From Podarcis muralis (taxonomy: Eukaryota), in the NCBI RefSeq assembly GCF_964188315.1, contig NC_135655.1, positions 73,470,001-73,534,000 of the forward strand: a DNA stretch of 64,000 nucleotides, in the 5' to 3' direction. The position numbers and the translations under genes are program-made. How positions within the stretch are numbered: position 1 is the first letter of the stretch; each line of letters opens with the position of its first letter. The notes below the pieces were generated by a model that did not search any database, had not been told where the DNA came from, and worked only from the letters and a program-made list of their open reading frames with translations. Positions 1-64,000 of the stretch are shown one piece after another.

Positions 1-350
1 GAAAGGATGTTGGCGGCAGGGGGCCGCCTGAAAACAATTGTAACCCTTGGGTCCCATTGACCAGGTGGCAGAATAGTGCTGTGCAGACTCCCTAAGTCAC
101 AAATCAGTTCTCAGAGTTTGTTGGATAGATTTTCATTTTACTCCCATGCATGCACATATATTTATATAGCGCGCGCACACAAACATCATGAGTTTTTGAG
201 CGTTAATAGTAAGACTTTACAGCTTTATACCTGAACAGAGAATGCAAACTCCTGTCCTTCCTATACTGTACTATCTGTACTATCTGGTGAATGTGCTTTG
301 AAGCCTGTATAATCCACAACCCTGGTAATGCACGTTCCTGATCGCACAGG

Positions 351-575
351 CAGGGGTGTTCCGAGGCGGAGGTGGGGGGCAGTCTGCCCCGGGTGCTATT
401 CCAAAGGGGGGGGACACACAAAATGCCGACCCCCAATTGGCGGCACCTCCCAGGTTGCACACCACTCGCTATGCACCCCCTGGGACTCGCGCCACACACC
501 CCGTAGGCGGCGCACCCCCCCCCAGGACACACGCCACTCCCCCTCCGATGTGTACTGGAGCAGGTTGCTCCGCCT
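351..575. mobile_element. GC-rich MITE-like repeat (hAT-like, ends unclear)
   Basis: CpG-rich island in an AT-rich intron; gaggcggag ... ctccgccttg partial inverted ends. Confidence 0.4.
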
Positions 576-971
576 TGCGCACAGGAGCTCCTAAACACAT
601 GCAGCTGAACACATGCAGAAGTGCCCGTTAGACCTCCTTCCTCAGACCAGACAACTCAGGGAACTCTGGTTTGTTTAAACTCTAGTTAGTGAGAACAAGG
701 GAGGAGCTAACCGTGGTTCTGGTTTCTGCACAAGCTACAATTTAAACAAGCCGCAGGTCTCTGTGTTCAGTTGTCATAGGGAACTGTGGTTTGTTGAAAA
801 CTGTAGAAGATGCTTCTAATCTTTTACTCTGGCACTCAATAGAGAAGAGGGGTGAGCATGTGACCCTGATGCATGCTGCAGCTCATCCTCATCGTGGGAA
901 GCCATGGTTTCCCACTATGCTTGAACCAGACCAATGTTTTCGTACAAAAAACAATCTCTCCTTTTCCCTAG

Positions 972-1152
972 AATGACAGCCTTATAAGCTACAAATCTGA
1001 CCACAGTGCCCAAGGTCCTCTATATTTTCTTGACAACCACCACTCTCATTTTATCTTGGTGGATGAAAAAGATCTGAATGAGCCGGATGGGACTACAAGG
1101 CTACGTCTCACCTTCGAGAAACACATTTCAGAACAGCGCACTGGCTACGGAG
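972..1152 (+). CDS. TRPM5: TRPM5 coding exon 4 (human numbering)
   Basis: ttccctag acceptor, G|GTGGG donor; NDSLISYKSDHSAQGPLYFLDNHHSHFILVDEKDLNEPDGTTRLRLTFEKHISEQRTGYG matches the TRPM MHR motifs SHFILV and EKHISEQR. Confidence 0.92.
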
Positions 1153-1854
1153 GTGGGCAGACGTGAAAAAGGAAAGATGAGCCCTAGATTATTACTTGGG
1201 TTCCTTGCAATTACAAGGACATTTGTTTAAATACAGATGATAGGATTATTATTTATAATAGTCTACTACTGATATTATATAGAAAATCTTGCCTTTTATT
1301 ATCCCAGCAAAGATTAAATGGACCCCATTTCCCAATAAATTAGTTGTCTTTTCATTTGCCTTCCCTTACTCTTATCAAATTTGTCAGTCTGACCACATAA
1401 GCCTGAGGAGATTTCACCCCTCCCATTGCCGTCTCCCAGGCTTTAGATAATCAAAAGTCAGTAGAGGGTGACAGAGGGATTTTCTGTTTTTGACAAATCA
1501 CAATTTTAGTTGCTTTTAACAAGTGAGCTGGCAGTTCAAAATCCTCCTCTAGTATAACACCCTTAAGATATCCAAACAATATCCAGCAAGGAGTCTGAAG
1601 AGCACAGAAGGCTAATAGCATTCAATGCAATTTCTGGTGGCTGAATGTAGGATAGGATAACCTTACAATGGATATCCCCAAACTATGTCATTATCTTTTA
1701 ACTAGGTATAAAAAATATACCATAGCCTGTTGTTGTCCTTGCCGGGGAGAAGCAGGGTTGATATGCTTGCAGATGGGGGAAACAAATGAACAGCTGAGAT
1801 AATAGAACTGCATAGATTTTATTAACTTAAATATTTAATCCTCTATTGATCTAG

Positions 1855-1919
1855 GAACAGGCAGCATTGAAATCCCTGTGCTCTGCTTGCTTGTGAATGG
1901 AAGACCGAACATACTCGAG
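1855..1919 (+). CDS. TRPM5: TRPM5 exon 5
   Basis: AG..GT bounded, phase 1-0; TGSIEIPVLCLLVNGRPNILE. Confidence 0.93.
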
Positions 1920-2141
1920 GTAAAGAGCTAATCATCTTGTTTAAATAAGAGAGGAAGCTATTTAAGCAAATATTCAGGTGCCTTACACTTAGCCAAACAG
2001 TGTGCTGGACATAAAATGTAGACCAAGAAAAATAATGGCTCCAAGCCTGCTTTTTTTGCTGATAAGTGACAGAAAAAGATTCAAAAGTCACAGAGGGACC
2101 ACACTTTTATTGGGAGTAACTCAAATTTTCCAAAATAGTGA

Positions 2142-2180
2142 GCAAGCCTTTGAGTTCTCTAGAACTCATCTTTAGGCTGG
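2142..2180 (-). ncRNA. decayed Penelope-type hammerhead ribozyme motif
   Basis: minus strand CTAAAGA-T-GAGTTC(TAGA)GAACTC-AAAGGCTT; stem II intact, core mutated. Confidence 0.5.
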
Positions 2181-3725
2181 ATGGTTAATAAAACAAGAGA
2201 GGAAGGAGAGAGGAAGTTGGACACAATGTTGAAATCCAAAAAGCTTAAGGCGGCTCAACAGGCTTAGGTAGATTCACCTGTTTGGTGTAGGTGAAGGCAC
2301 CACCAGCACACAGCACAGGGATTGTCCACACTTCTGCTTGTTCCATGCCTGGAAAGCATAGGTCCAAGAGGTCTTATGTTTGCTCCACCTCTTTCCCCAA
2401 GAAAACTCGCTCTTTAGCGCTGAATCAGAGCAAATGTCAATCCACCGAAAACCCGACTGATGTTTTCTCCAGTTCAGCGGTAAAGATCGGGTTTCCCAGG
2501 TGAGAAGCAGCAGGGCAAGTGGAAGTCTGGATGAGGCTATAGCTGCGTATGAGCCAGAGTTCCTTGTAAGGTATGTTTATGTGGTTGCCAGCTAGTGACC
2601 AAAAGGCAAAAGGGTTTTTGAGAAAAAGCGGGAACAGAACATGCTCGGGGCCCATCTGCTTGGGTGTTGTTCAAAGATGGATGCCAGACTGGAAACTGTG
2701 CTACAGAAACCAAGAAATAAAACCAGCTATTGTTCATCTTACAGTTCCAGCATGGCCCCCTGCTCTTGACAGCTGTGGGAAGCCCTTTAATTTGTTTTGA
2801 ATTTTGTTTTGGGCCCAACTCTGAAAGGAATGTGGGGCCCTGGCAGCTGGACTTACCAGCTGGATTCAGTTCATGGCATCTCCAAGAAATGCTGAGAAAG
2901 ACTCCTGCCCAGAGCCCCGGGGAGCTGCTGCCAATCATGGCAGACAGTATTCAGCTAGACGGACCAATCATCTGACTCGATATAAGATGAGCTTCCTATG
3001 TACTGTCACCATTTACATTCTCCCCCACAATGTGGCGCCAGTGATACAGAAAGGGGAAATTCAAATGACACTGGCAAAAACAGTGTCATGGGCCTGGCAT
3101 CCTTGTCAGTGGGATTGCTGCTATGCCAGTCTGCTATGCCAGTCTGCTATGCCAGAAAGAGCAACCTGGTGGCACTGGGCCTGCATTACTAGACTCATCA
3201 GTGCTGACACCATTTTCATTTTCTCCCAGTGCCAGAGCAATGCCCATGACCCTGGAGTGTCATTTCACATGAAGGTAGTTCTTAGAAAATGTTATTCAAC
3301 AATGGCTAAAGACAACATTTTTTTATGAATGCAAAACCACTTCAGCACATGTGCTTGTCCAGCTACTGAAAAAGAAAAAAAGCTTTTCGATTGAAGAGTC
3401 CTGGGATTTCACTATTGAACAATTCATTAAAATAAGATCCATCTCTTACATTTTCTTTGAGAAATGGGCCACAGTCTAGTCTAAGAATTGTAACCTTACT
3501 GGGGTCACTATCAGGCTAATTCAACAAACCTTTTGCAAAGATAGCAATCTAGATAACAAAATGCAACATAGGGGTTCAGTTATTTCTGAGAATGTCACTT
3601 TAGGCAGCAGTCCAATACATACAACTAGCTGGGCTTGTTTGTGCAAAGTAACTTTGCATAACATTGCATTTTCATGTTATTTGAACATGTATGGTCTCAT
3701 CATTTTTATTGTTTTTTTTTAACAG

Positions 3726-3917
3726 CGAATTTGCAGGGGACTGGAAAATTCTGCCCCTTGGCTCATCTTGGCTGGATCTGGTGGCATAGCTGACATCTTA
3801 GCTGCACTTATGAATGAGCCACACTTAATTGTGCCACAGGTGGTAGAAAAACAGTTAAAAGAAAAATTCCCCACAGAGGATTTCTTGGGGACAGACATTC
3901 TTCAGTGGACTGCGGTG
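3726..3917 (+). CDS. TRPM5: TRPM5 exon 6
   Basis: poly-T/aacag acceptor; RICRGLENSAPWLILAGSGGIADILAALMNEPHLIVPQVVEKQLKEKFP...WTAV; GTAAAT donor. Confidence 0.93.
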
Positions 3918-4156
3918 GTAAATTGACTTCTTGGTATTTTGTAGTCATCAAATGCATTTACAGACTATGAGCAGTTTGCAGTAAACACCTATCCACTCTA
4001 TTGTCCACCATCCTGGGCTATACTTTCGTGCATTTCTAAACTCCAGCCATTCTTTCACCTCCTTAATCTTTCTTAAATGAGACCAACCCCCCACCCCGTA
4101 CTTCTCTTTCCCTTTTCATTTTGTAATACTAAGGATTTTGTATACAAGTGCTTGAT

Positions 4157-4853
4157 CATAAAACTGTAGAGTTGGAAGGGACCTTGAGGGTGATCTAATC
4201 CAACTCCATGCAATGCAGCAGTCTCAACTACTGTAACCTAAACATGACAGATGGCCATCCACACTCAACTTGAAAACCTTCAAGTCCATCACCTTTCGTG
4301 GAAGTCTGTTTCACTATCAAACAGCTCTTACACTCAGAACATTCTTCCTGTTGTTTAGTTGGAATCAGGGCTGTCTTAAGCATATGCAGCGCCGGGGTGC
4401 AAAGATCCTCCTGGCGCCCACCCCCAGGTTGCCCAGGCCTAGGCACGCACGAGGGCGGAGCCAGCCAGCCGCCTCAGCGTCTCACTGGCTCGGTCACCCC
4501 CGAACTCACAGTGCAGAGCCACCCACAGCAGAAGAGCCTGTCGCGGAGCTCTGATGACTGGGGGGCTCTTCCCTGGACTCAATTCTCAGGCCCCAGACTC
4601 TCGGTCTAGCACACCTGACAGCCTGGCGCCCGGGTGCCTTGCACCCTTAGCACCTATGGGTAAGATGGCCCTGGTTGGAATCTCCTTTCTTATAACTAGA
4701 ATCCACTAGTTGAGGTCCCAGCCTCCAGGGCAGGAGGAAACAAGCTTGCTCCATCTTCCATGTGACAGCCCTTTAGATATTTGAAGATGGCTATTACATC
4801 TCTTCTCAGTCTCCTCTTTACCAGGATAAACATATCAACTCCCTCAACCGTTC
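4157..4853 (-). mobile_element. CR1 LINE 3' fragment (interrupted by a hAT MITE)
   Basis: CR1 tail catagagttggaagggacc-like sequence and degenerate ORF2 end. Confidence 0.75.
4366..4673. mobile_element. hAT MITE with 8-bp TSD
   Basis: TIR cagggctgtctta/taagatggccctg; TSD gttggaat at 4358-4365 and 4674-4681. Confidence 0.85.
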
Positions 4854-4875
4854 ATATATAGATTCTCCTTGTTTG

Positions 4876-4877
4876 GT

Positions 4878-4956
<79 letters not shown>
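4876..4956 (+). repeat. compound (TG)n(AG)n microsatellite
   Basis: seen directly. Confidence 0.95.
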
Positions 4957-4960
<4 letters not shown>

Positions 4961-5225
4961 AAACTGGCCCCCAAAGGTCTTTGCTTTGGTTCTGACTTTC
5001 TTATCCCTTGGTAAGGAATGAAATGATTTGTAACTAAAGCCTGAGTATTTTGTATATTTTGGGTGATATCAAGTGTTAGTCATAGAGCAGATGCATTGAA
5101 AGCAGAGGTTTTAAGTAATTTACATCCATTGATGTCAGTGAGCCAACTCTGAGAATGATTTTGTTGGATTACACCATTTTTACTATAATGGAAGTGGGAA
5201 ACATCAAACTGCTTTATCTCTTTAG

Positions 5226-5328
5226 ATCCAAAGCATTCTTGTCCAGCAGCAGCTTTTAACAGTGCATAACTTTGAACAAGAAGGTTCAGAAGAACTGGAT
5301 ACAGTCATTTTGAAAGCACTGGTTAAAG
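5226..5328 (+). CDS. TRPM5: TRPM5 exon 7
   Basis: IQSILVQQQLLTVHNFEQEGSEELDTVILKALVK; G|GTAAC donor. Confidence 0.94.
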
Positions 5329-5588
5329 GTAACATGTTTTTAATATATGTTGTCTATTTAAAAAAAGAAGGCTCCCTAATCCAGTACTACCTCATTTAAT
5401 TTCTTTATAAATTTCTTTTCCGGTAGACACTCAAAATGGTGGAAAATATGGATAAAACCACCAATATACAAAACAATTCTATTTCAAACAATTTAAAAAT
5501 AATAAAACAATAGTAAAGTCATAAGACCACTGCAGACTAAAGGCTCACTGAAATTGGAAAATATTTACTCTCTCCCTAAACTCTAAAA

Positions 5589-5936
5589 GGGATGTGGGTG
5601 GCGCTGTGGGTTAAACCACAGAGCCTAGGACTTGCCGATCAGAAGGTTGGCAGTTCAAATCCCCGTGACAGGGTGAGCTCCCGTTGCTCGGTCCCTGCTC
5701 CTGCCAACCTAGCAGTTCGAAAGCATGTCAAAGTGCAAGTAGATAAATAGGTACCGCTCCAGCGGGAAGGTAAACAGCATTGCCATGTGCTGCTCTGGTT
5801 CGCCAGAAGCAGCTTAGTCATGCTGGCCACATGACCCAGAAGCTGTATGCTGGCTCTCTCGGCCAATAAAGTGAGATGAGCGCAGAGTCAGTCATGACTG
5901 GACCTAATGGTCAGGGGTCCCTTTACCTTTACCTTT
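5589..5936 (+). mobile_element. Sauria SINE, full length
   Basis: tRNA head (TGGCGCTGTGG A box, AGTTCAAATCC B box), (ACCTTT)n tail, TSD aaactctaaaa. Confidence 0.9.
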
Positions 5937-6070
5937 AAACTCTAAAAGGAGTCATATGAAATAAGAAAGTCAATGAAAAACAATCACACTCTGGTAGAAG
6001 CTTATGAATGACAGACTAATGATGGTTAAATTTTCGTATTTACTTTGTTCAGTGCCATTTCCCAAGTTAA

Positions 6071-6429
6071 AAAGGTAAAGGGACCCCTGACCATTAGGTC
6101 CAGTCATGACCAACTCTGGGGTTGCGGCGCTCATCTCACTTTATTGGCCGAGGGAGCCGGCGTACAGCTTCTGGGTCATGTGGCCAGCATGACTAAGCCG
6201 CTTCTGGCAAACCAGAGCAGCGCACAGAAACACCGTTTACCTTCCCGCCGGAGTGGTACCTATTTATCTACTTGCACTTTGGCGTGCTTTTGAACTGCTA
6301 GGTTGGCAGGAGCAGGGACCGAGCAATGGGAGCTCACCCTGTCATGGGGATTCGAACCTTCTGATTGGCACCTTCTGATTGGCAAGCCCTAGGCTCTGTG
6401 GTTTAACCCACAGCACCACCCGCATCCCT
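6071..6429 (-). mobile_element. Sauria SINE, full length
   Basis: same family, inverted; 14-bp TSD atttcccaagttaa at 6057-6070 and 6430-6443. Confidence 0.9.
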
Positions 6430-6716
6430 ATTTCCCAAGTTAAGTTGGCTTAATTGAATTGTAATGCTTTTAATGTAGTGAAAACATTTTTTAAAAAACC
6501 AACAAACCTTGAAACTTTCAGAAAATAGGATTCAAAGTAAAGTTTTTTTTATTTTATTAACTATTGAGGGTTTGGGGCTGCAGTCCTAGACACACTTCAG
6601 AGCAAATCCCACTGAACTTCTGAGACTTATTTCTGAGTAAACATGCATAGGATTGACATGTTAATCCATTCTAAAGGCGCATGATTAATGTATTCTTATT
6701 TTATGTTTATGGGTAG

Positions 6717-6835
6717 CCTGTAAAAGTCATAGTCAGGAAGCCCAAGAATACCTGGATGAGCTGAAGCTGGCTGTGGCCTGGAACAGAGTGGATATAGCCA
6801 AGAGTGAAATATTCAATGGAGATGTTGAGTGGAAG
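6717..6835 (+). CDS. TRPM5: TRPM5 exon 8
   Basis: (A)[39 protein letters not shown]; AG..GTAGG. Confidence 0.95.
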
Positions 6836-7598
6836 GTAGGGTTTGGTTTGTTTCGGTTTTTTCATGCTTGAGTTGCTTATACTAAAGTTGGTAACTTTAG
6901 CATCTGCCGGCGAATGAAGTTTTTGAGTTATGCACATGAGTAATCTTCTTCACCAATCCTGAAGAAGTCATCTAAAAGTTGAACAGTTGAAAAGGGCCTA
7001 AGATTAATGTTCATATCTGATGCCATTGCATCCTCAAAGCACTCCACTGTCAGGAATCCCAGGGCTGGTCTACATCCTCGACCGGCATTTCTGTGATAAA
7101 AATTCCCCAAATGTTTATTCCAGAAGAAGTGATAGAAATCAGCTTTCTTCCAAAATGCATCTCAGTGAAGGATATGTAGGGCTCTCCTTTAAGTATCTAA
7201 TTCAGACTCTGATCAGACCTGTTTAAACTTTAGCAAGTCATCTATGACCTGGACCACTTTCAGTTTCATCACAGTTTGTTTATTTATTTATAATATATAC
7301 TTGACTGCCCAATCAACAGAGTCCTCTAGGTAGTTCACACAAGAGTTCAACTGAAACATTATAAGATTAATTAAAGTATTTAGAACATTAAACCAAATGT
7401 TCAACGTCTTGCCTAAAAACTGGGACAAACTGAGATAACAGGATTGAAACCAAGCAGAAATCATTTGTTTCAAGGGCAAAGAAACATAGTTTTAAAATGT
7501 CCAGGAGAATAGAACGGTCCTTGCTTGGTGCTGAAGAGGATCTTTGTGTAGCCATCAGACAAGTCTCATTGAGCAAAGCACATAGTGAGTCTCCCACC

Positions 7599-7873
7599 CA
7601 GTGCCAGATTTATGTATAAGCTAAACAAGCTATAGCTTAGGGCCCCACTCTCTTGGGGGCCCCAAAAATTGTAAAGGAAAAAACCTGGATGTACATTTCC
7701 AAAATATAAAATAAAATAGAATAAAACCTGCATACAGCAACAGTGTTTTGTGTTGTGTATGGACCTAATAAATTACCATATAGCATATATTCAACACAAA
7801 AAACAGTGACAATTTGTTGTTGACAAATTACCTTCAGTAGCTTAGGGCCTCATCAAACCTAAATCCGGCCCTG
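7599..7873. mobile_element. hAT-like MITE
   Basis: TIR cagtgccagattta/taaatccggccctg; no TSD recovered. Confidence 0.6.
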
Positions 7874-8165
7874 GTCTTACTACTTAATACCTGAGACGTA
7901 GAACAGGGTGTGGGCTCAATGAATGAGAGCTACTGCTCATACCATTGGTTCTACCAGAGAACACTGCCAGGAGAATTTGCCAAAGGGATGCAGACCAGTC
8001 CACACAGTGCATGCAATGTCTAGACCAGTACCTAATTGAGCAGCGAAGGACAAAAAGCTCACATCCTAAGCATATTGATTGTTTCTATTCTTAGCTATGT
8101 AATGGCTCTCTCAGGGTGCAGTGCAAGGCAGCTACTTAACCTGATGAATGAACAGTCATAAGGTT

Positions 8166-8231
8166 TTGTTGTTTAGTCATTTAGTTGTGTCTGTCTCTTC
8201 ATGACCCCATGGACCAGAGCACGCCAGGCAT
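8166..8231 (-). mobile_element. BovB (RTE) 3' tip
   Basis: ttgttgtttagtcatttag...ccccatggaccagagcacgccagg; same as the 3' end at 61710. Confidence 0.75.
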
Positions 8232-8508
8232 AAAGTAGTACAGTACATTATCTGCATATTGCTCCTTTGGTGCAAAATTGTTGTATGGTAAACTGGTCCA
8301 GTCCAGAAGCTATTTAACAGGGTTTGTATGCTTGCTGTGGCAGATTGAAATGTGCCAGGATGTAAAGTTCTCCTTACCTTGTTTTTGTCTGTCTGGTCCA
8401 ATGGACCTCCTTGCTCCGGTTTGCATGCGGCAAGAATGTCACAATTCCTAATGCTAATAACTACTGCAATGGAATTTCTTTTTCCTTTTGCATTTCTTGT
8501 ACACTCAG

Positions 8509-8859
8509 TCATGTGACCTAGAGGAAGTGATGATGGATGCCCTGGTGAATGACAAGCCTGAATTTGTCAAGTTGTTCATTGATAATGGGGCCAACATGTA
8601 TGACTTCCTGACCTACAGCCGTCTTCAGAGACTCTACTGTACCATCTCGCCAAAGTGCCTCCTCTATTCGCTTCTGCTTAAAAAACATGAGGAAAGCAGA
8701 CTCACCTTGGCAGGGATGAGTGGTCAACAGCACAAGGAAGCAATGGACACTTGCCCTCTCTTCACTCTTCATGAGGTTTCCAGGGTGCTGAAGGACTTCC
8801 TTCACGATGCATGCAGAGGCTTCTACCAAGACCCTAAATCTGGAAGCAAGAAGAAAGCC
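8509..8859 (+). CDS. TRPM5: TRPM5 exon 9
   Basis: [23 protein letters not shown]...[30 protein letters not shown]; GTAAGT donor; 351 nt. Confidence 0.95.
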
Positions 8860-10627
8860 GTAAGTTTCTCAAAAACATAGGGAGTGTTGAACACAAGGCA
8901 TGGCCCTTTGGGACCCAGTATATAACCACTGGCATACCACCCAATTCCATTATTTTCAGGTCCAAGAAGTCACAGATGATAAGCTGCTGTGCTCACAAGT
9001 CAAATCACTGTTGAAATGGCCTGAATGTGTCATTGAAATCCTTAAGGCAATATGCCTTTCATCTGTAAAATGTGGGAGGCATCAGAAACTTGGACATTGT
9101 CCACTTTCACAATTTTCTTCCTTCTAGGGCTGGGAAGGACAACCTATGGCTCTCAAAAACGGTGGTTCACATCATCCCTGACCCCTGGCCATGCTGTCCA
9201 GGGCTGATGGGAGTTAAAGTCCACCTGGAAGGGCACAGGTTCCCAATCCCTGGTCTAGAGTTTGCAGTATTCCCCACCAGATAGCAACTCCAATGTTATT
9301 GTTTTTGCCTAGATTGCAGTTGCCTGGCTGTAATGGATAACTATTGGATATTTTTATGTGATGCTATTAGTAAATATGAAAATTCCACATTACGCACATA
9401 TATTGTTTGTTGATTTCTATGCATTTCTCCTTTCCTATGTTAGGGCATATACCGAAACTATTTTTTAATAAAATGGTGTAGCAAACTGCAAACTACCTCT
9501 TCAATGTATTGATAAAATATCACACTGTGACTTCTGGACCAGGGCTTAGAGTATTGTCCAAAGGACAAAAATGCAATCAGAATGCTCCTGTTTGACCGTA
9601 TTGAAAGATACATCATGGGGTAGTGAGGGTAAAAAATCCAAAATCAGGAATCAGATACTGATGTGGTGCTTTCACTGGGAAATGTAAGCATCAAAATGCT
9701 TACTTTTCTCTCTCTCTCAGCATAAAGGAAGCAGTAAAGGGATTGAACCGTTGAGCCTTGATTTATGTACGAGCTTTTGCATGCTAGACCTTGAGATGAC
9801 TTGCTTGAATTTTAATGAGCCACCATTAATTAGTGTCTGCTGAAAAGTGTGCTCTTGTTGCCAAAACCAAATAAAAATCTGATATAACAGAAAGCTGGGT
9901 CATATGGCTAATTGCAGCTTCTTTGCCCAATGTCTTTCAGACAGGATGTTCTCATACCTATTCATTTGTTTCCAGGACACAGTGCGCCTTTAATTCAGTA
10001 GTGACAGTGAATAAATTATCTCAGGCTACTGCCAAAAACAAAAAAACAAAATCCAAGAGGCTTATTTAAGGGAGCTGGGAGCTCTCTGGTTTTGCGTTCA
10101 GCACAGACAGAGGTGCCATTTCGGGGCTTGCAACTGGTACAGATATAAGTGCTATGCCGTGGTTTCATCCGGACAATTGGGGAACATAAAATTTGCCTGA
10201 AAACTCAGAGACGCATTATCTTTCTAAAAGGATACAAAACATATTGATAGAGGTTGCCTACATGTTTCCAGATGTTCCTTAACTCGAAGAGCATAATTAA
10301 TTTTAAAGGATATGTCCCCTCTCCTACATTACAGTGCATGGAACAGGGGATGCCGTTCCACTTATTCGGACTATGATCTGGTACATCACAATTAATAGAT
10401 GGCAGCCGTTCAGTGTGCTGTACATCCTTCTAAGCATGCCCTCTGTAGCTAATTGCTGTGGCATGGAGAAGATCCTTGTGAAGGGTTTGCTCAAGAGCCG
10501 GAGGTCTCTCCTACTTTGGAAAATTGTTTTGATATGGCTGGGATCATAACGCTTGCCTGCAAATAGAAAGATCCACTTAGGGAAGTTCCAGATAAACAGC
10601 ATTATAACAAGTTATTTGCTCCTTTAG

Positions 10628-10759
10628 GATAAGATAAGTGCAAAAAGGGTACCGAGCCCTTTGGATATGAATCAGAAAAGCGAAAATCCTTGGAGAGATT
10701 TATTCTTATGGGCAGTACTTCAAAACTGGCACAAGATGGCGTACTACTTCTGGGCGATG
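10628..10759 (+). CDS. TRPM5: TRPM5 exon 10
   Basis: [44 protein letters not shown]; GTAAGC donor. Confidence 0.93.
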
Positions 10760-10952
10760 GTAAGCTTCATAGTGCAGTGCTACAGATTTCAAATGCTTAT
10801 TTTAGCTACTTACCTGTATTTTATTGGAGGGGCAAATAGAAGATACTGGTGGGGAGAGGGAACTTAGATACCTCCCCTTCAGCAATCCAAAATGGACTCT
10901 TTACTATGGAGGCTATCATTATTGCTTTGTTTATTTCCTGCCTTTTATGATA

Positions 10953-11192
10953 CAGTGGTACCTCTGTACATTCGCTTCAGGTCACATACGCTTCAGGTTA
11001 CAGACTCCGCTAACCCAGAAATATTACCTCAGGTTAAGAACTTTGCTTCAAGATGAGAACAGAAATTGTGCTCCAGCGGCGCGGTGGCATCAGGAGGCCC
11101 CATTAGCTAAAGTGGCGCTTCAGGTTAAGAACAGTTTCAGTTTAAGTATGGACCTCCAGAACGAATTAAGTACGTAACCAGAGGTACCACTG
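10953..11192. mobile_element. Tc1/mariner (Tigger-like) MITE
   Basis: perfect 14-bp TIR cagtggtacctctg; TA TSD. Confidence 0.88.
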
Positions 11193-12844
11193 TACATTTT
11201 TGTGAGCAGGCTGCAACATCCAAAAGCAATAATAAAGCAACAGCCAGCAGGAGCAATTACAAAATATATATCAACATTGGAGAGGGAAGTGGGGAAATGC
11301 CCCATAGTGCCACCCCAGCCTTCATGCAAACCGCAGGACCACCAGTACCAGGTGTGGCCTGGCAAGCACCTTGCCTGCCTAATGCCATAGCCCACAAACT
11401 GCAAGACAGCAGATGCAGACTGTTGCCTGGAGAGGCTCCTTCCTTGCTTCTGATGTCTGATCCTATGGAGCTGCCTTACAATAAACCAGACTTAATTCCT
11501 TCCAGGGTCTCGGGCAAAGGGCTTTCAGCAAGCTCCTTTTAAATTGAGATGCTAGGAATTAATGCCCGGACCTTCTCGGGGTAAAAGGGGTAATTTGCTA
11601 TTAAGCCATTGTATCTGGGACCAGGCACAATCCCTGGATACCAGGTTGGATGAAAGAATCAGAAACCTTACTGGAAAGGGAGGGGTCAACCTGTGGTGGA
11701 CCAAGCAGGAAACCTGACATTTCTGCTTCCCCACAACTAAGGCATAAAGGAATAAACACATTGTTTCCTCTCATAAAAGGGAAGCCTGTATGCAGCGTGT
11801 GCTATAGCTTTCGGATTATGGACTCCTGAAAGGGGTTGCCCACCGCAGAGCTTGGACATGCCTGCATTACGTGAACCACAGGCAAAGAGAGCCTAAATTT
11901 ACTGAGGCAGAAGGAACAGAAACCCTCTGTTTCATCACATTGTCAAAATGTTCATTGATGCCAATTCTCTATTTACAATTCTGGGAAACCTAAAGTCCAA
12001 GGGTGATATTCAACTCAGTGTGGACAGATAAACTTCTGCTTGTGCAATGGGACTTTCCTTTACTGCCCCCTCACCGTCTCCAGATCTGTTCTGGAGGGTT
12101 GGGGGAACTGCCAGAGCAGATTAGGGGGAAGAAGAGAGGGGGAAGTTCAGTTGCGCGAGCGGAAGTCATTCCACTCATACAAAAAACTATTTAGCACCAT
12201 GAATACAACCTGTTTTTCGGGGGGGGGGGGGGGTCTCCACTGAACTGTTATTTATTAAATTTGTTAGCCATTTTATCATGCCCAGGGAAACCCAAAGCAA
12301 CTTACAACCAACCTACTATTCCTTTCCATAACCCCCTTTCCAAAATGGCACCCTAAATACATTGATATTGATGGCAGCAATGAGATAGCCACACTCTAAC
12401 CAACAGCTATACAGCCTGTATAGTACTTAGAAAGCATGGGGCAATAATCCAGCCCACCCAGAATCCAGAGGGCCCACCTTTGAGAGTCCATTCTGGGCAG
12501 CAACTGTCTCTTTAAAAACAAAAACAACCCCCACTCCCCCCAGGCATTCTAAATAACTGCCTAAAGCAGGGTCCTCAGGCATGGCAAAAAAAACCCCCCA
12601 AACCGACACCCCACATAGCACTAGATGGGAGCAATACAGTGCTTTGAAGAATTCACCTTCACAAGTTTCTTTTGGGCAGGAAAGCATTTATTGTGAGAAG
12701 CCCCCAATACAAATTTGCTTTTCACATCACTTAGAAGGAAAATGTAGCTGAATCAACTAAATTGTTGGGGTGTTTCCCATGTTAGACTTAAATCATCTTT
12801 AAGTGATTTAAACCACTTCTATAAACGCCTGAAAGTTGTCAATC

Positions 12845-12845
<1 letters not shown>

Positions 12846-12876
<31 letters not shown>
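12846..12876 (+). repeat. (GT)n microsatellite
   Basis: seen directly. Confidence 0.95.
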
Positions 12877-12878
<2 letters not shown>

Positions 12879-13689
12879 GGGGGGGGTGCATTTGCAATTC
12901 TAATGTAAAATCTGAATTGGCCAGAAGAATGCACATTTACACTATGAGCAAATTTAAGGCAGGAACAAATACAACAAAGCCACTCCCCTCAAAAAATGCT
13001 TTTTAAGCCTCACTTGTGAGCACATTCCTTACTTGCAACCTTCCTCCTTCACCTGCTGTTTTTCTCATTGTCTCTCATGAACTCTTCTCCCATTGACCTT
13101 TTCTGCATTCTCATATTCATTCATATCACACTGTTTACAATGCAAAAATCCTCTTATCCTGTTTGTTCCCATGTTGAAAGGATGTGCCTTGGCCCACAGC
13201 CTCCCTGGGACTTCAAGGCTAGCCAGAAATTTAGGCCCAATCTGCTAGACCAAAATAGCACTAATTGTTAAAAGTGTTCATTTCAAGAGGAAAACATTTT
13301 TGAGCTGCTTATTATGCTACTTTGGACAAGCTTTTTGCCTTTTCAGCAAGCACCTTTTTCATTATTTAATGCAGTGGGATCTAATTGGGGGCAGGGGAGT
13401 TTATGCGATAATAAGTGTCTGGGTTTTTAAGATGCTTTGGGGTTTTTTGCTGCAACAGATTAAAGGGATTGCCCTTCCAGAAGTATTCACAATGTGGTTG
13501 TAATATCTTCATCATCATCATTTTATTATTTATACTCCGGGTTTCCCTAGCCACTCTTGTAATAGTGCTTACTGCTCAGTCATTGGGAAATATGAAATAA
13601 ACAGGGCAGGTGGCATCTCGAGGAGATGCTATTGTTTTTAATCGTCTCTTAAGATTTGGATGTGATTTTACATGGTTTCCCCACCCCAG

Positions 13690-13813
13690 GGTCAGGAAGG
13701 TGTAGCTGCAGCCCTGGCAGCTTGCAAAATCCTCCGAGAGATGTCCCACCAGGAGAAAGAAGCTGAAGTAGTCCGCAAAATGAAAGAGGCAAAATATGAG
13801 CAGCTTGCTGTGG
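13690..13813 (+). CDS. TRPM5: TRPM5 exon 11
   Basis: GQEGVAAALAACKILREMSHQEKEAEVVRKMKEAKYEQLAV; G|GTAAG. Confidence 0.95.
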
Positions 13814-14474
13814 GTAAGCGTATACAGTGTCAACCATTTAAAACTTGTCTGAGCAAACAGACCAAATGTACTTTTACAAGTCCCGTATTACCCTTGTTCC
13901 ACGCTTGCAAGGAATCACTCGTTTATTGTGGAAGCTTTAAAGGTTTAGTGCAGACGAGGCCAGAATGATTCCACCCACTTTTAACTGTCCAAACTGCTTG
14001 AACCTCTGCAAAGTACCTACAGTCTGGAGGTGACCTAACAGCATCAAATGGCAATTTGAGTTTTGCCTTCCTGTAATGGGTATCTGAACAGGGGGGAAGG
14101 GGACTGCAAAGTATCTCTGCAATGGAGCAGGACAAATGTCTTCCTCAAAGTAATTAAAACTCTGAGCAAGATACAAAGGTGGCATGCATTGATGAGAATT
14201 GACTGGATCATAGCTCTACCAGTCAAACAAACCACTCAACATTAATATCAGGGCACAAGTTTTTGCCTTTCATGGGCTAGTTGATAGCCCCTTCTGGATA
14301 GGGGTTGCAAAATTACTGCTAGCCCTAGTAACACCTGGGATTGATTATAGCGATGGACTGTGCATGGACTGTGGACTGTGCATGGGGTTCTTCTCAAAAA
14401 CTTCAGCTAGTGACAGACTACTGACAGACAGGCACCACTGGGAACATCTCTTGCCACTTCTAAAAGAGCTTAAT

Positions 14475-14889
14475 TATCGTAGTCTCATTGCTGAGCAACA
14501 ACGGGCAGAGCTTAGTGGATTGGGAGGCCAGCCAACCAGAAGAGTCTCAGAGGTGTACTTGCCTGGAGGCAGAGTCAGTGTCCAAAGTCCTAGGGTCAGG
14601 TGAACAGCAATCCATGTGGTCAGACGGTCCAGGGATCATGGAATCCAATGATCATTGGGGTCAAGGGTAAAGACAAGCAGGAAGCAGCAAGGTAGGGTTA
14701 TGACTACAATCGTTACCAGCAACTGAGTGCTGCTGGAAGTTCTGCTTAAGGAGGCTGAAGCCAGCTGGCTCTCATCATTGCCTTCTCCTCTGAGTCCTTG
14801 AAGGCTGATCAGTTGCAGGTGGAACCACTCTGCCTTCTCCCCCTTCAAGCTGCTGTTCAGCAGGCAAAGCTGGCTCCTGGCCTATGGCA
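14475..14889. mobile_element. probable solo LTR inserted in an L2 remnant
   Basis: T(A)TCGTAG...CTATGGCA ends, 5-bp TSD ttaat; flanks join into an L2-like frame (HWEHLLPLLKEL / GCLKDHLLP). Confidence 0.5.
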
Positions 14890-15244
14890 TTAATTGCTAT
14901 CTGTAAATTTCCAGATATAATCCAAAGTGCTGGTTGGCGCCAGGGTGTCTAAAGGACCACCTCCTTCCAGCTGAACCTGTCTGGACTGTAATATTATCCA
15001 AGGTGTTACTCCTCCAAGTGCCCCTGCCTGAGATTAGACAGCTGGTGACTGGAGATGATGAGCTATATCAGCTGTCCCACTTGGGATGGAAACTGCCTTA
15101 TACCAGAACAAACTATTTGTGCATCTAGTCCTCTGGCCCTCTAGAGTCTAGATGTTATTCTTGGGCTCCAGATCCCATCAGCCCCAGCCAGCTTGGCCAG
15201 TGGTCAGGAATGATGGGAGTTGTAGTCCAACAACATGTTCCTTC

Positions 15245-15399
15245 TGGATAGCTCAGTTGGCAAACATGAGGCTTAATTTCAAAGTTGTGAGTTCAAGCCC
15301 TACGTTGGGCAAAAAAATACCTGCATTGCAGGGGATTGGACTAGATGATCCTTGTGGTTCTTTCCAACTGTACAATTCCATGATTTGATAATTCTATGA
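15245..15399 (+). mobile_element. tRNA-headed SINE with CR1 tail
   Basis: TAGCTCAGTTGG A box, GAGTTCAAGCC B box, ggactagatgatcc...ttccaac...attctatg tail. Confidence 0.75.
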
Positions 15400-16978
15400 A
15401 CACCTACACGACCACAGGTTTCCCTTCCCTGATACAGTCCAGAGCTATTTACTCTCTTGCCATGGCTTTCCAGGGTCTTTCCCATCTTCTCCTATGTGAT
15501 ATTTTTAATGGGATATGTTAAGGGTTGAGTATGATATCATCTGCATGCCAGGCATGGGCTCTAATACTGAGTTATGGCCCCCCCCATTACGTGCATGCAC
15601 CACATGTGTGCTACAGACATTGGCTGACATTTAAGACCTTTCCAGCTTTTTGAGTAAGAGTCAGGGTAGCTGCACATCTGTTCTCTCCCACCTCTGGCCT
15701 AGTCACTGCTGTTTCCTCTGCATTCTTTCAGCCCCTCACAAAAAACGAAACCCCTCTCACAAGATGTGCATTATTTCCTGCTATTGTTCAGAGTGGAATG
15801 TAGGTACTTTGAGAACTTCCTTCTTAAAATAAAGCAAGAAACATAGAAGTGTGCAAAAGTGAATTTTTTTTTTTGGGGGGGGGGGAGGCATCCAGACAAA
15901 TTTCAGACCTCAAACAACTAGCCAGGTTTAAGATGTTGTTGTACCTCCCAATGTTAGTCACTGCATTGAATGTGGTACAAAAGAGCAGAGTCTTTAACAT
16001 TTAGGATTTTGCTGTGAATGCTTCTTTCAGTTTAGCATTCGGGATTCACATTCATTGAAATAAAAATATCATCTCCATCTCCCCACCCTGTTCCACCCAG
16101 CCTCTCACCCTGGGAGATCCTCTCTCCCCTTGCCCCTCACGCAGGGCCCTTCGTTTTCCATCCATCACTTCCCTTTGTGTTAATACAAGCTAGGAAACTT
16201 CAAAAAGCAAAGCATAAACTCTTTCTCTTTCTCCCCCTCCACTCCAGAGATTCCTTTAGTATAGGTTCCCTGCCTTATGGAATCCTATCTCAACTCCCTG
16301 AAGGCGACCACTGGAGGCTACTTGGCCCCCAGACTTTCTTGACCAACACCTACTACTTCTCTTCCTCCCCTTCTGCATTATAGCTTCCCACTCGCTTTCC
16401 CCTCTGTCACCGCCCTCTATCCCCTTATTTCCTTCCTCCGGGCCTCTTCCTTTTGCAGCCTCTCCACTCTTCCTTGTCCTCGAAGCTATCCCCTCTATCT
16501 GCTTTCTCTCACTCTCTCAGTCTGGGACTCTTCCAGGAAATGCCGCCAGCTGCCTTTCTTTTCTTCAGCTGTGTGCATGCCTCTGCTCTGACTGTGTTGC
16601 TGGGAGGAGAATGCCTCCTTCACATAGGCTAATAACTGTAACCCATGCTGTTTGGATATCATGCTGTTTTTCGTGTTTCATTTTTGCCAGTAATTGCCAA
16701 TATGGAAATGGCCAATCTTAGAGGGAGGGTCTGTGGAGGGTGGGGGTCACAAAGTATCAAACACCATCACATTCCAAATGCATCTCTGCAGTTAAAGCAG
16801 AACTGAAAGTTGTATAAACAAGACAAACACATATAAGGATTCTCTCGTTTTTTTCTGTATAAACACCTCTAGTACTTAAAACACATACATATGAATATGT
16901 CTAGCTTTTTCTATGTATCATTCTCTTTTCTTGCACCTGCACCCCTATTCCCCACCCCCACCCCCTCACCCTTGGCAG

Positions 16979-17124
16979 AATTGTTCAGTGAATGCTACCA
17001 CAATAGTGAAGACCGAGCTTTTGCTTTGTTGGTGAGGAGGAACCGGTACTGGAGCAAAACGACTTGTCTCCACTTGGCTACAGAAGCAGATACCAAGTCT
17101 TTCTTTGCTCACGATGGGGTGCAG
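16979..17124 (+). CDS. TRPM5: TRPM5 exon 12
   Basis: (E)[48 protein letters not shown]; GTGAGT. Confidence 0.95.
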
Positions 17125-17471
17125 GTGAGTAAAATCCAAGAGTGGTCCTCTTCGAAAGTTGTTACCAATGCTGATTTAAAGTTGGGAACAAGAGAGTGAG
17201 ATGAATATCCTCCTCTGAGTCAATGAAACCAGAAGTTAAGCGTGGCCCAAGAAAATTTTCTAATTTAAGGGGGTCATTGGAATTCTGGTTTTTCTTCTGG
17301 TATTATGTTCGGTGGGGAACCTGTAGCTCTTCAGATGTTGTTGGACCCCTGGCCACTTGCCTTGCTGGCAGGGGTTGATTGGAGTTTTAGTCCAACGATA
17401 TCTGGGTAGTGGTATTTACTTGTATACTCCTTGTATTGTGTCAACGCTGCATCCTTTGTCCTAAATTCCAG

Positions 17472-17584
17472 GCTTTTCTAACAAAGATTTGGTGGGGAGA
17501 TATGTCAACATCCACCCCAATCCTGAAGCTGATCTGTGGATTTGGGTGCCCTTTCCTGATCTATACAAATTTGATATCATTCAG
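17472..17584 (+). CDS. TRPM5: TRPM5 exon 13
   Basis: AFLTKIWWGDMSTSTPILKLICGFGCPFLIYTNLISF; AG|GTAAGA. Confidence 0.94.
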
Positions 17585-18556
17585 GTAAGAACCATAGGGA
17601 CCTTTTGCATGGGAAGAAGAGTAGGAAACAGGTAGTATTTGACAACAAATAGTGGTGACAGAAAAATTTCCTTCTTTAATCTGAAAGCAGAATGAGAGGC
17701 AGAAGTTCAGCTAGTGAGGGTTCTCCCAGAATACTGCAAACAGGTTATTCAGGTATCACAGGCTGCTCACTGGTAGCAGTTTTAAAAAGAAGTATTGGGT
17801 TTTCCACAGAAAGAGTAAACCCGGATTAAATTGGGAGCAGAAGTAGACTGGCATAGTGTAGACACTGTAGAAAACACTGTAAGCACCCTTTAAATCTCTT
17901 CCTTGAATGCAGATGTGATCATGTAGGAAGTTGCACCAGTTTAATATCTGCATGTCATGCTACTTTTTCAGTCTCTACCATAGAGAAAAAAGGTGGCAAC
18001 TGTTTTCAAATCCCATATCTCAGAAGTATGATTATTCTGCCCAAATGGAAGAATGATGAATACTTTGTGCAGATTCTTAGGCTATCAGTGTCTGTTTTTC
18101 ACTCTTAACAGCATACTAGGTGCCAGACCAGACATTATCTCAATTGCTTGTACATTCTCATCTATCAATGTCCATCAGCTCCTGGCTTCATCTCCTTCTC
18201 TTTTGTAAATATCTAGATTCTAGAACCTATTTCAGTCTGATCCACAAACTCACTTAAACAAAAACGAATGAAGGAAAGACACATTTATGACACTAGGCTG
18301 GAGTTTTAACTGGATTATGTGTAAGGTCTCCCATGTCTCTGCCTCTGAGTAGATTCAGTTTAGTTAGTATCTATTAACTATATCAGAAGTATTTAAATGA
18401 AACTAAGGGGACAGGCTTTCCAGTAGGATAATTTTGTGTCTTACTGGAAAGCCAACCTTCCTAAATATTACAGCATTCAAATCAGAAACTCATACAAAGT
18501 AGTCAACTGTCACTTCTAAATGTTAGAGAAATACATTGCATTTTATTCATTTCTCC

Positions 18557-18693
18557 CAGGGATGAGGAAACTGTAGCCCTCCAGATGTTGATGGATCATG
18601 ACTCGGATTAGTGCCAGGCAACATGGCCAATGGGCAGGGATGATGGGAGTTGTAGTCCAACAACATATGGAGAGCCACAGAATCCCTGCCCCT
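18557..18693. mobile_element. short palindromic hAT-type MITE (related copies ~9126-9253, 15135-15238, 17315-17400, 62907-63001)
   Basis: shared gatgggagttgtagtccaacaacat arm and cagggatg ends. Confidence 0.7.
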
Positions 18694-19058
18694 TTTTAGC
18701 ACTTTAAACTCCATCTTACGGGGTGGAGGAGAATCATCTCTATGATAAGTGAGAGCCAGAAAATCACAGAAATCCTTCTTTGAGTTTATGTGGAGGGGAA
18801 CCAAAGGAACACCTAGAGAGAGATCCTAATATAGCCTCTGTAGTGATCTTCAGTTGAACATGTGGAGATCAGGAGCAGGTATGCTGCGCATGACCCTGCT
18901 CTCCCCCGCCCCCTCCCCAATGACCAAAGGACAATTGCAAGTGGTTTATGCTACCTTACCTTGATGTATCAAGCTTAGCTCAGCACTGAAAGTCTCCCCT
19001 CACCTCAGGAGTGAAAAACTGCTTTCCAATATCTTTCAGTAAATCAATTCCTTTGCAG

Positions 19059-19154
19059 TGAGGAAACACAATCAGCCCAGGAGCCAGAATCATGCAAAGA
19101 CCTTGACAGCCCGGATTCTGAAAGGACATTGCTTTTCCCCAAGGAAGTAGATAG
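19059..19154 (+). CDS. TRPM5: TRPM5 exon 14
   Basis: phase 2-2, 96 nt; (S)EETQSAQEPESCKDLDSPDSERTLLFPKEVD(R) retains the DLDS motif; strong splice sites. Confidence 0.85.
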
Positions 19155-20315
19155 GTAAGATTGCAATGTAATGTTATTTGGAAGCTTCAAAACAGAGTAA
19201 TGAAAGAGAACATTTCTTGGAGATTAAACTGAGGTACACAGAGGTGAGTAGGCAAAACCACAAGTTAAGGCTGTGCACATCTTACCTTTGAAGCCATGTA
19301 CACAAGACATGTATCCTTTACCACATGTAGCCACAAGCCTTTCCATCTGATTTGAAAATGTAAGCCGCTGTTAAGCTGAGGTGTGTACATTTGAGACATC
19401 CATGTTAAGATGATAAGATGAAAGCTTAATTGAATAGGAGTTGAAGCAGGGCGGTGGGTGCTGGTATGAGGAAACAAATCTGGTAATGTGCATCAAGTGA
19501 AGAAATCCTTGTCTCCTTTCTGGTGTGTACAGAGAACATGACTTTAAAAATGGGAGGGGGGGCGAGAGCAGACAGGGATGGGATGACCATGCACAGTACT
19601 TGGCCCTATAAGAACATTATAACATTATAAGGATATTTATCAATACTCTAGCAGCAGCTGTGCACTTGCAGCCCTCAACCAAGACTGAGAAATTGCCTTG
19701 AGGATCTTAAAATTAAGAAATCCATCCTAGCTGGGCTAACTTTAAGATCTGGTGCCTCAGATTGCAAGCCTGTAAGCCTGAGTGCAGAGTCTCCTTTTTT
19801 ACTGAACTACAAACCACGCTACAGATATCATCATCAGCTGGAGCGGGGTTAAAAATGCTAGAGATAAAGAATAGTTATGCTCTGCAGTATGATAACTGAC
19901 GGGCAGTTTAGTGCAGATCATAGAAAACCACTTTCCACAGATATGCAAAATCAACTTGTAATCATTTTGTTGACAGATTTTTCCCACGCAAGTGGAGCCA
20001 TTGTGTAGTGTACTTGATAGATGGATCACATGAAATAATATAAAGTTGTTTCTGTATGAGTCTCTCGGAGGGCGGGGGGGATAGTTTAGTCTATCAGTGG
20101 AGTCAATGGGAGATGCAGAGTTAATTTCAACAAAGCCAGGATTTCATTAACTTGTCTTTCCAAAGTTGTATTGAATATTATTCTTGCTTTGATGAGACAG
20201 AGAATAAATAAACATTACATATTAATTTCCTCTATTGGAGTTTGGAGCTGTAGAAGTTTAAATAACAAAATACAATAGCAGCACGTTGCCTCAATAGCTA
20301 CACTCTAGTAACTAA

Positions 20316-20430
20316 GGGTGGTAGTCAGCTAAGTTTTACTGAAAGTAGGCCCACTGAAATTAATGGCCCTTAGGCATGCTCATTAATTTCAAAGGGTCTA
20401 CTCTAAGTAAAACTCAGTTGACTACCACCC
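20316..20430. mobile_element. palindromic PIF/Harbinger-like MITE
   Basis: gggtggtagtca...tgactaccaccc long inverted arms flanked by TAA/TTA. Confidence 0.55.
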
Positions 20431-20688
20431 TTAATGTTTATTGAACAGTCTGGGGAAAGAGAATTTTCAGGATCTCCTTGGACAGGAAACTGATGACAAT
20501 CACAGTTCAATTGTATACATATCTATTCAGAAGTAAGTTCAATTGAATTCTATGGGGCTTACTCCCAGGCAGTTGAGCATAGGACTGCTGCCTTAGCCTG
20601 TGAATCTGACAATCAAGCTATAAAATTGCTTTACAGACCACTGCTCAGAAATGCAAACAAAACAGTATTTTCTTTCTCTTTTTTTCAG

Positions 20689-20947
20689 GGGAGACGCCCA
20701 GTTAGAAACCCAAATTGCTTCTGAAAATATAGCATGTGCAACATTTGTGTTTACACAATGGAAAAAATTCTGGACTGCTCCTGTCACAGTATTTATGGGG
20801 AATGTTATCATGTACTTTGCCTTCCTCCTTCTGTTTGCCTATGTCCTCTTAGTGGATTTTAAACCACCCCCACCAAAGGGCCCATCCATCCAGGAGATTG
20901 TACTTTACTTTTGGGTTTTTACGTTGGTCTTGGAAGAAATCCGACAG
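20689..20947 (+). CDS. TRPM5: TRPM5 exon 15 (S1-S2)
   Basis: [63 protein letters not shown]; includes the Ca2+-site EEIRQ motif. Confidence 0.96.
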
Positions 20948-21338
20948 GTGGGTAACCTACATTATGGCTCTCAGCTACCCAGCTAGATCTTACAGGTTGA
21001 GGCTGGGAATTCACATGTGCAATAGACACATTTGTGCACGACCAAAATCTTCTTCCTCCTTTACTGGCCATGTTCTATCAGTCAAATTGTTTCCCTCTAC
21101 CATTTGCTCAAGCAAGCAGCTTGTGCTACAGCTAAGTCCCCACCAGCCATCGGTGCCCATTAAAGATGTATTGTTAGCTATTAAGATCTGTAGAGCCATG
21201 AAGTAAAGGGAATTTCACTCAACACAACAACATTCTTGTTGACATTTCTAATTCAAATTACTTTTGGAATGCTAAGTTAATGATGGGACATGGAAGTGTG
21301 TAACATTATACTAAATGATAAATGCTGTTAACTTACAG

Positions 21339-21457
21339 AGCTTTTTCACTGATGAAGATATGAATTTAATGAAGAAAATCAAGTTGTACGTAGAAGATAA
21401 TTGGAACAAGTGTGATATGGTGGCCATCTTTTTCTTCATTGTTGGAGTTACCTGCAG
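21339..21457 (+). CDS. TRPM5: TRPM5 exon 16 (S2-S3 linker, S3)
   Basis: [39 protein letters not shown](R). Confidence 0.96.
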
Positions 21458-21579
21458 GTTTGTGGTTTTGAGAGCTTCATGTGTGTGGTACCATGTATGT
21501 ATGATATACAGTGTTCCATAAGCAAAGTTAATGAAATAGATCTAAGGGAGTCGACTCATATTTTCTCTTTTAACCCCAG

Positions 21580-21712
21580 AATGTTTAATTCAACCTTTCA
21601 AGATGGCCGCACAGTACTTGCTATTGATTTTATGGTGTTTACTCTCAGACTGATTCATATTTTTGCCATCCATAAGCAACTGGGCCCAAAGATCATCATT
21701 GTGGAGAGAATG
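21580..21712 (+). CDS. TRPM5: TRPM5 exon 17 (S4)
   Basis: [44 protein letters not shown]; GTAAGT. Confidence 0.96.
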
Positions 21713-22287
21713 GTAAGTACAAGATTTCACATGGACATGAAAACCAATGATGTACAGTATTTCCTAAACCAAAGGAACAAACACAGGCCTTCTGGGTAGC
21801 ACTATTTTCATCGGAGAAATGTTGGAGGGTATAGTGAAGTCTGCATGTAGGGCATGTAGTCTTTACCTGAGTGGAATGTAAGTGGTCAAGCAACCATGAG
21901 TGTGTGCATGGACTTGTGATTACACAGTGAAACGTGAAAGGCACTCTGCACATTCTCAAAGAGACACTGAAATCCTGCTGGGGGAGGTTCCCCATGCCTG
22001 TAATAGTAATAAAGTACTCTAATGACATGGACTGAATTAAACAGCAAGAAAGAAACCTTGCTCAACTGCTTGGGAGCAGTTTGGTATGACTTCCTACCAT
22101 TTAATTGACAGTTCACTGTATCATTATGGCACACATGTAGCACAAAATTGCCCTCCCTAGAGGCCTGGGCCTTGGTTCCATAAAGAAATGAGAAGTCCTG
22201 TCAAGAAGTCAATCTTAGTCCCTTAATTATCTCCTTTGTACATTCCTAATCTATGTCTTGGTTTCAGACTATGTATTCCTTTTACAG

Positions 22288-22462
22288 ATGAAGGATGTTT
22301 TCTTCTTCCTTTTTTTCCTGAGTGTATGGCTCATTGCCTATGGCGTGACCACACAAGCCTTGCTCCATCCTGATGACAGTCGAGCAGAATGGATCTTCAG
22401 AAGGGTGCTCTACCGCCCCTATCTTCACATATTTGGACAGATTCCGCTGGATGAAATAGATT
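22288..22462 (+). CDS. TRPM5: TRPM5 exon 18 (S5, pore helix, filter)
   Basis: [58 protein letters not shown]; FGQ filter. Confidence 0.96.
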
Positions 22463-23286
22463 GTAAGGTTAAGGAATTAAAAGACCTATTGTTGCTGTTG
22501 TTTTAGACTTGGATGACAAGAGAAAGCAACCATGGCATCGTTTCTACAATTAGCATGGCCCCCAAGCACTGCTGCACTCTTGTTCCACAAATGTTCCCGA
22601 GATCACCATCTGAGGCCCTTCTTTGTGTGCTCCCCTCCACAATAAATCTGGAGGGTGGCAACACAAGAATGGGCCTTTTCTGTACTGGCTCCTCATTTGT
22701 GGAATGCTCTCCTCAGGGAGGGTCACCTAGTGCCATCATTATGTATCTTTAGGTACCGGGCAAAAACTTTTCTCTATAACCAGACCTTTGGCCTTTAACT
22801 ACCTGTGGCCTTTTAGTAGTGGGTGGGATGTTTTTAATATATTTCTTTTCTTCCTTGGTTTTAATGTGGGTTTTTGTTTGTTTGTTTGCTTGTAAGATGC
22901 TTTGGGTTCCCATGGGCAAGATTTAATAAGTATTAATGATAATAGTGTTCCCGCTAAAGCTGAGCAGTACTGTAGATTTGCCTTTATGAGTGCACATCGG
23001 CGGGTGGAAATGTTTACCTCTAGTCGGAAAAGTTCCGCCTTCTGATTTCTGCACATTACACTGATGTTCAAGGCCAAGGAGGCCAGGCTATTTTAAACAA
23101 ATTTTGTTCTCAAACCTAATGCTGCCACATGTCGTGAACTCCCCTCTCCTTTTGCTTTAAACTGTTTTAATATTGTATTTTAATGTTGTAACCCACCCTG
23201 GGACTTTAGGGTGAAGGACGAATAATTAATAATAGCAAAAATAATAAGAGATTTGCATTATATAGATATGTCATTTCTGTCACTGA

Positions 23287-23287
<1 letters not shown>

Positions 23288-23330
<43 letters not shown>
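23288..23330 (+). repeat. (TG)n microsatellite
   Basis: seen directly. Confidence 0.95.
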
Positions 23331-23331
<1 letters not shown>

Positions 23332-23566
23332 AACTATATTTGTAATGCTTGTTCTGCTAATTGTTAAGGTATTCCATTATTCTAATTATGCAACAATGAA
23401 AAATCAAGCACACCTCATGGTACTGAAGCTGTGAAATTGAAAAAAACAAAACAAAATTTTTTTTTGCTTATCTGCACAGCAGAAAGAGAACAGCCTCAGC
23501 AATTAATAGGTCTAACAATCAGTAGCTTCCAAAAGTGACAATTGCTTTGTTTTCAATCCATTACAG

Positions 23567-23735
23567 CATCTCGCATGAACTTTGAAAATTGCACACCGAG
23601 CCCAATGGCAAACCTGACAGATAATGCATCGTCGTGCCCAAATGCCTATGCCAACTGGCTTGTCATAGTCCTCTTAGTCATTTTCCTGCTGGTTACAAAT
23701 GTACTGCTTATGAATCTCTTGATTGCCATGTTCAG
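23567..23735 (+). CDS. TRPM5: TRPM5 exon 19 (pore loop, S6), GC donor
   Basis: [55 protein letters not shown]; ends AG|GCAAGT. Confidence 0.92.
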
Positions 23736-23824
23736 GCAAGTATTTTTTCCCCTGCCTGTTATAAAAAGAGGGAAGCGCATACAACAATCGCTGGTTAAAT
23801 GTACGAACAATAACAGCATAGACA

Positions 23825-23866
23825 TGGTATCTGAAGAAGTGTGCATGCACACGAAAGCTCATACCA
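23825..23866 (+). ncRNA. minimal type I hammerhead ribozyme, core intact
   Basis: stem I TGGTAT/ATACCA; CTGAAGA; extra A; palindromic stem II GTGTGCATGCACAC; GAAA-GC-TC; predicted cut at 23860/23861. Confidence 0.75.
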
Positions 23867-23953
23867 AGAACTAACTTAGTTGGTCTTTAAGGTGCTACTG
23901 GAAGGAATTTTTTTTGTTTTGACTATGGCAGACCAACACGGCTACCCATCTGT
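23826..23953 (+). mobile_element. short Penelope-derived insertion carrying a minimal hammerhead ribozyme
   Basis: TSD agcatagacat(gg) at 23815 and 23954; internal sequence matches the 3' end of the Penelope fragment at 31270-31409. Confidence 0.8.
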
Positions 23954-25391
23954 AGCATAGACATGGACAGTCATTGATGACTGTCTTCATTTTGCACATA
24001 ACGAGTGCAATCCAGAAAAACACCAGAGCCCCATTGGCATATTAAATGATGTGCTTAATTGCCATTGATTTCATTGGAACTTAGAGGCGCCCAACTTTCT
24101 CAGCAGGAGAGTTGTTAATACAGTCAGTGTGATTCACAAGCCATTTAAAATGGGTTTCAGCTGATTTACTTCAGAATGGGCTGGAAAACGTAATTGCTTT
24201 TTCCAACTATAGCCAGAACATGACAAAGAAAGCAATATCTTCATTTCTACTGCAGAATTCAATTAAATATACACCAATTATTTAGAACAGGTGGGAGAGG
24301 GGAAGCTTTCTCTTCGCTACGTGCATATAAAGGGTCTAATACATCAGGGCCCAGTATGGATAAACATCAACACTATTACTCTGTAAAGATTTTAAGACAT
24401 CTGAAGACAATGGGTTCAGGCAACCTATGGGTAGAACACCTATGGAACTTTCCTGAAGGGGACTTTCCTGCGGAAGGAGGACATTTTCACCAATTCCACA
24501 TTTCTTCTATGGTCCATCATTTCCCCTCCCTGAAACCCTGCTCTGGCAGGTGGCTCTGAGGGCTGGAGTGGGGAAACCCAGCAGGGCGGCCCCACAGCTT
24601 CTTGGCCCCTCCCACAAAGGGAAGAAAACCTTCCATATATGAAAAGGCAAGTCTGGATCCAATCCAAACCTTAAATATTTTAAATTGGCACATTTTATAA
24701 TCTTAGTAAGACTGCACACATTTTGTACCTCCCCGTGTGTGTACATGGTGGAATAAAAGTCAAAGTCTTGCCTATTGTAAAGCTGAGTGACAGCCAACCA
24801 AAAACAGAATCATTAAATACAGGCTAAAGTAATCTACAGGTGCTTTATATGAGTTGTCTCCAACTGTAAATGTAGGCACGCAACACATTTGGAAAGACGC
24901 TACTTTAAAAGCCCCTAAATAATGGTTGTGGAATTATTATTATTTTTAAGAGCTGGTTCATGCAGCATTGGGAGATAGTTCTTTGTTGCTTCAGACTCCT
25001 CCTTATATCCCTGCCCAGTTACTGGGATCTTTGGAAGAGTCTCTGTTAATGTTCCATCATGGCTCAGATGGACTGCTTATATACACCAGAAGCTGTGCAT
25101 TCTGTATTTTGGAAGCAATTCTGTGGATCCCCTTCCTGGCTGAGATTAGACCAGGCACCTCCTTGCTGAGCTTCACATTCTTGCCAAAAACCTTTCTATT
25201 CCAGCATCAGCGGGGTATCATAGGGAAAGTTTTCTGTCTTGGACTCATTTTGCTTGATTTTATCCTACCATATATTTTTGTCACCTTCATGTGCATCGTT
25301 AGAAACTTTGGTGATTAAGCGGTATGTAGATGGCTTAAAGAAACAAACATGAGATTTTTATTGATGTGATTCTCCCCCCTCCCTGTTCAAG

Positions 25392-25570
25392 TTACACCTT
25401 TCAGGTTGTTCAGGGAAATGCAGACATCTTCTGGAAATTTCAGCGTTACAACTTGATTGTGGAATACCACGGCCGGCCTGCGTTTGCCCCTCCCTTCATC
25501 ATTATTGACCACATTAAGCTGTTTCTTAGACGGATCTTTAAAAAGACAGAGCACAAAAAGGAGCACCTGG
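25392..25570 (+). CDS. TRPM5: TRPM5 exon 20 (TRP helix)
   Basis: (S)[59 protein letters not shown]; TRP box WKFQR; AAG acceptor. Confidence 0.95.
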
Positions 25571-26251
25571 GTAAGCTGTAGAGAGGTAATGGTAAGATGT
25601 TCAGCACAATCCGAGGGTCCACACATGCAGGATGATTCTCAAACGAGTATGTGCACTGCCTCCATTAAAAAACATTACCTTTTAAGCAATGTGGACTGAT
25701 ACAATAGTTCTGCTCACTTCTGACTAAAGCTGCTTTCAAAAAAAATCAATTTTGTGCAATAGCAATTAAATGTTCTTTCTAAATAATTAATGACGAGTTA
25801 CTAATATTTTTTAAAGGATACAGATTACTGAAGAAGATAGCACTCAGCGTTAGAAACTACAGCTCTGTCTTTAATAATTTAATATTTTTTTAGCATTCCA
25901 GAAGTCTGATTTTCAGTATTAAAGAAAGGGGGAATGGGCATGCTTTTATTTGCAGTGGTCTCATGGATCCATTCTAATACTGTAGATAATTGGAGCTATT
26001 ACCTCTCACAGCTCCAGTTATATCAAGTGTGCATGTGAAGGAGCTCTAGGAGTGAACACAAACCTTTCTGACATATTCAAGATTTTCTAGCTCATCGCCT
26101 TGAACTAAGTATATATGAACAGCAATAATTTTTTTTTGCATGGAAAATCTGACTCACTAGGCTCTGAACTTCCTTTCTTCTATCACACAGGTTGGCGTTC
26201 CCCAACCCTCATACTTAATCACATTGTGCTGTTTTGTTTCTTTTACTATAG

Positions 26252-26384
26252 AAAGAGATCTGCCAGGAGGTCTGGATCAAAAAATCATAATGTGGGAGAT
26301 GCTACAAAAAGAAAACTACCTGGCAAATCTGGAAACAAAGAAGAAAGAAAGCAGTGAAGAACGGCTAAAGAAAATGTCAGACAA
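26252..26384 (+). CDS. TRPM5: TRPM5 exon 21
   Basis: (E)RDLPGGLDQKIIMWEMLQKENYLANLETKKKESSEERLKKMSD; AA|GTGCGT. Confidence 0.92.
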
Positions 26385-27563
26385 GTGCGTATCTATGGAT
26401 AGGGACTTCCAAATCTCTGTTTTGATGCTAGCTGAGGGCCAAACCAGACTTTTGTGTCTGTGTTTATTAAACATGTGAACACTGATTTGGTTATAAAGCT
26501 GGATGGGTGGAGTTTACTTTTTATCAATGCATGGAAAGAGAAACTTAGGGAAGGGAGAGAAAAAATGATTCAGTTCAGGTTAAAGGCAAACCTATCTAAT
26601 ACTCATTTTCCATAACAATGCATGAACTGAAACAGAATCACGCTTCAACACCTGCACTTCTCCAAATTTTGCAATGAAATTCTCCAGCCAAGTAATGTGT
26701 AGAAAGATGCACATACTAGGGCAAAGTGCCTAAAATGCAGATATTCTTGCAAATGAACATACAAAAAAGCATTATATTAGGAGAAATTGCATTGCAGAAA
26801 AAAGTGTATATTAAGAGAAATCTGCATTAAAATGCTGATTAATTTTTACAAGGGCTTAAATTTAGAACTGAATGATGAGAAACTGAGAGAACCCAAAATT
26901 GACAAATTCATCCATCTCTAGAGGAAGTGAAAGCCACTCACTCTTGTCTCCCTGAGCTACACTGTCTGAAAATGTTCTCCCGCGATTGACTCCAGCCCTA
27001 GAAGTCCACCCCACTCCATTTAAATTAAAAACAAACAAACAAAACCATTCCTGCTTTATAAACCAGTCCATGCATATTTAGTCACCATGTGAGTGCCTAG
27101 TTTGGTTCTGAGACAGAAGATAAGCAGTTCCTTCCCTATGTTAAGTGGGTAACCAAAGCATTCCAAATTACTCAGGGCACAATTACTTAGAAAACAGATT
27201 TTCCATTGGAACTAGAGGAACACAGCATGCATTCAAGCCATTTGCTGTCCAAATCTCATGACCCTTCTGTAAAGCAGAGAGGATGTATTCTGCCACAGAA
27301 TCACTGATGGGAGCAGATGAAAGCCCATGGAGGAGTTGCAACTTAGCAAGTGTTGCATGGAAATTTCAACTGTATGAACTCCTGTATACGTGTGGGACCT
27401 ACACCAATGACCACAATTTGCACACTTGCTCAAAAAATGGGGAACAAGAATTGCAGGTAGAAAAACAGAGTCAGTATAGGCAGGTGTGAGCCAGTTCGGG
27501 GCTGGGGGGAGGGAAGGTAGATTCAATCCCACTGCCCTTTCTATTTACACAATTCAACTGTTA

Positions 27564-27922
27564 CAGTGGTACCTCGCAAGACGAATGCCTTGCAAGACAA
27601 AAAACTCACAAGACGAAAGGGTTTTTTGTTTTTTGAGCTGCTTCGCAAGACGATTTTCCCTATAGGCTTGCTTCGCAAGACGGAAACGTCTTGCAAGTTT
27701 GTTTCCTTTTTCTTAACACCGTTAATACAGTTGCGACTTGACTTCGAGGAGCAACTCATAGAACGCAGTGTACATAGTAGCCTTTTTTGAGGTTTTAAAA
27801 GACTTTGGTGATTTTTGAAGCTTTTCCAAAACTCTCCCGACACTGTGCTTCGCAAGACGAAAAAAATCGCAAGACGACAAAACTCGCGGAACGAATTAAT
27901 TTTGTCTTGCGAGGCACCACTG
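27564..27922. mobile_element. Tc1/mariner (Tigger-like) MITE
   Basis: TIR cagtggt(a/g)cctcgcaagac; TA TSD; multiple internal cgcaagacg subrepeats. Confidence 0.88.
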
Positions 27923-28113
27923 TACATTTAAGAAGGACTTTACTCTCAACTTACTTTCACTGGACTGAATCCTTTGCAACAGACCCAATGGCCACTGTCC
28001 CAGTCATGTACTGGAGTCTAATCCATGTTTGATCCAATAAAATGTCTATCTAAACTCCTCTAGTGCCTACCTCTTTGCTCACCGTTTTGATTTTCATCCC
28101 CCCCTCAAAACAG

Positions 28114-28186
28114 GGTGAACAATCTTTCAAAGTACTTTAATGGTCTGAAAGACCAAGAGAAACGGCTTAGATCTTTGGAATCACAA
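28114..28186 (+). CDS. TRPM5: TRPM5 exon 22 (coiled coil)
   Basis: (K)VNNLSKYFNGLKDQEKRLRSLESQ; GTAAGA. Confidence 0.92.
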
Positions 28187-28944
28187 GTAAGAATGCTTTT
28201 TCTTGTGTTTCAGCTGTGCTTTTGTTCATGCAGGGTATAGCTATAGAATTTTTTAGCATGGATTTAATTGCACAATTCTTTCCAAAATCTGCTTACAAAG
28301 CATTGTATAGACAGGATAATATGTCTCAGCTTATTTGGACAAAATAGAATTGATGTATTGATTAACACATGTGTTAATGTGTTGATCTGGTCAAGAAATT
28401 CCTCATATATGCTAATATGAATTTGTTAACCTATCTTTAAATGACATTATAAATTATAAATTATAGAGATCAGGCACCCTGCCATTCAAACTGGTATTTT
28501 TGTCCATCAGACAGTCAAGAGTTCTTCATTTTCCCACTTTAGTGAGGAAACTTTCCAGTCCAGTTTTATCTCTGCCTTCATTTTCAATCTATGGTCTAAA
28601 GTTTGGACTCTGAACCTTAGCAAGGATTTCCCTCGCCCTTCACATCCCTACTAAACTAGAAGTGCAGATACAGCAAGTTGCCTTCAATATTATTCATTCA
28701 AATGGCACCTAAGACCAAGGTCCATAAGTCATTGGCTGAATGTAGATTAGAGACAAGGTCTTCACCAGCAGCAACAGAGCTAAAAATGCAACTGTGAAGC
28801 TATGCTTTAGCTGATTAATTTGTGCTTTAAAAATGTATTCAAATCGCAAGCAAATCTGCCAGATCTCTTTAGGACTGCAATGCCAGTGTGTCATTTTGAA
28901 TGGTAATGGAAGATGTGGTGATACCAAAACCATTTCTTTTGTAG

Positions 28945-29035
28945 ATCTCCTACTGCACAGTTACCCTTTCCTCAATGGCAGACACCTTAAGCAACAACAG
29001 CTTCTTTTTGAACAGACAACCTATGAATTACACAC
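28945..29035 (+). CDS. TRPM5: TRPM5 exon 23
   Basis: ttcttttgtag acceptor; ISYCTVTLSSMADTLSNNSFFLNRQPMNYT; C|GTGAGT. Confidence 0.88.
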
Positions 29036-29099
29036 GTGAGTAAGGTGCAGAGAATAATTCTGAAAATAAATAAACAAAAGTAAAACAATTTTTAAAGAG

Positions 29100-29150
<51 letters not shown>
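29100..29150 (+). repeat. (AAT)n microsatellite
   Basis: seen directly. Confidence 0.95.
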
Positions 29151-29422
29151 TATTTATACCCTGCCCATCTGGCTGGGATTCCTCAGAATATTAAAATACA
29201 ATAATCTATTAAACATTAAAAGCTTCCCTAAACACTCCACACAATTTATCAAAAAGTGTTTGTTGTTAAAAATTACAGAGATTACTTAAAGTACTATTTC
29301 TTCCACTGAACTCAAAGTGGTGAGCATGGGGTTCCTTGGCAGTCTCCTGCCCAGGCACTAACCAAACCCAGACTTTCAGAAAGGTTGCTGCATCATGCGC
29401 TTTCCAAGTTCCAGACCTGGGA

Positions 29423-29437
29423 TGTGTGTGTGTGTGC

Positions 29438-29484
<47 letters not shown>
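29423..29484 (+). repeat. compound (TG)n(AG)n microsatellite
   Basis: seen directly. Confidence 0.93.
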
Positions 29485-29488
<4 letters not shown>

Positions 29489-30072
29489 TTGAACGTGTCA
29501 TGATGCCTAGTATTTCCACTGGAACTTTACACCCTGGAATCAGTTTGAGCAGTACAGATCAAAATGCTCAGTTGTGAAGATAAGCACTCAAAGCATACAG
29601 TCTGCTTTTCAGCTCCCTCAGCTTTGTGGACTCCATTAAGTTGACAGCTGCTCTCCACATCCATTGAGGGATGCAAGCATACGCTGGTTCCAAAGCTAAC
29701 AAGGAAGCCCTTGCTTATGCATTAGGTCATTGTATCTAATGGAGCACAGGCACGAGCGCACCCACCCACTCCAGTGCATGCTTCAGGGCTCTTCTCTGTA
29801 TGGACTTATTTTATTGATTTGATTTCTATACTGCCCTTCATCAAAAGATCTTGGGGCGGTTCACAAGATAGCTGAGATTCCTGTAATCCAAGGACTTCTA
29901 TGCATATACAGCAGCCGGACGAAAGGGAGGACAGCCACCCTGTGCCTTTAAGAGTTGTGTCAAATCAGCAGGTGTTGATTGCATAACAAGTGGACACCTG
30001 CTGAAATTCCTTCTGCTGCACAGCTCTTAAAGGTGCTTTTCCTCTTTTTCACCTGGTCACCTTAAATTCTCA

Positions 30073-30425
30073 AAAGGTAAAGGACCCCTTTACCTCAAAT
30101 GGGTTTGGGGAGCTCATCTTGCTTTCAGGCCGAGGGAGCCGGTATTTGTCCACAGCTTTCCAGGTCATGTGGCCAGCATGACTAAACTGTTTCTGGCGCA
30201 CCAGAACACTGTGACGGAAGCCAGAGTGCACGGAAACGGCGTTTACCTTCCTGCTGCAGTGGTACCTATTTATCTACTTACACTGGCATGCTTTCGAACT
30301 GCTTGGTTGGCAGGAGCTGGGACAGCCCAATGGGAGCTCGCCCCATTGCGGGGATTCAAACACCGACCTTCTGATTGACAAGCCCAAGAGGCTCAGTGGT
30401 TTAGACCACAGTGCCACCCGCATCC
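30073..30425 (-). mobile_element. Sauria SINE (diverged subfamily)
   Basis: aaggtaaagg tail, ggtcatgtggccagcatgact core, B box at ~30352. Confidence 0.85.
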
Positions 30426-30524
30426 ATATGTGGTGCTTTCCTCACTCACTGTCATTTGAAGGAAGTCCTGTATGCACTGGAGTTCCCACACCCACATAGG
30501 CCCTCTAGATCCGAGACAACAAAT

Positions 30525-30558
30525 GGCTTTTGTGGACGAAAGCCTATTTCATCAGATG
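30525..30558 (-). ncRNA. decayed Penelope-type hammerhead motif
   Basis: minus strand CATCTGATGA-A-ATAGGC(TTTC)GTCCAC-AAAAGCC. Confidence 0.45.
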
Positions 30559-30986
30559 TGATGGTGTAATGTCCTGCTGTTTGCCCTTGGATAGAAAAAT
30601 GTCTGTTCTGTCTCTTCATGAGATTAATGTGAATCTTTGTGAGATTAATGGATTTCTACTAAATCCAGTGCCTTCCATAGTGACAAATTCCAGAGGGGAA
30701 GCCATGTTAGGCTGCTGAAAAGAAAATACTTTTTTGGTCTTATCATTACTTGGCACACCAGACACTGCAGAGGAAGAATAATTCTAGACAGTGAAGCTAA
30801 AGGCCAGGAAACACAAGAGTCCAGGAAAGTCTGTGACATTTCTGTGCAAAGCTTGCATTTATGCAAGTGACCCGTTCACAGCAGCAGTAACCAAAGATGC
30901 TATCTTCCTAGTTATGCTTATTTTAACACCATCAACCAGAAAGAAACCTTTGCTTCATAAAATAACTACAGGTGTTAACTTAGCAT

Positions 30987-31409
30987 AGACTGGAAAGAGA
31001 AGTGGCTGAATTGCAACTTATTACCGAACTTAAAACCATGGAGAGACCTGGTCTGAATAGAGACATTGGATTTCATTATACATGATAAAGCTATTTTTAG
31101 CCATCTCACCCATTTCTTTTTTCTGTAAGACCAATTGCAGTCATTAACAGTTGTCAACAGGTTTACCACACCTATTAGCCAATCACCCATTCCCACCACC
31201 CTTCTGAGTAATACCCCTCCCCACCCTCTCACTATATATAAGGGTCTGGTGACTTCTGTTTCAGTGTATCTGAAGAAGTGTGCATGCACACGAAAGCTCA
31301 TATCAATAACAAACTTAGTTGGTCTCTAAGGTGCTACTGGAAGGATTTTTTTTTTATTTTTTATTTTGTTTCTACTACAGCAGACCAACACTGCTACCTA
31401 CCTGTAACT
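30987..31409 (+). mobile_element. Penelope-like retroelement 3' fragment (GIY-YIG C-terminus plus pLTR)
   Basis: RLEREVAELQLITELKTMERPGLNRDIGF resembles PLE endonuclease C-termini; followed by a pLTR with hammerhead and ggtgctactggaagg...gctacctacctgtaact end. Confidence 0.75.
31266..31303 (+). ncRNA. minimal type I hammerhead ribozyme, core intact, weak stem I
   Basis: GTAT-CTGAAGA-A-GTGTGCATGCACAC-GAAAGCTC-ATAT; predicted cut at 31299/31300. Confidence 0.7.
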
Positions 31410-31514
31410 ACAAGAAAAATGTCAGACCTTACTCCACCTCTGCATTTCATTATTGTTTCTCCCCAAACTTTCCCCCATCTTGGTCTGTGTGCAAAACTAG
31501 GACAATCCTTTCAT

Positions 31515-31645
31515 GCATCTGATGCAGTAGGCTCTATTCCATGAAAACCTATGCTACAATAAATCTGATGAGTCTTTAAGGTGCTGCAAATTTTTTTCCT
31601 CTTCTTGCTGCTACAGCCTAATCAATCTGCCCAACTGAAACAAAT
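31515..31645 (+). mobile_element. older Penelope pLTR fragment with decayed hammerhead
   Basis: GCAT-CTGATGC-AGTAGG...CCAT-GAAAACCT-ATGC, then aataaatct...gagtctttaaggtgc...gctgctacag. Confidence 0.55.
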
Positions 31646-31870
31646 AAGAGATAGTATATGGATGTTTGGTGGTGGAATTCTAATAGGCACAAAATGTAAG
31701 AAAACCCTCTCAATGATTTTCCCCCTTCTTTTAAAAGAAAACCCAGATACCATGGATGAAAGGGATTATAAGGAAATAGCTCTGCAGATATTTAGTAAAA
31801 CTCTCTGGCCTAAAACAACTCTTATACCTGCTCATATTAACCAGTGTTTTTACTCCAAAAACCTCCACAG

Positions 31871-31974
31871 GTTTCATAACCACAGGCACAAATCAAACGC
31901 CTGCACCAGAAGGCAATGAAGCTGGAGAAGGCACCCATCAGTTTGAAGATGACATGATGTACATCGATAACTAA
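31871..31974 (+). CDS. TRPM5: probable TRPM5 terminal coding exon 24
   Basis: ctccacag|G acceptor in the required phase 1; (R)FITTGTNQTPAPEGNEAGEGTHQFEDDMMYIDN*; length like the mammalian last exon; followed by a repeat-poor region with AATAAA sites; no recognisable homology. Confidence 0.62.
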
Positions 31975-32242
31975 CGCTACTTGCAGAAGATCAAACATTT
32001 TGCTGTGTTTTTGATTGACTTTTTGACATATTCATCATGGTCTTCAATTACCTAAAGGGGTTTTTCTTTTGATGGCCGAGTACTACTCTGTCTTCCGTAC
32101 CAAACATATAAAAAGCCCATGGAGAAGCATTGCATCCAATTTATTAGCCTTATAAATGCTGACTGATTGCTTCCAATAATCTATCACCTTCTCAGCTGTC
32201 CGATATTTAAACTTGTGCTGCTGTTCTAATTTATGCCATGCA

Positions 32243-32248
32243 AATAAA
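32243..32248 (+). promoter_or_regulatory. candidate TRPM5 poly(A) signal
   Basis: first AATAAA after the predicted stop; further copies at 32386 and 33595. Confidence 0.4.
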
Positions 32249-34142
32249 CCACTCATGCCAGACCATTCCAAACCTTCTTAGCAACAGTAATCAGCATATG
32301 TACAAAATACATTCTGCACATACTTTTTCCTTCTTGAAGGAAACTAGTTAAAAAATCCAATTATGATGCAGAGTATTAATTTGCAAATAAACCAATATGC
32401 TACTTTGACAGATCTCTGTACTATTGAGGAAAAAAGCACTTTGGTTGTAAAGCCGCAGCTTTAAGCTTCCACATAGCACAACTGCCATTAAAAAAATGGA
32501 TCACCAGGTTTGCCTGTAAAACAGAGAGCTGCTTAGAAGAACCCAGCAAGGTTCTACCACCTGCAACAACAGTCTTTTACTACTGGCAGTAGTAAAACAC
32601 TATTACTGAACAAGCTCTCTTAAACCCTACTGCAGTCACAAGGGCAGGCAAGGTTGGCACAATAATCTGGCATTGTTATTTTACCTTTAGCATTTGCTTG
32701 CAAGCAGGTACGTCTTCCCAGCATAGAGATGCAATAATCAGAAAGTGCTTCATTTGCTGTTATTTCTGATAGTGATGCAGCTATTATGCCTGCTAAAGGG
32801 GGGGGGATGACCGTATCTCATTCCCACGCCTGGTGAACAATGCAGAAAATGGACCTTAACTCACTTTTTGGGGGTGAAAGCAATTTGTCTTTCACCCCCA
32901 AAAGGTGACCTACATCTGATGGTTCTGAAAAAGAGCATAGACTTCTTAATAGTAAATAAATAGGACCTCAGAAGCTACTTCTCGCTGGACCATCAGATAA
33001 AGAAATCCAGAGTTTAGCCATTGTGACAGTTTAGAAAAATTAATGTTCAGCTAAAAGGGTACATCTTTCCATGTGAAGGACTATTTCAAAAACATGTCCA
33101 GGATATAATTCTGGAAATGTCACATGCATATGCTCAATGCCGTATTGTTAGATGACAAAATGTCTCCCTCCATGGAATACAGCTACTTGTTTTGAGTTGC
33201 AGCTGCAGGTTAATTGATGTAAGTAGGACACAAGCACCTAGTCAGCATTGAAGCAGACCAACTTTTTTCAGAATTCTACATTTCCCAAACATTTCTGAGG
33301 TCATTGGAAGTTGCCACTAGAATAAGATGGGTGGGTGGGTGTGGACACACCGAAGTGGGGGTGGGGGGTGGCGCTAGGTGGAAGCTAACTGTTACTCCCC
33401 TGAAGTGCTGACCAAGAGATCCAGCAAAATGAGATCTGGTGCTTTTTCAAAAACACAGATGTGTAAAATGTTAAAGCATGCAGATGTGTCATAAATTAAG
33501 CACCAAAGTGTAAGGTAATGCTGGAAATGACAATGCTTCATGATTGCAGTTAGCTTGCTCTGCAAAGCCACTTGAGTAGCTCATAAGGGAGAAAAATAAA
33601 ATGCAGGCAAGACACATTTATGCAGATTGCTCCCATCTTGCAGACTGAAATAATAAAAGTTCTGAAGCTCCTTTCCTAAGAGACATATTGAAATCTCAGC
33701 ATCGCTGCGCTCTAAGATATTACTTGGCTGGCTTATGGTTGCCACATTACATTTCTAAAGTTGGGAAGATTCAGCTTATAAATACTATTAACTTGCCAAC
33801 TACTTTTAATTTATCATCTTATCCAGATGCTAAAAAAGTTGATGTGAGTCTTATTTTTTTGGTCTATTGTTATTTTAACTCTTCAAATGTTTTAAATTAC
33901 TGTTAATTTTTCATAGTGATAATTTTATTGCTTTATTTTGTAAACTGCTTTGAGGTTTTTTAAACAATCAAGTGGTGTATAAATTTGATGAAATAAAAAT
34001 AAAATATGCTGGAAGAAAATGCCCCCTAGACCAGTAGTGAGGAGCCTTAAGTCTGTGGACCTTATTAGCCAGCTGGAGTAGATGCAGCTTTGCACAGTGA
34101 GGCAGCTGCATACCTGTGATCCTGCCCTTACCAGAGCATGAG

Positions 34143-34290
34143 AGACTCCTTTTTATCCTCATAACCCTCTGAAGTAGGTTAGGCTGCATGCCTGGTTAAA
34201 GGTCACCCAATAGGACTGCTTGGGTTTGGTGCGCATTTGAACCCAGCTCTCCCAACATTCTAATCCCCATTCCAGACACTGGCTCTCCGA
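34143..34290 (-). mobile_element. MIR/L2-tailed SINE remnant
   Basis: ttttatcctcataaccct...gtaggttaggctg tail; tttgaaccc B box. Confidence 0.55.
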
Positions 34291-34763
34291 GTGGCTAGAG
34301 TTCAGGTGCAAACCATTATATATGTGATTTTTAAAAACAAACATATTTTCATTAAGTGATTGTGTGATAGCCTTAATGTGGTTTTGTGCAATTTAAGTGG
34401 CTACCTTTCTCCTCCTTATCAAATACTCCTATGTATGAACCAGCAGTCAAGGGTCAGGCAAATTTGTCAGGGGCCCAAAACAATGAGATAGGAAGAGCTC
34501 TTTTTCAGTCACAGCATCCCAAGGTGAGCCTAACCAATTTGATTCCACTACAACCACCAAAGAACAGATTAATAACTGCTGCTACAGCTCGTAATAGGTT
34601 GAAGCAGCTTGTGGTTGAATGGACAGAGATAACAGAGTGGAAGAGAGCTGTTGCTGGAGGGAGAAGGTAGGGTTGGGTGGGGGAAATATACCTGTCAAGT
34701 TTTGACAAGCATCACCAGTTGCTAACACACATACCTTTGGACAAAAAAGCAGCAATTAAAATT

Positions 34764-34769
34764 TTTATT
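34764..34769 (-). promoter_or_regulatory. candidate TSSC4 poly(A) signal
   Basis: AATAAA on the minus strand ~920 nt past the stop, followed by U/GU-rich gctgcttttttgtc. Confidence 0.55.
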
Positions 34770-35687
34770 GACACCAAGGATAATATGAAAAGGATCACAT
34801 AGTAGGTCTGTTAAAGAGTCCGTTTTAAGTCCTTTAATTCCCAAACAAATCCAGTTAATTTGTTATGAAATCACTTTACTTTAGGGAGCAGCTCTTGGAT
34901 ATGCAGATGGAAACATCACAGTCGCAAAGGACGGAAGTAGTGGATATTCAGTGCTGAGATCATTCTTCATATTTCATAATCCAATGAAGTCTTATTCTGG
35001 CCGTTGGCTCTGTTTTCTCTAGCTTTTGAAAAATGTGTGCATGTTCCCTGCAAGCTTTGTTTCCATGATCCTAATTTGTTGCTATCAAGCACCATGCTAT
35101 ATAGAAACAAGGGAACATCCATGCTGCATTTTACAGCATGTAGACACTTCCCATTTTCAGTGCTTCTACAGCATATGGCTTGTTACTTACTGTGCTTTTA
35201 TTTTCATTGGCAGTGTGGAGAGGTATGGGCTTGGACTAAACCTTTGTTTGATCAAGCAAATATATCTGGATGCATCTTAGGCTTCATTCACATGGCATGT
35301 TTTGCCAGTACTCAGAGATGGGATATCAGTCAAAAGATTTTACACAAAGTGCTAAGCAAAACAGTAGCTCAACAAAATCTGGAGGAGTATGCAGGTATGC
35401 AGTTGTAAGATTTGTTCCAAAAGTGAAAAACAACAACAACCAGATGGTCCTTTACAGGCAGAGTATTTGTAGACATTTCTGCACCACTGCAAACTAAAAT
35501 TTTGTCTAGTTTTGATACTTCAACACAGAGGGACATCATGGAATCAGTAAATGGAACGCTAAAATATATCTAAGTCACAGCTCCAAGTATGCTAAACAAA
35601 GCAAGCAAGTAGCCAAAACTCATGCAAACAATGAAGAAAATAATTTTAGGGAAACACTTCTTTAAAAACACTATAATTTATCCAGCT

Positions 35688-36722
35688 TTAGGACTCTTCC
35701 TCCTCTTCATCATTGCTGGCTTTGGGTCGGAAATGCTTCCTATTCCTTTTCTTGCTACCATGGAATCCCATGGTCCCCACCACTGTCTCTTCATCTGCCT
35801 GAGAAGAATCTTCACCAGATCCTCTTTGAACACTTAACTCCTCCAGTTTTGGTTGTTTCCAATCCTCTGCTTCCTTTATATCTAAAGGGTCTAGTACACC
35901 CTCCTCCTTGTTCTGGGTCTTAGGCTTCTTTGGAGGGTTCTCTTTGGGTTCTTTGTTTGCATCACTAAGCTTGTCTTCTTCATCCTCCTTGGCGGCAGCT
36001 CTTTTCCTATCTGAGCCTGCTTTTGTGGGTTTCGTAAAGACAATCCTTCCAGCACCAGAACTGGAGGGATCCTGATTGAAGGATGGGGTGTAGCTTTCAG
36101 GAGAGGCTGACCTCTCTTCCCCTCTAGTCTTCTTCATGCCCTCCAGGAACTCCATGGCAATTGATCTGTTGGTCTTATCACTGGACTCTGAAACATCATC
36201 CAAGCTGTACTTGGTCCAGCGTTCTGGGTGTGCAACATAATCAGGAACTGCTGGAGAACTTTTAGGAGCTGGTGGTGGCTTGCTGTGTCTTCCAATGCTT
36301 TCTGCAGCAATCTTGCTTGAAATGTTGGGTGGAGGCAGAGGCCGCTTAAATCTTCCATCAATCACATTATCTTCAGCCATTGAGGGCACTGCTCGTTTGG
36401 CTGCCCCTTCCAGACAGTCAAAAATGCTCTGGCTGCGCTGGGAAAAGCTTGAACTCATGCCTTTCAGGTGAAACGGCTGCACAGGTGATTTTTGGTTGCT
36501 GTGTAAAGGGTCACCGCTTTCATCTGATCTACTACCCACATCATCTGAAGGAAGGGATTCCTCAGGAGATACAGTATCAACTTCAGCATCGCCAGGAAAC
36601 CCAAAGTCATCTGAATCTGAATCACTCAGAGAAATTGTGTCTGAAGGAAGGACACCCTCGTAATCGGTGGCCCCGCCAGCCACTATACCCATGAAGGGTT
36701 CACCTGCACCTTCATCACCCAT
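35688..36722 (-). CDS. TSSC4: TSSC4 (U5 snRNP assembly factor), single coding exon, 344 aa
   Basis: long intact ORF with the TSSC4 motifs PFHLKGMSSSFSQRSQSIFDCLE and VPDYVAHPERWTKYSL; strong Kozak (aatATGG); synteny between TRPM5 and CD81. Confidence 0.95.
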   Translation of the reverse strand: MGDEGAGEPFMGIVAGGATDYEGVLPSDTISLSDSDSDDFGFPGDAEVDTVSPEESLPSDDVGSRSDESGDPLHSNQKSPVQPFHLKGMSSSFSQRSQSIFDCLEGAAKRAVPSMAEDNVIDGRFKRPLPPPNISSKIAAESIGRHSKPPPAPKSSPAVPDYVAHPERWTKYSLDDVSESSDKTNRSIAMEFLEGMKKTRGEERSASPESYTPSFNQDPSSSGAGRIVFTKPTKAGSDRKRAAAKEDEEDKLSDANKEPKENPPKKPKTQNKEEGVLDPLDIKEAEDWKQPKLEELSVQRGSGEDSSQADEETVVGTMGFHGSKKRNRKHFRPKASNDEEEEES

Positions 36723-36808
36723 ATTTGGGCAGTTGCTTGCTTATACTAATTTGGCTTAGACCTTGCTGCAGCCAATTAAGTTTTCCAGCTGCCCGGGGAG
36801 TTTAAAGC
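36723..36808 (-). other. TSSC4: TSSC4 5'UTR part of the coding exon
   Basis: minus-strand acceptor tttttgtttcatttttgttccag|G ending at 36809. Confidence 0.8.
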
Positions 36809-38609
36809 CTGGAACAAAAATGAAACAAAAACAGAAAAAAACCAGTGAAGTTCAACTGTGAAAAGGAAACCATACCATGACACCTGCCCTTCATGTACTT
36901 CAAGAACTCTAAAAACAAAAATCCAATACAAAAGAAGGGGTGGAGGGAGAAAAGGATTAGCAGGAGAAGCCCATCTCAGCTACTGTCTCAGATAAACAGT
37001 TCTGGAGTTGCTTTTGGTTTTTTATAAACCAGCCACACTGTAATGTGTTAAGCACTGCCAATTAGTAAATTCTCTAAAATAAATTCTGTGGTCCTGTAGT
37101 CCTGAATAGGTCAAAACACTTTTACGTTTATGGGACGCTACACAGACAAACAACCATTTCTGTCATTCATTCATTGTTTAACTAAATCTACCAGCGCATC
37201 CTCATCCACATAGCACAGGTAATAATATACTTTCAGAAATTGCCAGTTGAGCAATTTTCCATATAGTAGGCCAGAACATAGATTTACAGAATATAATGCT
37301 AGTTTTAACTGATAATTTTGCAAAAATTAGATGATCCATCAGTAGCTTCCTGCCAAAAGTGTCTTCTGGCACTAAAGATCAGCTGTCTTAAATGAGGCAA
37401 GGAAGAAACACTTGCATAAGACAGAGAAATGTGATCTCTTCTAGGCTAATACTTACAAATTAACAAAATCTGTGACATACAATTTTGAGTCTGGTAGTAC
37501 TAAATTTTCGCTGCCCCTGAATAGTTGCGCAAGATTTTGCTTCTCATTTGAAAACTAAAACCTTATTTAGTAGGACAGTGGCATTTTCTCCTTTTGTAAA
37601 AAGTGAATTCCTTCTACTGGGTTTGTAACTCAGTAGTTTCTTTTTATTTACTATCTGCATTGATGTGGTACTGTCAGACTTCTATCCAACTCTAGAATAT
37701 AGCAAGAACAATATTTTGTTCTTACATGTTCCTAAAATGCCTTCCAAAAATGACAAAGGGACTAGATGCTCCAGATTCATTGAATTTTCTATGGTACCTT
37801 TGTGTGCATGTCAAACACCAGAGTTTTATCATATATTTATCATGCTCTATCTCTCGAGTCTGACATCCCCACCCCCATCAACCCATTCATGTGCTAGGCT
37901 CATTCAGTGGCCCTTAATAGCATTTTCCTTAGTCTCCAGTGACCAATTCCCTAAATGGGAAGAATTGTACAGGAAGAAAATTCTTTTATGGTGACGGTAA
38001 ACAGGCATGGATAAATCTACTAGCCACTCACCATCTGGAGTCTGAAACAGTATTCCATCCTCTGGGTCAGTTAAAGCCACCAAGGTTCTCAGATGTTGTA
38101 CCCTGGCAGTAAGAGGTTGGACATATCATCAGCGCAAATAAATAAAGTGGAGCTGAAATTTCATAGTACATCAATAGTACTTGCTGTTTGGGTAGGTGTG
38201 GCCTCTAGCCTTGTACTAACAATAATATCTGCAAATAATCCTCTCTTAAGGCTGGAAAGCAGAATCTTTGCATATTTTATATGGTCATAAAGACAGCTAT
38301 TCAGGTAGTGGACTTCAATGTGCAACTTACATAGATGTGTAAGATGTGCAAGAACATTTAAATTGTCACATCAACTAAAATAAGCAACCCTGTTATCCAA
38401 AAGTCATTTGTGGTGTATCAGAAGAACAGAACCAAATCTAACTTACATTAATTTAACAGCCAATGGGCCAAATTTAAATGTCCCCAAACATATCTACATT
38501 ATGTGGATTCTGGTTGGTTGGTTTTGCCCCCTAAAGGGAGGTTTTGGCTGTTTCTTACTGGCAGTAAACAGAAAAATGAAAAAATAATTTCCAGAAAGAA
38601 AAGACTCAC

Positions 38610-38720
38610 AGGTTCTTTGCAATGATCTGATTAGGATGCAATTCAAACAGGATGGCTTCTCTCAGAATAGACAAGTCCCCTTCAGAATCTTCCATACTAT
38701 CTTGATCCCTGTTATTTGAA
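38610..38720 (-). other. TSSC4: predicted TSSC4 5'UTR cassette exon (111 nt)
   Basis: acceptor tttatttatttattttgcctttcccacag and donor CCT|GTGAGT, both near consensus. Confidence 0.6.
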
Positions 38721-39811
38721 CTGTGGGAAAGGCAAAATAAATAAATAAATAAACAGCTCCCCCGCACTCTAGCCTACAGAGAGTTATATGATAGAGGAAA
38801 AAGCTTCAGAAAATAAAGTCAAGAAAGTAACTTGTTACAAAGAAGGCAATTCCCGCCTCCCCAAGTCTCTCATCTCTAATCAACATGAGCTATGGAGAAA
38901 TTACTTTTTCTCAATCCAAACATATCAGTCAGCCTGCCCTGAGCATTAGCAAACGACTTATAAATTTCAAGGGATGCAAAACAAGAGCAAGTTAAAACTA
39001 TATTAACTGACAGTTATTGTGAACAGGGCCAAAGATGTTATAAGGCTGTTATGAGAAATCTGTAAGTGCTTTGAACACTCCAAAGTGCAATATAAATGCA
39101 AAATATCAGGGCTATTGATGTTTTCAGGTGCTTTCATCTAGAGTTGCTATCTCTCGCCCCAATACTTGGGTAGGAGAGGCTATAAAACCAAGACAAGCGC
39201 AGCCTCATGTGTGCAGCAGCTCAGACTTAGGGTGAGGGTAGAAACCCAGGGGAGGCTAAACTGAAAGAAATCTCTCCCACTTAGTGACCCAGTGAAATTG
39301 ATGGGTAGTAGATTCAAAGAAGGCCAAAAAGAGAAATGCACATCCTTGTAGAGAGCATAGTTAACTTACGAAATGTGCTGCCATAAAAAACAGAAAAAGG
39401 AAGTTGTCATACTGAGTCCATTGGTCCATATAAGCTCAGTACTGTCTACACTGACTGGCAGTGACTGTTCAGGATTTCAGACAGGGTTCTCTCCCAGCAC
39501 TACCAGGAGATGTCAAGTGTTGAACCTGGGCCCTTCTGCATGAAAAAGCAGGTGCTATTCCACTGAGCCAAAGCTCTGTATAGCAATCATCACTGATTTA
39601 TATCTTGGGTCTTCAAGCAGGGGCAGTCAGAACCCATGTCAAAGCCTCGTCTCAGGTGGCTCACAATAGAATTATTACCACCACCCATATGTTTAAAAAG
39701 AGAATAGACCTGAGTCTCCAAATTCATTATTTGGCAAGTATGGTTTAAAATTATTTAACTTAGCTAGGATGGCAAAATGGACATGTTTAATCAGAGAAAA
39801 GTCACTGTTAA

Positions 39812-40163
39812 AGGTAAAGGTACACCTGCCCGTAGGGGCCAGTCTTGACAGACTCTAGGGTTGTGCGCTCATCTCACTCTATAGGCCAGCCAGCGCTGTC
39901 TGCAGACACTTCCGGGTCACGTGGCCAGCGTGACAAGCTGCATCTGGCAAGCCAGCGCAGCACACGGAACGCCGTTTACCTTCCCGCTGGTAAGCGGTCC
40001 CTATTTATCTACTTGCACCCGAGGTGCTTTCGAACTGCTAGGTTGGCAGGCGCTGGGACCGAACGACGGGAGCGCACCCTGCCGCGGGGATTCGAACCGC
40101 CGACCATGCGATCGGCAAGTCCTAGGCGCTGAGGTTTTACCCACAGCGCCACCCGCGTCCCTT
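39812..40163 (-). mobile_element. young Sauria SINE, full length
   Basis: intact GGTTCGAATCC B box, many CpGs retained; 15-bp TSD aaaagtca(c/g)tgttaa. Confidence 0.9.
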
Positions 40164-40334
40164 AAAAGTCAGTGTTAACATTTACTAAAGACTGGAAACC
40201 ACTTACAAACTTTTCGCATGAAAAAGAAAAAGAAATATTGACATTCGGGTTTGAAGGCTGAAGATAATGTTGATTTAAAGAAAATAGTCCTGCTGGGTGT
40301 TATACTGGAGTGGATGAGTGGGATGATGTTTATA

Positions 40335-40415
40335 CAGGGTGAGTTTTTTTAAAAGAGGCCCTGTGGAACATGTGCACTCTGTATCCACAGGGCCTCTTTT
40401 AAAGGACTCACCCTG
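40335..40415. mobile_element. 81-bp foldback Tc1/mariner MITE
   Basis: arms cagggtgagt...aaaagaggccctgtgga; TA flanks. Confidence 0.75.
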
Positions 40416-40757
40416 TATATGGCTGACAGATGAAGAATCGGGAGTTCTTTAGTTTCTTTAACTTTTAAAAAAATCTTAGAATCCTTCTATCTCTCTACTT
40501 CTTTCTTTCTCTCTCTCCCTTTTCCTCTGGATCTGTGATTTTATCTAGATTAATGTTGTAGTTTGGATTTAAAAAAGATATAATAATGTTTGCACCTCTC
40601 TTTTTAAATTCTAATAAAAATTTATCCAAAGAAAGAAAAGGCCGAAGACTAGTTTACATGGCTTTCGGCGCAGAGCAAAGCAGTTCATCGAGGAAAATGA
40701 CAATTAACCATAAACGGCCCTGTTCTCCAGAGGCCTCGTACCTCTGACGACCAGGTT

Positions 40758-40905
40758 GGTTGGGTGGTGTGTAATGGTCACAGACGAGGGACCTGGGTTC
40801 GAATCCCCCCCCCACTCGGTCACGGGGCTCCCCGGGTGACCTTGGGCCGCCCACTTCCTCTCCGGCCTAACCCACAGGGTTGTTGTGGGGGGTGAAATGA
40901 AAAGG
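40758..40905 (+). mobile_element. tRNA-derived MIR-like SINE
   Basis: gggttcgaatcc B box; gggtgaccttgggcc and gcctaacc...cagggttgttgtg tail. Confidence 0.7.
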
Positions 40906-41203
40906 CGCGTGTGGGGAAGGGTATAAATGCAACCAGGGAACAGATACAGGCCCATTAGCGAGTGGGGCTCCCCGTGGTCAGTTTGGGAAACAATATGATG
41001 GGTCTTCGGGGCCGTTAGACACCCCCACGCCAGTCCTCTCCCTCCCGCGTGGAATGAGCAGCACCTGCGATGGGGAAAGAAAAATAGCAGCGCGTCTCTC
41101 CCGCCCTCAAAACTCCTCCCCGCCACCGACCTTCCTACCTCCGTCCCGCCAAACGCATCAACTTCTTCCCCCGCGAGCAGAGCCCACCTCCGTTTCTCCT
41201 CAC

Positions 41204-41300
41204 CCGCGGCGCCGCTGTGCCTAATTCCAGCCACGGCCTGCCGTATTCCGCGCCGTCCTCCCTGCGCACGCCGGGACATGGAGTCTTTATCGCCTGGCGG
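41204..41300 (-). other. TSSC4: predicted TSSC4 exon 1 (5' boundary approximate)
   Basis: CGG|GTGAGG donor at 41204/41203 inside the CpG island, just downstream of two ACTACA-TCCCAG motifs. Confidence 0.6.
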
Positions 41301-41338
41301 GTCGCTGTAGAACCCTACGCTAGCTCCCCGTCGGATGA

Positions 41339-41357
41339 ACTACATATCCCAGAAGGC
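41339..41357 (+). promoter_or_regulatory. ZNF143/THAP11-HCF1-type ACTACAnnTCCCAG motif
   Basis: ACTACATATCCCAGAAGGC. Confidence 0.7.
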
Positions 41358-41418
41358 ATCTCGCCTAAATCGCGGCCCAGTGACTAGCCTCGTCCTCCTC
41401 GTAGCCTCCCTTCCCGAT

Positions 41419-41437
41419 GCATTCTGGGAACTGTAGT
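41419..41437 (-). promoter_or_regulatory. ZNF143/THAP11-HCF1-type motif
   Basis: ACTACAGTTCCCAGAATGC on the minus strand matches the ACTACAnnTCCCAGnATGC consensus. Confidence 0.8.
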
Positions 41438-41935
41438 GCTTTCTTCATTATTATTATCGTCGTCGACTGACGGCGGCGGGGAGAGGGATATTTCTGGCGT
41501 GAAGTGGGCGCCTCCATGGTCCGTAGAGTTAGGAAAATATTAGAAGAGTTCTAAGGCTGCGGTCGTAATCCCGCTTGCTTTTGAGTTGGCGTCTCTGACA
41601 GTTGCACGCCTGCAAGTTGAGCGGAGGGGGCGGGCACTTTTTGAGGAGGTGGGGGCTGGACGACTGAGCTGGACGTACCTCTCATTGCTACCTCAGGGAT
41701 ATATTTGTTATCATTTGCAATTAGAAATCCAGGACTCAACGCGAGCGATTTTGCAATATCTGCCTGCGCATCCCACGTCGCTACTCTCGTGCCTGCTTAC
41801 ATCTCAATCACGTTTTCTTTGTTTGCTTATGCACACGATTTGCACACCTGCCCAATAGTTAACAATACGACTTAAAAGCCGTTAAGATTTCTTTCCGGCC
41901 AGGTAACGATTGCCGAGGTGTGTATACCTGATTTT

Positions 41936-42079
41936 CATGGGCGTAGCCAGGATTTTTGTTACGGTGTTACGGGGGTAAGCCTTTTGTGGGGGGCGGGGCG
42001 CAGAACCTCAGTTACCTATGCAGTTTTATTGATTTTTATTGATTTGAGAGGGGGAGCCCCCTCATTGGCTACGCCCATG
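41936..42079. mobile_element. hAT-like MITE
   Basis: perfect 14-bp TIR catgggcgtagcca. Confidence 0.7.
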
Positions 42080-42784
42080 CAGGTATTCGACACTCCTCCC
42101 TCACACTTCCACGGGTGCAGAAATCTTTGCAGAAGGTTGTACTGTATCGGCAAAGCTGTGTAGCATGGAAATGATTTCACAGGAAACTTGTGCCATGTGT
42201 ATGCTGAGCCCTTGAAGGCAATTAATAAATTAAGTGTACTAATTACTATAATTAAACTAGATATAGAAAGCAACTCACAGAGATGGGAAAGACTTTGATT
42301 GCATAACCTGACCTGTGCACCTGCTTAATTAGCTGCTCTCCTTTCTTATGATTATCTTTATACAAGACTTGGATTGGATAGCCTTTCAAATAGATGACAT
42401 CTTCAAACAGAGGCCTGCCCTCTGATGGCCCTCCCAATAGAAGAATGTCTTCTGTAAAGTAAAACACATGGCCACCATATTCCCTATGTTCTGATGCAAA
42501 TATTCAAGTGTTAAAAATAGGAGGGTTTGTACTTTGCACTGTTTTAAACAGGGGGAGGGGCACCCACATCATGCATTTAGGGCACATTTAACACATCCTG
42601 CCAACTGTAGTTTTCCCCTTACAGAGCTACAGTTGCCAGCACCTCAACAAACTACAGCTCCCAGGATTATTATTTTTTGCGGGGGTGTGTGTGTGTGTGT
42701 GTGTCCAGAATTCTTTGGAATGTGCTTTAAATGTATGGTGTGGACTTAGCAAATGCCCACATTTGTCCTGGACGTGTTTTAGAT

Positions 42785-43040
42785 CAGGGGTCAGCAACCT
42801 TTTCCAGCCATGGGCTGGTCCACCGTCCCTTAAGCCATGTGGTGGGCTGGACTATACATTTTTTTGGGGGGGGGGGATGAACGAATTCCTGTGCCCCACA
42901 AATAACTCAGAGATGCATTTTAAATAAAAGCACACATTCTACTCATGTGAAAACATGCTGATTCCCGGACCGTCTGTGGGCCAGATTGAGAAGGCGATTG
43001 GGCCGCATCCAGCCTACGGGCCTTAGGTTGCCTACCCCTG
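42785..43040. mobile_element. hAT MITE with 8-bp TSD
   Basis: TIR caggggtcagcaacct/aggttgcctacccctg; TSD ttttagat. Confidence 0.88.
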
Positions 43041-44152
43041 TTTTAGATGGTTGTAGAAGATAAAAGGAAACCAACAAGGCCCCTGTAAGATTACATGTCT
43101 TCAAGTTTAAGTTATAATTGTGGTCCCAAGGACAGTCTTGAAAAAACAGAGAAGCCATCTGTAATACAAACTGCTGCCTTTCATTTGTAACATCAGTTTC
43201 AATTTATGGAGGATTGCTAATTACAGTAATTTATGTAGAGTGAGCCATTTTTGTCCCAGATACAGTCAGCAGTAACAACAGACATGATGAGAATTAAAAT
43301 TTTCTCATCTTCCTTTAAAAGGGAGGGTTGGTTGTTGTTTTTAAAGCAGTACTGTAGGATTTGCCCAGACTAAGGTCCATTTAATACTACCACGCACAAC
43401 ATACTGAAAATCAAGAGTTTATGTATGGTGATATAATAGACGTTCATAGAGCAGCAGTTTGGGGACATAAGGTGCAGTTTCTTGAATAAAACACCTTTGA
43501 GCTTGGTGGATGTGAATCATTTCTCCCATTGTTTCAAGATATAGTGCCCCCCCCCCCCTGCATACAGAAGCAATGAAGACACAAACTCCTAACACCAGCA
43601 TCTGTCTGGACTGGGAAAAGCACAGCCTTATTTGACCCCAACAAATTATGGCCATGGGACAGGAAGAAAAGTGCTGGTGGGAGATGGCACTAGGTTTCAG
43701 CGAAGGTGCACAGGTCTTGGTTATGGCATCACAATGCTATGGAGACCCTTTAGGATGGGGCACATGTGGCCCCCCAGACCTTTCTTTCTGCCCCCCAGGA
43801 TTCCCTCCAGGCCATGCCCTTCCCCATGTCTGCCCTCCTCAAGTGCTTTTGTGTGGTTGGAATATGGTAATGTCTCCCACTTGCCTGGATGGAGAGGTGG
43901 AGGTGGGGGTTCGGTGGGAACCTCTGTGAGTTTTGCATGCCATTAACCTTAAAAGCACCCACCCACAGAGGAACAGAAAGTCTGGCAGTGATGATAATGA
44001 CATCCTTCTACAGGATGTAGAACAGACTGTCTGCCTACTATGCAGCTGTTGAAGGCAGAGAAATGCACTTCAATGGCAGGTGCTGGGTTCTGCAGGCAAG
44101 AAGGGCAGTGTGAAAGGCTTAGCGTCTTGTTCTTCTTCGCATTTTGCATTTA

Positions 44153-44552
44153 CCGTATTTTTAGCTCCATAGGGCCCACCTAGTTTTTAGGGGGGGAAAT
44201 AAATAATCCCCCCCCCAGCCCTCAGAACAGGGGAGCGACGGCAAGATTGCGCGCAACCTCGGGCTCCAAAGGCTTGTGGATAGCTGCCTGAAGCCCAGGA
44301 AGCGAAGCGCTGTGCTCCCCGGGCTTCAGGCTGCTATCCGCAAGCCTTCGGAGCCTAGCGGGAACTCCCGCTGCGCTCAGAAGGCTTGTGGATAGCTGCC
44401 TGAAGCCTGGAGAGCGAGAGGAGTCGGTGCACACCAACCCCTCTTGCTCTCCAGGCTTCAGCGAAAGCCTGCATTCGCTCCATAGGATGCACACACATTT
44501 CCCCTTCATTTTTGGAGGGGAAAAAGTGCGTCCTATAGTGCGGAAAATACGG
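44153..44552. mobile_element. Tc1/mariner (Tc2-like) MITE
   Basis: TIR ccgtatttt/aaaatacgg; TA TSD; CpG-rich interior. Confidence 0.8.
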
Positions 44553-45776
44553 TACTCCCTCTTTGCCAATGCTCCTTCCTTATCAGGGCCTGAGGAACTA
44601 GTCAAAACACCCTGCCCTGAGAGATTGAGGTGATAGCAGTGGATTTCGAGATATGCAGTGTGTGTTTTTGGTGACTTTGCTTGATAAGATGAGCAGAACT
44701 TCTAGTTTTCTGCAGCTTTTTGGAATCAGTTCATTACCCCCAAAAAAAGAGCAAGTTGGAGATGTTCGGAGATGAGCAGATGGTTAAGCTATTTCCTCCA
44801 AACAGTGTGTTGAAGCGGCTGAGGCAAAGCAAAATGCAACACACTGAATGCTGCTGAGGAAGAATGGTCAAAACAAGAGGAACTATATCCCTTGGGACCA
44901 ATCACACTTCTTCTTCTTCTTTTTTTGCCAGACCACAAAACCCCCAGATGTGTTAGCCCAAAGCCCTCCCAGCCAAGATGGGCTGGCTTAACCATTAGCA
45001 TTCTGCAGCATATGGCCAGAGCCAAATGCAGCCCTCTGCTCTAGTTTGAGTAGCTGGATGAGGGGGTGGGGAAATGAGTCTGCCTCTTCTTGGACAATTT
45101 CCTGTAACTTAGGACATGGAATCTCTTTCTTTATTGGGACACAGGAGCACAGTATTCAAGTTCCCAGGTGCAGAAAAGTAGCTCGGCTGAGCAGTACGAA
45201 GCACAGAATAATATACCACAGAGGCCTGGAGGGCAAAATAGGATGGGAACAGCAGTATTTTTTATCAGTACACATGGACTCATTAGACTGAGCCTACTTT
45301 TAGGTTTGCTATTGTGCCAGATAAGAAAGTACGGCTTACACAGATTTGCGATGGAGATTCCTGGAATGGGCCACCTATGTGATTTGCAATGGCTTTGCTT
45401 TTCACCCATGAATTCCATCCATTTGAACCAGTGTTACAAGGCTACAATCAGTGTTACAGATTGTACAGTGTTACAATCTGTACCTGTGTGTTGCCGGCTA
45501 TACACCGGCCTTCAGCGCACAACCCCTGTTCAAACCATCCCTGATTGTTAATGGAACTCTGTGCTGCAAACCAATGGTTTCAAGAGGAAAAGGTTAGTGT
45601 AGAAGTGCCCTTAGGCTTGTTGTAGGCTACCGCTGTGCATATTTTCTCAGAACTAAATTTGCACAGGAGTTTGCAACATTCTTTCAGAGAATCCAGATGA
45701 TGCTTATCCTAAACCAAGGCTCCCTCTTACTGTTAATGTTCCACTCTTTTCCTTTCTCAAGTGCTGATTCATGACC

Positions 45777-45778
<2 letters not shown>

Positions 45779-45829
<51 letters not shown>
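45779..45829 (+). repeat. (AC)n microsatellite
   Basis: seen directly. Confidence 0.95.
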
Positions 45830-45836
<7 letters not shown>

Positions 45837-46204
45837 ACTTTCAATGGTAGCCCACTCCTTTCTGATATGAATTGAAAAAAGCACTGTATGATGTCTCCTG
45901 CTGTAGAGATGTCAAAAACCATATGACTGGTTACAGTGTGTGACACCACTTTTAAGTTTCACCTGTCTGCCCCCTGCATACCCAAGCCACAAAGCTTTAT
46001 TCTTCTGAATTTCACTTCGTAGCACATTGACAGCTTTTCTTTTGAACTATTACTTAGGAATCTAGAACCAGTATCTTTGTGTGCAACACATGTGCACACA
46101 CATAGCCTGTGAACCACCCACACAAATTCCCTGCCTTTCTGTGAAGCAGATTGAAAAGCAGTGAGCGGAGCCTTTTCTAAAAAGCTTAAAATCTCTGATC
46201 AGTT

Positions 46205-46293
46205 TGCAGAGTCCTTTCAAAAAGACTGGCAAGTTAACGGTTGTTCTCCCCAAACAGCCATTAACTTGCCAGTCTTTTTGAAAGGATTCTGCA
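46205..46293. repeat. near-perfect inverted repeat (41-bp arms, 7-nt loop)
   Basis: tgcagagtcctttcaaaaagactggcaagttaacggttgtt / aacagccattaacttgccagtctttttgaaaggattctgca. Confidence 0.9.
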
Positions 46294-47610
46294 TACCCAG
46301 CAATGACCACTGAGTAAAGGTGGGAGTGAAGGAGAATATGTTTGAATACTCGAAATTCATCTTTTGTTTTTTAAGTGTGTATTGGGTAGTGCTAGGCAAT
46401 AATACTATCTATAAATTTAAATAAATAAATAGCAGAACCAGTGTTAGATTTTTTTTGAGGGACTAGCTTTGCAAAGTGCTGGGAGAAGATTACTCAAGAC
46501 TTCTGAAGCTGGGCACCAAATGAGCATTCACCACCCACAAGTGTAGCTACTAACAACTATTCCGTTGCAACCCAATATTTAACACTTGCTCCCTTTTATG
46601 CAAAGTCCATAATTTTTACTCTTACGAGAAGGCCACTTGAATGACATATACCCCTACTGAGCTTTCTGATACAAGAGATAAGACAAGTCACCTAGCACAA
46701 TGGCAGGATGAAGCACACCAGCTTTTTAAACAGCAACAGCGTCTCCTATATGTATTTTTGGGTACAGGAAGTGACTATTGCTTTTAAACAGGAAAAGAAA
46801 AGAAAAAAAACCCATGAAAGGAAGTATTAAGGAAACAGAATTCACCCAAGCTGGATGCTATCCACAAATCCAGAGTTAGCACAATCGTTCTATGGTGTTA
46901 GGGAAGGAATAAATCTGACAGTACACCGCTGACGTTTCTGCTGTTTAATTGTTTTCATATATCATTTTTTTAAAAAGTTATTTCGACAGATTATTTTAAC
47001 ATTCAGATAAACAAGCAAGACAACAGCAAGTGGACATGATTTCTGGGCAGAAGCACAGCCAAGGGCTTGAGCTTGGGGGGGGCTGTCATTCTCCCCCATG
47101 TATCCCTTGTTCCACATTTCTAGAGGCAACTAAGTGCAAAGGCCAGGCTGTTGGTTGTAACCAACAAGAGGCAAAGCTTGCATGCATTCTCTTGTTCTTG
47201 GGTTTGCTGCAACCTGTAGCAGGGCTGGACAATGGCAGCAAGCCCTTTGGACTGACCACTGCCTGTTCTGTTGGCCTAAATGGGAAACAGATAGTTTTGG
47301 GATAGTTGATGCTGCATATCAGAAGCCGATTTTATCCCCCTCAATTAAGCCCCATTTTGGAACTGTGAGTTTCTTCATGGCTTTCTTCTAAACAGAGTAA
47401 GATTCAACTGGCCAATAAGCCCTGCAGTTGGTAAGGGTGAGGTCACTCTTCCCTTGGCTTCTTCGCCAGCCCCCATTTGTTCCCCATTCCCATGGCTGGT
47501 TTTGCCAATGCTATGGAGACAAGATGGGCGAAACATTCAGATGTCACAATTTACTTACTGGCTGTAAGGAACATAGGGCTTCATCACACAGTACACACCA
47601 GGAGAAAATG

Positions 47611-47616
47611 TTTATT
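47611..47616 (-). promoter_or_regulatory. candidate distal CD81 poly(A) signal
   Basis: AATAAA followed by cattttctcctggtgtgtactgtgtg (GU-rich downstream element). Confidence 0.45.
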
Positions 47617-50600
47617 AAAAAATTTCAAAAGTGACAAAGAAGGCAGAGAGGACAAAAATAGTAGTTAACACACATATAGCTTGTGGCATGCTCCACAGTA
47701 TAAAAAAGAAAGCCAAGCATTCAGCACAATGTGGCCAGCAGTTCTGTTTGGCCTTTCCCTATGGTCTCCATCGTGGCTCTGTTTAATTCAAACAAATCCA
47801 GCAAAGAGAAAGGGGGAATGTTATCCTCCTCTTTTGGCTTAGAAGAGAGAGTTATTTGCCATATGATCTTCCAAGAAACAGCAACCATCAAAAATTAATG
47901 TTTTGGACACATCTATACTCCCAAACCTAACCCTGTCAATTGATGTTCTCTGGGGAACTACAACCAATCAAGAGGCTTCTCAGATTCACCACAAAAATTG
48001 TTGGGAGAACAACTCTTCACATAGCATTGTGCGAATACGTTGTCAGATGTAACAGTACAATGCTTTGCACAGGAGCATTTGCATGTCAGCTCTCTTCCAC
48101 CTCGCTTCTCTTGCCTGGGTCTCCACCTTTTAAATATAGAGCCATATTGGAGGTGAGATTCTCCACACCGCCAGTCTCTACTTAAAGCAAACCCCAATCA
48201 ACGGCACGGGGGTTATTTTAAGCCTACCTTGGAATGCTGCAGCTACCCTCGTCCCTCTCTTGCTAGTCCCTCAGTGCATTGCAGACAGGAAAAGGGAAAC
48301 AAGAACATATCCTGCTTTGCCTGGCACTGAAAAGTGGCCATACGTCTATCGTTTTGCAGAAACAGCAAATTATGTGATACAAACTTATTGAGGACTGCAC
48401 CATTTCAGACAGCACTCTGCCGTAGAAAGAAATAAGCTCTACATACAGAACTGCCGCCATGCTGGGGAGAAGCCTAATATAGAACCCTCTCCCAACATCA
48501 GGCTTTTTGTATGCAAAGAAACAATTTTCATTATTATTTTAAAATTTGGGAGAACACACTGTTGTAAGATTCCCTACCTGTGGTCTGTAGAAGTACAATC
48601 CAGAAACAGTTGTAAAACACAATCTTCAGACTATGGTACATTGTCCACTGCCCACCCCCTTTTTGGCTTTCAGGTGTTCATGGGATTCCAGATGTGTACT
48701 TATCCTTGTAAAGCACTTCTGTCCTTTCTACCACTCCACTTAAGATCACACCCTCCTGAAGCTGCTTTATATTACAGTGTCAAAGCATTGTTGAATGCAC
48801 TTGCACGTAACATGTAGTTTGTGCCTTACCCACAAAGCATGCTCCGGAAAACTTATTCCTCCCTCTTGTCCTGCTGTTGCACTTCAATGGCAGCATAATC
48901 CTCAATAATCTCCTGCACCCACCTTCCACAGACACGGTCTTGGAACATGACCTGTGCCTGAAGCAAACATTTCCTCCCCCAAATGGGCTTGATCCATGCT
49001 CAGTTCTTGGAGGACAGGTCAGCGAATCTTCCAACACAGAGTTATGGCTGCTCGCACATTGTAAACTGAATGCTGAACAGTATCAAACTTATGGTATAGA
49101 AAAAGCAAACTGCTTAGAGGTGTATTTATATACATTTCTCAAGGACACTCAACAAAAGGCAGTGAGTTACAAACATCCATTCTGTACGCTGGTAACCCCA
49201 ATGCACGCATATATATTATATGTAAATAAATGTACATGCACAATTGATACCTAGAAGTTGCAGACAGAGCCTATTATACTGGAACACGTGACCCCAAAAC
49301 CTGTGAAGGATGGGTGGGATGGGTGGTAAGGTTCAATTTCTGTTTCCAGTGCATGCAAAGTTTGACATTCAGGGCAGTGTTGCTTTAAGGCTATTTCTAA
49401 GGCTAAAAGATCTCAACCAGTCCCCTCAACTGCATCTTTCAAGACTCTGAGGCATTGCTTCCTTAGGGGGGAAAGGGTGACGGCTGGGTGAGAACCTTGA
49501 CCCAACATTCCCTTTCATGCTGTTTTCTGACCTGCCTTGCTTAACGCAAGGCTGGATTTGCACTGAACCTCTGGGTTGCTCTAATTGCTGAATTCATAAA
49601 AAGGATCTGCGCCTAGTGCTGAGTGGACCATTCAAGCCCAGCAGTGCTTCTAGCTGTGCACTAAAAGCATTCCAACTAGTGTTGGAAGATTATATCTGCA
49701 GCATTGTGTGTCGCCTCTCTCTCTTTCGTTCATGCTGTCCCCTGCTGTTAAAGGGCATCCTGGCATTCACTGCAAGTTGGGAAGATCAGCAGGGGGAAAC
49801 TGGGATTAAATTACTCCTTCAAGAACAAACAGAACAGAAGTCAAACTATTAAGTGGGGTGATAGCACAGGGCTTGTTTGTGACTGTTTTCTATAATACAG
49901 GATTAACTAACTACCGAAATAACAAATAAGCCCTGTGAACATGGCCACTCTGTCGTAAGGAAGAGGCCGGTGGGACTTCTTGCCCCAACTGTAACAAATT
50001 TCAGGTTGCAACTTGAAAAAAAGCATTTTTGGGGGGGGGGGGAAGAGGGGAGGGAAGGGACGGGAAGGCAAGGGGGTGCCTAAACTCAGCTATCTGAGTT
50101 GTCAACTGAAAAGAAACACGCGTGGCTTCATGTTTGCAGCTCAGGTGTTGTCAGAAAGGGTGAAGTCCTGGAAACCAGCTTTGCTTGAAAAGTATTTAGG
50201 GCCCATCACTTAGGTTTTACTTCTGGTATTTGGAGAGGAAAACACCTTCCAATTTCTCCTCACAGGGTCACACACACCTTGTTGGTTATCCAGCTCTATT
50301 ACCAAGTTTTAAAAAGGCACAAGAATAGGTGCCTTCTTAAAACAAAAAACACAAAAAAACCCCCCTAATATATTTAAATGAACAGGTTTCTAGCCATTGT
50401 TTAAGAGATCGCCTTCCACAGATACTTTTTGGCATCATTAGAAAACTGCACATTTATGAAATAAAAGACCTCATTCAACATTTGCATTCAGAATTAACCA
50501 TGTAAGCACATGTGCAAGTTCAGTTTTCGCAGTGAGATATAGAAAGCTTTAACATTCCATTACCAGACCTATTCAATTCTCTCTTTCATCTAAAATCCAC

Positions 50601-51387
50601 CTAATATATTTTTTAATGGTGTTTTTTTTTAAAAAAAATGCTCCCGATTCTAAATTTTATGAGGACTTTTGGAGATTTGGCCTTCAATCATAGCGACTTT
50701 GTGAATTCTGGGAGACACAACGGACTTTTGACTTACAACAATTTATGAAAAAAAGGTCTCTCCACTCTTCAGTGAAAAGGTGGCAATCTGAAATACAGAC
50801 ACACTCACCTGTCTAATAACAAAACAGCAGGACTGATTGCATCTTCATGCCAAGGGACTCTTGCACACTCAAAAGATTTAGAGAATGTGTCCAAGATTAC
50901 TTATGAACTAAGATAAGAGATTGTTAAGGGGGACATGCTGGGATTAGGTGTCAACAAGGGTTTCAGTATGTTGTTTTTTTTAATCACTTTCAGAGAATAA
51001 GGATGCACCAAGTGTCTATATTCCTCATAAAAGGAGTGGCACCTGTGCATGATACCCTCTTTTTCCATGTTGGCAGCATAAGAAGAATGACGAGGAAAGA
51101 GAAGAAAAAGAAAGGCTCTCTTTGATAAAGGCCTGGAACCACTGGAATTATTTACCACGCAAACTGATGTGTAACTAACTCCGCCACAAATATACAGAAA
51201 CTCCCCCTCCCACCACCCTTAAACAAAAAGAAGACTTTCCAAGTAAGAATGATAAGTACTGTATGGTAATATCTGAAATATTTATATACATAATTTTCTT
51301 TGTCTTTTGTTGGAAGTATCTCCTGGTCAGACAGCGGCACTTTGGGGTCCCTTCGGCACCATTGCTTCGCCTCTGCCCTCCCGCTTC

Positions 51388-51450
51388 TCAATAGACCGAG
51401 CTGTTTCGGATGCCGCAGCACAACACCATGCTCAGGATCATCTCAAAGAT
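51388..51450 (-). CDS. CD81: CD81 exon 8 (last coding)
   Basis: IFEMILSMVLCCGIRNSSVY*; matches the mammalian C-terminus. Confidence 0.97.
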   Translation of the reverse strand: MFEMILSMVLCCGIRNSSVY

Positions 51451-52369
51451 CTGCAGGCCAAGAGAGAACATTAGAGAGGATCCAACTCAAACATAAGCTA
51501 TGTCCCTAGGCTAAGTTAACCGTAGGCAAGACCTCCACTTCTATTCAGACTGGCAAGAAGCCGAAGAGAAAACTAGTTCTGCTAATGCAGGCAGAGATGG
51601 GTTTTAATTTAAGACGGTTTGCTTTGTTGCTGTTGAAGTTGGAAAAAAAAGAGAGAGTTAACATTAAAACCCAGTCTGCATTTTTTGAGGCTTTCAGGAG
51701 CAAAGAGTACAAACCAAACTTTTTAGTTCTAGGTGGAATTCTGTTCCTCCTCCATATTTCTCTGAGCTTCTGTTTCCCCTCACACTGAATGATAAAAAGT
51801 TGGTAGGTAGCCAGTCTTATTTTTATTTTGCAAGATGCCTTGAGTCCAGTCATGGAAAAAGGTAGGCTATATATAATTATTTTATATGCACTTTAAAATA
51901 ATAATATAATATCATCTCATCATCAGATAATTTTCTTGATAAAGTGATTGAAGTGTAATTCTAATTGGAAAGCTTCTACTGGGCAAAATCGAAAGAAGAA
52001 AGAGAGAAAAATAGGAAGACTTGAATCTTAAAATGATCTATGGGAGGGTAGAAGGATAAGGGATATTCTCCAGCTGTCATTTAGGGAATAGAGTGGCTTA
52101 GAAGCTTCTCTTCCTCCCTTGCTATCCAGAAAAGCATTGCAGGTTAAGGAAGACACAGTTCATTTCTGGGAAAGCTGCATCTTGCCCCTGCTCTGCAAGG
52201 AGAGAATGAGGAGAAGCTGTCAATCATATCTAAACTTACAACTGACCTAGAGGTCCACCATCATACTGCCCACAGCTGTTGCATGGATGGCACCTCAACA
52301 GGCCCTCTGGGAATATCCCATATTCCACAAACCCACAGCCACTGCCACCACAACAACTCTAGCACTTAC

Positions 52370-52459
52370 CATGATCACAGCCACCACAATGGCGGCAATG
52401 CCAATCAAGTACAGTTTTCCAGAGAACAGCTCTTCAATTTTATTGTGACAGTTTAGATC
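52370..52459 (-). CDS. CD81: CD81 exon 7
   Basis: DLNCHNKIEELFSGKLYLIGIAAIVVAVIM; GTAAGT donor. Confidence 0.96.
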
Positions 52460-52692
52460 CTGTGGTAAAATGAACAGAATAACATAATGAGTCTTCTGGA
52501 TGAGGCCAATGGCTCATCTAATCCAGCATCCCCACAATGGTCAACCAGATGCAGTCACAGCACAGATTTGTATAATGACATTATGATACCCACAGTTTTA
52601 TTCTCAATTCCTTTCTTAACGATCCCTAGCATGGGATTTGCTTTCCCCCCAGCTGCCACACACTGTCAGTCACAGTCAGTTTAGAGCATATA

Positions 52693-52942
52693 CAGTTGTA
52701 CCTTGGTTGTTGAATACCTTGGTACTTGTCCGTTTTGGCTCCCGAATTCTGCAAACCCAGAAGTGAGTGTTCCGGTTTGTGAACTTTTTTGGAAGCCGAA
52801 CATCTGACGCGGCTTCTGCAGCTTCCAATTGAGTGCAGGAAGCTCCTGCAGTCAGTCAGAAGCCATGCCTTGGTTGCTGAACATTTTCCGAAGTCGAACG
52901 GACTTCCAGAATGGATTCCGTTCAACAACCAAGGTACGACTG
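52693..52942. mobile_element. Tigger-like MITE
   Basis: 22-bp TIR cagt(t/c)gtaccttggttgttgaa. Confidence 0.82.
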
Positions 52943-54056
52943 CTTGTGAAATTAAGATTTATTTATTTTTGCCCTGATATGCATTACACTTGTTTACATT
53001 GAATTGCATTTGCCATTTTGCTGCCCATTTGCTGAGTCTGGCGAGATCTGCTTGGAGCTCTTCGCAATCACTTCTTGTTTTAATGACCCTGAACAATTCA
53101 GTATCACCACCAAACTTGGCTACTTTACTGATCACCCCTAATTGTTTATGGACATATTATAAAGCACAGGCCTCAATACCAATAATGGATGGAACAAGTA
53201 AACATCCTGTTATGTGAGCATAGTATTTTGCCATTATGTGTGACCATCAGGAAAACTAAACACAGAGCTAAGGCCACTCAATCAATTCATTTATCTCAAT
53301 CCAAGGTTAGCAGAAGGATGAGTGTGGCCTAAGCATAATATGCCACCTCCTGATGCTCTTTGTACAAAAGCCCAAACTGCTGTCTATAATAATTTAATAG
53401 CCTCTCAAAACAGCTTTCGACCTACCTGTTGCAGTCAAAAAACAAAACACAAAAAACCTGCCCTGTAGCTATAATACTGTAGTAAGCCATTAACTGATGT
53501 ACATCTAATCAAAACAAACACATATTATTAGGAATGTTCAACCCATTCTACGCACACTTTCAACACATGGGGCCATGCTTCCCAGCTGCACCCCTAACAC
53601 TGCATGCTGTGCCTCCTTGAAGCCCATGCATTTGGTGAGATGTTTAAAAAGGGAACCTCAAAAGTGCAGGTTTCCTGGTTGTTTTGAGGGTCTGTGAGCT
53701 TAGGCTTCCTTTTCAAGCATCTTGCTGAAGGCATGGACTTTGGAGAAGGGGTGATGAGTGGGGGCATGCAAGGATAGGGAGTGATGTGACTCCTGCAGTT
53801 CTCTCTCTGTTCTGGCTTTGTTCAAGGAGGGTATTGCTGTACATCGCTATAAACAAATTATTAGTATTACGCTATAGACAAATATTAGTATTTCACAAAA
53901 GATCAGGTGAATGAGTTTTTACCCTTGCAAAGGTAGAACTGTCAATATTATGGTACACATTTATTTATCCTCACTCTGGAATATTCTGCTATGTATGTTG
54001 GTGGAAAGATTAAAGGAATTACTCTTACTATTCAAGAATTCACTGCATAACAATAT

Positions 54057-54199
54057 GGTATCTGAAGAAGTGTGCATGCACATGAAAGCCCATACCAATA
54101 ACTAACTTAGTTGCCCTCTAAGGTGCTACTGGAAGGAATTATTTTATTTTATTTTGTTTCGACTACGGCAGACCAACACGGCTACCTACCTGTAACTAG
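54057..54199 (+). mobile_element. short Penelope-derived insertion with mutated hammerhead
   Basis: TSD aacaatat at 54049 and 54200; GGTAT-CTGAAGA...GAAAGCCC-ATACC (U16.1>C). Confidence 0.8.
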
Positions 54200-54917
54200 A
54201 ACAATATTTTAAAAATATTGTTCTAATGGGGCACTGTGCCTTGGTGCCTAGATCCTGAAGGTGCCTAGCTAGGTATTAGTGAACCAGTACCATTGATGGA
54301 TTTACACTGGCACCTGGTCAAAGGAGCAGGGTCAAAGACTACCATGGCTGTCTGACAGATAAAGGAATGCAGCCAAAACTTGACTACTCTTGAAGCATGT
54401 TCCCAGCAAATCACCAATGCGGCTCTCCAGTGGTTGGAAGAGGATTCCCATCACATTTATGAAAAAACAGCATAGGTCGTCACTTGTTCAGTCCTTAATG
54501 TGAGAAATCAATTCTGGCCCTTCTGCTGCAATAAAGGTTTATTTGGGGAAAGACAGCTTTAGCATTTGTATAGAACATGGGCTGGTTTCGAAGCACACCC
54601 CGCCCCCCGGCCCTCAGAACAAGGTGAGCACCGCTCTCTTGTAGATATTTAAAACAGTTCAAACCTTTCTACTACAGAAAGCTACCTTACGCGCTTAAAC
54701 AAACATGACACGGATCCATTTGTATACCTTAGGCTTAATGAAAGTCCTGGCTCTGGGGTGAAAGGAGTGCAGAAACAACCCTAAAGCTATACTTCATATT
54801 GCAAGCTCAACATGGTGCATTATTCCCCTCCCCCACTCCCAATCAACTGAAGTCTTGCCAGAGATGAAAGGCCCATTCACTGAAGACAATGGGTGTATCA
54901 CACAAACACTTTCTTAC

Positions 54918-55010
54918 CTGCGTAAATGCTGAAGACACACTTTGACTACAGAGATCAGGTTGAAGAATGTTCAATGCACTTTCCACGGCGCCACCACCAC
55001 AGCATTTTAG
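54918..55010 (-). CDS. CD81: CD81 exon 6 (EC2, CCG motif)
   Basis: LKCCGGGAVESALNILQPDLCSQSVSSAFTQ; CAG..GTAAG. Confidence 0.93.
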
Positions 55011-55669
55011 CTGTAAGCAGAGAAATGGATTGGAGTGAGCATTCTAACAGGGAATCTCTGAGGAGGAGGGAAAAGGTCTGAGCTGGAAGTCTGGAAAGAA
55101 TCTGAAAAATGGGCTGGAAGGTGGCACCTTATACCAGACAACGATCTTCTTTGAACCTTGGCAGGGGTAGCCACCTCTCATTTAAGAGCTATTATTATAT
55201 AATATGGAGACATGCAGGTGTTGGTTTATCTTTTCTCTTTATAAGCAGACCGCATACCATATCACTGGTGCTTTCCAATGAAAAGCACAATGGGATCTGT
55301 CATACGAAATTTCAGTTCTTGCCATTCCTGGTCCTCCCCCCTCCCCTATTTGAGGGGAGATGGCAAACCTGAACACATAATGTTCCCATGTCAACCCCTT
55401 TTGGTTTTATTTAGCCACTTAAAATGTCTGCTATCTTTCTTGCATCCTGCTCACTGGTCTCAACAATCCCTCTTGGGGACACCCGATGTGCTTGAATGGC
55501 CAAGAGGGAAGAGCCTCTTAAATTCAACGAGGGCTTGCTTTACAGGGACAATAGCAGTGTTCTGAATTATAGACTCCCCGGGCACTTCTTTGAACAACAA
55601 CAATGCCAACTACATGCCTGTGGATGGAAGGTCAAGTTTGATTTCCAACAAATTGTGCATCCAGCTTAC

Positions 55670-55780
55670 TGTTTCGTGGAAGGTTTTCACAACTGCCTTG
55701 GCCTTGTTTGCTTTCTCAGCGTCACTTGACTTTGCTTGGAGTAACGCTTGGTCGTAGAACTGTGTGATGTCTTTGGCAAT
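55670..55780 (-). CDS. CD81: CD81 exon 5
   Basis: IAKDITQFYDQALLQAKSSDAEKANKAKAVVKTFHET. Confidence 0.96.
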
Positions 55781-56341
55781 CTGCAACGGGGACGGGGAGA
55801 GGGAAGAAGATACAGCCACAATGAAAAATGCCAACCATGTGTTTTCTAAAGTTTCCAGTTGTTTAAGGCAGATAGGTACATTGAAGTTGTATGGTGATGG
55901 CAGAAGCTCAACCACATGGTGCCACAGGCTAGGGGCAGTGCAAATTACCTCGGCTTCTTCCCAGTAATTCAAACCGTCTCAGAAAAGAAAAAAGGAAAGG
56001 AAAGGAAAAAGATGACAGACAACCAACAGAGCTCAGGAAAACCTGAAAATAGCTTGTAGATTAACATTGTCATCCAGAACAGAGGCGAAGTTCAGAGCAG
56101 GGAGCTGGGCTTGCAGAAAGGTCTGTCACACTCTTGAAAAGAGAAGGCAATCCAGCAAGATGGAGTTAAACAGTAAGAGGAGTGCTACAAGCTGGATAGG
56201 CTCTCTGCCCTCAATAAATGCTAGAGGAACTCAGTGCCCAGGCCTTAACTGAGTCAGGATAATTTTCAGTTAAGAGTACATGAGTTTGAACCAACAGTCT
56301 CCTGCAAGCCTCACGGGTCCTAAAGCAGGTGAACAATATTA

Positions 56342-57025
56342 CAGCGGTACCTCGGTTTTCGAACAGCGAAGTTCCCGAACAACTCAGAACCCGAACGCTG
56401 CAAACCCAGAAGTAGGTGTTCCGGTTTTCGAACTTTGCCCCAGAAGCCTGAGCTTCCGTTTCTCCTGTTGCACAGCAAATTTGAGTGCCCCGCATAGTAA
56501 TTAAGGCTTATTTGCTTCCGTTTTACCCTTAAGCAGCAAATTTAAGCACCCCCTCCATCGTAATTAAAGCCTTCTGTTTCTGATTGCAGTGTTCTGAGGT
56601 GATATTTGGTGCTTTTGTTTTTGCTGTTTTTTGCATTTTTGTTTGTGTGGCTTTTTCATTTTTTTGTCTGTGGCTTGTTTTTCATTTTATGATTGATTGA
56701 TTGTGTGACTGCGGAAATGGATAAAAGCCCCCCATCCAAACAATGACTATAATCAGTACAGGTAAGAATTTTTTTTTAATTTTTATCATCTACAATACTG
56801 TCATATTTATTTTATAGTACAGAACATTGCTTTCATTTTGTGGATCAATGGTCTCGTTAAATAGTAAAACTCATGTTAAATTGCTGTTTTAGGGGTTGTT
56901 TTTAAAAGCCTGGAATGGATTAATCCATTTTGCATTACTTTCTATGGGAAAGTGTGGCTTGGTTTTGGAACACTTTGGTTTTGGAACGGACTTCCGGAAA
57001 GGATTTGAGAACCAAGGTACCACTG
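56342..57025. mobile_element. Tigger-like non-autonomous DNA transposon (684 bp)
   Basis: TIR cagcggtacctcggtt/aaccaaggtaccactg; TA TSD. Confidence 0.82.
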
Positions 57026-57139
57026 TACTGGCAATATTGGTGCTTCAAACCAAGGACTAGTTGTTGATACATGGAAAGAGCTGTCCAGAGGCTTCTCTCA
57101 TCAATGTAGTGGAGCTGGAACATGTCCCTGATTTTGTCT

Positions 57140-57330
57140 CCCAAAAGGCTAACCATGTGGATTCCATTATGCCATTACTTCCCTCTCCCCAGGGTAGTTT
57201 CCAGGCTAACCTCAAGGTGCTAGTTTTAATCTTTCAAACTCTACAAGGGCTGGGTCTTGGATATTTGAGAGGATGCTTTCTTCCATATGCACCTCCCCAT
57301 TGTTTCTGAGGGTGCCCTCATCATAAAAGG
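57140..57330 (+). mobile_element. L2 LINE ORF2 remnant
   Basis: degenerate ...LKVLVLIFQTLQGLGLGYLR, resembling L2 KVLVLTFKALHGLGPGYL. Confidence 0.55.
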
Positions 57331-58152
57331 GCGAGAGGTTGGTCCATAATGGCAATAGGGGCTATTTGTTGGGTCCCTGCAATTGGAAAAAACCTCCCCC
57401 CCCCCATCACAAACATGCCAAATTGGTTTGTTGAGGAAGACTATGAAAGCTGCTTTTTCGATAGACTTTTAAGCCTGCAGGGGAAACCTGTGCCCTCCAG
57501 TTCTCCCCTTGTGTGCTTGAAAAACAAAGCCAAGTGCTAAATAAAGCATCAAGATTGTCGTGCTCCAGAGTCAACAGAGTTGCAGCAGGGCCAAAGCGTT
57601 GTGGATTTAAACTCTTTTAGGGAAACACATGCGTGGGCCAGCTGTTTGCAGCTGTGCTAAGGGGAACATGTCCTCTTCACATCCCAATCTAAGCTACCCC
57701 TTGGGGAAGTAGGAAGTTGAGAAACAGCATGCCAGATTTCATTTTAAAAAGGAAGAATGGGAGGCTGTTTTTATTAAGGGATAATTTGCCCTAGGGGAAG
57801 ACCATTAAGGACTACAAAATCCTCCTATTTCATTTCTTCAGTGCCATCTGGAACTGGCTAGTGGATAAAAACACTGATAATAGAATTTCCTCCCACTGTG
57901 CACAGCCTGCAGAAGGGCTCAGATGACACCAATGCTAATAAAAGTGAGTGGTCATTTGATACAGAGGAATGAGTGTTTGTCATTCAAATTATTCCCACAT
58001 AGCGTGGCTGTGTGGTGCTGGTGTTAAGCTCTTTCTCGTGCAATCACAGGAACCCCACACTCCTCATGGTGGGATGAGAGAAATCAGTATCATCTCAGTG
58101 AAACAACATAATCAAGTTTGCCTCCACACCATGCTATAGTGAGGTTCAAGGG

Positions 58153-58154
<2 letters not shown>

Positions 58155-58224
<70 letters not shown>
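58155..58224 (+). repeat. compound (GT)n(GA)n microsatellite
   Basis: seen directly. Confidence 0.95.
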
Positions 58225-58227
<3 letters not shown>

Positions 58228-59461
58228 AGACAACAAGTGCAGACTGGCAGAAGAAGAAAAATAAGGATGAGCAGAAAAGGGGAGCAAAAACTACTAGTTA
58301 CTCTCAGAAATAAAATCTTTACCACAGCTCTAAACACATAGTCTCAAAATCTATGTGCATGTGATGCCCTGGATGAATATTGCGAACTATCTTGTGAGAG
58401 AATGAAATTCTGGAATAGATAACATCTAAGGCTACAGTGACCCAAACGTAGTAAGAGTGATATAAATACAACTTAAAGTAATATTGTAAAAAAGTAGGCT
58501 ACTCAAGAGGTCCAAAGTTTCCTAACTGTTATTCAACAGGATGTAATGAGCTTGTATATAAACAGGTTTCCGCAATCATCACAAAGCCCTTGATTATGCA
58601 GAGGTTGGAAGGGGGTAGGGAGAATCCACCATCTCCTTGGCAGTCTCTTCCAAAAGATAATTGCTCTTGCAAGTTTAAAAAAAACACCAGTGTCCTTTAT
58701 TTCAAGCTATTCATTGCTATAATCATTATAATGCTTACCTTGGCTTGATTTAATAACCCCCTGCATTGCCTACTTTTTTCTCTCCCTGTGAAAGCATTTA
58801 TTTATTGCCCCCACAGCCATTAATCTACTTTATGATAAGGTAACCAAATCAGCATCTTTTATTACATAACTTCTTCCTGGCTCTCCCTCGCCCTGTGTTT
58901 TCATTATCCCTTTTAAGTCTAGACATCAGAACAACTTACAGATGCATAGTTTTCCATAGCCTCAAACTCCATAATAACGTTCCTAAAAACACTGTATTAT
59001 TTGTGTAACCACAATGTTGTGGTTAGCCACAACGACTAATATGGGGAGAGAAAACCCTTCTCCAAGTCTGAAATTTTTATCTTCCATTACATAGGTATTT
59101 GTCTTATATAAGGCTATGCACAGAAAATCAAAGAAACTATGAGATGAACTGTCGTGGCCCCAAATGCACAATTTTAGGTTTTTTCTATCCCAAATGGTCT
59201 TGCAGAAAAATGAATGTGTATACCCAACCCACAAGCAACAATGCTAATCCTTACCACCTTCTGGACTTTGGGGAAACACCTCAAAGGACTAGGTTTGACA
59301 TGTGTTCTTTGTTGCAGTACTAACAGCTACTCAAGGATATAACCACAATATAGACTGCATGATACAATAGGATATTTTTTTTCTGTGTTTTTAGCGGTTC
59401 TTGTTTTTATGTCAGTCACCCCGAGTCCTCTCAGGGACAAAGGTGGGATATACTACTACTA

Positions 59462-60266
59462 CAGTGGACGCTCGGTTTGCGAACATGATCCGTGCGGGAA
59501 GCACATTCATAACCTGCAGGATCCGCAGCCGGCAGCACCTGCGCCGAAACCCAGAAGTAACCTGTTCCGGTACTTCTGGGTTCAGTGCAGTGTGCAACCT
59601 GAAGCATCTGTAACTTGACATGAGCCAACAGTGTGACGCGGCAGCTAAAAAAGCCAATGCAATTCTGGGCTGCATCAATAGGAGTATAGCATCTAGATCA
59701 AGGGAAGTAATAGTGCCACTGTATTCTGCTCTGGTCAGACCTCACCTGGAGTACTGTGTCCAGTTCTGGGCACCACAGTTCAAGAAGGACACTGACAAAC
59801 TGGAACGTGTCCAGAGGAGGGCAACCAAAATGGTCAAAGGCCTGGAAACGATGCCTTATGAGGAACGGCTAAGGGAGCTGGGCATGTTTAGCCTGGAGAA
59901 GAGGAGGTTAAGGGGTGATATGATAGCCATGTTCAAATATATAAAAGGATGTCATATGGAGGAGGGAGAAAGGTTGTTTTCTGCTGCTCCAGAGAAGCGG
60001 ACACGGAGCAATGGATCCAAACTACAAGAAAGAAGATTCCACCTAAACATTAGGAAGAACTTCCTGACAGTAAGAGCTGTTCGACAGTGGAATTTGCTGC
60101 CAAGGAGTGTGGTGGAGTCTCCGTCTTTGGAGGTCTTTAAGCAGAGGCTTGACAACCATATGTCAGGAGTGCTCTGATGGTGTTTCCTGCTTGGCAGGGG
60201 GTTGGACTCGATGGCCCTTGTGGTCTCTTCCAACTCTATGATTCTATGTAACCCGAGGTATGACTG
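59462..60266. mobile_element. Tigger-like MITE interrupted by CR1
   Basis: cagtggacgctcgg ... ccgaggtatgactg ends, TA flanks inside a (TAC)n run. Confidence 0.7.
59615..60246 (+). mobile_element. 5'-truncated young CR1 LINE
   Basis: uninterrupted 185-aa ORF2 C-terminus ([26 protein letters not shown]), attctatg tail, TSD tgtaac. Confidence 0.93.
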
Positions 60267-60636
60267 TACTACTACTACTGATGAATGATAATAGCAAACT
60301 TGCTATCTGAGTGATAACCCCCATAGAGTCATGTGCAAGGATGAAACACAGGAAACTGGGTTGCACAGTCAGACCACTGTGGCCCAGCCTGTACAGTATA
60401 GTCTACACTGACAGGCAACCCTTGCCAGTGTTTTAGACAGGAGTTTTTCTCAGCCTTATCTGGAAGGCAGTATCAGTAGGTTTGCAGATACCTTAAGGTC
60501 TGTAGAAATAAATTTTGTAAAAAAAATGGAGTGCGCTGGGAAAGGGGCTGGACAAAAGCACTCTGCACAGCGACATTTTGTTGCACTTATCCACAATCTA
60601 TTTCACAGCTATTCAGTAGCTGCCAAACATGCCGCA

Positions 60637-60773
60637 GGAATCATAGAAGAGTTGGAAGGGACCCTGAGGATCATCTAGTCCAAACCCCCTGCAATGCAGG
60701 AATATGCAGCTGCCCCATACAGGGACTGAACCTGCAACCTTGGCGCTCTCAGCACCACGCTGTAACCAACTGG
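60637..60773 (-). mobile_element. tRNA-headed SINE with CR1 tail
   Basis: minus strand cagttggttacagcgtgg...ggttcagtccc...ggactagatgatcc...ttccaactc..atgattcc. Confidence 0.72.
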
Positions 60774-61709
60774 GAAAGAGGACGGATCACCAACACTCTC
60801 AAAACTCTGAACATAGTACCCCTTATGTTATTCAGGTTAGAGCACTCAGCTGTCAGAGGGAACGTTGTCAACACTTGATCCCGAAGCAACACTTGTCTTT
60901 ACCGAATCACAAGAATGTACAACTGAAACAAAGTCTATATTTAGAAACTCTCTTGTATTATCCAGCCCTTCTCGCCTGGGCCTCTTGTTTCCCGTCTCCC
61001 CCTATACTGAAACTTGGATTGGAAACTCTCAGGGCAGGGAGTTGTATTTTGTATGTCACGACAGTCTGCGGAAGCACATAGGGAACAACTGTATACATAC
61101 AACAGAGGTTCTGCAGCAGCTATGGACATTAGCATCATTTCTGGCTCATAAGCAGATGCGGTTGGTTCATCTGGCCTCCAGAGCTAGAGGGCTGCTCTCA
61201 GCAGGTAGGAAAGAAGGATGGGGCAAAACGTTTGTTGAAGCAGCAGGTTGAGATATGGTGTTGCTGCATAGTTCCTGACTATCTTGGACCTGTTAAAACA
61301 TCTGCAAAAGAGGAGCTGCAAACACCCTCCCCCAACCTGGTGCCCTCAAAGCATTTTGGACTATAAACCACATCAGCCACAGCCAACACAGCTGTCCAAA
61401 ATATGTGGAAGGCACCACACTGGGGAAAGCTGCTACACAGAAGGCAGAACCATGCTCTGCCTCATGTGAATGTGCCCTGTGGTGATGTAGTTGCAGTATT
61501 ATGTTTCAGAGGTGGAGAACCCAGGACCAAGGGTGGTATCCAACAAAGCAGTTCCCCTCCCTTTCCTCTTCCTGCACCCTCTTCAAATCTGCTCTGCAGT
61601 TGGGGGAATCCCCATAATCAATTCAAGGGGTGCATGGGCGACACACAGGGAGAGGAGGAGGGTAAGTTCTGTCTTGCAGCCCAAAATCATCGCACTAAGC
61701 TAACTAATT

Positions 61710-62001
61710 TGTTGTTGTTGTTGTTTAGTCATTTAGTCGTGTCCGACTCTTCGTGACCCCATGGACCAGAGAACGCCAGGCATCCCTGTCTTCCACTGCC
61801 TCCCGCAGCTTGGTCAGACTCATGTTTGTAGCTTCGAGAACACTGTCCAATCATCTCATCCTCTGTCGTCCCCTTCTCCTTGTGCCCTCCATCTTTCCCA
61901 ACATCAGGGTCTTTTCCAGGGAGTCTTCTCTTCTCATGAGGTGGCCAAAGTATTGGAGCCTCAGCTTCACGATCTGTCCTTCCTGTGAGCACCCAGGGCT
62001 G
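61710..62001 (-). mobile_element. BovB (RTE) LINE 3' fragment
   Basis: LRLQYFGHLMRREDSLEKTLMLGKMEGTRRRGRQRMR*LDSV...VHGVTKSRTRLND* with one premature stop; (CAA)n tail. Confidence 0.92.
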
Positions 62002-62491
62002 TTGTATACCACCCCAAATTCCTAACCTAGCTTCACTGTAAAGTTTTGGGAGTAATCACCAGCTCCCTGTGCCAAATTAGATGTTAAAAAGAGGGCCTGG
62101 TCTTATTTTCCTTGCAATGCATCAAATGTAAACTACGTGGAGGTCAACATGCCAGGCATTTCCTCACATCACTGTCTGAGGGGAGGAAGGGAGAGGTCTA
62201 CTATGCTGTCACACCTAGGGGCTGGTACATGAAGAAAAACAAGTAAAGGAATACAAAACAGCCCGGTCATTTATAAATATATTTTTGGGCATCCAGCCTA
62301 ACCTACCCTCAACAAGGGGTTTTGTGAGGAGAAACTACGTCACTTTGCAAACTTAATAGGTTTTGGCCTAGGACACTCATGCCACATAAAAAATGTTGGC
62401 CTTTAAGGTACCATGAGATTCTTTGTCGTGCTGGAAACTTACCGGTTCTGCATAAATATACATTATGAATCCTCCTAATGAATCCCCTTAC

Positions 62492-62566
62492 CTGATCCTT
62501 ATGAACGAAGCCCCAGATTCCAGCAGCCACTTCACAAGCAAACAAGATTACGAGGCATGTGAAAAA
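62492..62566 (-). CDS. CD81: CD81 exon 4 (TM3)
   Basis: FFTCLVILFACEVAAGIWGFVHKDQ; CAG..GTAAG. Confidence 0.96.
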
Positions 62567-64000
62567 CTGTGAAGAAAACAGATCAGATAAGAAAAGGAAG
62601 TAGTGCTCTCCAGTAACATAAAATGACTTTGGTAGGAGTGTGCAAATACATTTAAGGGGGTGTCAAGAGTATGAGATTAAAAAGGGTCAATAGTGAACTT
62701 CATGAATGGAGAGCCATCACTATCTCACCAGGACAATAGTGGCCTCTTTGAGAAACCACAAATCAATGTGTATTCCACATCCCCATAGAGTTCATTTCCA
62801 AGGGAATGCATTCTGCTTCTGAGCCTTCCATTTAAGGCTGCTGTCTCATTGTAAACAGTGGCTCAGTTGGCAATCAATGCTAAATCATGGTTTTGTGCAT
62901 GGGTAGGCTCTGCAGATGTTATAGACTACAACTCCCATCAGCCCAAACCAGCATGGCCAATGGCCAGGAATGATGGGAGCTGTAGTCCACAGCATCTGGA
63001 GTGAAGCATCAGATTTATGCACTCCCAACTCCTCCACCTGCAGAGTTTAGTTCGGTTTTTAAAGGATCTCAGCTTACCGCTATGTACAAACCAGAAATCC
63101 TGTTTTTTGTTTTGTTTTCATAAAGCTCCGGCTAGCTTAATAAGGCAGCTTTATAACTCATGGTTTGAAATTGAATTATGACACTGACTAGAGTCTGTTT
63201 TGCAGCAAGATATTTGGTTCATATGTCACATGAAGCAGAGTGTCTTTAAACACAGAACAGAACTTGGCAGAAGTTCTCTTCTTAGCCATGCAAAGAGGAA
63301 GAAAGCGGTGAGGGAGCACAATGTGCTAACACAGCCAGTGACTAGAAAGACCAGGATAAGTAGCACCAGCACAAAACATTGTGCACTTGCATCACAATGC
63401 CAGAAGACAATTGCAAACACTCTGGTGTAGCTGAGAAGCCTTGAGAAAAAGCCTCCTGTAGCAATATCTCAGCCATTCATGCTCATCCTCTAAAAACCAC
63501 TGGAGCAATGTTATACAGTAGTGTATTTTGGAAAGTTGCAGCAAAATCCCACTACTTTGCAGAAAGTCCTCAGACATTTGTCTACAATGCTCAAGGGACA
63601 GTTACGAGCAATTGCTACTGAGCACTTCAAGTGCCAGTGGACGTTTTATATACAGAACAGGAGAAATTACAGTGCTTCCCAGAGGACTTGCAATAGCCTG
63701 GCAGAGCACAAATAACAGAGACAGCTTCATAAGCAACAACGGGGCAGGAGAATACATGGGACTGTCCAGTGAAGTCTCCAAATTGTGATACTCTCACAAG
63801 TCTCCAATCAATTTACAAATGTAGACCACATGTAAAGGGGTGAGCTTGAGCATTCCCAGGGCAAGATAGGGGTGTTTATGCAATGAATTATAGCAACACA
63901 AAGAGGAGGGTACGTATGCACTCCATCATGGGCAAAAAAAGAAAAGGCAACCTTAAAAAAGGCAAGAGGCTCCCAAGAGGCAATGATGGTCACCAACTTG

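Follow-up and report, generated by a model that had tools for sequence, protein, structure and literature searches.

What determines the 5′ end of the short hammerhead insertions at this locus, two of which begin at the same base of a Penelope-like element (PLE), and are such insertions elements in their own right or by-products of a longer one? Few ribozyme motifs are as numerous in animal genomes as the solitary minimal hammerhead, which is usually dismissed as a random Penelope truncation; most genomic PLE minimal-hammerhead motifs are single elements, and they have been credited to truncated PLEs without asking where the truncation falls (PMC4209133). For the copies in Podarcis muralis, an earlier reading of the letters (referred to as the sequence-only reading) had proposed either a distinct, non-autonomous ribozyme element mobilized by Penelope or a truncation point that depends on ribozyme structure. 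In the following, the 5′ ends of the short copies are compared with those of long, parental-type copies and with the promoter-like sequence upstream. The window is the whole stretch of DNA that was analysed (64 000 nucleotides), and all positions refer to it.

Material and methods

An HMM was built from the copies and run on the window, which gave four units (two short, one long and one old). Hammerheads were located with a descriptor scan and by folding, direct repeats by repeat search and the TATA box by a motif scan of the window. Long-type DNA outside the window was compared via the proteins P0001–P0012 from public assemblies. The frame used for the 5′ end is an antisense frame that starts at the ATG complementary to the cleavage-site CAT and leads from there back across the ribozyme to the sequence upstream. 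The 12 long-type copies are the long copy of the window, P0002 (phmmer) and P0003–P0012 (word search with the antisense ORF, and cluster members). The comparison of 5′ ends of short forms covers the two short copies and one inferred short arm.

Results

Structure of short copy 1

The coordinates of all features are collected in table 1. An insertion of ~128 nt between direct repeats, consisting of a core-intact minimal hammerhead and a tail, had been described by the sequence-only reading, and sequence, repeat search and descriptor scan agree on it; the insert measures 126 or 128 nt (23826/8–23953) because the final GG of the left TSD overlaps the first two bases of the element. The hammerhead architecture was matched only at 23831 and 31270 in the window and in none of 50 shuffles (descriptor scan), and the 28-nt core pattern was observed three times with 0.00 expected (window pattern count). 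At both positions (23831–23860 and 31270–31299) the core CUGANGA…GAAA is present, and the base at the cleavage site is H and not G. Stems I and II both form in the MFE fold of short copy 1; a duplex dimer through stem II is predicted to be far stronger than a dimer through stem III. The Rfam hammerhead families (types I, II, III, HH9 and HH10) gave no match at the gathering score or at E<=10, as expected because the motif has no helix III hairpin. In architecture the motif is of the Penelope type of minimal hammerhead: the CUGANGA…GAAA core, a helix I of 4–5 bp, one base left unpaired where helix II begins on its 5′ side and the missing helix III loop match the PLE minimal hammerheads (Cervera and de la Pena 2014, PMC4209133), and by analogy with these, only a dimer, or a molecule that receives help, would be expected to be active. 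They differ in that stem II and its loop form a perfect 14-nt palindrome in Podarcis muralis.

Table 1. Positions of the hammerhead units and associated features in the window (1-based; + strand as read).
Feature	Position	Strand	Evidence or remark
Short copy 1: hammerhead and ~90-nt tail	23826–23953	+	sequence; nhmmer E 1.4e-44
Left TSD of short copy 1, AGCATAGACATGG	23815–23827		repeat search, exact 13 nt
Right TSD of short copy 1, AGCATAGACATGG	23954–23966		repeat search, exact 13 nt
Minimal type I hammerhead, short copy 1	23826–23866	+	descriptor scan; folds
Stem I, 5′ strand GGTAT	23826–23830	+	adjoining T at 23825
Core CTGAAGA	23831–23837	+	sequence reading
Unpaired (bulged) A before G10.1	23838	+	sequence reading
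Stem II and loop, GTGTGCATGCACAC	23839–23852	+	5-bp stem, CATG loop
GAAA	23853–23856	+	sequence reading
Palindromic AGCT in the place of stem III, no hairpin	23856–23859	+	sequence reading
C17, predicted cleavage after it	23860	+	sequence reading
Stem I, 3′ strand ATACC(A)	23861–23866	+	sequence reading
Tail stem, GTTGGTCT (23879–23886) pairing with AGACCAAC (23930–23937), T-rich loop	23879–23937	+	MFE and centroid folds
Long parental-type copy, 5′-truncated, 809 nt	30604–31412	+	11-nt TSDs, HMM
TSDs of long copy, AGAAAAATGTC, 11 nt	30593–30603 and 31413–31423		repeat search
ORF end remnant: last 33 codons (…LEREVAELQLITELKTMERPGLNRDIGFHYT) and two stop codons	30984–31088	+	translation, phmmer
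Consensus TATA box TATATAAG (TATAWAAR)	31235–31242	+	motif scan of window
Hammerhead of long copy, stem I 4 bp (GTAT/ATAT)	31266–31304	+	folds, descriptor scan
Old diverged hammerhead and tail unit, related	31515–31641	+	nhmmer E 1e-3, model positions 2–136
Short copy 2: GGTAT start, decayed hammerhead, 3′ end 7–8 nt longer (…CTGTAACTAG)	54057–54199	+	nhmmer E 1.7e-49
TSD of short copy 2, AACAATAT, 8 nt	left 54049–54056, right 54200–54207		repeat search

In the tail, AGACCAAC is the AC-rich 3′ arm of an 8-bp stem that lies just before the 3′ end of the insertion. By analogy with the stem-loop of Poseidon_Ac (PAc) (PMC11167929), this AC-rich stem would be the region in which reverse transcription starts. 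The fold of the element is no stabler than that of shuffles (z −0.39 and +1.26), and the hammerhead alone folds with ~−12.5 kcal/mol. A SINE (pol III) identity was rejected: Rfam gave no tRNA, 7SL or 5S match, and the run of at least eight T inside the unit (23908–23915) would terminate pol III.

The window spans a portion of a TRPM5-like gene, which is encoded on the + strand. An exon of this gene ends near 23735 (translation), and short copy 1 begins 90 nt into the next intron on the sense strand; it is an old intronic insertion, ~4–5% diverged from its source.

Other copies in the window

The two short copies and the long copy are equidistant from each other (~90–91% pairwise identity with 5–7 private changes each, star-like), which fits one master lineage better than a separate short-copy clade. 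The decay of the hammerhead in short copy 2 consists of AGCC (not AGCT) in stem III and a G-T closing pair in stem II. The three copies carry TSDs of 13 (short copy 1), 8 (short copy 2) and 11 nt (long copy), and their 3′ ends fall on two adjacent sites, …CTGT or …CTGTAACTA(G/C), 109–129 nt after the loop-II ATG and just past the 8-bp tail stem; variable 5′ extent, a near-constant 3′ end and TSDs are the marks of PLE insertions. No tandem head-to-tail hammerhead units were found in the window, all copies there being solitary with their own TSDs and unique flanks. For the old unit no TSD was recognizable, and the alignment of its upstream sequence with the pLTR of the long copy did not score above shuffles. 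Two weak nhmmer matches (30689–30726 on the minus strand and 62375–62414) were judged unconvincing as copies. In collections of metagenomes and prokaryote genomes, scans for exact patterns returned nothing, or 19-mer chance matches only.

The ORF remnant of the long copy

Upstream of its ribozyme the long copy carries the frameshifted remnant of an ORF, which closes with two stops at 31083–31088 and ends 180 nt before the ribozyme. With the 33 residues of the ORF end, phmmer against the full library found the short proteins P0001 and P0002 (88 and 85% identity), both matched at the protein C-terminus. The nearest named clusters to the ORF end in the ESM Atlas are eukaryotic GIY-YIG (0.78–0.86), to be taken as a lead only. 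Pfam gave no GIY-YIG match on the ORF remnants or on P0001 and P0002, the 33 residues of the ORF end and the C-terminus of Poseidon_Ac gave no BLASTP alignment, and no RT domain was found in the window. The long copy is classed as parental-type, with a tentative endonuclease (GIY-YIG) identity of its ORF. Protein word searches with the sense pLTR ORF and with the antisense ORF of short copy 1 yielded no candidates, in an index so sparse that blanks mean little.

The shared 5′ end and its non-parental G

Both short copies open with GGTATCTGAAGA directly after their TSDs, and the long copy reads CAGTGTATCTGAAGA. That a second, independent insertion starts with GGTAT while the long copy reads CAGTGTAT had been claimed before and was confirmed at 54057 and at 31262–31269, T31265 being found where the short copies carry G. 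The GG lies within the 13-nt repeat in copy 1 and outside the repeat in copy 2. The earlier view that this 5′ end is not a random truncation is supported by two insertions that have different TSDs and start at the identical base, together with a third, inferred arm that starts 5–6 nt away. This arm belongs to P0006, a head-to-head junction in which the inferred short sense arm starts at ~31260, 5–6 nt further upstream, and is without the extra G; the start points of short copies cluster but are not all identical.

Had the parental consensus itself read GGTAT at this position, the short copies would not differ from it. In all 12 long-type copies the antisense alignment reads …HAHFFRY-T-ETEVTR…; since Thr is encoded by ACN, the sense base equivalent to 31265 is T in 12/12, and the first G is absent from parental DNA. 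T31265 as a private mutation of the long copy of the window was rejected, the same residue being found in 11 external long copies. The antisense ORF of short copy 1 leaves the family sequence right after FFRY. The 5–6 bp stem I that the sequence-only reading had ascribed to the short copies is absent from the long forms, in which stem I has 4 bp (folds, descriptor scan).

A TATA box upstream of the 5′ end

The first T of the TATA box in the long copy is located 30 nt before 31265 and 31 nt before 31266. A TATA-to-start distance of 30–31 nt is canonical in vertebrate core promoters. TATAWAAR has 16 matches on both strands of the 64 kb (~8 per strand), so that the probability of a correctly spaced box on the right strand arising by chance is less than about 1e-3. 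Most external long copies repeat the antisense residues that cover the box (…RPLYIVR…), which is compatible with conservation of the TATA sequence, amino acids not fixing every base. Immediately ahead of the 5′ end stands TTTCAG|T, which could equally be taken for an initiator (A31263) or a 3′ splice site.

Promoters at comparable places are known from other PLEs. The Poseidon_Ac consensus has a TATA-like box ~43–45 nt upstream of the hammerhead core, against 35 nt in Podarcis muralis, and its authors put the promoter in the pLTR (PMC11167929). A transcription start in the pLTR is established for Penelope of D. virilis and for a Chlamys element (PMC8557442, PMC2377424). The promoter of D. virilis Penelope is TATA-less and internal (PMC2377424), and the 3′ boundary of an intron in this element coincides exactly with the start of helix I on its 5′ side (PMC4209133).

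Discussion

Origin of the short units

The reading preferred here, to which a probability of about 0.55 is assigned, is that the short units are leader-only run-off cDNAs of an autonomous PLE mRNA and not a separate family. The TATA box in the pLTR just upstream of the hammerhead would act as promoter and transcription would start at about G31266, giving an RNA that begins with GUAUCUGAAGA… and has the hammerhead first. The PLE reverse transcriptase would start internally, in the AC-rich stem ~110–130 nt past the hammerhead and not at the RNA 3′ end. Where the element is a tandem or partial tandem, its mRNA would contain two such start modules. Use of the downstream one would then yield long, variably truncated copies that include ORF end, TATA box and hammerhead, like the copy at 30604–31412, while priming at the 5′-proximal module would yield a cDNA of ~130–140 nt that reaches the capped 5′ end, where copying of the cap would add one G. 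The expected outcome is a unit that starts with GGTAT…, with a sharp common 5′ end and an accidental fifth base pair in stem I (the extra G with the C of ATACC).

For the PAc enzyme, internal starts 111–118 nt into the unit, after the hammerhead and within a stem-loop rich in AC, were shown in vitro, and a shortened RNA 5′ end gave a shortened product, the ribozyme not being required (PMC11167929). The extra G has a counterpart in LINE-1, where most full-length insertions carry an additional cap-derived G (PMC11702581). We infer for the Podarcis muralis family the use of the TATA box, the start at G31266 and the same mechanism. Given the spacing of the TATA box, the 5′ end is more simply read as the transcription start of the element plus a cap G. 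The PAc RNA template needs sequence up to +172, and inserted copies end at +111–118 (PMC11167929); by analogy, solitary short copies, which are without the region beyond the reverse transcription start, should be dead on arrival and not propagate. Against the run-off origin stand the position of the GG of short copy 1 within the 13-nt repeat, from where it could derive from the target, and the fact that identical letters would result if a separate lineage of short copies had changed T to G. On the same side are the P0006 arm (~31260), which has no extra G, the initiator and splice-site readings of TTTCAG|T, and the intron boundary and TATA-less promoter of D. virilis Penelope.

Other explanations for the 5′ end

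A distinct short-copy lineage is the core of the explanation nearest to the sequence-only reading, a separate retrozyme-like, non-autonomous mini-element of ~130–140 nt in which G at position 1 completes stem I and which Penelope would mobilize in trans. It would pass through tandem arrays or read-through and dimer processing (through the AGCU stem III or the 14-nt stem II palindrome), perhaps with circularization, and would keep its unit length since the reverse transcriptase, on a circle or tandem, would stop at its own starting point. G in both short copies as opposed to T in 12/12 long copies would follow from such a lineage, as would the longer stem I of the short copies, and reptile non-LTR retrozymes have a mean consensus of 176 bp, include many monomers and are related to PLE pLTRs (bioRxiv 10.64898/2026.07.22.740005; PMC7229834). 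The window, however, contains no tandems, each copy lying alone between its own TSDs, and past position 1 there are no diagnostic short-copy changes: six other sites at which the short copies agree look like changes of the long copy itself. One of these, C in the short copies versus T31303, looks private to the long copy, P0006 also having C there (its sense arm encodes …KAHT…, ACN). In addition, the unit carries no promoter, RNA polymerase III would be terminated by the run of T inside it, and inserted copies would, by the PAc analogy, be without the downstream region that binds the reverse transcriptase (+119 to +172). The spacing of the TATA box would be left as an unexplained coincidence. 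With a TATA box 30–31 nt upstream of the 5′ end and copies that, like those of PAc, should be dead on arrival, a distinct non-autonomous ribozyme family has less support than the run-off origin, and we consider it unlikely.

Structure or processing of the RNA could also place the 5′ end where it is, either because the reverse transcriptase drops off at the folded hammerhead or because the RNA ends at the TTTCAG| acceptor. The 5′ end does coincide with the outer end of stem I, a pyrimidine tract with CAG immediately precedes 31265 in the long copy, and the intron of D. virilis Penelope has its 3′ end where helix I starts (PMC4209133). A structural block should, however, halt the enzyme before the structure and not after it, and stems I and II are fully copied; with the whole ribozyme copied and a fold no stabler than shuffles, the structure-dependent truncation point suggested earlier is unlikely. 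Splicing joins exons and leaves no free 5′ end at the acceptor, hammerhead cleavage would leave a 5′ end of ATACCA and not GGTAT, and neither version explains why the G is absent from long copies. This explanation is held to be improbable. Coincidence, that is, two random 5′ truncations at the same base, perhaps aided by microhomology at the junction (…AT/GG), would be in keeping with the heavy and variable 5′ truncation of PLE insertions (PMC8557442), with the GG that copy 1 has in common with its target and with the AT that precedes GG in both targets. The chance of an identical end in two copies is nevertheless estimated at ~1/800 to 1/3000 (for truncations over hundreds to thousands of bases), and chance would also have to account separately for the TATA spacing and for the non-parental G; it is considered a very improbable cause.

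Comparison with known systems

The closest parallel to the Podarcis muralis family is Poseidon_Ac of Anolis carolinensis, which was studied in vitro (Frangieh et al. 2024, PMC11167929) and has the same order of parts: first the ORF end (EN, putative in Podarcis muralis), then a short spacer that holds a TATA-like box, next the minimal hammerhead and last a stretch of ~110–130 nt to an AC-rich stem, at which insertions end. In both hammerheads a single base stays unpaired after A9 and stem III is a palindrome of 4 nt, both elements have AT-rich targets, and in both the 5′ end of the insertion would be set by the 5′ end of the RNA. They belong to different sequence families, their ORF ends giving no BLASTP alignment. 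The start codon of PAc is A9-U-G10.1; the Podarcis muralis family reads A-A-G at that place, with its ATG confined to loop II, and its tail, with a T-run of variable length and in-frame stops, is probably non-coding.

Metazoan non-LTR retrozymes (PMC7229834; bioRxiv 10.64898/2026.07.22.740005) resemble the short copies in being small and non-coding and in having a type I hammerhead, TSDs >4 bp, low GC and kinship to PLE pLTRs, and monomeric offspring has been described for them. They are defined, however, by tandem repeats and circular RNA, while the copies in the window are solitary, and their ribozyme is canonical with a loop–loop contact, while that of the Podarcis muralis copies is of the minimal PLE type. 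With full-length LINE-1 (PMC11702581) the likeness lies in the 5′ junction, where a cDNA that reached the capped RNA end carries a non-templated G; element class and enzyme are different. D. virilis Penelope (PMC2377424, PMC4209133) has a transcription start in the pLTR and a hammerhead near the 5′ end of the transcript, as proposed here, but it has an internal TATA-less promoter and a 75-bp intron that extends to helix I, in place of which Podarcis muralis has an upstream TATA box and only a splice-acceptor-like motif.

Meaning for solitary hammerheads

Penelope hammerheads, their solitary copies, head-to-head arrangements and internal starts of reverse transcription have already been published (PMC4209133, PMC8557442, PMC11167929), as have hammerhead mini-elements that are non-autonomous derivatives of Penelope pLTRs (PMC7229834; bioRxiv 10.64898/2026.07.22.740005). 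In the PLE literature cited here, neither a cap-derived G signature nor a link between a fixed 5′ end, TATA spacing and a non-templated G was found. The short units are most likely by-products of the life cycle of a known retroelement and not a new ribozyme family. If many solitary hammerheads were unit-length cDNAs of a capped leader, this would agree with the run-off seen in vitro, and the natural transcription start would sit right at the ribozyme. The completed stem I would in that case be accidental, a result of cap copying and not of selection, and a fixed 5′ end, an extra G and a length of about 130–140 nt would serve as a signature for annotation. Leader run-off from the 5′-proximal module, marked by the cap G, could even be the general source of the many solitary minimal hammerheads of animals.

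Stem II palindrome and dimerisation

In this hammerhead family, stem II together with its loop (GTGTGCATGCACAC) was found to form a perfect 14-nt palindrome, and cofolding predicted a stem-II duplex dimer at -42 kcal/mol vs 2 × -12.5 kcal/mol for the monomers. Dimeric Penelope hammerheads are usually explained by pairing of the 4-bp AGCU stem III; the stem-II duplex is predicted to be much stronger than this pairing. The window has two hammerheads with an intact core, both on the sense strand and within one TRPM5 pre-mRNA; they are separated by 7.4 kb and might pair or cut.

Coordinates of features in the window
Feature	Position	Strand
Apparent end of TRPM5-like exon	23731-23742	
Core-intact hammerhead, short copy 1	23831	+
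Stem II palindrome, short copy 1	23839-23852	
tRNA-derived lizard SINE copy	about 30200-30420	-
Core-intact hammerhead, long copy	31270	+
Stem II palindrome, long copy	31278-31291	
88-aa ORF, long copy	31278-31544	
Loop-II ATG frame with lost stop, long copy	31284-31412	
Region downstream of long copy	31413-31641	
Old diverged hammerhead and tail unit	31515-31641	

Reading frame from the loop-II ATG

In both short copies (hammerhead and tail insertions), the frame from the loop-II ATG is closed by a stop after 9 codons. This stop is abolished by a T-to-A change private to the long, parental-type copy, and the resulting 88-aa ORF is therefore an accident of that copy.

Head-to-head junctions

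P0002 and P0006, predicted ORFs from public ENA contigs, were read as protein sequences; both are chimeric and join an antisense pLTR/hammerhead translation to sense-strand element sequence, which is the ORF end in P0002 and the hammerhead and tail in P0006. Both are head-to-head Penelope junctions from other loci or species.

Surroundings of the insertions

The younger long copy was inserted ~100 nt upstream of the old diverged unit, and thus two Penelope copies adjoin; directly upstream of the long copy, the SINE was recognised by eye. The apparent end of the TRPM5-like exon reads …TTCAG followed by GCAAGT, which would be a GC-AG intron donor. Another candidate donor GT is located 4 nt downstream and would shift the frame away from the TRPM5 expectation (…AMFS…).
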